DNA of 43,867 nt from an uncultured Methanosarcinaceae archaeon (GTDB lineage Archaea; Halobacteriota; Methanosarcinia; Methanosarcinales; Methanosarcinaceae). A program made the translations under genes and the position numbers. Of this stretch, positions 1-43,867 are shown piece after piece. The stretch covers positions 1 through 43,867 of the forward strand of contig CAVSHT010000017.1 of assembly GCA_963727895.1 (NCBI GenBank), in the 5' to 3' direction. How positions within the stretch are numbered: the first letter of the stretch is position 1; each line of letters begins with the position of its first letter. Under the pieces are notes generated by a model, which was not told the DNA's origin, did not search any database, and saw only the letters and a program-made list of their open reading frames with translations.

Positions 1-889
1 CAACAGCTCCTACAAGCAAAGACACACCTGCGATGGCTCCAAGAAAAAGAGTCATTGTACTTGTCATACTAGTGACAGAATTGGCCATAGATTTTGAGGC
101 AGATAAGGTAAAGTCTCTGTCTTTTTCCTGATTAATGTGTCTTGAGATCATAAGACGTTTTTTGATATCCTCCATCAATCCATCTACTTGATCTTCACTC
201 TTGGCTTTTACTGTGATGCTGTCATAAACATTTTTTTTTGCATCTGTAATAAGGTTAACTGCACCATCTGTTGGCATGTATATTTTAGAATCTTCTCCCC
301 CCATTCCTTCTTCCTTTAAAATTCCTACAACTCTCACTGATTTGTTATTGATTGTTATTACCTGATTTATTCCTATGTTGTGGTCAAAAATTTCATTTGC
401 AGCTTTACTTCCTATGACTGCTACATACTTGTCAGCTGGTTCAAGCAACCTTCCTGATGTCGTTTTAAGAGTAGTCATGTACTTCCAGACCTGAGGGTCT
501 ACACCTGTGATTGAGAGAGTTGCAGTTTGTCCTAAATATTTAACCTTTTCACTACCAGAAATCTCACCTTCTTTGTACTGTATACTATCCAAACCCTGAA
601 GTGCCCTCATATCCTTGTCCGTTAAAGTGGCATCTGTCGACGAACCGCCCATTCCAGGAGGACCAGGCATGTTGGATGATGCCTTGGAATATCCTGGAGT
701 TATGGATATTATTGTTAGATCCATCTCGGCAAGCTTGCTCTGTACGTTTGCCTGCATGGAATCACCTAAAGAAACAATACCAATTACAGATCCAACTCCT
801 ATAACAATCCCTATAATAGTCAGCCAGCTTCGAAGTTTACTATGCACAAGCATGTTCAGGCCCATTCTAAGGTATGTTGAATTTCTCAT
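1..889 (-). CDS. ABC transporter permease (MacB/FtsX-like), 3' part runs out of the window
   Basis: ATG at 889 on minus. Manual translation MRNSTYLRMGLNMLVHSKLRSWLTIIGIVIGVGSVIGIVSLG is a MacB-type permease N-terminus. Operonic with the ATPase. Absent from the ORF track because it is truncated. Confidence 0.9.
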   Translation of the reverse strand, partial: MRNSTYLRMGLNMLVHSKLRSWLTIIGIVIGVGSVIGIVSLGDSMQANVQSKLAEMDLTIISITPGYSKASSNMPGPPGMGGSSTDATLTDKDMRALQGLDSIQYKEGEISGSEKVKYLGQTATLSITGVDPQVWKYMTTLKTTSGRLLEPADKYVAVIGSKAANEIFDHNIGINQVITINNKSVRVVGILKEEGMGGEDSKIYMPTDGAVNLITDAKKNVYDSITVKAKSEDQVDGLMEDIKKRLMISRHINQEKDRDFTLSASKSMANSVTSMTSTMTLFLGAIAGVSLLVGAV

Positions 890-917
890 TTTACATCCTT
901 CCATTTCTAAGGCGGTG

Positions 918-2327
918 TTAGTTGTTCTGATCTTCAGACTTTGAAATACCTGATTTCTTTTCCTTTCTTACCCGTATCGTTTCCTGAATTTTGTTGCGAT
1001 AAGCAAATACTCCTCCAGCCATCACTATTACCACGATGTATAGAAGATATGAACTAATTCCACTGCTTCTTTGTCCTACTGCTCCTCCCTGTGAAGTCAT
1101 ATTATTTGAGGTTCTATCTAGTTTGACTTCTTTATCAACTGTTAACCTTTCTCCTTTTGCATCTGTATATTCAATCTGAACTTTTAATGGATTTGAATTC
1201 ATTGAAGATGAACTTTCATTGTCTCCTACTGCATTGGTGTTTGCGGTATCAGGTGTTGCTCCTGAATTTTCATCGCCAGTCTGCGTATTTGTGACATTGA
1301 AAGAAGCAATTGTGTAATCTCCTTTCTCCAGATTTCCTACAATTGTTGACGAACTTCCTGACACTTTGTACCCGTCTTGATCTGGAATAGAAACCTTTAC
1401 AGCATATGCTATATTGTTACCCACGTTTGCTACTGAGAAAGAAGTTGCTCCAGCACTGCTTTCTGAGAAGGACACATCAAAATCCGTTGCCCCTCCTACA
1501 AAAAGTCCTGCTGTAGTCTGAATATTTTTTGAATTGGAGTCAGAATCTTCATACGAAAGGTTAACATCTAAAGTGTAAAGTCCTGGAGTAGCACTTATGT
1601 CTGCCATTGCGGTATAGTCAACTTTTACAGATTGACCTACAACCAGATACTTGATATGTTTTGTGTTATCTGAATATACAGGCAAAACAACGCCTTTAGG
1701 ATCAGTCCAGGAGAAAACCAGATTTTTCAATGGAGAACTTCCTGTATTTGTAACAATAAACTCTAAAGGTTCTTCCTTTGCTATATCAATATCAGCCTTG
1801 CTTACAGTCACAACCTGAGCATATTCTTTACCCTGAACTTGAACCTGGACTGTTTTTTTAGTAGCGTAAATCTGTTCATCAGACCCGGATCCACTCTTAT
1901 AAGTAGTGACGATATCAAGATTATAAGTGCCTTCTGAAGCGTTGGCATCTGTCATGAGTTTGAACTTCAAAACCCCAGCATCATCGTCTTCCTGCCTTGC
2001 ATTAAGATAAGAAATACTCTTTTGAAGATCTTCTCCTGAAAGTTTACTGAAAGGATATTCAGGATTGAGTTGAACCTGTACGTCTTCCAGGTCAGTGTCT
2101 CCGATATCCTGCACGCTGAGAGTAAGTTCAAGAGGTTCTCCAGGCCTGGCATTGTCGGGGTTTTGATTAGTTACATTTACTTGCACAGCTGAAGAATGTA
2201 TATTCCCATTTGATGTACTGAGAGTAGAATTTTGATTAGTTACTGACACACCAAGTGCTGTACCAGCCCCTAAGCATATGAACGTTGACATCAACAGTAA
2301 AAATATTAGTAATGAAAACTTTTTCAT
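918..2327 (-). CDS. Secreted, membrane-anchored COG1361 S-layer-like Ig-fold protein
   Basis: Signal peptide, beta-rich repeats (VTNTGSSPLKN, VANVGNNIAYAV) and a C-terminal TM plus basic tail. Lies between ABC ATPase and permease, the usual COG1361 arrangement. Confidence 0.8.
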   Translation of the reverse strand: MKKFSLLIFLLLMSTFICLGAGTALGVSVTNQNSTLSTSNGNIHSSAVQVNVTNQNPDNARPGEPLELTLSVQDIGDTDLEDVQVQLNPEYPFSKLSGEDLQKSISYLNARQEDDDAGVLKFKLMTDANASEGTYNLDIVTTYKSGSGSDEQIYATKKTVQVQVQGKEYAQVVTVSKADIDIAKEEPLEFIVTNTGSSPLKNLVFSWTDPKGVVLPVYSDNTKHIKYLVVGQSVKVDYTAMADISATPGLYTLDVNLSYEDSDSNSKNIQTTAGLFVGGATDFDVSFSESSAGATSFSVANVGNNIAYAVKVSIPDQDGYKVSGSSSTIVGNLEKGDYTIASFNVTNTQTGDENSGATPDTANTNAVGDNESSSSMNSNPLKVQIEYTDAKGERLTVDKEVKLDRTSNNMTSQGGAVGQRSSGISSYLLYIVVIVMAGGVFAYRNKIQETIRVRKEKKSGISKSEDQNN

Positions 2328-2336
2328 TTTAATTCC

Positions 2337-3311
2337 TCAATTTGAATCTGATTCGTTTTTTGTACTTGTTTCGTTTTCTGTAGCTGGTTTACTTTTCGTA
2401 TTTGTTTCAATTTTTTCGATCTCGCCGTCTCTGATATATACAACTCTCGTTGCATATCTTACAAGTTCGATGTCGTGGGTCACAATAATAATCGTCTTTC
2501 CTTCTTTTTCATGTAACTCGTTCAAAAAATCCAAAATATAGGTCCCAGTCTTAGTATCCAGGTTTCCTGTAGGTTCATCTGCTAGGATTATAGGTGGATT
2601 TACAGCAAGGGAGCGGGCTATTGCAACTCTCTGCCTCTGTCCTCCTGAGAGTTGAGAAGGAAGATTTCCTTTCTTTTCCGAAAGTCCTACAATATCAAGT
2701 AGGTATGAGGCTTTTTGTCGGGTTATTTGTGGATCTTCTTCCTGAAATTCCATAGGTAAGAGCACATTTTCATAGGTATTCAAGGTTGGAATAAGGTTAA
2801 AACTCTGAAAAATGAATCCTATCATCTGTCCCCGAATAACAGCAAGTTCCGATTCATCAAGTGTTGATATATCTTTTGAATTAAGAGAAATTCTACCTTT
2901 TGATGGCAAATCCAGACAACCCAATAGATTCATAAGAGTACTTTTTCCACTTCCACTGGGTCCAAGAACTACTAAAAATTCCCCTTCATAAATTTCAAGA
3001 TTTATCCCTTTGAGAGCTGCAAACTCAACTTCCCCCATTTGATAAATTTTCCAGACATCGGTCAGTTTGATCAAAGGCTTATCAGTTTTTTGTGTAGTCC
3101 TTATTAAATTATAACTTGTAACAGAATCATTTCCAAAATTGCTATATGGATTATTGTTTAGATCCATTGAATCATTTTCTAATTCATCGGAAAAACTCGC
3201 CGTCTTTTCTAGCGAGTTCGAAATTTTTGAAGGATTTAACTTCGTTTTAAATGTCTCTATTACTTTCATAAGTGTCATATGTGTCCTCTTAGTAGTAACT
3301 TGCTTTTTCAA
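2337..3311 (-). CDS. ABC transporter ATP-binding protein (LolD/MacB-like); true start may be downstream
   Basis: Walker [10 protein letters not shown], signature LSGGQRQR, Walker [13 protein letters not shown]-loop VTHD. Confidence 0.95.
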
Positions 3312-3989
3312 GTAGAATGAATCCTTTTTTCTCTTTAACGAAAATCTCCTTTGTTTTTCCTCCTGTCATTTTTGAAATTGAATATACTAAGAATAGTCAC
3401 ACATGAAACACAATTGATGCCAAAAAGTACTATTTTTTCTGCGTTTGTTCCAACATTTTATGGATATACAAGGCTCGAATTGAAAATGAAACATCAAAGC
3501 AATAGTTCCATGTGAAACATACCTATAGGCTTAATAAGTTTAATTCCATATAACTGTTTCTTATGAATCCAAATTAAAAATGAATAATTAACCAATTTAC
3601 ACATAATAATCCAAACTTTATAAACAATATATTTCTTAAGTAAATTATATAAATTAACTATCTGAAATCATATTTAAGCACAATAAATAAACATCTATAG
3701 ACTTATTTTCTATATTTTAATATGTGTTGATATTATTTAATAATGAAAAAATTAGTAAATTATTTTAGCTAAGTAAATAGGAGAATGTGAAACTAATATA
3801 GTTTTTATAAAGCATATTTTTAGTATTGATTAGTTTTATTCAAAACTATTATATTCCATGAAGCTATTAGGGTATTTCTGCACAATTCCCCAAAAAATTA
3901 TATCAAGATTTACTAAATATATAATTTAGTAAATTAAAAATAAGAAGCCATCTCAAATACCTAAGGTTCATGTCCAGAGACCTTCCACA

Positions 3990-4704
3990 GTAAAGTTAAT
4001 TTATCTCTCTGAAATTTGATTAATGATTTTAAGTAAGAGTCTGTATTCTGTGTAATTCCTAAATCATACCAATAAAACTCTCCACTTTCAGTGTAGAATC
4101 CCCCAATATTAATTTTGGCTTTTGAACCACTTGTAAATTTAATAGGTTTTGACCTTTTGAATTTCAGCTATAAATTCGTTTGTAAGTGCCTCATTCCACC
4201 TTTTTGATTTAGGTTTACATGTTATTTCACTAAATCCTAAAGCTTTAATGATCGGTCTCATTCTTGATTCTGAATAAGAGACTTTAAATTTCTCTCTGAC
4301 AAATTGAATTACGTCTTTTGTGTGCCAACCACGAGAATAACCGTCATCTGTTGGTATTGGATCTGAAAGTGCTTTGTTTAACTCAGATAATTGTTCTGCA
4401 GTTAAAAAAGACTTGATTCCTCGACCAGGTTTACATTTAAGACTAAACAAACCGTCGGTTTCAGCTCGTTTTATCCAGCGATGAACAGTTGAACGGTGAA
4501 CTGAAAAATCGTCTGCAACTTTAGCGGAACTCAAATCATTTTTGACCAATAATAAGGCTTGAAGTTTAATCTGCTCGTTTTTGTTACAGGAATTTATGAT
4601 AGCTGTAGAAATATCAAAAGTTGTAAACATTTCCAAACTCATATATAAAATTATATACTAATTTTAGGTATAATAATGTTGCAGTAAATACAGAGGTGAC
4701 TATA
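3990..4704 (-). mobile_element. IS630-family remnant: ORF-A HTH (4139-4642) plus a short out-of-frame DDE-domain fragment
   Basis: VHRSTVHRWIKR...KPGRG...EKFKVSYS is typical of IS630 ORF-A. A shifted frame continues KPIKFTSGSKAKINIGGFYTESGEFYW. Putative end TATAGTCACCTC near 4704. Left limit approximate. Confidence 0.75.
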
Positions 4705-4727
4705 TGTACTTGAGGTATAAAATCAAG

Positions 4728-4877
4728 GGTTCCGTTGTAAAAAATCAGAGCATTTTACAAAATCATTGAAAACCTTCACAATAAAGCAATTTGAGTGAGC
4801 AAATTTTGGTTAAAATGATATTTAAAGGGAATAAAAATAACCTCAAAGTACAGAAAAATTATTTTTGCAACGGAACC
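4728..4877. mobile_element. 150-bp IS6-type MITE
   Basis: Ends GGTTCCGTTGTAAAAA / TTTTTGCAACGGAACC match the IS6 at 7367-8221. Interior is similar to 17565-17715. Confidence 0.85.
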
Positions 4878-5293
4878 ACTAAACTCATTATTAATGAGCT
4901 CATCTCAAAAACCATTTTTTTCAATTATTAGAATTATTTCCATGATTAAAAATTCTATTAGTTACATAAAGTACGAAATATAAACTAATAAAATTTGAGT
5001 TTTTATGTATAATCAATCATGAATTCCTCTTTTTTAAAAAATAAATGTTCAATCATCATCTGAAGTTTAGTTTCAAGCAATACTATTATATATATCCTAG
5101 ACATATCAAACACTAGATAGTTGCATCTGAAATTAATTAATATATCATTTTATCTTATACAAGGCTATTACAATTTCGAAATGTGATTATATACAAAGAA
5201 AAAGCCTCTATCACCAAGGCATTAAATCTGTTTCATATACAACTATTTTTTTAAATGTATTTAATGTCAAAACAAGACACCTAGTTCAGAAAT

Positions 5294-5789
5294 ATGAAGG
5301 ATAAAAATATGGAAAATCTAAGAGAAATTGACCCAAGAGAAATATTAGGCCCAATTGCCCAAATATACCGTAGCAATCTGGTATTCATGACAAGGGGACT
5401 CGAAGCTTATAGGATCAGAAGCGGACAATTTGAGTTTTTAATTGTTTTGTATCATAAAGATGGAGTATCTCAGGAGACTCTTGCAAAACTTCTGAAAGTT
5501 AGCAAAGCAACAAGTGCCAGAGCGATCCAGAATCTGGAAAAAGAAGGTTATGTTTACAGGGAAAGAGACGAAAGTGACCTTCGAGCTTATAGGGTTTACC
5601 TAACTGAAAAAGGGAAGAAAATGAGAAATATTATTTTTAAAAAAAATGACTGCTTTTATAGATATTCTCTTTTCAGACTTTACCCTTGAAGAAATAGAAA
5701 TTTTCAGGCTACTCATCCATAAAGCTTCGATTAAACTTTTTGAGCCTGAATTCAAGCCTCCATCTAATGGACAAGATCATCTGAAGTAA
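5294..5789 (+). pseudogene. MarR-family regulator with a +1 frameshift in an A8 run (5639-5646)
   Basis: wHTH SQETLAKLLKVSKATSARAIQNLEKEGYV..DLRAYRVYLTEKG. Removing one A restores KKMTAFIDILFSDFTLEEIEIFRLLIHK to TAA 5789, just before the MATE RBS. Confidence 0.85.
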
Positions 5790-5808
5790 AAAATAAGGAG
5801 GTGAAAAT

Positions 5809-7215
5809 ATGGACAAGAAAAGTGCATTTCTCGGTGAAGAGAAAATAAGCAAGCTTTTAGTTAAGCTTTCAACTCCTGTAATCATTGGAATGCTAGCACA
5901 AGCTCTCTATAATATTATAGATACTTTATTCGTAGGAAGGGCCTACGGAGCAGAGAGTGTAGATGCCATAGGTGGGCTTTCTATAGCTTTTCCAATTCAG
6001 ATGATGGTTACAGCGGTGGGAATTTTTCTTGGGACAGGAGGTGCTTCAATCATCTCACGTGCTCTAGGGGCACAAAATAACGAAAAAGCTGAAAAAGTTC
6101 TTGGAAATCTTTTCACTCTGAATCTCATCATTGGTGTACTTATTGCTATTTTCTGTCTTCATTATCTTGACTCGATTTTAAGGATTTTTGGGGCAACTGC
6201 TGGAGTACTACCTTATGCTAGAGAATATCTAAAAATTATACTCACAGGAGGAATTGTCTTTGTATATGGAGTTTCAATTCAGAATGTTGTTAGGTCTCAA
6301 GGAAATACTCGCCTTGCCATGAATGCGATGCTACTAGCAGTTGGCCTCAATGTTATTCTTGCCCCTATTTTTGTCTTTGGCTTCAGGATGGGCGTGCAGG
6401 GTACTGCACTTGCAACTTTGCTTGCACAGGGAACAGCATCAGTCTGGCTTCTACTATACTGCATAAAAGGAAAAGGAGCTGTAAAATTCAGATCTGAAAC
6501 TTTAAAACTAGACCTAAAAATTGTAAAAGAAATTACAACTGTAGGTGCTGCATCTTTTGTGATGGACAGTGCTATGAGTATCATGATGATTTTTGTATAC
6601 AACGCACTTGCAGTTTATGGTGGAGACGCTTCAATTGCAGTTTTTGGTACCGTAATGAAGATTAATGCCTTTATTTTCATGACCATCATGGGCATGGGCT
6701 TTGGTTTACAACCAATAGTTGGGTTTAACTACGGAGCAAAGAAATATGAAAGGATAGTTGAAGCTGTAAAAACAACTCTGGCTGCAGCAACAATTTTTGG
6801 AATTTTTGGATTGGCTATTATTTATCTCTTAAGAGTACAACTTCTTGGACTATTTAGTGCAGATCCTGAATACCTAGCAATTGGAAAAGAAGCAACGTTG
6901 ATTATGATCTTGGGAACTCCTCTAACAGGTTTGAATATAATCACTTCAACCTTGTTCCAGGCTTTAGGAAAAGCCAAACCCGCTTTTATTCTTTCCTTGA
7001 GCAGGCAAATTATTTTTTTAATTCCTCTTGTTATTATTCTTCCTCGTTTGTACGGCCTTGCCGGTATTTGGGCAGCTTTTCCTATAGCGGACTCTCTAGC
7101 ATTTCTGCTTTCTGGATTTCTTCTTTTTAGATTATACAGAATTTTCAAAGAGTATAAAGGCACTTCAAAAATAGGTATAGGATCAGAAACTGCAGACAAA
7201 ATTTACCCAATATAA
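5809..7215 (+). CDS. MATE-family efflux transporter (MepA-like)
   Basis: About 12 TM segments, YNIIDTLFVG and GLQPIVGFNYGAK motifs, AAGGAGGTGA RBS, downstream of marR. Confidence 0.93.
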   Translation: MDKKSAFLGEEKISKLLVKLSTPVIIGMLAQALYNIIDTLFVGRAYGAESVDAIGGLSIAFPIQMMVTAVGIFLGTGGASIISRALGAQNNEKAEKVLGNLFTLNLIIGVLIAIFCLHYLDSILRIFGATAGVLPYAREYLKIILTGGIVFVYGVSIQNVVRSQGNTRLAMNAMLLAVGLNVILAPIFVFGFRMGVQGTALATLLAQGTASVWLLLYCIKGKGAVKFRSETLKLDLKIVKEITTVGAASFVMDSAMSIMMIFVYNALAVYGGDASIAVFGTVMKINAFIFMTIMGMGFGLQPIVGFNYGAKKYERIVEAVKTTLAAATIFGIFGLAIIYLLRVQLLGLFSADPEYLAIGKEATLIMILGTPLTGLNIITSTLFQALGKAKPAFILSLSRQIIFLIPLVIILPRLYGLAGIWAAFPIADSLAFLLSGFLLFRLYRIFKEYKGTSKIGIGSETADKIYPI

Positions 7216-7366
7216 TTTTATCAGCAAAAGAGATAATTTTACGAAATATTTAAAAATATTTTGTAAGTAGTCAAAACAATCTCTACAACAAAAAGACGTG
7301 AGGTACCTGTAGGAGGTTTCGTTGTAAAAAAATTATGGAAATAATTCATTGAAATAGTACAATTTA

Positions 7367-8221
7367 GGTTCCGTTGCAAAAAATATCTGCTAAGGATATA
7401 ATAAAATAAAAGGGAAGTAAAGGATAGTGATATGCTATCTAATTCCTTTAAATGGAGCACTTTGTAGGTGAAATTATCTTATTGAATGTTAGATGGTACT
7501 TAAAATATCCATTAAGTTACCGAAATTTAGAGGAAATGATGGCAGAGAGGGGAGTAGAAGTTGATCACAGTACTATCATGAGATGGGTACATCAATACTC
7601 TCCTGAAATCGAAAAGAAGGTAAGAAGGCATTTAAGACCAACTAATAACTCTTGGAGAGTTGATGAAACTTACATCAGAGTTAAAAGTAAATGGAAATAT
7701 TTTTACCGAGCAGTTGACTCAAATGGAGATACAATTGATTTCATGTTAAGTGCAAAACGAGATCAAAAAGCAGCAAAACGTTTCTTTAAGAAAGCTTTGA
7801 ATTCTAATCATAATCAAATTCCAAGAGTAATCACAGTTGATAAAAATCCAGCTTATCCACCTGCTATAGATAAACTGAAAAATGATAAAATACTACCTAT
7901 AAACGTAGGCATTCGACAAATCAAGTATTTAAATAACATTATAGAACAAGATCATAGATCCATTAAACGAATAGTTAATCCAATGTTAGGATTTCAGTCT
8001 TTTAACACAGCTATTAAGACTTTAAAAGGAATTGAAGCTATGAATATGATTAAAAAAGGACAAATCAAAAACCTAAATTACTCTGGCTTTAATGAAGCTA
8101 AATATATTAATCAATTATTTGGAATAGTTCTATAATATTGACACATCTTTTTGAATATTTGTACTTTTGTTTATTGATTATGGATTTACGTGCTGATTCT
8201 GAGATTTTTTACAACGGAACC
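7367..8221 (+). mobile_element. IS6-family insertion sequence, 855 bp
   Basis: TIRs GGTTCCGTTGCAAAAAA / TTTTTTACAACGGAACC. No TSD seen. Confidence 0.95.
7432..8135 (+). CDS. IS6 DDE transposase with a probable 1-nt deletion after codon 8; ORF 7452-8135 lacks the native N-terminus
   Basis: WRVDETY, ITVDKN and NNIIEQDHR motifs. ATG at 7432 gives MLSNSFKW and then leaves frame before HFVGE. Confidence 0.88.
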
Positions 8222-8315
8222 TTATTTGTAGTGAAATCGATAACAACAAATTGAGTAACTGTCTAATCTGACAAAGTCGAGGTAAAAGTAAATTGCAAAA
8301 AAAGTTATAAACGGA

Positions 8316-9089
8316 GTGAATACAGTGATTGAAATTAGGACTAAAGAATTATATGGTAATTTTTATGAGAATCCCAATAAGCCTCTTGTAGTAATTATCG
8401 GTGGAAGTTCTAGTGGAATTCCTATTATTTCGAGCGACTTATTAGAATATTTAAAATCAAAATATAATGTTTTATTACTAGCTTATTTTGGTATGGGAGA
8501 TTTGCCTAAAAAATTAGAAAGAATTCCCTTAGAATATTTTATTAATGCAGTTACTTATTTTAAAAATAAGTTAAACCTTACTGATAACGATGTTATTCTT
8601 ATTGGTAATTCAAAAGGTGGAGAACTTGTTTTATTGTTAATCTCAAAATATGTGCATCCACATGTTGCGATTGCTTGTGTTCCAAGTTGCTACGTATGGC
8701 AATCAATACCTGACAATAATTCAATAGATATTACCCCAGTATCCAGTTGGACTTTTAATAACAAAGATATTCCTTTTATAGAATATCATTTGACAGAAAA
8801 ATTGATAAACTATGCTATGAAAAAAGAATATTTGCCTATATATGAAGAATCAATAAAAATGAATAGAAATAAGAATGCGATTATTAAACTTAATAATTAC
8901 AAAGGAAAGTTGTTATTGCTCTCTGCAGAAATAGACCATTATTGGCCAAGTAAAGAAATGTGTACTTTGATTGAGAGGAACAATAACAATAACATTAAGC
9001 ACGTTGTGTTAAATCTGGAAGTGCATCAATTTCTAGCATATAACACACCAAGTAAAGAAATTATTGCCTTCTTAACTCAGCAAGAATAG
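8316..9089 (+). CDS. Alpha/beta hydrolase, acyl-CoA thioesterase/BAAT C-terminal-like
   Basis: IGGSSSG, LAYFG, IPLEYF, nucleophile elbow GNSKGGE, D..WPS and a late His. Confidence 0.8.
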   Translation: MNTVIEIRTKELYGNFYENPNKPLVVIIGGSSSGIPIISSDLLEYLKSKYNVLLLAYFGMGDLPKKLERIPLEYFINAVTYFKNKLNLTDNDVILIGNSKGGELVLLLISKYVHPHVAIACVPSCYVWQSIPDNNSIDITPVSSWTFNNKDIPFIEYHLTEKLINYAMKKEYLPIYEESIKMNRNKNAIIKLNNYKGKLLLLSAEIDHYWPSKEMCTLIERNNNNNIKHVVLNLEVHQFLAYNTPSKEIIAFLTQQE

Positions 9090-9274
9090 AAATGCGAAAT
9101 TAATCGCTTAGGGTAGATAAGGCAAACTACCCAAGTTAAAGAACAGAGTATTCATATTGGACATTTAATTATTATATGGAAGAGTGAATTTCGATTGAGA
9201 TTTCGTTAGCTAATAATGGAAGTTACTTTGCGCTTGGTGACAGCTATGCCATTGGGCCTAATAGAAGGTAAAGA

Positions 9275-10498
9275 ATGACTTATATGACCGAAAAGAATTC
9301 ACAGGAATTTATTTTTGATGATGTCTTTGCCAAACGTATCATGGGAACTCCCCGATCTTTTATTCGGGAGATTTTAGGGATTGCCATTTCTCCGGGAATG
9401 ATCTCTTTTGCCGGAGGTCTTCCCAACAAAGATCTCTTTCCTGTAGAAGAATTATGCAGGGCATGTGATAAGGTTTTCAGCATTCATGGTTCTGATGTCT
9501 TGCAGTACAGCAATACGGAAGGATTATTTGAGCTTCGAGAATATATTGCCAAGCACTATAAAGAGCGAGGTGTTCCTCATGTTTCACCCGAGAACATTTT
9601 GATAACCTGCGGATCGCAGCAAGCTATGGACCTATTGGCGAAGGTACTAATTAATGAAAATGATAATGTTGTTTTAGAAGAGCCGTCGTACCTTGGCGTT
9701 ATTCAGGCGTTTTCTATTTTTTGCCCTCATTTTATCACAATCCCTATTTCGGAGAAAGGAATGGATGTGGATTGTCTGAAGAACGCTTTTTCACAAAGAG
9801 TGAAGCTGATGTACATCGTCCCAAATTTTCAAAATCCCACGGGTATTTCTTATCCGGAAGAAAATCGCAGAGCGATTGCTGAAGTTATCCGTGGCACTAA
9901 AACTTTTCTTGTGGAAGATGATCCTTATGGAGAATTACGCTTTTCGGGGCAGCCAAATACGTCGTTTATGAATCTTGCTCCTGAGAACACTATTTTATTG
10001 GGGTCGTTTTCAAAAACGGTTGTTCCTGCTTTTCGTTTAGGATGGATTGTTGCTCCAAAACCTATTATTGACAAGATGGTGATTGCCAAGCAAGCGGCTG
10101 ATCTTCATACAAATTCATTCTCGCAGCAGGTCCTCTACCAGTATTTGATTGACAATGATCTCACCACGCATATTGCTGAGATTGTGGCGCAGTATGCCTC
10201 GCAGAAAAAGGCCATGATTGAAGCTATCTCTCGGCATTTTCCGGAATCTGTTAAGTGTACGAATCCAGACGGAGGCATGTTTCTCTGGGCAACTTTGCCA
10301 AACAACATTTCATCCATGGAGCTTTTTGAAATGGCTCTCAAAGATGGCGTGTGTATTATTCCAGGACATCCTTTTTACTTAGGAAAGGACGATGTTTCCA
10401 CTATGCGTTTGAATTTCTCCTGCATGGACGAATCCACGATAGAAGAGGGCATTAAGCGTCTAGGAAAAGCAGCGCACCAGCTTATTTCCGGCATCTAA
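9275..10498 (+). CDS. PLP-dependent class I/II aminotransferase (2-aminoadipate transaminase-like)
   Basis: ISFAGGLP, PNFQNPTG, EDDPYGEL, SFSKTVVPAFRLGW (PLP lysine), MRLNFS. Confidence 0.92.
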   Translation: MTYMTEKNSQEFIFDDVFAKRIMGTPRSFIREILGIAISPGMISFAGGLPNKDLFPVEELCRACDKVFSIHGSDVLQYSNTEGLFELREYIAKHYKERGVPHVSPENILITCGSQQAMDLLAKVLINENDNVVLEEPSYLGVIQAFSIFCPHFITIPISEKGMDVDCLKNAFSQRVKLMYIVPNFQNPTGISYPEENRRAIAEVIRGTKTFLVEDDPYGELRFSGQPNTSFMNLAPENTILLGSFSKTVVPAFRLGWIVAPKPIIDKMVIAKQAADLHTNSFSQQVLYQYLIDNDLTTHIAEIVAQYASQKKAMIEAISRHFPESVKCTNPDGGMFLWATLPNNISSMELFEMALKDGVCIIPGHPFYLGKDDVSTMRLNFSCMDESTIEEGIKRLGKAAHQLISGI

Positions 10499-10714
10499 GC
10501 TTTCCTTAACTCTGGCGACAAGATACAGGTGCTTGAAGAGGTGTCGCCAATATTTCCGAAAAAACCCATGCTAAGGAATAGTTAAAAAAAGGTCCAATTG
10601 ACTTTTTTTATACAATAATTACGTGAGATTTATGAGTTTACATAAAATTAGGCAAATTGCCTTACTTAAGGAGCTGGAACTGTTAAATATTTAGAAAAAA
10701 TACTAATAGTTCCT

Positions 10715-11707
10715 ATGTATTCCTGGGATCCAAAACTTTATTTTTCGAATTCCTTAGCTCAGAAAAACTGGGGATTTGAACTTATTTCAAAACTGCATTT
10801 TAAAGGAAATGAAAGGTTTCTGAATGTTGGCTGTGGTGATGGAAAGCTTAGTGCTAAAGTTACGAAAAGTCTACCCATAGGCTCTGTTCTAGGAATTGAT
10901 CTTTCTGAGGAAATGATTACTTTTGCTAGGAATCATTACCCTCCTGAGAAATTCCCAAACCTTGCTTTTATGCAGATGAATGCAAGTGAACTTAATTTTG
11001 ATTCTGAATTTGATATTGTTTTTTCCAATGCTGTTCTTCACTGGATAAAAGCTCCTGAAACTGCTCTAAGATGCTTTAGGAAAAGTCTCAAACCTGATGG
11101 AATGTTTCTAGCCCAGTTTGGAGGAAAGGGAAACGTTGCAGAAATCCTCAAAGTTACTAACTCTATGCTGGAAAATGAAAAATGGAGCTCTGATTTTAGG
11201 GATTTTATATTTCCATATGGCTTTTATGGACCTGAAGAATATGGCAAATGGTTGAAAGATGCGGGCTTTTCAATTAAGTGCTTAGAACTAATTTCAAAAA
11301 ACATCGGCTCTTGAAGAAGAAAAAGGACTTTCCGCTTATATTGCTTCAATTTGGCTTCCTTATATACAACAGGTGCCTAAAGAATTGAAGCAGGATTCAT
11401 TGGTCATCGGTTAAGGAATTTTCTTGCCTGAAAACTATCGATTTTGCACTAGAAGCCTGCCTTAAATCTTGGCTTATCTACATGAAATCTATACCCTGTT
11501 CCAGCTCAGGATCTATTAATATATTTAACAAATGTTAAAGAAATTGACGCAATTTGTCACGATTCCTCACTTAACCGAAGACGCATGAAGCAGGATTTTA
11601 TAAATCAATTTTTAGCTCTTTTTGTGAAGAACTACCCATTAGACGACGAAGGATATATCCATGTCTAAATGAAAAGACTGAAAATTGAAGCTTACTCGAA
11701 GAAATGA
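10715..11707 (+). pseudogene. Class I SAM methyltransferase (Tam-like), disrupted
   Basis: VGCGDG and FSNAVLHW motifs. Frameshift near 11300, MITE at 11398-11587, in-frame TAA at 11666. The remnant C-terminus ends at TGA 11707. Confidence 0.85.
11398..11587 (-). mobile_element. 190-bp IS4 (ISH8-like) MITE with a 10-bp TSD
   Basis: Ends CATTGGTCATCGGTTAAG / CTTAACCGAAGACGCATG. AAGCAGGATT is duplicated at 11388-11397 and 11588-11597. Same end as the IS4 at 43504. Confidence 0.95.
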
Positions 11708-11864
11708 GCATAAGATAACAGATAATAAAACAGATTTGAGTAATAGATAATCAGCTTTATTTTGTATCAATTTGCAGTCTGGATTTAGCAGATATATGAA
11801 AAAATTATAGTAGTATTTTAAAATTGCTTTGGATAATGTAACTTCTATTGTGGAAGGATTTGTT

Positions 11865-12647
11865 ATGAAAATTTTTCAAGTAGACGCGTTTACAGATAAG
11901 CCACTTTCAGGAAATCCAGCAGGCGTATGTATTCTAAGTGAAAAATTAAACGAAAAATTAATGCAAAATATAGCCAGTGAGATGAATTTACCTGAAACTG
12001 CATTTCTTGTTAAAGAAGGTGAAGGGTATAATCTGAGGTGGTTTACCCCAAATGCAGAAATTGATCTATGTGGACATGCAACATTGGCAAGTGCCTATAT
12101 TCTGTGGGAAAAAGGATATTTAAGGAGAAGACCGTGAGGCAAAATTCAGTACAAAAAGTGGTATATTGACAGCAAAAATGAATGAAGGCTGGATTGAATT
12201 AAATTTTCCGGCAGTACTTGAAGAAAAAACAGAACCCCCATCAGAGCTATTAGAAGCGTTGGGAGTCAAAGCGACCTAGTTGGGAAGAACAAATTTGATT
12301 ACTTAGTAGAAGTTGAGTCAGAAGAAACAGTAACAACGATAAAACCAGATTTCATGAAACTGTTGAAAATCCCAGCAAGGGGAGTAATCATCACAAGCAA
12401 ATCCAAGGAATATGACTTTGTATCAAGATTTTTCGCGCCACAAATTGGAGTGTGGGAAGACCCGGTTACAGGATCAGCTCACTGCTGTTTGGGTCCATAC
12501 TGGCAAAAAAGCTTGAACGAAAGACGAGTTCGTTGCATATCAGATATCGGAACGTGGTGGAGGAATTCTGAAAGTAAAAGTTATTAATGAACGTGTTTTG
12601 ATTTAGGAAAGGCAGTTACAGTGCTGGAAGGAGAATTATTTATTTGA
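11865..12647 (+). pseudogene. PhzF-family isomerase pseudogene (about 4 frameshifts)
   Basis: QVDAFT..SGNPAGV, LCGHATLA and EDPVTGSAH lie in different frames. The C-terminus GKAVTVLEGELFI ends at 12647. Confidence 0.9.
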
Positions 12648-13081
12648 AAATATGTATTTTCTTCAAATTCAATGGAGAAGTTTCCAACTCGAAAAATGTG
12701 CAATAATTTTAGTATACAGTTATAGCGTTGAATGCATTGCTTGAGGTTGTTTTTTTATATTTTGTTAAATTTTTAAACTTTCCGTAAATACATGAAATTT
12801 ATTTTTACCCATACAATTTGAAGAGGATACCAATTTTGTCATAATTGACTATGTGTTTCTTACTTTTTTTAGCTCTTAACTGGGGTTATCGAAGAAAACT
12901 CTTATATTCTCATAGTCATTGGAATTGATTTTAACTCAAACACATAGCAAGCTTTAACCGATATCGTTTTTATTTGTTGAGTAAACAAATTCAACGAATT
13001 CGCTAAATTTTATTTATAAATGATCTGAGGTATTAGTGAAAAAAGGTGGGAACTGTAAGGAAGGATATTACTCTTTGTTTG

Positions 13082-13198
13082 TTAATTTAATAATTTTATC
13101 TGGTTTCTGCTGGTTGTTACTCTCTTTATTTCTTGCTTCGCCATTTCTTTCCTGAATTCTATATAATCCCTCTCGACTTCTTCTATCTTGTTTTCCAT
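13082..13198 (-). CDS. 38-aa small protein MENKIEEVERDYIEFRKEMAKQEIKRVTTSRNQIKLLN
   Basis: GGAGGT RBS just upstream of the ATG and a TATA-like AAAAATATATAAG further upstream. Below the ORF-track cutoff. Confidence 0.55.
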   Translation of the reverse strand: MENKIEEVERDYIEFRKEMAKQEIKRVTTSRNQIKLLN

Positions 13199-13722
13199 TT
13201 GTGACCTCCATCCAATATTAGCAAGTCACACTCTACTTATATATTTTTGGAATAATCTAGTATTTTTTTGAGTTGTTCAAATTCTCCTTCTAAGAATTCC
13301 CCATTCTATGAGCCTCTTTTCTATGTATCTCGATTTCGTAATCTGTAAAAGAAAGGCTCTGATAATGTCTAATAAAGCAACAATCACATAAAAATATTGC
13401 TTTTTTAGAGCATATCTGCTTCAAAACCCGAGATTTTACTGAATTTTTACGAAAAAAAGCAACAAATTGCACAAAATGTTGTCTTATTCAATACATAGGT
13501 TTTGTCATAGAACCTCTGCATATTTTCAATAATTTCCTACAATTCGCCATAGAAATTGGCTCAAAAAAGCCGAAATGCAGAGATTGTCGAAAAACCAATG
13601 TAAACGTAGGCGGGGATTTGGTCTATAAGCATATTGGGAAGAGAAAGATTATAGCATACAGGCTAAAAGAGATTAAGATCTAAAGATCATGTTTCCCTTA
13701 AAATGAACCAAATACAAATCAA

Positions 13723-15883
13723 TTAATCATTATCAACTAATTGCAGTAATGATTCAGTTGACTTCGGATTATTGCTTTCTGATACAGTAAACCTTATAAT
13801 GAATTCAGTACCGTTGTTGCCTCTTTCAGTTCAAGCTCTCCGTCTAACTGGTCTACTAGGGTAGTCACAAGCTGAAGTCCTAGACTATTAAGTTCATCAA
13901 TGTTAATGTTTTCAGGAATACCTATGCCGTTGTCTGAGACTATCAAAATGAAACTGTTATTACTGCCTTCTTCTCTATGGAGCTTGATTTTGATTTCTCC
14001 ATCATTTTTCTCAGGAAATGCATATTTAAGAGAATTGGAAACAAGCTCGTTAATTATTATCCCAAGTGGAACAGCATTGTCCATATCCAAGAAAATATTG
14101 TGATCCAAATCCGTATTTAAGTTAATACTTTTGTTCCCTAGTTTGTATGTCAAAAGTAGATTATCAGCAAGATCCTCGATATACGATGAAAAGTTCAACG
14201 TCTCGAGCCCTTCACCTTTATGTAATTCTTCGTGGATCGAGAGCCATTGACATAACTCTGTTTTGGCTCTCTTTGAAGAGCTTTTAGGACTTCTGAATCT
14301 TTTATGTACCCTCTATTATTGAACTGTTCAACCTGTAGATCGAGAAGCGATGATATTATCTGTAAATTGTTTTTGATTCTATGGTGAATTTCTTTCTGAC
14401 GAGTAAGTTCATTTTTGCCAAGGCTTCTTCTGCCTTTTTTTGCTCGGTGACATCAATGTCCGATCTCAAGGATCATAGGAGAACCGTCAACGTCAGTGAA
14501 CGGCAAATTATAGGCATCATAAACGCTTCCATCTCGACCCCTTCTACTCCCAATGATGAGATTGACCGGTTTCAAGTACTTTATGTGATTCGCAGAATTC
14601 ACAAGGATGGGTAAATCCAAATAATATTCATAACAGTGCCGACCGCCTGGATCTCCGAATTTTTTGCGGAATCTGCGATTGGCAAAGGCAACATGATAGT
14701 CAGAGGTTAATAAGATTATCATTGCCGGCAGCGTGTCTAGCACATTATAAAGACGTTGACGTTCAATCTCAATAGCTTCGGCAACCTTCTGACACGTTTC
14801 ACTTACCCTCAACGCTTCCTCGGCCCACTTGCGCTCCGTAATGTCCTGAGTGATCCCATAGACCCACTTGACCTCTCCCGCCTTGTCCCTGACGATCTTA
14901 TCAGCGACAGTTGTGACGTACCTTATATCGCCGTCCGGCCTGATGATTCGGTAGTCGACGCTTTTATGCATCCCGTCCTGTTTGACCGAGTGGATGAAAT
15001 CTGCCAGCAGCGCTCGGTCACCCGGGTGAGTTCGGGCCATGGTCCAGTCCTTGCCTGGAAGCACGTCTCCGGGCTCGTAGCCGTAAATACGGTAATTCTC
15101 ATCGAAGCCGTTCATCTCTCCAGTCTGCACGTTCCATGCCCAATTTCCAACTTTAGCCATTTCCTGAGACTTAGCCAGGATGAATTGGCTCTTCTTAATA
15201 GCAGCCTCGGTTCGCTTTCGCTCAGTAATATTATTGAAAACAACTACGAAGTATTCTCTATCCATGCTATAAACAGAGATTGAGAACCACATCTCCAAAG
15301 GCTTAAACTCGATTTCAAACCTCTCAGACTGACCTGTCGATGCAACCCGACCGTAAATGTCGAACAGCTCTCGATGAGATTCCTTTATTCCTGGAAATAA
15401 TTCGGTTGCTCTCTTACCCTTCACTTTTTTTAAGCCGGTCAACTTTTCAAATGCTTTGTTAGTATCAAGATATATGAAGTCTACAGGATAGCCACAGTCA
15501 TCGTAAAGCATCTTGCAGTATGTAAGTCCATCCAGTATGTTCTCAAAGAGCAAGTGATAACTTCTATCGCTTTCATAGAATTTTTTTTCAAGCTCTTTCT
15601 GGTTACTTATGTCGAATCCATAAATATTTACGCGTTCTTCTTCGGGTAAAGGTTGAAAAACGATAAGATACATTCTTTTTCCAACCTTTGCTTCCATTCT
15701 TTCCGAGCTGTTCTGAGAAATGACTCTCTGCACAATATCTACGATACTCGAAGGCAGTTTTTCTCTAACTCCTACACCCCATTCATTTAACAAGGGCTTA
15801 CCTGCCTCATTGGAGTAAAGAATAATACCATACTTTGTCACATTTAACAAAGGATTCGAATTTTTTGCAGGAAAGTGTTCCAT
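13723..15883 (-). pseudogene. Multi-PAS sensor histidine kinase (HisKA_2/HATPase_c), frameshifted
   Basis: PAS/PAC repeats in 14453-15883. KEIHHRIKNNLQIISSLL near 14340-14395 is in another frame. NELVSNSLKYAF, DNGIG and SLGLQLV lie in 13794-14198. Confidence 0.88.
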
Positions 15884-16018
15884 TTCTATTGTCTGTCCTT
15901 TTCATACTTTTTTCATTGAGGCATAATGTCTTATTTCACTCTTATACTGTTACCTACTACTCTAAGTTAAACATAATATTTAAATTTTTATATAATTATA
16001 TAATTATATAATCATACG

Positions 16019-16105
16019 GGAATTGTAAAGTCTAGATATTAGACGATTTCATAGACTCGACGTTCACTGGAAATAACACAAATCTCCTGCAGACTTTACA
16101 GAACC
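16019..16105. mobile_element. ~90-bp MITE-like inverted-repeat element
   Basis: GGAATTGTAAAGTCT / AGACTTTACAGAACC; ends related to 17361-17452. Confidence 0.55.
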
Positions 16106-16166
16106 CCATAAACATAGCATAAATTAGACTTTTACCTTTATTTCCTATGAAACTAAGAAAATAACC

Positions 16167-16432
16167 TATTTTTGCCTATGCGAGTGCAAAACCCAGCTAG
16201 TACATATTATATAGGAATATGCCTATTTCCTTCGATAAACCCAATCGTTAAGAGCTAAAAAAAGTAAGAAATACATAGGCAATTTTGATTTACAAAACTG
16301 CTATTACAATACCAATAATCAATTAATTATTTGGAATAGTTCTATAATAGTAATGGATATTCTTGAATATTTTTACTTTTGTTCATTGCACATAAATTTA
16401 CTTGCTTATTCCGATTTTTTTGCAACGGAACC
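16167..16432 (+). mobile_element. IS6-derived non-autonomous element: non-IS core plus IS6 right end
   Basis: About 16320-16432 matches the 3' end of the IS6 (8105-8221). Core TAAGAGCTAAAAAAAGTAAGAAA is shared with ~12840-12897, ~18455 and ~26545. Confidence 0.8.
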
Positions 16433-16587
16433 ATCAATAATAAAGGTTGATGGAAACGCAAATGATATGAGTCTTCCTTAGTTCATATAGTAAAAAAGAT
16501 ATTGGATCATGATTTTAAAGATCCAATTTTATATTATTCAGTAGCTTTTGGCTTGTACTACTTTACCAATAGCCAATTATGTCCTTA

Positions 16588-17019
16588 TTAACGATGTCCG
16601 TATCCACCATGGCCTCCGTATCCACCATGGCCTCCGTATTCACCATGGTCTCCATATCCACCATGGTTTCCATATCCACCATGGTCTCCATATCCACCAT
16701 GGTCTCCATATCCACCATGGTCTCCATATCCACCATGGTCTCCATATCCACCATGGTCTCCATATCCACCATGGTCTCCATATCCACCATGGTCTCCATA
16801 TCCACCATGGTCTCCATATCCACCATGGTCTCCATATCCACCATGGTCTCCGTATCCACCATGGCCTCCGTATCCACCATGGCCTCCGTATCCACCATGG
16901 CCTCCGTATCCGTCGGGACTTTGTGCGCTTACTGAAGCAGCTGTTAATGATACTACAAAAAGGATAGCTATTAAGACAACAGTTGTTTTCTTTATCCTCT
17001 TGAAAATATGTTTTCCCAT
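16588..17019 (-). CDS. Secreted Gly/Tyr/His-rich repeat protein, (GGYG[D/G]H)x18
   Basis: Signal peptide KKTTVVLIAILFVVSLTAASVSA and GGGAG RBS. The only one of four overlapping ORFs with a non-repeat leader of this kind. Confidence 0.85.
   Translation of the reverse strand: MGKHIFKRIKKTTVVLIAILFVVSLTAASVSAQSPDGYGGHGGYGGHGGYGGHGGYGDHGGYGDHGGYGDHGGYGDHGGYGDHGGYGDHGGYGDHGGYGDHGGYGDHGGYGDHGGYGNHGGYGDHGEYGGHGGYGGHGGYGHR
16591..16914. repeat. 18-bp coding tandem repeat, 18 units (consensus CCATATCCACCATGGTCT)
   Basis: Directly visible; no spacers. Confidence 0.97.
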
Positions 17020-17360
17020 TTGTTTAAACTCCCACTATTGATCATTTTTTACAACGCCAAAAAGTACAACTTAATACAATTTGAGATATATGTCCTAAAT
17101 TTAATAGCCAGATTGAAATTGTATCAAATATCAAACTATCAAATCTCAAACTGCATAATGAGGTAATATTGTATCATATATAATGTCGGTAGAAATATAA
17201 TTCAGAATGCAATAATAATCAAAAGCAGATTTTATTTATTCAACTTCACCAGATCCCTCTTTAGCAGAGATATCTTTAAAACACATTTCTCATTAATGTG
17301 TTATGTTCTTTTTACATAGATCAAAGGTGAAATACAGAGGCTAATTAATCCTTAAATAAA

Positions 17361-17452
17361 GGTTCTGTCAAGTCTACGAGGGATAACAATTTTTATCAGC
17401 TACTGTTGGTTGAACCTATAAAATGTCCATCCCTCATAGACTTCACAGTACC
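17361..17452. mobile_element. 92-bp MITE with 24-bp imperfect TIRs
   Basis: GGTTCTGTCAAGTCTACGAGGGAT / ATCCCTCATAGACTTCACAGTACC (3 mismatches). Confidence 0.75.
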
Positions 17453-17483
17453 CTCCAAGTAAATGCAAAAAAAGACTTAAAAG

Positions 17484-17715
17484 GGTTCCGTTGCAATAAA
17501 TATATGCTAAGGATATAATTAAAATAAAAAGGGAATCAAAGGTAGTGACATGCTATCTAATTCCAGTTTTGTTGCAAAAAATCTTGTTATTTTACAAAAC
17601 AAGTGAAAACCTTCACAATTAGAAAAGTTAATCAATCTTATCACCTGGAAAAATAGTACAATAAAGGTACAATTATAACCTGGAAGTATGAGAAGAAAAT
17701 TTTTGCAACACAACC
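17484..17715 (+). mobile_element. IS6 left-end fragment (17484-17564) abutting a 151-bp IS6-type MITE (17565-17715)
   Basis: The first 81 bp match 7367-7446, including ATGCTATCTAATTCC. The rest resembles 4728-4877 and ends TTTTTGCAACACAACC. Confidence 0.85.
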
Positions 17716-17726
17716 TAATTTTGTTT

Positions 17727-17915
17727 CATGTGTCTTCGGTTAAGTGAGGAATCGTGACAAATTACGTCAATTTATTTAACAGTTGTTACATATATTAATA
17801 GATTATGAGCTGGAAAAGGTTATCGATTTCATGTAAATAAGCCAAGATTGAGGCAGGCTTTTAGTGCAAAATCGATAGCTTTCAGGCAAGAAAATTCCTT
17901 AACCGATGACCAATG
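17727..17915 (+). mobile_element. 189-bp IS4 (ISH8-like) MITE with a 10-bp TSD
   Basis: Reverse-complement copy of 11398-11587. AATTTTGTTT is duplicated at 17717-17726 and 17916-17925. Confidence 0.95.
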
Positions 17916-17928
17916 AATTTTGTTTCTC

Positions 17929-18177
17929 TTATTCTTTTTCTTCTTTAGTAATCTGGATTTTTATAAAATTCGCTAATCCGACTTCATGATCATTACAATG
18001 ATGCAGATCTGAAAGCTGAATAACTTTTCCTCCTATCCTAAATACGTGATCATGTGACCCAAGGGTATAACATGCTGCAGATACAAGCTTTTCTATTGGA
18101 ATGTTTGCAATCTCAAGCTTGTTTCCTGGATAAAGTTTCCTGCAATTCCTGCAATAATAAGATGGAGTTATTATCAT
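17929..18177 (-). CDS. 82-aa Cys/His-containing hypothetical protein, possible metal binder
   Basis: YYCRNCRK near the N-terminus and HHC near the C-terminus. ATG 18177 preferred over the upstream TTG. Confidence 0.6.
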   Translation of the reverse strand: MIITPSYYCRNCRKLYPGNKLEIANIPIEKLVSAACYTLGSHDHVFRIGGKVIQLSDLHHCNDHEVGLANFIKIQITKEEKE

Positions 18178-18347
18178 AGTTATCTTCTCATTTTGTAAAA
18201 TGCATTCCTTTACAACTAACTTTCTTGTTGCAATACTATATAGTCCATGTGCCAAAAATCAGAAAAAATTTTAGATTTCAAACTAATTTTGTTCACTCAA
18301 CAAAAATTTTTGATATCGGCTGATAAAAGCTATGTGAATTAGTAAAA

Positions 18348-18646
18348 ACTCATTTCAAAGACTATGGAATACAAAATACCATGCATATGTGAAAATTAAA
18401 TATCAGGGAGCTCATTCCATTTTTGGGTAGAAATTTTTTCCGATCGATAACCCACTCGTTAAGAGCTAAAAAAAGTAAGAAACACATAGTCAATTATGAG
18501 ATTTACAAAACTGCCATCAAAATACCAGTAATCAATTAATTATTTTGAATAGTTCTGCAATATTGATACATCTTCTCGAATATTTTAACTTTTGTTCATT
18601 ATCCATAGATTTACATGCTTATTCTGAGATTTTTTGCAACAGAACC
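18348..18646 (+). mobile_element. IS6-derived non-autonomous element (~300 bp)
   Basis: Ends TTTTTTGCAACAGAACC. Reverse-complement copy at 26400-26693. Confidence 0.85.
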
Positions 18647-18943
18647 AAGAAATTTATTATATAAATAATTATACTAAAATATAAGTTTTAAAATTTTTAT
18701 TTTAATAATTGGATATTTTAATACATTTGTTTATTCATTAAATCTTTAGAAATTATTATTTTTCATATTAATCGTTTTAAAATGGTTATTTAATTAATAG
18801 CTAGTCTTTTATATATTTATATTTATAAGTATGTTTATATTTTATCTTGTTTATGTTAGGATTGTCAAGCCAAGAATCATCAGCGAGATAATTAAGAAAA
18901 TAAAGTAAGGCTCTCCGAACAACAGATATTTGGAGTGAGGTAC

Positions 18944-19255
18944 ATGTTGAAAATGAAAAAGACATTGGGTATTTTGCTGACATTGTGTTTTGTAATGTCA
19001 ATGACAACTGCAGCAGTAAGTGCAACTCCTAATTTCAATAATAAGAATAGTTACAACAACCATAATGATGGTAAGAATATTTACAACAACCACGGTGGTC
19101 AGAACAATTATGGCAACCATTATGGTCAAAACAAGGGTAAACACTTTAAGCAAGGTTACTGGGGATATAAGCACACAAGGCACAACAAAGATAGATACCA
19201 CAAATCTTTTTGGTATAGCAATGACAGATACTGGTTCCCCGGCTATTGGTACTAA
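18944..19255 (+). CDS. Secreted Asn/Gly/His/Tyr-rich protein with an aromatic, basic C-terminus
   Basis: Signal KKTLGILLTLCFVMSMTTAAVSA, YNNH repeats, end YWFPGYWY, GGAGTGAGG RBS. Confidence 0.8.
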   Translation: MLKMKKTLGILLTLCFVMSMTTAAVSATPNFNNKNSYNNHNDGKNIYNNHGGQNNYGNHYGQNKGKHFKQGYWGYKHTRHNKDRYHKSFWYSNDRYWFPGYWY

Positions 19256-19732
19256 GAGTAAAAACGTATAACCATAGTTGAAAGTTAAATTTAACAAAAA
19301 TAAGTCCTAACTGGCTGGTGTTTAAGTGTTTACATTATCCAGTTGTGCTGTTTTCTTTTCAAGATTTGAGCATCAGAGAAGTAATTTTGAGTTTTGGGAT
19401 AGGCTTAGAATAAAATGGGGGCACTGAAGTTTAAAAGGGGATGGATATGTTTGATGTCAAGTGTGAATACGCTTTAAGATGTTCTGGATATCAAGATAAT
19501 TCATATACATGTGCAAAAGCTTGTGACAAGAGCTACTGTAGGATCTATAGAAAGCTTAGAAATGAAGCTTGTATTGTTAGTAACAACAGCAACAAAATGT
19601 TTACTATTATTTACTGAATCTAGATATGTCATTTTATTAGGTATATTCTTATTTTTATTATCTGAATGGATATCTGCAGGCTGTGTGAGCAGGCACCTTT
19701 TTTAGTTCAACATGAATATATGAAAAAGTCTC

Positions 19733-19887
19733 CATGCGTCTTCGGTTAAGTAAGGAATCGTGACAAATTGTGTCAATTTCTTTAACATTTGTTAAATATG
19801 TTTATAGATCCTGAGCTGGAACAGGGTATCGATTTGATGTAGATAAGCCAAGATTTAAGGCAGGCTTCTAGTGCAAAATCAATAGCT
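19733..19887 (+). mobile_element. Truncated copy of the IS4-derived MITE
   Basis: Starts CATGCGTCTTCGGTTAAG and aligns to 17727 onward; right end missing. Confidence 0.9.
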
Positions 19888-20113
19888 GCCAGCGCAACTT
19901 TGATTTCATAGAGAATTCGCTATTTTTTGAGGAAGGATTAATATTCAGAACATTTTATTCTTTTATGATTATATATATTAATTTTATATTTATACCTTAT
20001 TCGTATTTTTGGATAAATTGAATTTCATGTTCAAAAAAGAAATCGATAGCTGAGAACTGAAATATTTTCCACTAATACGTTTTAAGAGAGCTAAATAAAG
20101 AGATGATCTAAAC

Positions 20114-20821
20114 ATGTCTAGACGAATGATAAAGATAGTTGGTATTTTGCTGGCAGTTTGTTTCTTATTGTCTGTGACAGCTGCAGCAATAAGCACAGAT
20201 CCCATTGATAATACCAAATCTACCAAAACAACACAAAAAAATGAAAACAAATTGATGCAGGGAATGCAGGGAGAAAATGTATACATAAGGAATTTAATAG
20301 TCGCAAGGAACATCATCATTTTTAACGACAGAACTACACATCCACTCCTACGTGCAGCTGTATTCAAAAGAATGGCAACCAATGATTGGAACAATACAGG
20401 CACTACTGACAACATGAATGACAACACCACTGCTGATGTTATTTCTGATATCATGAATGACAACACCACTGCGGACAACATGAATGACAACACCACTGCG
20501 GACAACATAAATGACAACACCACTGCGGACAACATAAATAACAACGCCACTGCTGATGTTATTGCCAAAAACGTAAAAGTATTATCCCAGAGAAAAATCT
20601 TATACGTAAGGAACCTTATAATTGCAAGGAACATCATAGTTGTTACTCCAAGAACTACACATCCACTCCTACGTGCTGCAGTACTGAAAAAAATGATGAA
20701 TAACTCAGAAATGATGAATAACTCAGAAATGATGAATAACTCAGAAATGATGAATAACTCAGAAATGATGAATAACTCAGAAATGATGAATAACACAGTT
20801 ACAACCGACAATACCACCTGA
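20114..20821 (+). CDS. Secreted Asn/Met/Asp/Thr-rich repeat protein with a duplicated beta-rich module
   Basis: Signal KIVGILLAVCFLLSVTAAAIS. Two copies of Y[IV]RNLI[VI]ARNII...RTTHPLLRAAV. 27-bp (MNDNTTADN) repeats at ~20408-20556 and 18-bp (MMNNSE) repeats at 20693-20794. Confidence 0.8.
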   Translation: MSRRMIKIVGILLAVCFLLSVTAAAISTDPIDNTKSTKTTQKNENKLMQGMQGENVYIRNLIVARNIIIFNDRTTHPLLRAAVFKRMATNDWNNTGTTDNMNDNTTADVISDIMNDNTTADNMNDNTTADNINDNTTADNINNNATADVIAKNVKVLSQRKILYVRNLIIARNIIVVTPRTTHPLLRAAVLKKMMNNSEMMNNSEMMNNSEMMNNSEMMNNSEMMNNTVTTDNTT

Positions 20822-20975
20822 TACACTGAATACTAATGAATTAGGACTTATGCAATTATGATGAAGTTTGTAGTTAATTGTCATTGGGTTGTTTTTACTT
20901 CAAGTGTGTAAGTCCTAAAATTAAAGAATATGTATGGATCTATTTTTGGAAGTTAAGTTTCTGATCAAAGATTTG

Positions 20976-21111
20976 GGCAGTGTGCCACTTTTTCTGTAAA
21001 ATTAGAAATTTTAGAAAGTTTATGGTTTGAGAATCCCATAGCAAAAGAACTGAATTTTGTTCAGTATACAAAAATTTGACTTTGAATTTACAGAACTTTC
21101 GGCACACTGCC
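20976..21111. mobile_element. 136-bp MITE with an 8-bp TSD (parent IS family uncertain)
   Basis: Perfect 11-bp TIR GGCAGTGTGCC plus an inner TTCTGTAAA match. AAGATTTG is duplicated at 20968-20975 and 21112-21119. Confidence 0.92.
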
Positions 21112-21344
21112 AAGATTTGCCATAATATGAGCTTCTCTTCGGCAGCGTATCATTATCATATTTTCTGTAAATTTGCTATACATGTTATACATAGGTTTTA
21201 GGATAAAACCTGATAGTGAAGAATAAAAGATAATCTAAAAACTAGAGACTTTTTAATATCTTCTGGGATTGCCAAAATTTATCATTAATTTCACTAGCAA
21301 TTGACTGCAATCAATACAAGACCAGAAAATAATAAAAAGTCTCT

Positions 21345-21473
21345 TCATTTATTACTTTCACTTCTTTTTTCTTCTTCAGGAACTAATTTTTTATGGCATG
21401 CATCGCATGTTCCATTTTTGGCAATCGATGGTTGTTTAGGTACATCGCCACCACAAACTCCACACTTTTCCAT
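21345..21473 (-). CDS. 42-aa zinc-finger microprotein (CxxC...CxxC)
   Basis: MEKCGVCGG...TCDACHKK with a GGAG RBS upstream of ATG 21473. Confidence 0.75.
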   Translation of the reverse strand: MEKCGVCGGDVPKQPSIAKNGTCDACHKKLVPEEEKRSESNK

Positions 21474-21595
21474 ATCTTTAACTCCAGTTTTTTGATTTTT
21501 ATCTTGATTATTATTATTATTATTAAAACAATAAAATATATATAAAAATATAATTACGGAACTAATATTAATCAAAAAGAGATGTTAAAGAGATC

Positions 21596-21777
21596 GATTC
21601 CGTTGCAAAAAATCTCATTTTGTAGGATACTTTGATCTACGAACGTTTGAAGGTACAACGTTCGTATTTTACCTATGTGAATGCAAACCCAAATGTTACA
21701 TATGGTCTAAGAATACACTGTTTCCTTCGATTAACGCGCCATCAAATGCAAAAAAATTATGAGAAACGCATAGGCAC
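21596..21777 (+). mobile_element. Diverged IS6-type end plus core related to 16167-16280
   Basis: GATTCCGTTGCAAAAAATCT followed by CCTATGTGAATGCAAACCC...TTTCCTTCGAT...GAAACGCATAGGCA. Confidence 0.6.
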
Positions 21778-22017
21778 TTTTCTTGATGTCTGATGATACC
21801 GATTTGAAGCGTAAGGAGGTGTTACTAAATGATAAATATAAATGCCTATTATAAAGAACAGGCTATGCAACTATAGGAACCATTGGTCAAATAGGAGTTT
21901 ACCAAATAATAAAAAGTCTTGAAATAATTTTAAATTTCAAGACAGCTTATCAGTTATTCACCTTAAGATTAAACTCAATTTACCATAAAGTGTCCAATAG
22001 GAAGTTTAAGATCTGTT

Positions 22018-22974
22018 TTAGCTTCCGATAGTGCTATTTGTCTCATTAAGAGCTTCACGCATAATACTTGCAATCTCTGTAGCATTTCCCGTCGCCCAGC
22101 AGTGCAAATAGAATAATCTGGGCTGCTCGGTTATCATATGGTTGTGCAGAGCTGTGATCTCAATGCTGTTATTTGATAGAGTCCGTATTACAGGCTCCAC
22201 TTCGTTTTCTTCTAGTACAAGTTCGCCGATAACTGCCGCATTGCCATTCCCGAGAGGCTGGAAATGTATCAAGGTTGAAACGTCCATAGCCGGGGATAGC
22301 ACATAGCCGTTCATGCGTATTTTATCGGCTTTAGGTATATCGAAGCCGTAATCTCCTCCTTCAGCAGAGCCTTTCTCCCCAAAAATCATATCGAGTTTGG
22401 TGGTATTAATGCCTTCATTATGGAAGCTCTCTTCACGTTTAGCAGGAGATTTTCCGTCAACATAATCAGTAATATTGCGGATCTTCTTAGCCATGTCTGT
22501 AGAATCACCATAACCATGTATGTGCATCCACAATATATGTGGTGACAGTCGTAGCAAGTGGTTATGTAATGAAGTTATCTGGAATCCTGACTGAAGAACC
22601 ATCTTTGTCACGTTTTTGACTTCTGTCTCCGTAAGCCCGATTTCACCCACCATCATCGTCTTGTTTCCGGCTCTCATAAAATCGAAATCATGAGTTCGGT
22701 CAGAGGCAGTATTAAGTGGTATTCCGTCAAGTGTTACCTTTTCACTCATTGGTATGCTAAATGTAATGACATCATCAGGTTTAAACTCGCCTTTTACGCT
22801 CATGGTCTTTTCTGTTGATGTCCAGTAACTGTCACTAATATTCTTGTCATCCGAACTGTTTACCGTTTCAGTATGCGGAGCTTTTGTTGAAATTTCACCA
22901 ACTATCGCTGCACACAGTAATAAAACGATGAATGCAGTAGCTAATTTAATAGTCTTTTTACTCATCTCATACAT
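22018..22974 (-). CDS. Secreted DUF1259/DUF1529 (LppY/LpqO-like) two-domain protein
   Basis: Signal peptide; duplicated IT[SA]LHNH...P...[ML]H motif. Confidence 0.8.
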   Translation of the reverse strand: MYEMSKKTIKLATAFIVLLLCAAIVGEISTKAPHTETVNSSDDKNISDSYWTSTEKTMSVKGEFKPDDVITFSIPMSEKVTLDGIPLNTASDRTHDFDFMRAGNKTMMVGEIGLTETEVKNVTKMVLQSGFQITSLHNHLLRLSPHILWMHIHGYGDSTDMAKKIRNITDYVDGKSPAKREESFHNEGINTTKLDMIFGEKGSAEGGDYGFDIPKADKIRMNGYVLSPAMDVSTLIHFQPLGNGNAAVIGELVLEENEVEPVIRTLSNNSIEITALHNHMITEQPRLFYLHCWATGNATEIASIMREALNETNSTIGS

Positions 22975-23108
22975 CCCCCATTAGAGTACAAAGAATTGAT
23001 GAATATATAACTCTAAATTTATAAATCTCTACGCATACTTTATGATGCTTATATATTCTACAATGTAAACGGTTTAAAAAAACTAGGTGCTCAACCAATT
23101 TAAAATCC

Positions 23109-25652
23109 TTAATGTATGATTTCATCCGTTTCTCGACATGCTTCCATTCTGATTATTTTCTTAACTTCTATCCAAAAAGTTGTGATTATTGCCACTATCA
23201 GAATAATTTTCCATACCGAAAGCGGAAGAAAAGTAGTCTTTAAATATGGGAAAATAATGGGGATATTCGTCATTGCTACGGTCAGTACAATCATTCCTGC
23301 AAGCCATAGTGCTGCAAAACGGTTTGAAAATAAACCCTGTTTTAGGAGAGGAAGCTTTCTTTGCTTCATATTTAATGCAAGGCAAATATGTCCAAGCAAC
23401 CAGGTTGAAAACGCTGCAGTCTGTGCAAGGACAAGATTACCTGTTTGGAAATATAAGAAAATATAAAGAGCAGTTATTCCTAATGTGAGTCCGATACCAT
23501 TTACATAAATTTTATTCAAAATAGTTGATTTCAAGTATTCTTGAACATTTTCTGGCATGCGTTGGAGCAAATCAGGTTCTTTCTGCTCAGTAACGAATAT
23601 CGTTGAAGAAGCAAGATCCATCAGCAGCTCAATTATAATTATGTGAATTGGAGCAAGAGGAAAAGGGATTCCGAGTATTAGAGGAATTAGGAAAATTGAA
23701 AGCAATATTGCTTTCGCGGTAAGATAGTATGTAAGCCCTTTCTGGAAATTGTCCAGAGATTTCCTACCAATTGCTATTGCATTTGGAATGTGAACATAAT
23801 TGTCATCAGTTAACACAAGATCGGCACTTTCTTTTGCTAGATCAGTACCCATTTTCCCCATTGCTATGCCTACATCAGCTGATTTAATTGCAGCGGCATC
23901 ATTTATGCCATCTCCAATCATAGCAACTTTTTCTCCATCAGCTTGGAAGGCTTTTATCAGCTGAAGCTTCTGGAGTGGAGCAACTCGTGCAAATACCCTA
24001 ATTTTCCTTACTATATTCCTAAGATCTTCGTCCTTTAGGCGTTCGATCTGATCGCCAGTTACTACTTCTCCGCTTAATCCAATTTTTTCTGCGACTGCTT
24101 TAGCAGTACCCGGATGATCCCCAGTAACAATAACCGTTTTTACTCCAGCCAATTCGAGTGAAACTATGGCTTCTTTCACGCCTTCCCGAACTGGATCTGT
24201 CAATATTGCAAGAGCAACGAAATCCAGATCTTTTAGCCTGTCAGTCTCTGATTTGTCTAAAATGCGCACAGCATAAGCAACTATACGTTTTCCAGCAGCA
24301 GTTTCTTTTTCTAAAATCTCAAGCAATTTTTTCTTTTCTTTTTTGGGAAGATTCGAACTGTTGATAAGTATTTCAGGTTTTCCTGCTATTGCATAGAGAA
24401 AGCCGTTGTCTTTTCTGTATACAAGTATACGCCAAGGCTGACCTCTAGCAAAACCAATGAATATATCGGGAGGAGTTTTTTTACCTTGAATTCCACCAAG
24501 TGCTTCAAAAACTGCTTCATCTGTTGGATCCCTTGAATGCTCCGGAAGCGATAGAAGTATTTTTTCTTTCACAACGGATTGTTCTGATGATTTGTCTAAT
24601 TCATTCCCTTCAGCAGAAATAAATTTTTCAAGGCTTATTTTATTTTCTGTTACTGTTCCCGTTTTATCTGTAACTACACCAGTTACGAAACCAAGTGTTT
24701 CCGTACCTCTCAAACGTTTTGTCACAATATTTTCTTTTGCAAGTTCGAAGGAAGCCAGTGCAAGTGCCATCGTAATCATAATTGGTGGCTGTCCTGGAAC
24801 CATCAGAAATGTCAAAGCTAACCAGGTAATAACCATTTGTTGAAAATCCTGACCTCTCAATATTCCTATACCAGGCACTATAAGACTAACTGCAACTGCA
24901 ACGACTGCAAGCATTTTTGCCAGGTTTATCATGGCAGTTTGCAGATAGGTGTTTTCTTTTTTTGTTATTTGTACTTCTCTTGCAATTTTGCCAAATTCGC
25001 TTTTTTCTCCAACAGCAGTAACAAGCACAATTCCTTCACCGTCAAAAACGACAGTGCCCGAAAATACGGAGTTAGTTTTCTCTGTAAGTGGCGCTTCTTC
25101 CGGAACCTCAGATTCAGCATCTTTTCTTACAGGATTTGATTCGCCTGTTAATGCGGATTCATCAACAACTAGACCTTTGCTTTCAATGATTCGACCATCA
25201 GCAGGAACACGAACACCTGAAGATAAGACAATTAGATCCCCAACTACTAGCTCAGATGATGTTATCTCCGATTTCTTTCCATCTCTGATAACACTTATTG
25301 TTGGCTGTGCCAGTGCTTTTAGTTGTTTGAGGGTACGATCAGTTCTTGCTTTATTAATCAATTCTATGAAAACATATGCAAAGACGACAAAAACCATTAC
25401 AGAAGCTTCTAAAAATTTAGAGAATATCAAGGAAAGAACGGCTATAGAAAGAAGAAGCATCATGGGCGATTTAATTCCTTCAATAAGAAGAGAAAAAGTA
25501 CTGGCAAGTTTGAGTTCTGCAAAGGTATTTTTACCAAATCTCTTAGCATTTTTTTGAACCTGTGTTTCTGAAAGACCAGTTTTTATGTTAGTATTGTAAA
25601 AATTTGCAAGATATGAGATTGAACAAGCCCACCATTTCAACAGATCTGCCAT
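23109..25652 (-). CDS. Cation-transporting P-type ATPase (P2-like)
   Basis: TGES, DKTGT, TGD and GDGINDA motifs; multi-TM C-terminus. Confidence 0.95.
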   Translation of the reverse strand: MADLLKWWACSISYLANFYNTNIKTGLSETQVQKNAKRFGKNTFAELKLASTFSLLIEGIKSPMMLLLSIAVLSLIFSKFLEASVMVFVVFAYVFIELINKARTDRTLKQLKALAQPTISVIRDGKKSEITSSELVVGDLIVLSSGVRVPADGRIIESKGLVVDESALTGESNPVRKDAESEVPEEAPLTEKTNSVFSGTVVFDGEGIVLVTAVGEKSEFGKIAREVQITKKENTYLQTAMINLAKMLAVVAVAVSLIVPGIGILRGQDFQQMVITWLALTFLMVPGQPPIMITMALALASFELAKENIVTKRLRGTETLGFVTGVVTDKTGTVTENKISLEKFISAEGNELDKSSEQSVVKEKILLSLPEHSRDPTDEAVFEALGGIQGKKTPPDIFIGFARGQPWRILVYRKDNGFLYAIAGKPEILINSSNLPKKEKKKLLEILEKETAAGKRIVAYAVRILDKSETDRLKDLDFVALAILTDPVREGVKEAIVSLELAGVKTVIVTGDHPGTAKAVAEKIGLSGEVVTGDQIERLKDEDLRNIVRKIRVFARVAPLQKLQLIKAFQADGEKVAMIGDGINDAAAIKSADVGIAMGKMGTDLAKESADLVLTDDNYVHIPNAIAIGRKSLDNFQKGLTYYLTAKAILLSIFLIPLILGIPFPLAPIHIIIIELLMDLASSTIFVTEQKEPDLLQRMPENVQEYLKSTILNKIYVNGIGLTLGITALYIFLYFQTGNLVLAQTAAFSTWLLGHICLALNMKQRKLPLLKQGLFSNRFAALWLAGMIVLTVAMTNIPIIFPYLKTTFLPLSVWKIILIVAIITTFWIEVKKIIRMEACRETDEIIH

Positions 25653-25704
25653 CTACCCACCAATAATACGAATGCCAGGCTAATATAAAGGTTCTTTCTA
25701 TTTC

Positions 25705-25793
25705 GGTTCTGTGCAGTCCAAGGAAATTAAGATAAATTTTCGGTACGCTCTAGAGTCAGTTCAGAGGTCAACCCTTTTAGATTACGCAGTACC
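25705..25793. mobile_element. Diverged ~90-bp MITE-like element
   Basis: GGTTCTGTGCAGTC / GATTACGCAGTACC; same size and end type as 17361-17452. Confidence 0.45.
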
Positions 25794-26399
25794 TGATAAA
25801 GCTTGTAGCTGCAAAAAAACAAATTACCAACTGTTAACTTTTTTCAGCTTTGTGTATGTTGAAACTTAAAGATCTCTATCATGTTCAAGTGTTGAAACCT
25901 GTACATTTTTGAAAAAATCGAATTTTTCAGGATGTTTGAGGATACGAACCTTTTGACTTAAAACGTTCGGATTTTAGATGAAATTTTGCAGATTTTTCGA
26001 TCCTATTCTACAAGAATAACCAATAAAAACGAACCTTTTTCTATTATGTTCGTATATGCTTGTATATCAATTTTCGGAATAATATAAGAAAAGCAAATAC
26101 TTTTGATCAAAAAGTTGATCTTGTGGCTGCAAGATATAACCTGCAGCCTTGTCTGTTTGTGAGAAGGCTCCACAACTCGATTTTTCAAGGACGTGATTTT
26201 TAGAAGCTATGATGAAAATAAGATTTATTGTGGTTATATCAGGATTCGAGTAGTTTTAGAATCGAGTCATTAGAACCTTCTAAATATAGATTTAATTTAA
26301 AATTATATATCTTTTCGATATATTCAATATAGTAAAATTGTTACATATTTACTGAATATACTGAAAGTCCTCAATAAAACCAATTTTACAAAATATTCG

Positions 26400-26693
26400 G
26401 GTTCTGGTGCAAAAAATTTTAGAATAAGCATGTAAATATATGGAGAATGAACAAAAGTCAAAATATTTTAAATGTATCAATATTACAGAACTATTCCAAA
26501 TAATTAATTGATTACTGGTATTTTGATGGCAGTTTTGTAAATCATAATTGACTATGTGTTTCTTACTTTTTTTAGCTCTTAACGAATGAGTTATCGATAG
26601 GAAAAAATTTTTACCCAAAAATGAAATGGGCTTTCTGATATTTAATTTTCATATATGCATGGTATTTTGTATTCCATATTATCTGGAATGAAC
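26400..26693 (-). mobile_element. IS6-derived non-autonomous element, inverted copy of 18348-18646
   Basis: Starts GGTTCTGGTGCAAAAAA and aligns along its whole length. Confidence 0.85.
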
Positions 26694-26810
26694 TCGAATG
26701 GATTAGAAATTGGGGAATTTGAATTCAGATAAAATGAGAAATTATTCACCAACATTGACACAAGTAAAGATAATATTTTAAATATATCCATTGTGTACAC
26801 CTATAAGCTT

Positions 26811-26947
26811 GGTGTAAAGCAGTGTAAATATAGTGTAAAGTAAGTGTAAGTACAGTGTAAAATAGATAAATTCAAGTGTAAAGTTAGTGTAACGCAGATA
26901 AATTCAAGTGTAAAATTAGTGTAATAAGTGGTGTAATGTTGGTGTAA
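26811..26947 (+). repeat. Helically phased array of 11 GTGTAA hexamers (centromere/operator-like)
   Basis: Starts at 26812, 26822, 26833, 26844, 26855, 26876, 26887, 26908, 26919, 26931 and 26942. Ends 1 bp before the ATG at 26949. Confidence 0.92.
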
Positions 26948-26948
26948 T

Positions 26949-27467
26949 ATGACTAAAGGAAAGCAGAGAATCAGCTGCTATATAAGCAATGAACTGTACA
27001 GCCAGCTAGTACAATCGAAGTGTAACATCACAGAAGCTGTAATCAAAGGACTAGAGTATGTCTTGAAGCCTGCAGCAGAAGAGAATAGCGGCGTACAAAG
27101 GAACATAGAGCCTGCAGATTCTAATGGCAATAACAACCTAATCAAGAGCTTAGAAGACCATGTTAGAGACTTAAATTCGAGAATAGAAATTTTAGACGAA
27201 CAGTTGAAAGGAAAAGATAAACACATAGAGACACTGAATAAAGAACTCGAAAAAGCTCCAGATCCTATAGAACTTACCCAAATGAAAACTAAATCAGATG
27301 GTTTAGAAAAGCATAACCAAACGTTGCATAGAGAACTTGAAAAAGCTCATCAGGACAAAGATAATATCCAAAATCTCTATGACAATTATATGCGACAAAT
27401 GCAGACTTTAATTCAACAGAAGGCTATAGAAGCACCTGGAAAGAAAAAATGGTGGAAGTTTTGGTAA
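26949..27467 (+). CDS. RHH-like + coiled-coil protein with a C-terminal KKKWWKFW (DUF536/pSK1 Par-like tail)
   Basis: Beta-alpha-alpha-like N-terminus QRISCYISNELYSQL..NITEAVIKGL, heptad-rich middle, end QQKAIEAPGKKKWWKFW. Confidence 0.8.
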   Translation: MTKGKQRISCYISNELYSQLVQSKCNITEAVIKGLEYVLKPAAEENSGVQRNIEPADSNGNNNLIKSLEDHVRDLNSRIEILDEQLKGKDKHIETLNKELEKAPDPIELTQMKTKSDGLEKHNQTLHRELEKAHQDKDNIQNLYDNYMRQMQTLIQQKAIEAPGKKKWWKFW

Positions 27468-27489
27468 TCAAATCGTCAGAAATCAAGCA

Positions 27490-28233
27490 TTAGAATTTAA
27501 TTTCATTCTCCTTAAATTCGGCAAATACCGGCATATGATCACTTAACGCAATCCAATTCTTGTGTTTACCGATAATGCATGATTCTAAATCATTAATAAA
27601 ATTCTGAGAAGTAAATATATAGTCAATGTGATATGTTTTCTCTTTGTTTTTTAATAAAAATAAAGTTGGATCTTTTTCACTGCCAAAGACTGCGTTTGTT
27701 CCAAATATTGCATCCGGTATACTGTGATATGTGCTGTATATACCGTATTGCTTTAGTAAGTTAATCACATCGGTAAGTGTCCCATATAACGAAGATTTCC
27801 CCCTATCCCAGATAACATTCCAATTGAAATCGCCAGCAATAATCACAGGTTCTTTGAATAAATCCTTATAATAATTCAATGCACACCAAATATTCCCTAT
27901 ATACCTTCTTTTTGGATTTTCAATATTATCTTGTGCCCATACTGCAATAAGATTCATAATCTTTTCATTATTTTTAGTTACTTCAATTGGTAAAATATAT
28001 TTGAAGTCTTCACAATATGATTTATGCAATGATATTTTGAACTCGTTGAAGCTAAAGACACCTAAACCCTTCTTATTATTATTTCCAATCCACACAACAT
28101 CTGAATAAAAGGTATCTTTGAAGTTACTTGGATGTTCACATTCTGGAACAATAAGCAGATCAGGTTTATAGGAAAGGATGTTTTTGTATTTCTTCCTGAA
28201 AGCCATATTACAATTCCATGTGATAACTTTCAT
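27490..28233 (-). CDS. Endonuclease/exonuclease/phosphatase (ExoIII-like) protein
   Basis: ITWNCN, PE, IAGDFN, HIDYIF and SDHMPV motifs. Confidence 0.9.
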   Translation of the reverse strand: MKVITWNCNMAFRKKYKNILSYKPDLLIVPECEHPSNFKDTFYSDVVWIGNNNKKGLGVFSFNEFKISLHKSYCEDFKYILPIEVTKNNEKIMNLIAVWAQDNIENPKRRYIGNIWCALNYYKDLFKEPVIIAGDFNWNVIWDRGKSSLYGTLTDVINLLKQYGIYSTYHSIPDAIFGTNAVFGSEKDPTLFLLKNKEKTYHIDYIFTSQNFINDLESCIIGKHKNWIALSDHMPVFAEFKENEIKF

Positions 28234-29238
28234 CTCGATCAATTCCAATTTTATATAATCGTCAGTTTACTTCTTATTCCTTATTATTATCACTTTTTTG
28301 TCTAGGCTTCCTTATAAATCCTCTCGGATCATGACAATTACAAGATAAGTTTCCTGAAAAAAGAAAAAATAGATATTTAGGGGGTAAGAGGGAAGGAATA
28401 GTTTGGAAAATTTCTTTACACTTTTATATACCGTGGTTTCAGAATCAATTTCTTGAGTATTAACAGAAATTGTATACTGAGTCTCTCCTACTGCTTTTTT
28501 CTCTTCCTTATACCTCTTTCCAATCAAATAGCCTCCCTGATCATCTATAATATTCCTTCAAGAAAGCTGATTATCGATTATCCAATTGACAACCTCATGC
28601 TCATTGTTGAAAAACTTCTCAGAAGTTGTAAAAAGAATATTGTGTTTTTGGTAGATTTCATAGCGGCTATGCCTATTAATCAAGGTGCCATTACAAAAAT
28701 CCAAAAACAAATTTGAATAAAAAGATCAACAGTATCACTAAAGTAGTCCAGATAATTATCAGCCATATGCCTAAACCTAGCAGTAATATAAAGAAAATTA
28801 CGACAAAAAACAATATTACTGAAATAATGCTTGTTATTAACGAAATCAAAAGAATCACAAAGTCTGTTTTTTTACAATCTAATATTTCCTAATACACAGT
28901 TCAATCATAAAGACCTAGCGGAGATTTTCTTTTTTTAATTAGATATTCAAATACAAATCTAGAAGACTCGTTATCAGAAAACCATAATTAGAAAAGATGA
29001 TTTTGAATTTCAGGAAGCTCTCCCCCAAAAGCTCCCTGCGCATCTACGACCTTGTTTATTGTACAATCTAAATACAACCTACCATCTTATCAAAATTACA
29101 GAAGAAATTCTTCTAAATATTATTTCTATATTCAATAAGTTTGAGAGTTCGAACAACTTAAAAATGCAGAATGCAATAGAAGCATGGAGAAATGAAAAAT
29201 CCATTTTTGTTAAGGTTAAAGATTTAGCAACTTCCTTT

Positions 29239-32200
29239 TCATAATACAACTAAATGTAACTGATCTGTTCCTATGCACAGAAGTTCAGCCTGTTTGAGAA
29301 TATTATTAATAGCAAGTTTTTGTTTATCTGGAGGGTATCCGTATTTATTCAGCAATCGCTTTACGTTGATCCTTATTTTTGCCTGTATATTTTTCCTGAT
29401 AGTCCAGTCAACGCCTGCATTTTGCCGAATAATCTTAACAAGCTCAGCTGCAATAAATCTTAATGTTTCATTGCCCAGTACTTCCACGGCGCTTTCGTTA
29501 TCAACAAGAGCATCATAAAAAGCAATTTCTTCATCACTCAGGCCCAGTCCTTCGCCTCTTTTGTCGGCCTCACTTATCTTCTTTGCCAGATCAAGAAGTT
29601 CTTCTATAACCTGTACAGTGTCAATGCCTCGATTCTTATACTCGTTTATTGCTCGCTCAAGCATTTCGGCAAAAGATTTACCCTGAATCAAATTCCTCTG
29701 AGATCTGATCCTTATCTCGTCGTAAAGTAACTTTTTCAGTACTTCATAAGCAAGATTCTTTTGTGGCAGGTCCCGGACTTCAGCAAGGAAGTCTTCGGAA
29801 AGGATAGAGATATCCGGTTTATTTATTCTGACTACATCAAAGATATCAATTATCTCCTCTGTTGCAATTGATTTTGAAACAAGCTCTTTTATTGCCGAGT
29901 TCATTTCATACTTTGATTTTGCAGGTCTCCTTTTCAGTTTCACAAGAATTGACCTTACAGCCTGGAAATATGCAAGCTCATCCCTGATCCGATCAGCCTC
30001 TGGATGCGGTACTGAAAGAGCAAAGGCTTTGGAAAGCTCGGTTACATGCTGAATGAGACGCTTCTTTTCCTGGGTTATTTCATCTTCGGTATGGCCCTGT
30101 GAGAAAATAAAATCGGCTCCTTCCCTTACGATTCCAAGTTTTTCCTTTGGAGAAGCGGAGAAGATTTTCATATAGTCAAAGCCATAGAAAAGGTCCTGCA
30201 ATATCTCATACTTTTCGAGCATTAATGCAACAGCTTCATCTTTATATTCCGCAGGGGTACCTCTACCTCCACTTCGAGTGTAATTTACCATAGCATATTT
30301 CAGATCGTAGAGAATGTCCACGTAATCAACAATAAGCCCTCCGGGCTTATCTCTGAAAACACGGTTTACGCGAGCAATTGCCTGCATGAGGTTGTGCCCC
30401 TGAAGCCATTTCAGAAAATACATGGTATGTAGGCAAGGAGCATCAAAGCCGGTAAGCCACATATCACAGACTATAACAAGCTTTAGAGGATCATTGGGGT
30501 CCTGCATTCTATCACGAATCTTCATCCTGCGGCTTTTGTTCCTGATATGTAGCTGCAAGGTTTCATCATCGGCTGCACTACCGGTCATGATTACTTTTAT
30601 CTGGCCTTTCAGATCATCTTCTGAATGCCATTCTGGGCGAAGGGCTATGATTTCATTGTATAGATCAACACAGATCTGCCTGGTCATACAGACAATCATG
30701 CCTTTTCTCAAAATGGAAGATGATATCATCTGCAAGCTTTCTCAGGTTATCCTTACTTCCAACCACGACTTCAAGCCGTGACCAACGAGACTTGAATTTT
30801 TCTGCCTCGTATGGGTCCCAATCTCCGGTTATTTTCGAGAAATCAGAATCCAGTGTTTCTCTTGCTTCTTTGGCCAAATCAATCTTTGATAGGCGGCTTT
30901 CATATGAAACAGGTACTGTAACCCTATCTTTTACAGCCTGTTCAATGTCATAAATATCAATATAATCCCCAAAGACCGCAGGCGTGCTCCTATCATCGAG
31001 TTCAATAGGCGTGCCGGTAAATCCAATAAAAGATGCATTCGGGAGAGCATCTCTCATATATCTTGCAAAGCCATAGAATATCTCTGCAACCTTTTCACCT
31101 TCAACCTCCCTTTCTCGGATCTTTGCATCAAAGCCGTACTGGCTGCGGTGGGCTTCGTCAGCAATTACAACAATATTTCTCCTTTCGGAAAGGACCGGGA
31201 ACTGGTCTTCTTCGTCTTCGGGAGAAAATTTCTGGATCGTTGTAAAGACAATCCCACCCAAAGCCACAGAGAGAAGTTCTCTAAGGTGGGCTCTGGTTTC
31301 AGCCTGAACAGGCTGTTGGCGAAGGATTTCGCTGCATCGAGCAAAGTTATCAAAGAGCTGTCCATCAAGGTCGTTTCTGTCCGTAAGCACTACAATGATT
31401 GGGTTGTCGAGTTCAAGTGCTAGTTTTCCCGCATAAAAGACCATTGAAAGGCTTTTCCCTGAACCCTGGGTATGCCAGACAACCCCGCATTTCCTGTCCC
31501 CGTCTGGCATACAGGCAAGTTTAGTTTTCTCTACAGCCTTGTTAACTGCATGGTACTGGTGATAGCGAGCAAGCTTCTTGATAACCTTTCCGTGGTCATC
31601 TTCAAAAACGATAAAGTGCCTGATGAGGTCAAGAAGAATTTCTGGCTTGCACATCCCTCTAAGCAGTACCTTCATAGGTGGAACTTTAAAATCTGCAACT
31701 TTTTCCCCGTCAATCGTTTTCCAGGGTACGAACCACTCACTGTTCGAGGTAAGTGTTCCTGCCATTGCATCCTGCCCATCACTTATCAGCAAGAAAGCAT
31801 TATACCGGAAAAGCCTGGGAATATCTTTTTTGTAAGTCTGAAACTGACTATAGGCGTCCCAGAGAATCTCATCGTCTTCAAAACTGGAATCTTCATCCGG
31901 CCTCTTTAGCTCAATAACTACAAGCGGCAGCCTGTTAATAATAAGTATAATATCTGGCCTTCTGTTATTTCCATCTTCTATAATGGTAAACTGGTTGACC
32001 GCAAGGAATTCATTTTCTTCAGGTTCCGTAAAGTCAAAAAGCCAGACTTTGTCATAAACAGTTTCCCCATCCTGACCCTGATATTCTACATCAACCCCGT
32101 TTACCAGCATATTGTGAAAAGAACGGTTATTGTGCACAAGATCCTGGCTTTCTTCCCGAAGCACCTTTTTTATTGCTTCTTCCCTTGCTTCTGCCGGAAT

Positions 32201-32386
32201 TTCGGGGTTCAGCTTGTCAACTGCAGCCCGAAGTCGGCGTGGTAGAATAACTGTCCCGAAATCATTCCTTTCTGCTCCATCCGTTTCCGGTGCAATGTCC
32301 GGGCCATAAAGGTAGTCGTAATCGAGCTCTGAAAGGATTTCAAGAGCTGCTTCTTCAACTTCGGATTTGGGAATGAACGCTGGAAT
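29239..32386 (-). pseudogene. hsdR: Type I restriction subunit R, inactivated
   Basis: RPDI..IELK, HTQGSGKS, DEAH, FTGTP, MWLTGFD and QAIARVNR motifs. The expected start codon after the AGGAG RBS reads ATT (32386). Frameshifting deletion at about 30700. Confidence 0.93.
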
Positions 32387-32689
32387 AGTTATTTCTCCTT
32401 TCTTTTTTGTTTGTTGTGTCTTTTTGTCTGTTTCCGTATCTGTTTTATCTATTTTTGCCTCTATAAGGGCAGGTTTCCGTTCAAAAGAGAGTTTCAGCCA
32501 TTAAAACAAACATCGAAAAATTATAAGTGTGTATCCCAGTAAATTTATTTAAATGTAGCTATTTGTTACCGAATTTTATTTTGCCGGATAGACTGTTAAG
32601 GAACAACCCTGCCATGAGGTAAACAAATTGATTACTTCAATGCAAATGTATAAATATCCTAATATGTGACATTATTCTGGGGTAATATT

Positions 32690-32989
32690 ATGGCGGGAAC
32701 ATTGAGACTATCACCAGTTATTAGTGTATATCCTGACGACGAATACGAAAACCTTGAAATTGAGGTAATTCTTCCGGGTGTGGAAAAGAAAAACGTTTCT
32801 TTCAAGATCACCAGTGACAGCTTTTATGTAAGCGGTAAAAAAGAAGGAGTTACCTATCTGGACAGTTATTCAATCGGCTGCCCGGTAGAACCGGAAAAAG
32901 CCGTTGCTAAGTACTCAAACGGCGTGCTTAAGGTCACTGTACCTTATCAAGCACCTTTAGAGAAATTAGTGGATGTAACAATAGAGTAA
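32690..32989 (+). CDS. Hsp20/alpha-crystallin small heat-shock protein
   Basis: EVILPGVEKKNV and AKYSNGVLKVTVP motifs; TATAAATA upstream. Confidence 0.9.
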   Translation: MAGTLRLSPVISVYPDDEYENLEIEVILPGVEKKNVSFKITSDSFYVSGKKEGVTYLDSYSIGCPVEPEKAVAKYSNGVLKVTVPYQAPLEKLVDVTIE

Positions 32990-33496
32990 AGCGGCAATTG
33001 CATGGCAAACTTCTCTAAAGGGAAGGCAATAAAAGAAATTGGGAATCCAGAGCTTGCAAAAATTTTGGATTATCACTATTTTTCATTTATAGCTCTTAAT
33101 TCCCCTGCTTTTTATAACTTTTCGGGATCAACCTTATTCACCGTCCTGTGCCGTTTTTTACGCTCGACGAAGGAAAGCGGCCATTCCTTGAGAATATTAG
33201 TGTACAAAATTAAAGAACGAAGAACAAGTTTAGAGTTTTTATCATTTAAGAACAAAGATTTGTACTTAGACAAAATTATTTGATATAAAAATCAATATCT
33301 TATTAAAAAATCAACATTGAGTGAAGAAAAGTTAATACTGAACAAAGCTGTATGTTAGTTACTATGTATGGAAATCGGATGTACTTTATCCTTTGCTTTA
33401 ATTGAAACAATAGTCATAAAAATAATTGGTGAAATAACAATGAAAAGCAAAATAATCTTATTTGCATCATTTGCATCATGCGGAATGGCCTTTGGC

Positions 33497-33597
33497 GTGG
33501 AGGGTGGTCCCTCTCCGATGTTGCAAGTGGCAATGGATGAGTATCTCTGGCTTCCATGTCAATGGACCAGATGAGGGTTCGAATCCCTCACTCCACA
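33497..33597 (+). ncRNA. tRNA-like structured element (non-canonical)
   Basis: Perfect T-arm GAGGG-TTCGAAT-CCCTC, acceptor-like GTGGAG/CTCCAC + A, and a TCTGG/CCAGA stem enclosing a TCCAT-GTCA-ATGGA hairpin. D region enlarged. Confidence 0.6.
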
Positions 33598-33682
33598 CAA
33601 ATTCAATTTTTTAGCTTATTTTTGTATAATCTGCAATCTTGGAATGAAAGTTTGTTGTAAACTAAATTTAATTATTGCTTTT

Positions 33683-34405
33683 CTAATTAAAATACACTGC
33701 TTGATCTAGTTTTTTCATCAGAAAAGAAATGAAACTTAGTATATCAAGACATTCTTCTTTTGTAATTGGCCAGAGATGTGCAGGCTCATGAGCAGTTGGA
33801 TTCCTTATAGCTCTCATAAGGCCAGCAGACAAAAAAGCTATACCTTCCTGAACGTTTTTATCTGTACTTGAAACACATTTTGTCACTTTTAAAGTTCCTC
33901 TATCTGGATTCCATGCCTGAAGCATCAGATATTGGCCTTCCTTTATACTCTGAGATTTGTTCTGAACTAGCTGATGATAAATTTTAGCTGCTTCAAAAAC
34001 TGCATGGAAGTAATGACCATCAAAATATAACTTACTACAATTTTTCATAATTTCTGGATGGAAATTTCTGCTAGTAAATTCACGTGATTGTTTTCTTATA
34101 TCCGAGATACCAGATTTAATTAGAATGTCATCTATGTGGTTCTTATCTTCATAAGGAACAATTAAATCTAAAAAACTACACAATAATTTATTTCGCTCAT
34201 CAATAATTAATTTCTGTTTTGCTAAGGTCAATATCCAGTCGTGGATTCTTTGTGCTCTTAAAGAAGTAATGGAGCTATTAGGAAAATCTTCGCAATTAAA
34301 TGAGAAAACAGATTTTGCAGCTCTGTCTATTTCATTGATAGGAGTAGAATATTTTAGACTGTCACCGATCTGTATCGCAATCATCTTATAAGTTTGAGAA
34401 TCCAC
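33683..34405 (-). CDS. TIGR02391 (Ymh) family protein with a HEPN-like RxxxxH motif
   Basis: FHPEI..GHYFHAVFEAAK..IRNPTAHEP..LDILSFIS. GTG 34405 follows an AAGGAG RBS. Confidence 0.85.
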   Translation of the reverse strand: MDSQTYKMIAIQIGDSLKYSTPINEIDRAAKSVFSFNCEDFPNSSITSLRAQRIHDWILTLAKQKLIIDERNKLLCSFLDLIVPYEDKNHIDDILIKSGISDIRKQSREFTSRNFHPEIMKNCSKLYFDGHYFHAVFEAAKIYHQLVQNKSQSIKEGQYLMLQAWNPDRGTLKVTKCVSSTDKNVQEGIAFLSAGLMRAIRNPTAHEPAHLWPITKEECLDILSFISFLMKKLDQAVYFN

Positions 34406-34421
34406 AATTGAAATCTCCTTA

Positions 34422-34610
34422 TTAAATCTGAACACGAACTCTTCCTGACATGAGTTTTGGAAGAAGAGTGTCGCGAAGTTGGGATAACAATCTATTTTGT
34501 TTTTGTCTTTCTAGCCTTTCATTATGGAGTGATAAAGCCACTTTATTCCACGCGGTAAGAATTGAATCATTTGGAACAACTATTCGAAAGCTTCCCAAAG
34601 ACCCGGTACG
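34422..34610 (-). pseudogene. hsdS: C-terminal remnant of the type I specificity subunit
   Basis: Manual translation ...IVVPNDSILTAWNKVALSLHNERLERQKQNRLLSQLRDTLLPKLMSGRVRVQI*. LRDTLLPKLMSG is the conserved HsdS end. Confidence 0.88.
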
Positions 34611-34639
34611 GTGAATACGGTTTTGTACGGGTCAGAACT

Positions 34640-36010
34640 TCATTTCTCCAGAATTTCCCAATGGCCACCTTTAGCAGGGCCTACCCTTTTGAGAATTTTC
34701 TCATCCTTCAAGTTTTTAATTTGCCATTCAACACCTTTGTCAGTAATATCCAGTTTTTCTGCCAGTTCTTTTGTAGTTATAGAAGGATTTTCTTTAATCA
34801 GGAAAATGATTTTCTCCCTAGTTTTCTCCCTAGTTTTCTCCCTAGTTTTCTCCTTAGTTGTTTCCCCAGTTGCTTCCTTTTCCCCAACTTTTTCTTCTGC
34901 TTCCATCTGTTTTCTCTTAAATGTGACAATAAACTGAGTCCCGACTTCTTTAAAATCGGTTTCGGGCTCTTGTGAAAGTATAAGGCTGATGCCTCTACCC
35001 CATTTCTCGATCAGGTGAATTTCATGCAGGGTTTCGGCGAGCAGTTCGTTTCTTCGCTCAGAAACCATTTCGGATTTGATCTGATCGATTGTAAGACCAC
35101 CGTAAAGCCTGCCTTTGTTCCGGATTTCCACCCAGTTTTTGAAAACAGCCACGTTTACAGAATCGTACTCATAGTAGTCACGGTGGCAAAAAGCATTTAC
35201 AACAGCTTCCCTGATAGCTTCTTCATTTATTTCCGGGACATCAACCCTTTTGAGGCCTTCTAGCCTCATGCCAATATGAATATTTTTAAGGATGTATTTC
35301 TGGGCTTCCTCAATCAGATAGAATAAATCGCCTGTAAACTCCTGCATATCTATAATATAGGAAGTGTCGTCTGTAGCAAAAACCGCGCACCTGAGCTTTG
35401 CATTCGGGAAAAAGGTTTCAGGAGATTTGCCAAAAAGAATCACTGCAGCATTGGTTAATTTTCCGTCCTGAAAGAGTTTCAATTTTCTCAGGGAATTCTC
35501 AAAACCTGTATACTCTTTTCCTGCTGCTTTTACAAAAACCTGCACTTTTTCTTCACTGAGGTCTGCTAAAGTTGCATCCTTGCAGATTGCAGTATCCCAT
35601 CTAAGCTGGGATTTGTTTTTCCTGAGAATCATATTCTCAAGTTCTTTTCTGCTCAGGAGCTTGTCTTCATCAGAAGTACGGATGTAAGCCCTACCGTAGG
35701 CAAAATAGGGAATATCATTACCCTGAAATTCAATTTCTATGCAGGTCTTTCCCTCCAGAGTAACCTGCCTAATATTTGGATAAATTCTGGGCTCTATATA
35801 TGAAGAAACAGCTTGAGAAATACTTCTTAAAGTGTCATCCCCAATATCCTGGCCAATAACAGTGCCGTCATCTTTTATCCCGAAATACAGTTTTCCTTCC
35901 TGATGCTTGTTGAGAATCGAAACTATGGAAATAAGTCCTGGCTTCAATTGGGCAGTAGACTTCTTCAGTTCCAGAATCTCGGATTCTTTCAATTGGGAAT
36001 CAGAGTTCAT
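34640..36010 (-). CDS. Schlafen/AlbA_2 domain + HATPase_c_4-like + C-terminal HTH protein
   Basis: [39 protein letters not shown], wHTH ending [10 protein letters not shown]. 12-bp TREK linker repeat. Overlaps the hsdM stop. Confidence 0.88.
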
Positions 36011-37553
36011 ACCCGAACCCTGCCAGATTCTCTCTAATTTTCGTCTCCAGCTCCTCTGATTTTCTGAACTGCTCCGAAAGTTCTGCAGTCAATTTTCCCA
36101 TTTTCTCTTTAAATTCTTCATCATCGTCTTCGGTCTCTTCAAAACCTACATAACGACCAGGAGTAAGTATATAATCGTGTTTCTTAATTTCGTCAAGAGT
36201 TGCAGCCTTACAGAAGCCAGGGACATCTTCATATTCCCCGTTCTCAATCTTTTCTCCATGCCAGGCGTGGTAGGTGTCGGCAATCTTCTGGATTTCTTCA
36301 TCAGTAAGTTCGCGGTGGGTACGATCTCGCAAAACTCCCATATTCCGGGTATCAATAAAGAGAACTTCACCGCGCCTGTCGTGGAAACCACTGTTTTGCT
36401 TGTCGCGGACAATGAACCATAAGCAGGCTGGAATTCCAGTATTGTAGAAAAGCTGGCCTGGAAGGGCAATCATACAGTCTACAAGATCTTTTTCAATTAT
36501 ATTTTTCCGGATCTCACCTTCACCAGAGGTGTTTGAGGACATGGAACCGTTAGCAAGGACAAAGCCTGCAATTCCAGTTGGAGAAAGGTGGTGGATATAG
36601 TGTTGAACCCAGGCGAAGTTGGCATTGCCTTTTGGCGGGACTCCGAATTTCCAGCGGGCATCTTCGGTAAGAAGTTCACTTTTCCAGTCTGAATCGTTAA
36701 AAGGAGGATTTGAAAGAATAAAATCGGCTTTCAGGTCTTTGTGCAGGTCATTATGGAAAAAATCACCCCATTTGATGCCATCGTTGTCTATGCCCCGGAT
36801 AGCAAGGTTCATTTTGCAGAGTCTCCAGGTAGTCTGGTTTGATTCCTGGCCAAAAATGGAGAGATTTTCAAGACGGCCTTCATGAGCTTCAAGGAATTTC
36901 TCGCTCTGGACAAACATCCCACCTGAACCACAGCAGGGGTCATAAATTCGGCCGCGATAGGGCTCAATCATCTCAACTAGAACTCGGACTATACTTCTTG
37001 GGGTATAGAACTGACCGCCACGCTTGCCCTCTGCGTCTGCAAAACTGCCGAGGAAGTACTCATAAACTCGGCCAAGCACGTCTTTACTCCGGCTTTCTTT
37101 ATCTCCAAGGCCGATTGTGCCTACAAGGTCAATCAACTCACCCAGGCGCTGCTTGTCAAGTCCTTCCCTTGCATAGTTCTTTGGGAGCACTCCTTTCAGG
37201 GTATTATTATCCCGCTCAATTGAAGTCATAGCTTCGTCTACAATTTTCCCTATAGTAGGCTGCTTTGCACTTCTCTCCAGATGGTTCCAACGGGCTTCAG
37301 GAGGTACCCAGAATACATTCTCTGCTAGATATTCTTCTGGATCTTCTGGGTCGGCGCCTTCCTCTATTTCCAACAAGAGTTTTTCGTGCATCTCTTCAAA
37401 AGCGTCCGAGATGTATTTCAGGAAAACGAGACCGAGTACTACATGTTTATACTCTGCTGCGTCCATATTGTTTCGGAGTTTGTCCGCTGCCTGCCAGAGT
37501 TTTTCTTCAAAACCTAGATTTGCACCATTTGAGCCTGCTGTATTTTTTGCCAT
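36000..37553 (-). CDS. hsdM: Type I R-M methyltransferase subunit (m6A)
   Basis: [23 protein letters not shown] and NPPF motifs; intact 517 aa. Confidence 0.96.
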
Positions 37554-37702
37554 GAATAACCAACACTTTGATGATACCCTACGGTAACTCGTGAACTGTT
37601 ATAAAATTGACGATTTTAAGAATTCTGGATAATATCAGCCTAAGGGCAATAACTGCCATTACTATAATTTTAAATATTTTTAAGAGAGCTCCAGGAACTG
37701 GC

Positions 37703-38075
37703 GAGTTCTGGTGAGCATATAAAAAGAGTATCTTGAGTTCTTCGAGCATAAAAAAGGTTTTTGGAGTTTTTGGAGCATATAAAAGTACATTGGGAGTTTT
37801 GGAAGTATAAAAAGAGTTTCTTAATTCTTGTATCAACTTACAGTTATTGCAGCATATAAAATCCGGCAAAATCCGGCATTTTAGTCCAGTATAAATTTAT
37901 GATATCGCCATGCATCAACGCGATTGAAAAAAAGCATGCCGGATTTTACACAGAGTTTTTAGGGAAAATTGACATCGTTAGACACTAGAGATAAAAAACA
38001 TAGAAAATCATGTTGAGTTTGTTGAGTATAAAAAAGATCAATATTTAGAGTTCTTAGAGTATAGAAAAAGAGTTT
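37703..38075 (+). repeat. Six degenerate ~30-bp direct repeats (GAGTT..GAG[CT]ATA.AAAAG) around an inverted repeat
   Basis: Units start at 37703, 37735, 37764, 37794, 38015 and 38048. AAAATCCGGC occurs twice at 37858-37877, with inverted ATGCCGGATTTT at 37936-37947. Confidence 0.75.
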
Positions 38076-38105
38076 TTAGAATTACTTAAGAGAGTCAAGC
38101 AAATT

Positions 38106-38342
38106 TCATTTAACAAGTCCAAGTCTCTTTAATTCAATTACCAACCGCGTCTCCATTTGTAATCTATATTCACGAGCAGCTAATTGACCCACCTTCCGAT
38201 TAAACTCTGGATGTTGCCTATAGTTCCAGAGGGTCTGTACTGTGATATTTAGTTTTGCTGCTATTTGTCTATACTTAAGAGGCTCGCAGGCCATAAGATA
38301 AGCTGCTCGGCGTTTTCGAAGAGTCCACTTAAATTTATTCAT
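38106..38342 (-). CDS. Small HTH protein (phBC6A51/small-terminase-like homeodomain fold)
   Basis: YRQIAAKLNITVQTLWNYRQHPEF. Confidence 0.7.
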   Translation of the reverse strand: MNKFKWTLRKRRAAYLMACEPLKYRQIAAKLNITVQTLWNYRQHPEFNRKVGQLAAREYRLQMETRLVIELKRLGLVK

Positions 38343-39599
38343 AATTATTAAAATACACTTAAAGTATTTTTAGTTAACCTTACATTTTTTAAGTTTTTTG
38401 ATGAAAACCGACAAAATATGGACATTTTCGCAAATAAACCACTAGCAGAAGGCAATTAGTTAAAAATGACATTCAAATTTTGACGGACTTTTGAGACGCT
38501 TGTATTTGATTTGTCATGTTTAAACTGAGAGTTTCACCAGGTTTTACTCAAATTTAATAAGTGCCAAGAATTTTAAGTTATTTTAAGAATATTCAGGTTT
38601 TAGCGCGAAATTTAAGGAATGAATCAGCATCAAGCGGCACACAGGGTTAAAATACACGGAACATAAAAAAGAATTAATAGATGTGAGATATTGCAGTACT
38701 AAAAAACTATTTTGACAATTTTTACGGAAATATCGCAAATTTTTTGCATCCAGCACGCCACAAGATAACGTTTCTCAATTCGACATTTTCATCACAATGA
38801 TTCGAAAAAATCAATTTCTAAAAAAAGACTTCTGTAGTGGGTGACGTTTAAGAAGTTGGCATATGAGAACTAAATCGCAATGAAGCCGCACTAAAATTGA
38901 GTATTGACAAGGCCTTCTAATCATTTACACTATATAAAAAGGTGAACACATTAGAGGGGAACTTCTGAATTGAGTATTTCAAGATTATTCGAATTGATTT
39001 ATTTCATAAATTAAAGAGAAAACGATATATATATAGCCATCATTACAAAATTAAAAAGGCAATCCCAATTCGAATAATTCGCATAATAACGGATATTTTT
39101 TAATTATAGGATAAACACATTATGGGAATACTTTTTAATCGAAATTATAGGCCGTTTCGGTAAAACATTGCTTATAATTTCGTCATCAGTAAGCGCAGAT
39201 AGTGAGGTTGAAATTGAAACGTTAACGAAACGTTTCAGAAAATATTTTTATAAAAATGGTTATTTAAAATTAAAACTCTCAAGCCAAAATGATTAAATAT
39301 ACATGAACATAAAAAAGAATTAATTAATGTATTCTCATGTGCTTACAAAATAATTTGCAGTTCGCAGTATAAAGGGGATTTTTAACAGTTGGGAGTACTG
39401 TAACGTTGGAAGGGTGTTGTAACAATTACGAGGTAATATAACAGTATACAAGTTTTAGAACATTGGTAAGTTCATAGGAAGACATATTTTAATATAATAA
39501 AAAGAATAAAACAATCAGTACCCTCAGTGAATTGATTATGGGGAAGTTTATATTATAAAAAGAACAATTATACTGTACAATATTATAATGGTGACATAT

Positions 39600-39752
39600 A
39601 TGCCTACAGATCCAAGATATACAAAAGCGAATGTTTCCCCTAAAGCTGAACAAGTATTAAAAATTATTGCAGCAGAACAGCACAAATACATCTATGAAGT
39701 CGTAGATGAAATAATAGAGCGAAATTTCCCTACATACGTCAAAGGATGCTAA
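39600..39752 (+). CDS. 50-aa RHH-like regulator MPTDPRYTKANVSPKAEQVLKIIAAEQHKYIYEVVDEIIERNFPTYVKGC
   Basis: GGTGA RBS, beta-alpha-alpha pattern, CopG-like position at the head of the rep cluster. Below the ORF-track cutoff. Confidence 0.7.
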   Translation: MPTDPRYTKANVSPKAEQVLKIIAAEQHKYIYEVVDEIIERNFPTYVKGC

Positions 39753-40354
39753 AAAAAGAATAGAATAAAAAGAACGACCAATGATGAGAGAATTTAGAAA
39801 CAAGCCTTCTGAAGACCTGAACCATCTACAGAAAGGCGGAAATCATGTTTTGCAGCTTCCTAGTTTCAATAGGAGCTCCGACTTTTTATACTTTTCTACA
39901 TTGCAACAATTTGCATGCAATATGCACGTACGTATACAACGTGCTGGAAAGTATAAGAGCATTTTTATCATCAACTGCATGTGAAAAATGTAATCAAAAA
40001 CTGATTTCCGTTACAGCTTGCTTCTTGAGTTCTCTTTGATTTTGAAATTTATTTGAAGTTAATATTTCTTAGAACTCAATCTCAAGGGGCGAAAACATGA
40101 AAAAATATAATTACAACGCCGTACAGACGTTTATTTCCAATTTTGATAGCTTGTCGAGTACCTCTTCAATTCCTGAAACTCGAAGCACATCAACGCAGGA
40201 AACGGAACACAATTTTAATTCAAATTACCGTTGTAGCTGCAAGAAAAATGTACTCTTTTTCCATTGATCCATACTCATTCAGACGGCCTGAAGAATTTGA
40301 GGATTGTAGCAGAGCAGATCTTAAAAGGGCTTATCGTCTTGGGGGTGAATACTG

Positions 40355-40501
40355 ATGTCCCCTTCACTTTTAGAACTTGAATCGTTCTATGGATCTAATC
40401 AGGGAGAAACCACATATCGAAAATCTGAAATTCGTTATCTTGCGGATGTTTGGAAAGAGATAAGGACAACGAAGGGAAAACGCACGGAAGGAGTGAGTTA
40501 A
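40355..40501 (+). CDS. 48-aa hypothetical protein coupled to the rep gene
   Basis: GGGGGTGA RBS; TGATG overlap with the upstream ORF; stop directly abuts the TTG at 40502. Confidence 0.5.
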   Translation: MSPSLLELESFYGSNQGETTYRKSEIRYLADVWKEIRTTKGKRTEGVS

Positions 40502-43421
40502 TTGTCAAGCATACAGCTTACGGTACCTTCGTACTCATTCAACCGGGAAAACACTGATACAAGAACAAAAACTGCATCACGGTATTATCAAAGCTTCGGC
40601 ACTGGAAATTATCTGTTACACAAAACCACTAGAGCAGGTGCAACAACGTCTTTAATTACCGAATCCATGAACAGAGGCGAAAAGTTTCTTGCAATGGTTC
40701 CAACGAATAAGATAGCGGATGATACAATCATAAACGATGCAAAAGAGTTCTGTGATCGAGAAAATACTGAAATAATCCACATCCCTTCAAACCACAAGTG
40801 TATCCATAATCAGGAGCTATGTAAAGAATATCCAGATTTAAACGCGTTGCCTGTTCTCCCGATAGCTGAGAAATGTGATAAATGCGAATACTACGATAAA
40901 TGTGAAGTTACGGCTATATCCAGGAAACCAAATGCTGATGGATACGTCTTAACCTATTCAAAACTAGCCGCGCTCCTGATGGCAAATAACCGGCCCAATT
41001 CAACTGCTCATAAAATATTACAGACGATTGCCAAATCGTGTAATATAATTCTGGATGAAGTTCATGAAATGCAGTATGGAAAACGTAATGATGTTATCGT
41101 ATACGATAGTAAATTCCAGCGGCGATTAAGGTTAGATCGATTTAATACTCTTTCTCAAGAATTCCCATACATCATAAGTATAATTGAAAAAATGAGCATT
41201 ATAGATCGAAACGAAGGGGTAAACAGCGCAATTCATGAAGTATTAGGAGGTGCAGAAGGAGAAAATTATTGGAAACATAAATTAAATCGAACCGTTATTA
41301 ACCCCTGCTTCAAATATGGGAATGTTGAAGAAAAAGGAAAATTTACCATTGGGGTTTTCAGTGAGATTATAGAACTTACAAAGCAACTTAACAAGTACAA
41401 TTTGGCAATAAAAGATGTCCTCGAACTGTACAAAATGCTATAGATAGTCACAAGTGAAGTCATATCTGTAAATGCAATAAAAGATCACGGAATCATAAAT
41501 ATAAATTTGACTGCCATTGATTACAATCTCCAAAACATGATAAATTCATTCGTAATGAGTATGCAAAGTGAGGATAAACGAATAATTTTAACGTCCGCTA
41601 CAATTTGCAGCTACGATTACAGCAAGCTTTTTTTGGGGCATGTCAAGCCGGTTAGTATCATGTTTGGACCAGGTGGAGATCCACTTAACACTAATTCCAA
41701 GATGACTATCCTAGCAGATAATAAAAAGTATAACGCAGTTGGAGACCGGTCACGACACAAAATGAAAGGGGAGATCATAAGCAGGATACTTGAGATTCTG
41801 CATTGCTACGGCGATCAGGACTGTATAATCATAGCCCTTGGTATCCCAGAAGCTGAAAGTTTAGAATCAGATTTAAGTAACGCTGGACATCCTCATTCAG
41901 TTACATATTACAAAGCTTCCGAAATGATGGGAGTTTCAGCAAAACAGCGAGTTATGATAGCTATAGGGCTTGCTAACAAACCTTCGAACGCTTTTGATGC
42001 AATTTCAATTGATGCAAAAAACTCAAGAAGGCTACTAGAAGAGTCCGTACACTGTGACACATGGCAAGCATGGAGTCGTATAAAAGATCCGGAAGGGAAA
42101 CAACCTTCTTTAGTTTTTGCTCTAGGTTGCTGCGTCGAGGATTGCAGGAACGTAGTTAAATGGGGATTTAACAGGACTGTAGAAATTGAAGAAACACGGA
42201 ATGATGCAAAAAAGAAAGTAAACGTTATCTGTGAAAAAAGAAAGATAACAGAACCCTCTGTTCTCAAATGCAAAAGTTTTGACGAAATGCTAGAAGAAGC
42301 TTCCATTAGACAACTTCCTAAACAAGTGCGTTCAAAACCTTCCAAACCGTCTATATATAATAATATAATAGACGGTTTTAGCATTTCAAAACGCACTTGT
42401 TTAGACAGTTCGGTTAAATTGCTGAATTTAATTATTAACAGAAATGATGTTTATGGGCAACAGCAAAAGGATGGAACTTATAGGTTAGTTGAAGTTCCTA
42501 TAACAGAAACAACTATAAGAGAACACCTAAAGGGAAATATCACAATTGGAACTTACCACTTAAACAAGGAAAATAAAGTTAAAACTCTCTGTTTTGATAT
42601 TGATTCTCATGCTCCTAAAAATGCTATCGAATCAGAAGAAGATATTCTAAAAAGGGATAATGCTGCAGAACAACGAAAGGATATTCTTTCCAATTTTCTT
42701 TCTCATCATGGAATTCCTTACACTTTAGAAGCGTCTGGAAGTCCACATTCGTATCATTTTTGGATATTTCTAGAGCCTGTAGATGCTGAGAAAGCCTACG
42801 AGTTAGGGAATTGGATAAGAGAATCTCTTAAATGGAAGGAGGCAGACATTGAGGTATTCCCAAAGCAAAAAAGGGTTGATAGAAAAGGGTATGGTAATTT
42901 AATCAAACTTCCATTTGCAACACATCAAAAACATAAAACTCTTTCCAAGATTCTAGTAAATGGTACTTTTGTAAAAGACTTTGATTCTTTAGAAGTTGGG
43001 GTTTTAGACATTTATTCATTCGTTCCTCCTGTAGCAAAGAAAGTAGCTACGAAGAAAAAACTTAGTAATCCTAACCCTATTATTAGAGTCAATGGCAAAG
43101 TCCAGCGTAAGCCTAGAAATTGCATTCTGGAAGCTACTAAAAAACAATTGACTGGTCATGTCGGTAATCAGCTTAGAGTTGCAATCGTAAGGGAATTGCA
43201 TCTTTCTGGAATGCCCGAAAAAGCTATTATTGAGACATTCAGCGTGCAGGAAGACTTTGATAGAGGAATAACAAGTTATTATGTTCACCAGGTTCTTAGA
43301 AGAGATTTCATCATCTGTTTTGTGCGCAACTCTCCGTGAACAATGCGGAGATTTGTTAGGCTGCGATAATTGCCTATATTTCAAAACCAGTTTAAATTTA
43401 GCAACGGCTGAGGCAGAATAA
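40502..43421 (+). pseudogene. Helicase-like + archaeo-eukaryotic primase fusion (putative Rep) with an in-frame TAG (41441-41443) and a 3' frameshift (~43309)
   Basis: TTRAGATTS, a Cys cluster and ILDEVH, then AEP motifs CFDID, SGSPHSYH and EVFPKQ..GNLIKLP. ORFs 40502 and 41507 share a frame with only one TAG between them. A shifted frame ends CATLREQCGDLLGCDNC...TAA 43421. Confidence 0.8.
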
Positions 43422-43503
43422 CCTAAGTCCATTTTTACACTGTACTTTGCCATTTTAATAAGCAGTCCCATAGATTTTGTTCCAAAATAATAATGTGTTA
43501 CTT

Positions 43504-43867
43504 CATTGGTCATCGGTTAAGGAACTCTTTCCGTCTTATGCAATCGTTTCTCCTATTTATGCCCAATCCATTATTCAAACCATGGAGTTCTAAACCTTTT
43601 TTTATTGACGTGTGGATCTAAACCTTGACTTATATAAACATGCATCAAAGTTTCGAAAATTCTGTTTCCGTCACAACATTTTAGCAGTAGTTTTAATAAA
43701 TCCAATGCGTTACTTGCAAATATTTTGCTCCATCGCAACTGTGTATATCGCACCTTCTTTTCAGGATCAATTAGTGAATTTCTTACAAAAGAATAAATTC
43801 TTTTGCTAACGATTAATGTTAATATTGACATCCATATAAAGGCTTTAATTATCTGCACATTTTCTGT
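43504..43867 (-). mobile_element. IS4-family (ISH8-like) element: right end and transposase C-terminus (43571 to >43867)
   Basis: TIR CATTGGTCATCGGTTAAG; translation AFIWMSILTLIVSKRIY..RYTQLRWS..DPHVN..WFE. Confidence 0.88.

Follow-up and report, generated by a model that had tools for sequence, protein, structure and literature searches.

Why does a sequence with the acceptor and T-arm half of a tRNA, and no anticodon loop, overlap the end of an open reading frame in a methanogen genome, and what could such an arrangement do? The window considered here is the whole 43,867-nucleotide stretch analysed, from an uncultured Methanosarcinaceae archaeon (GCA_963727895.1, contig CAVSHT010000017.1). 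The initial annotation described a T arm, an acceptor pairing, two unusual inner hairpins and a competing hairpin at 33497–33597, and all of these features are present in the sequence. They lie within a larger unit, with the following parts.

33355–33720, + strand: cassette shared with the closest relative, G026 (84% identity by blastn), with different genes beyond it
33366–33390, + strand: upstream repeat U, a diverged copy of the first ~25–30 nt of the tRNA-like domain, holding the ATG at 33368
33368–33574, + strand: 68-aa ORF (stop codon included) for a small hydrophobic protein, starting inside U
33428–33442, + strand: internal GGTGA and ATG, taken by the initial annotation as ribosome-binding site and start, and a possible second initiation site; Met in 6/7 aligned members of the family
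33497–33503, + strand: acceptor 5′ strand GTGGAGG (P), which is also Val-Glu-Gly, codons 44–46 of the ORF
33511–33541, + strand: hairpin A in the MFE structure, at the D-arm position, oversized, with core GTTGC/GCAAT and including TTGC-AAGTG-GCAA
33546–33571, + strand: hairpin B, at the anticodon-arm position, 10 bp, in which TCTGG/CCAGA encloses a CT bulge and TCCAT-GTCA-ATGGA; GTCA loop, no anticodon loop
33573–33589, + strand: T arm GAGGG-TTCGAAT-CCCTC, read directly from the sequence
33590–33597, + strand: non-coding acceptor 3′ strand, ACTCCAC followed by a discriminator-position A; complementary to P at 6/7 pairs
33607–33612 and 33619–33623, + strand: two oligo-T runs, a likely archaeal terminator from their sequence and from an RNA-library contig that ends at 33604

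Folded in isolation, 33497–33598 has as its minimum free energy (MFE) structure exactly this four-way junction (−40.8 kcal/mol by RNAfold), with a z score of −2.28 and 4 of 200 shuffled sequences folding as well; the minus strand of the region is weaker, with a z score of −1.56. The local competing hairpin, GAGGG-TGGT-CCCTC, can also form. Together, the T arm and 3′ strand make a 25-mer that occurs once in the window, with 0 occurrences expected in 100 shuffles. The proposal of a tRNA mimic lacking an anticodon loop is supported. ARAGORN in its default mode calls no gene in the window, Rfam returns no match at gathering thresholds, and at E ≤ 10 the tRNA clan gives only a T-arm match of 10.5 bits. 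Set beside a canonical tRNA, the element has the T arm with its TTCRAAT loop and an acceptor with 6/7 pairs, and in place of a 7-nt anticodon loop on a 5-bp stem it has 10 bp and a GTCA tetraloop. The Rfam matches at E ≤ 10 are all confined to the T arm, among them a Streptococcus sRNA (24.7 bits, E 0.12) and the tmRNA model (10.5 bits against a threshold of 47), and the tmRNA mode of ARAGORN finds none. The acceptor, the T arm and one inner hairpin are also kept in relatives, and the initial interpretation is partly right in that the element is a non-decoding tRNA mimic coupled to an ORF.

The ORF differs from the one first assigned to it. A 44-codon frame was initially proposed, and its GGTGA (33428–33432), ATG (33440) and TGA (33572–33574, abutting the T arm) are all present, but the conserved ORF is longer: in the ORF listing the frame of the 33440 ATG is open further 5′ and runs as 33368–33574, starting ~130 nt 5′ of the fold. 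A similar division applies to the suggestion of a leader-peptide-coupled switch, in which the coupling to an ORF stands but the 44-codon leader does not, since a protein frame of 49–68 aa is conserved. The start codon within U is ATG or GTG across members. Local alignment of U with P is significant in G026 (2/500 shuffles) and G027 (1/500) and not significant in the window genome (G000) or G197 by the same 500-shuffle test; G220 has lost the U-bearing 5′ part. From U to P the frame is stop-free in all six members that have U, an outcome with a chance of 2–6% per lineage by shuffling (product over five lineages, 4.5e-8), and the other two frames contain 1–8 stops, except for one frame of G327 with none. 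GTG GAG of the 5′ strand reads Val-Glu in all members, in a frame open from ~130 nt upstream. Products are 68 aa in the window and 49–58 aa in 6/7 relatives, and every ORF terminates within hairpin A or beyond, that is, inside or at the edge of the tRNA-like fold.

The products carry an N-terminal hydrophobic segment, with a Kyte-Doolittle 19-residue maximum of 1.87 for the 68-aa product of the window and of at least 1.6 in 11 of 17 sequences scored, and the 68-aa protein is probably membrane-associated. A manual count over codons 1–24 gives five synonymous and five residue changes between G000 and G026, the latter mostly among Ile, Leu, Val and Phe. No Pfam or NCBIfam family matches the small protein. 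A word-index protein search with the 44-aa ORF gave one match, and a search of 1.84 billion cluster representatives with a profile of seven products retrieved 12 small ORFs (46–80 aa, apart from an outlier of 295 aa). A six-frame protein profile gave nine matches in the 392 genomes of the class, eight of them real members, all eight with the fold; a match in G278 (E 0.008, within a 224-aa ORF) was set aside.

The known family thus has eight members, in about five lineages, among these 392 genomes (G000, G026, G197, G027, G327, G043, G220 and G218). G026 is 96% identical to the window over the element and 70–84% in the flanks by BLAST. Across a core at 33462–33604, 135 of 143 positions are identical between the two, compared with 84/102 and 65/93 in the flanks (94% versus 70–82%; Fisher p 4e-6). 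A covariance model built from this pair led to two diverged copies, in G197 and G027; a second model (R2), applied to 151 genomes of the class, led to G327 and otherwise to true tRNAs only. A relaxed RNA pattern added G043 and G220, for 7 of the 392 genomes and none in the reversed control, and G218, missed by that pattern, was recovered by the protein profile. The family pattern has no match in viral contigs, and blastn of the cassette gives none in plasmids or phages. An exact 22-mer of the element recurs in three records among genome contigs (the same element, a bacterial tRNA-His and a bacterial tmRNA-like 3′ end) and in a phage tRNA-Arg among viral contigs; we read the matches outside the element as chance-level hits to tRNA-type ends. 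A contig of a bacterial metagenome-assembled genome contains, at about 1380–1530 of the locus, the exact 25-nt T arm plus 3′ strand of the window; by eye it looks like a tmRNA 3′ end, ARAGORN in tRNA mode finds none there, and we judge the match to be chance. Among metagenome contigs a 23-mer finds only a second copy of a known relative, and many sequencing runs contain only about 5 of 46 sampled words; the comparison drew on X1, X3, X4 and X16, and no conclusion about habitat is drawn from it.

Conservation is concentrated in the tRNA-like half. The 5′ strand GTGGAGG is identical in 7/8 members (GTGGGGG in G327), (A/C)CTCCAC lies directly 3′ of the T stem in all eight, with the sequences diverging right past it, and a canonical T loop, TTC(G/A)AAT, is kept in every member other than G027, where it is TTAAACT. 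Between the shared strands and the T arm, the members are largely different. RNAalifold, run on a plain, unfitted MAFFT alignment of the eight members, keeps the acceptor as 6 bp that are invariant save for one A-U to G·U change, finds two compensatory changes in the T stem (AU:4/GC:4 at one pair, GC:7/CG:1 at another) and keeps a 5-bp core of hairpin A in which one pair is GC:4, GU:3 and AU:1. Hairpin B cannot be aligned; its length, sequence and loop differ in every lineage. The initial annotation had called for a check by homologues and covariation; BLASTN and a search of the class yielded relatives with compensatory changes in the T stem and hairpin A. Two further alignments (A4 and A5), fitted to their own covariance model, show 7 and 10 pairs changed on both sides, with inner-arm counts that we discount because two near-identical sequences were aligned differently. 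Close variants (G026 and the metagenome contigs X3, X4 and X16) carry five stem substitutions, of which four are C>T or A>G transitions that keep a G·U pair on the + strand only. The fifth, G33535A, breaks a pair and is found only in the RNA-library contig; G33499T, in a near-identical DNA contig, is synonymous, breaks G3-C70 and, at a depth of 4.7, may be an error. For the isolated element, the MFE structure comprises the acceptor, two hairpins and the T arm in 4/4 of the first members, and in three further members tested, forcing the acceptor to form costs no more than 1 kcal/mol relative to the MFE.

Members are rare and patchily distributed, the cassette is mobile, and its copies are often found in variable regions. 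The window copy is flanked by a convergent ymh gene (33683–34435) and, on its other side, by two + strand ORFs, one Hsp20-like and one of 93 aa, in a type I restriction-modification (R-M) locus with hsdM, an AlbA_2/Schlafen-like ATPase and hsdR as two overlapping ORFs (30665–32164 and 29239–30735). Elsewhere, its neighbours are NrdD and DUF488 (G197), a KAP NTPase, an Abi_alpha protein and a HicB-like gene (G027), a HicB-like gene, MetK and RpiA (G043) or unknown ORFs (G327), and beside the G026 copy only a ~20-codon C-terminal remnant of Ymh is found. Comparison with G196 shows the cassette of G197 to be an insertion of 623 nt, of which 438 nt are unique and 185 nt repeat the 3′ end of DUF488 at 90% identity. 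Because neighbours differ between genomes, the R-M link looks incidental, and the R-M setting is one landing site among several. The tie to this locus and its predicted RNases, as first drawn, is not supported: only the G000/G026 lineage adjoins a Ymh/HEPN gene or remnant.

Several features of the surrounding DNA merit description in their own right. The R-M locus (29239–37553) looks decayed or remodelled; no HsdS domain was found among the window ORFs scanned, and the ATPase (34640–36010), which carries a wHTH domain, sits with the Ymh/HEPN gene between hsdM and hsdR. In G172, 2.6 kb of other DNA occupies the place of the ATPase. The segment 34424–34600, between the ymh start and the ATPase stop, is 84–92% conserved in many congeneric genomes from which both genes are missing, and may be a conserved gene-end remnant or an R-M recombination hot spot. 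At 41507–43339 lies a 610-aa protein with a TOTE conflict-system archaeo-eukaryotic primase domain (1e-26), adjoined by an ORF (40502–41443) with a weak ResIII-like match; this pair may be another defence/conflict system on the contig. Downstream of nrdD in G197 (contig C32, 7336–7549 of locus L054), two repeat units of ~40–60 nt form an inverted pair with 81% identity; with dozens of copies in genomes of that genus (34 matches in G198), they resemble a miniature repeat element.

Evidence bearing on transcription comes from flanking signals and one RNA library. A 230-nt contig from a soil metatranscriptome (run X16), representing a relative with 18 differences, covers 33376–33604, beginning shortly past the proposed start and stopping just short of the first oligo-T run; as an assembled contig without strand or true ends, for which DNA carry-over is possible, it is weak evidence. 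AT-rich boxes 5′ of U, clearest in G043 and G218 (AAACTTATATATA, about 43 nt upstream), could be TATA elements. Another AT-rich box, CTAAATTTAATTATTGC, lies at 33661–33690, 65–90 nt 3′ of the fold. G026 retains this box and the X4 contig does so in part; it could be an antisense-RNA promoter or part of the ymh 3′ end.

We favor, with somewhat better than even confidence, a model in which the locus is a mobile small-protein gene whose mRNA ends in a non-decoding tRNA-like domain that acts in cis. The segment 33355–33720 would be a small accessory gene cassette, and one transcript of ~240 nt would encode the hydrophobic protein. From codon 44 (GTG GAG, 33497) onward, the same RNA would fold with its 3′ untranslated end into the tRNA-like domain, in which an acceptor helix of 6–7 bp stacks on a canonical T arm and two hairpins replace the D and anticodon arms, with no role in decoding. 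With the stop codon placed within the fold or at its edge, a ribosome would have to open hairpin A and the acceptor 5′ strand before it could terminate, so that translation and folding would be mutually exclusive. Recognition by RNase P, tRNase Z and the CCA enzyme depends mainly on the acceptor/T half of a substrate, and the folded domain is predicted to be a substrate of such tRNA end-processing enzymes. RNase P would cut at 33496/33497, 5′ of G33497 and thus inside the ORF. The fold may also protect the 3′ end. Either cutting or protection would limit the amount of small protein made, and cis control of this protein by a built-in tRNA-like domain serves as our working model.

The most serious competitor, which we regard as possible and clearly less probable, is a small-protein gene with an ordinary 3′ hairpin that stabilises or terminates its mRNA; the acceptor pairing would then be a by-product of the Val-Glu-Gly codons, and there would be no functional mimicry. 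In its favor, the protein frame is well supported, no covariation is seen in the acceptor, and the MFE structure of the full-length RNA lacks that helix. In that context (222–225 nt), RNAfold forms the acceptor in 0/4 members, with pair probabilities of 0, and a fold in which it is forced is 7–15 kcal/mol worse. The acceptor pairing is thus not proven, since covariation is lacking and the 5′ strand is also constrained by the Val-Glu codons. A plain hairpin, however, needs neither the TTC(G/A)AAT loop nor an invariant non-coding strand 3′ of the T stem that is complementary to P, yet the former is kept in seven and the latter in all eight members. Moreover, the third-codon letters of GTG GAG are constant at P in 7/8 members, whereas the same codons vary at U (GAA, GAT, GGG). 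Past Val-Glu-Gly/Asp, the protein tails differ, some being in another frame, while nucleotide strings such as AATGTTG persist; this pattern indicates that constraint acts on the protein level until the fold and on the RNA level from the fold onward.

Two further candidates were considered and set aside. The 3′ strand could alternatively pair with U at the start codon, U being poorly conserved in the window itself, and more generally the acceptor strands may find alternative partners in U or in an internal UCCAC; these pairings are too poorly conserved for a switch to be claimed. A 42-codon minus-strand frame that reads WSEGFEPS through the T arm looked attractive because the five G000/G026 differences there are three synonymous and two conservative changes. 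The frame is not kept in G027 and has a different end in G197, and metagenome variants would give L>P, E>N and H>Y.

A further reading, which we think unlikely, is that the cassette is an archaeal type I toxin-like module, in which a membrane-active peptide of ~50–70 aa is checked by the tRNA-like domain of its own mRNA, with an antisense RNA additional or absent. In bacteria, type I toxin mRNAs such as hok, aapA and fst encode small hydrophobic proteins on structured mRNAs. The cassette resembles them in its 50–70-aa hydrophobic protein, its highly structured mRNA of ~240 nt with 5′ and 3′ regions that could pair, and its patchy, mobile distribution, often beside toxin-antitoxin or defence genes. 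By contrast, we know of no tRNA-like domain in a bacterial type I toxin mRNA. Under the toxin-like reading, the domain would fold when ribosomes are absent, tRNA-processing enzymes would cut the mRNA inside the ORF, and the cut would release a stable tRNA-like RNA of ~100 nt. If that were true, peptide expression would be tied to the state of translation and of tRNA processing.

Rather less probable is a decaying relic, either a tRNA pseudogene or the attachment-site scar of an integrating element, without present function. In related genera, tRNA-Leu genes have an identical T arm, the covariance models match class II tRNAs at 20–31 bits with tRNA-Leu as the best-scoring host tRNAs, and the element sits in variable regions with a direct repeat of its own 5′ part, all of which a relic would explain. 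Against it, none of the 58 tRNAs that ARAGORN calls in the host genome (84% complete) matches the 3′ 25 nt within four mismatches. A 22-mer search of 59 genomes of the genus with three mismatches allowed finds, beyond the G000/G026 element, two sites, neither of them an ARAGORN tRNA. The possibility of an att scar, which the initial annotation had named as a way in which its own reading could fail, thus finds no host tRNA end that matches the 3′ part in either set. No integrase domain occurs among the 38 window ORFs scanned, and, with the 25-mer present only once in the window and no near-identical tRNA end, a scar of a host tRNA was rejected. Finally, the core is far better conserved than its flanks, and the architecture is retained, along with compensatory changes, in three families of the class. 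One site deserves mention: in G032 (C1:1128400–1128421), an AT-rich intergenic stretch without a tRNA call contains a degenerate tRNA-end-like string, AGTTCGAATCCCACACTCCGCA, which may be a true att scar, left by a different element.

A free-standing tRNA decoy or RNA antitoxin acting on the neighboring Ymh/HEPN protein and Schlafen/AlbA_2 ATPase, close to what was first suggested, is marginally less probable again. Its appeal lies in the window: the C-terminal domain of Ymh is HEPN-like (PD-Lambda-3_B, 2e-24; Argonaute-associated HEPN model, 2e-11), the convergent ymh gene ends 85 nt from the element, a Ymh remnant accompanies the G026 copy, and element and ymh are absent together (33197–34423) from G172 and G032, in which the hsdR–Hsp20–93-aa arrangement is present. 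Beyond this lineage the association breaks down. Six of the eight members have no ymh nearby (G197, G027, G043, G220, G327 and G218, the last with its neighbors viewed only coarsely), and G028 carries a 79%-identical ymh gene with no match to element model R1. DUF488, the neighbor in G197, is found in 8/10 genomes of that genus and the cassette in G197 only. Moreover, the element is always fused to its own ORF. We favor cis action on the small-protein mRNA over a decoy or regulator of neighboring RNases.

A decoding tRNA with an intron is scarcely credible: ARAGORN in intron mode does call a tRNA-SeC(tca) at 33480–33598 with a 46-nt intron, but the model requires two acceptor mismatches and an intron at position 33/34, is drawn with a 7/5 acceptor/T layout and no long variable arm where 9/4 is expected of archaeal tRNA-Sec, contains on inspection of the sequence and MFE structure no bulge-helix-bulge (no pair of 3-nt bulges 4 bp apart), and is not reproduced in homologues, of which 0/3 are called at the default threshold and, at a lowered threshold, one becomes Tyr, another Gly and the third none. 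With the default ARAGORN and Rfam results, this answers the initial concern that the element might score as an ordinary or intron-containing tRNA. A search for the SepSecS family gave matches in control genomes without Sec as well. Separately, ARAGORN finds eight tRNA-Cys(GCA) genes in the host genome, three of them clustered on contig C18 beside a SepSecS/SepCysS-family match (6547–8014 and 5293–6060), and a tRNA-Val with a 1528-nt ‘intron’ (C5:346760–348372) that looks like an artefact of the intron mode.

How, then, does a small-protein gene ending in a tRNA-like domain compare with systems already described? Its closest known kinds are t-elements and 3′-terminal tRNA-like structures (TLS). 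The t-elements of Haloferax are cut by RNase P and tRNase Z, which sets the ends of neighboring RNAs (PMC4326828, which cites Hoelzle et al. 2008 and 2012). The t-elements of Haloferax volcanii and the present element are both archaeal, tRNA-shaped and non-decoding, and both lie inside longer transcripts; the likeness is one of fold, and cleavage is established for Haloferax and predicted here. Unlike t-elements, the present element overlaps the 3′ end of an ORF, contains its stop codon and travels with the gene as a mobile cassette.

Longer RNAs also end in a tRNA mimic in the case of plant-virus TLS and of MALAT1, whose 3′ terminus is mascRNA; in these the acceptor/T-arm half is conserved. 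Our element is similarly a tRNA mimic at the 3′ end of a partly coding RNA. By contrast, its host is cellular and archaeal and its mRNA is tiny, the Rfam mascRNA model scores it at 13.9 bits against a threshold of 42.5, and we recognised in it no aminoacylation identity elements. Like tmRNA, the cassette joins an acceptor/T-arm tRNA-like domain and a short ORF on one RNA. In the cassette, however, the ORF starts 5′ of the acceptor 5′ strand and runs into that strand instead of lying between the two halves, and the 3:70 pair is G-C, not the G·U of alanine identity.

Known roles of tRNA-like structures include processing signals, as in the Haloferax t-elements, the 3′ ends of viral RNAs and a part in tmRNA. 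Rfam 15 has no family for this domain, and a narrow literature search returned no described cellular small-protein gene with its stop codon inside a conserved tRNA-like domain. In the libraries and literature searched, both the gene-in-fold arrangement and the small-protein family appear undescribed. There is also a practical caution for annotation, as the intron mode of ARAGORN labels the element a tRNA-SeC. More broadly, the poorly charted accessory genome of these archaea, a genetically tractable group of methanogens, gains both a small-protein family and a structured RNA. If RNase P or tRNase Z cut the fold, it would be a compact natural case of gene expression gated by tRNA maturation.
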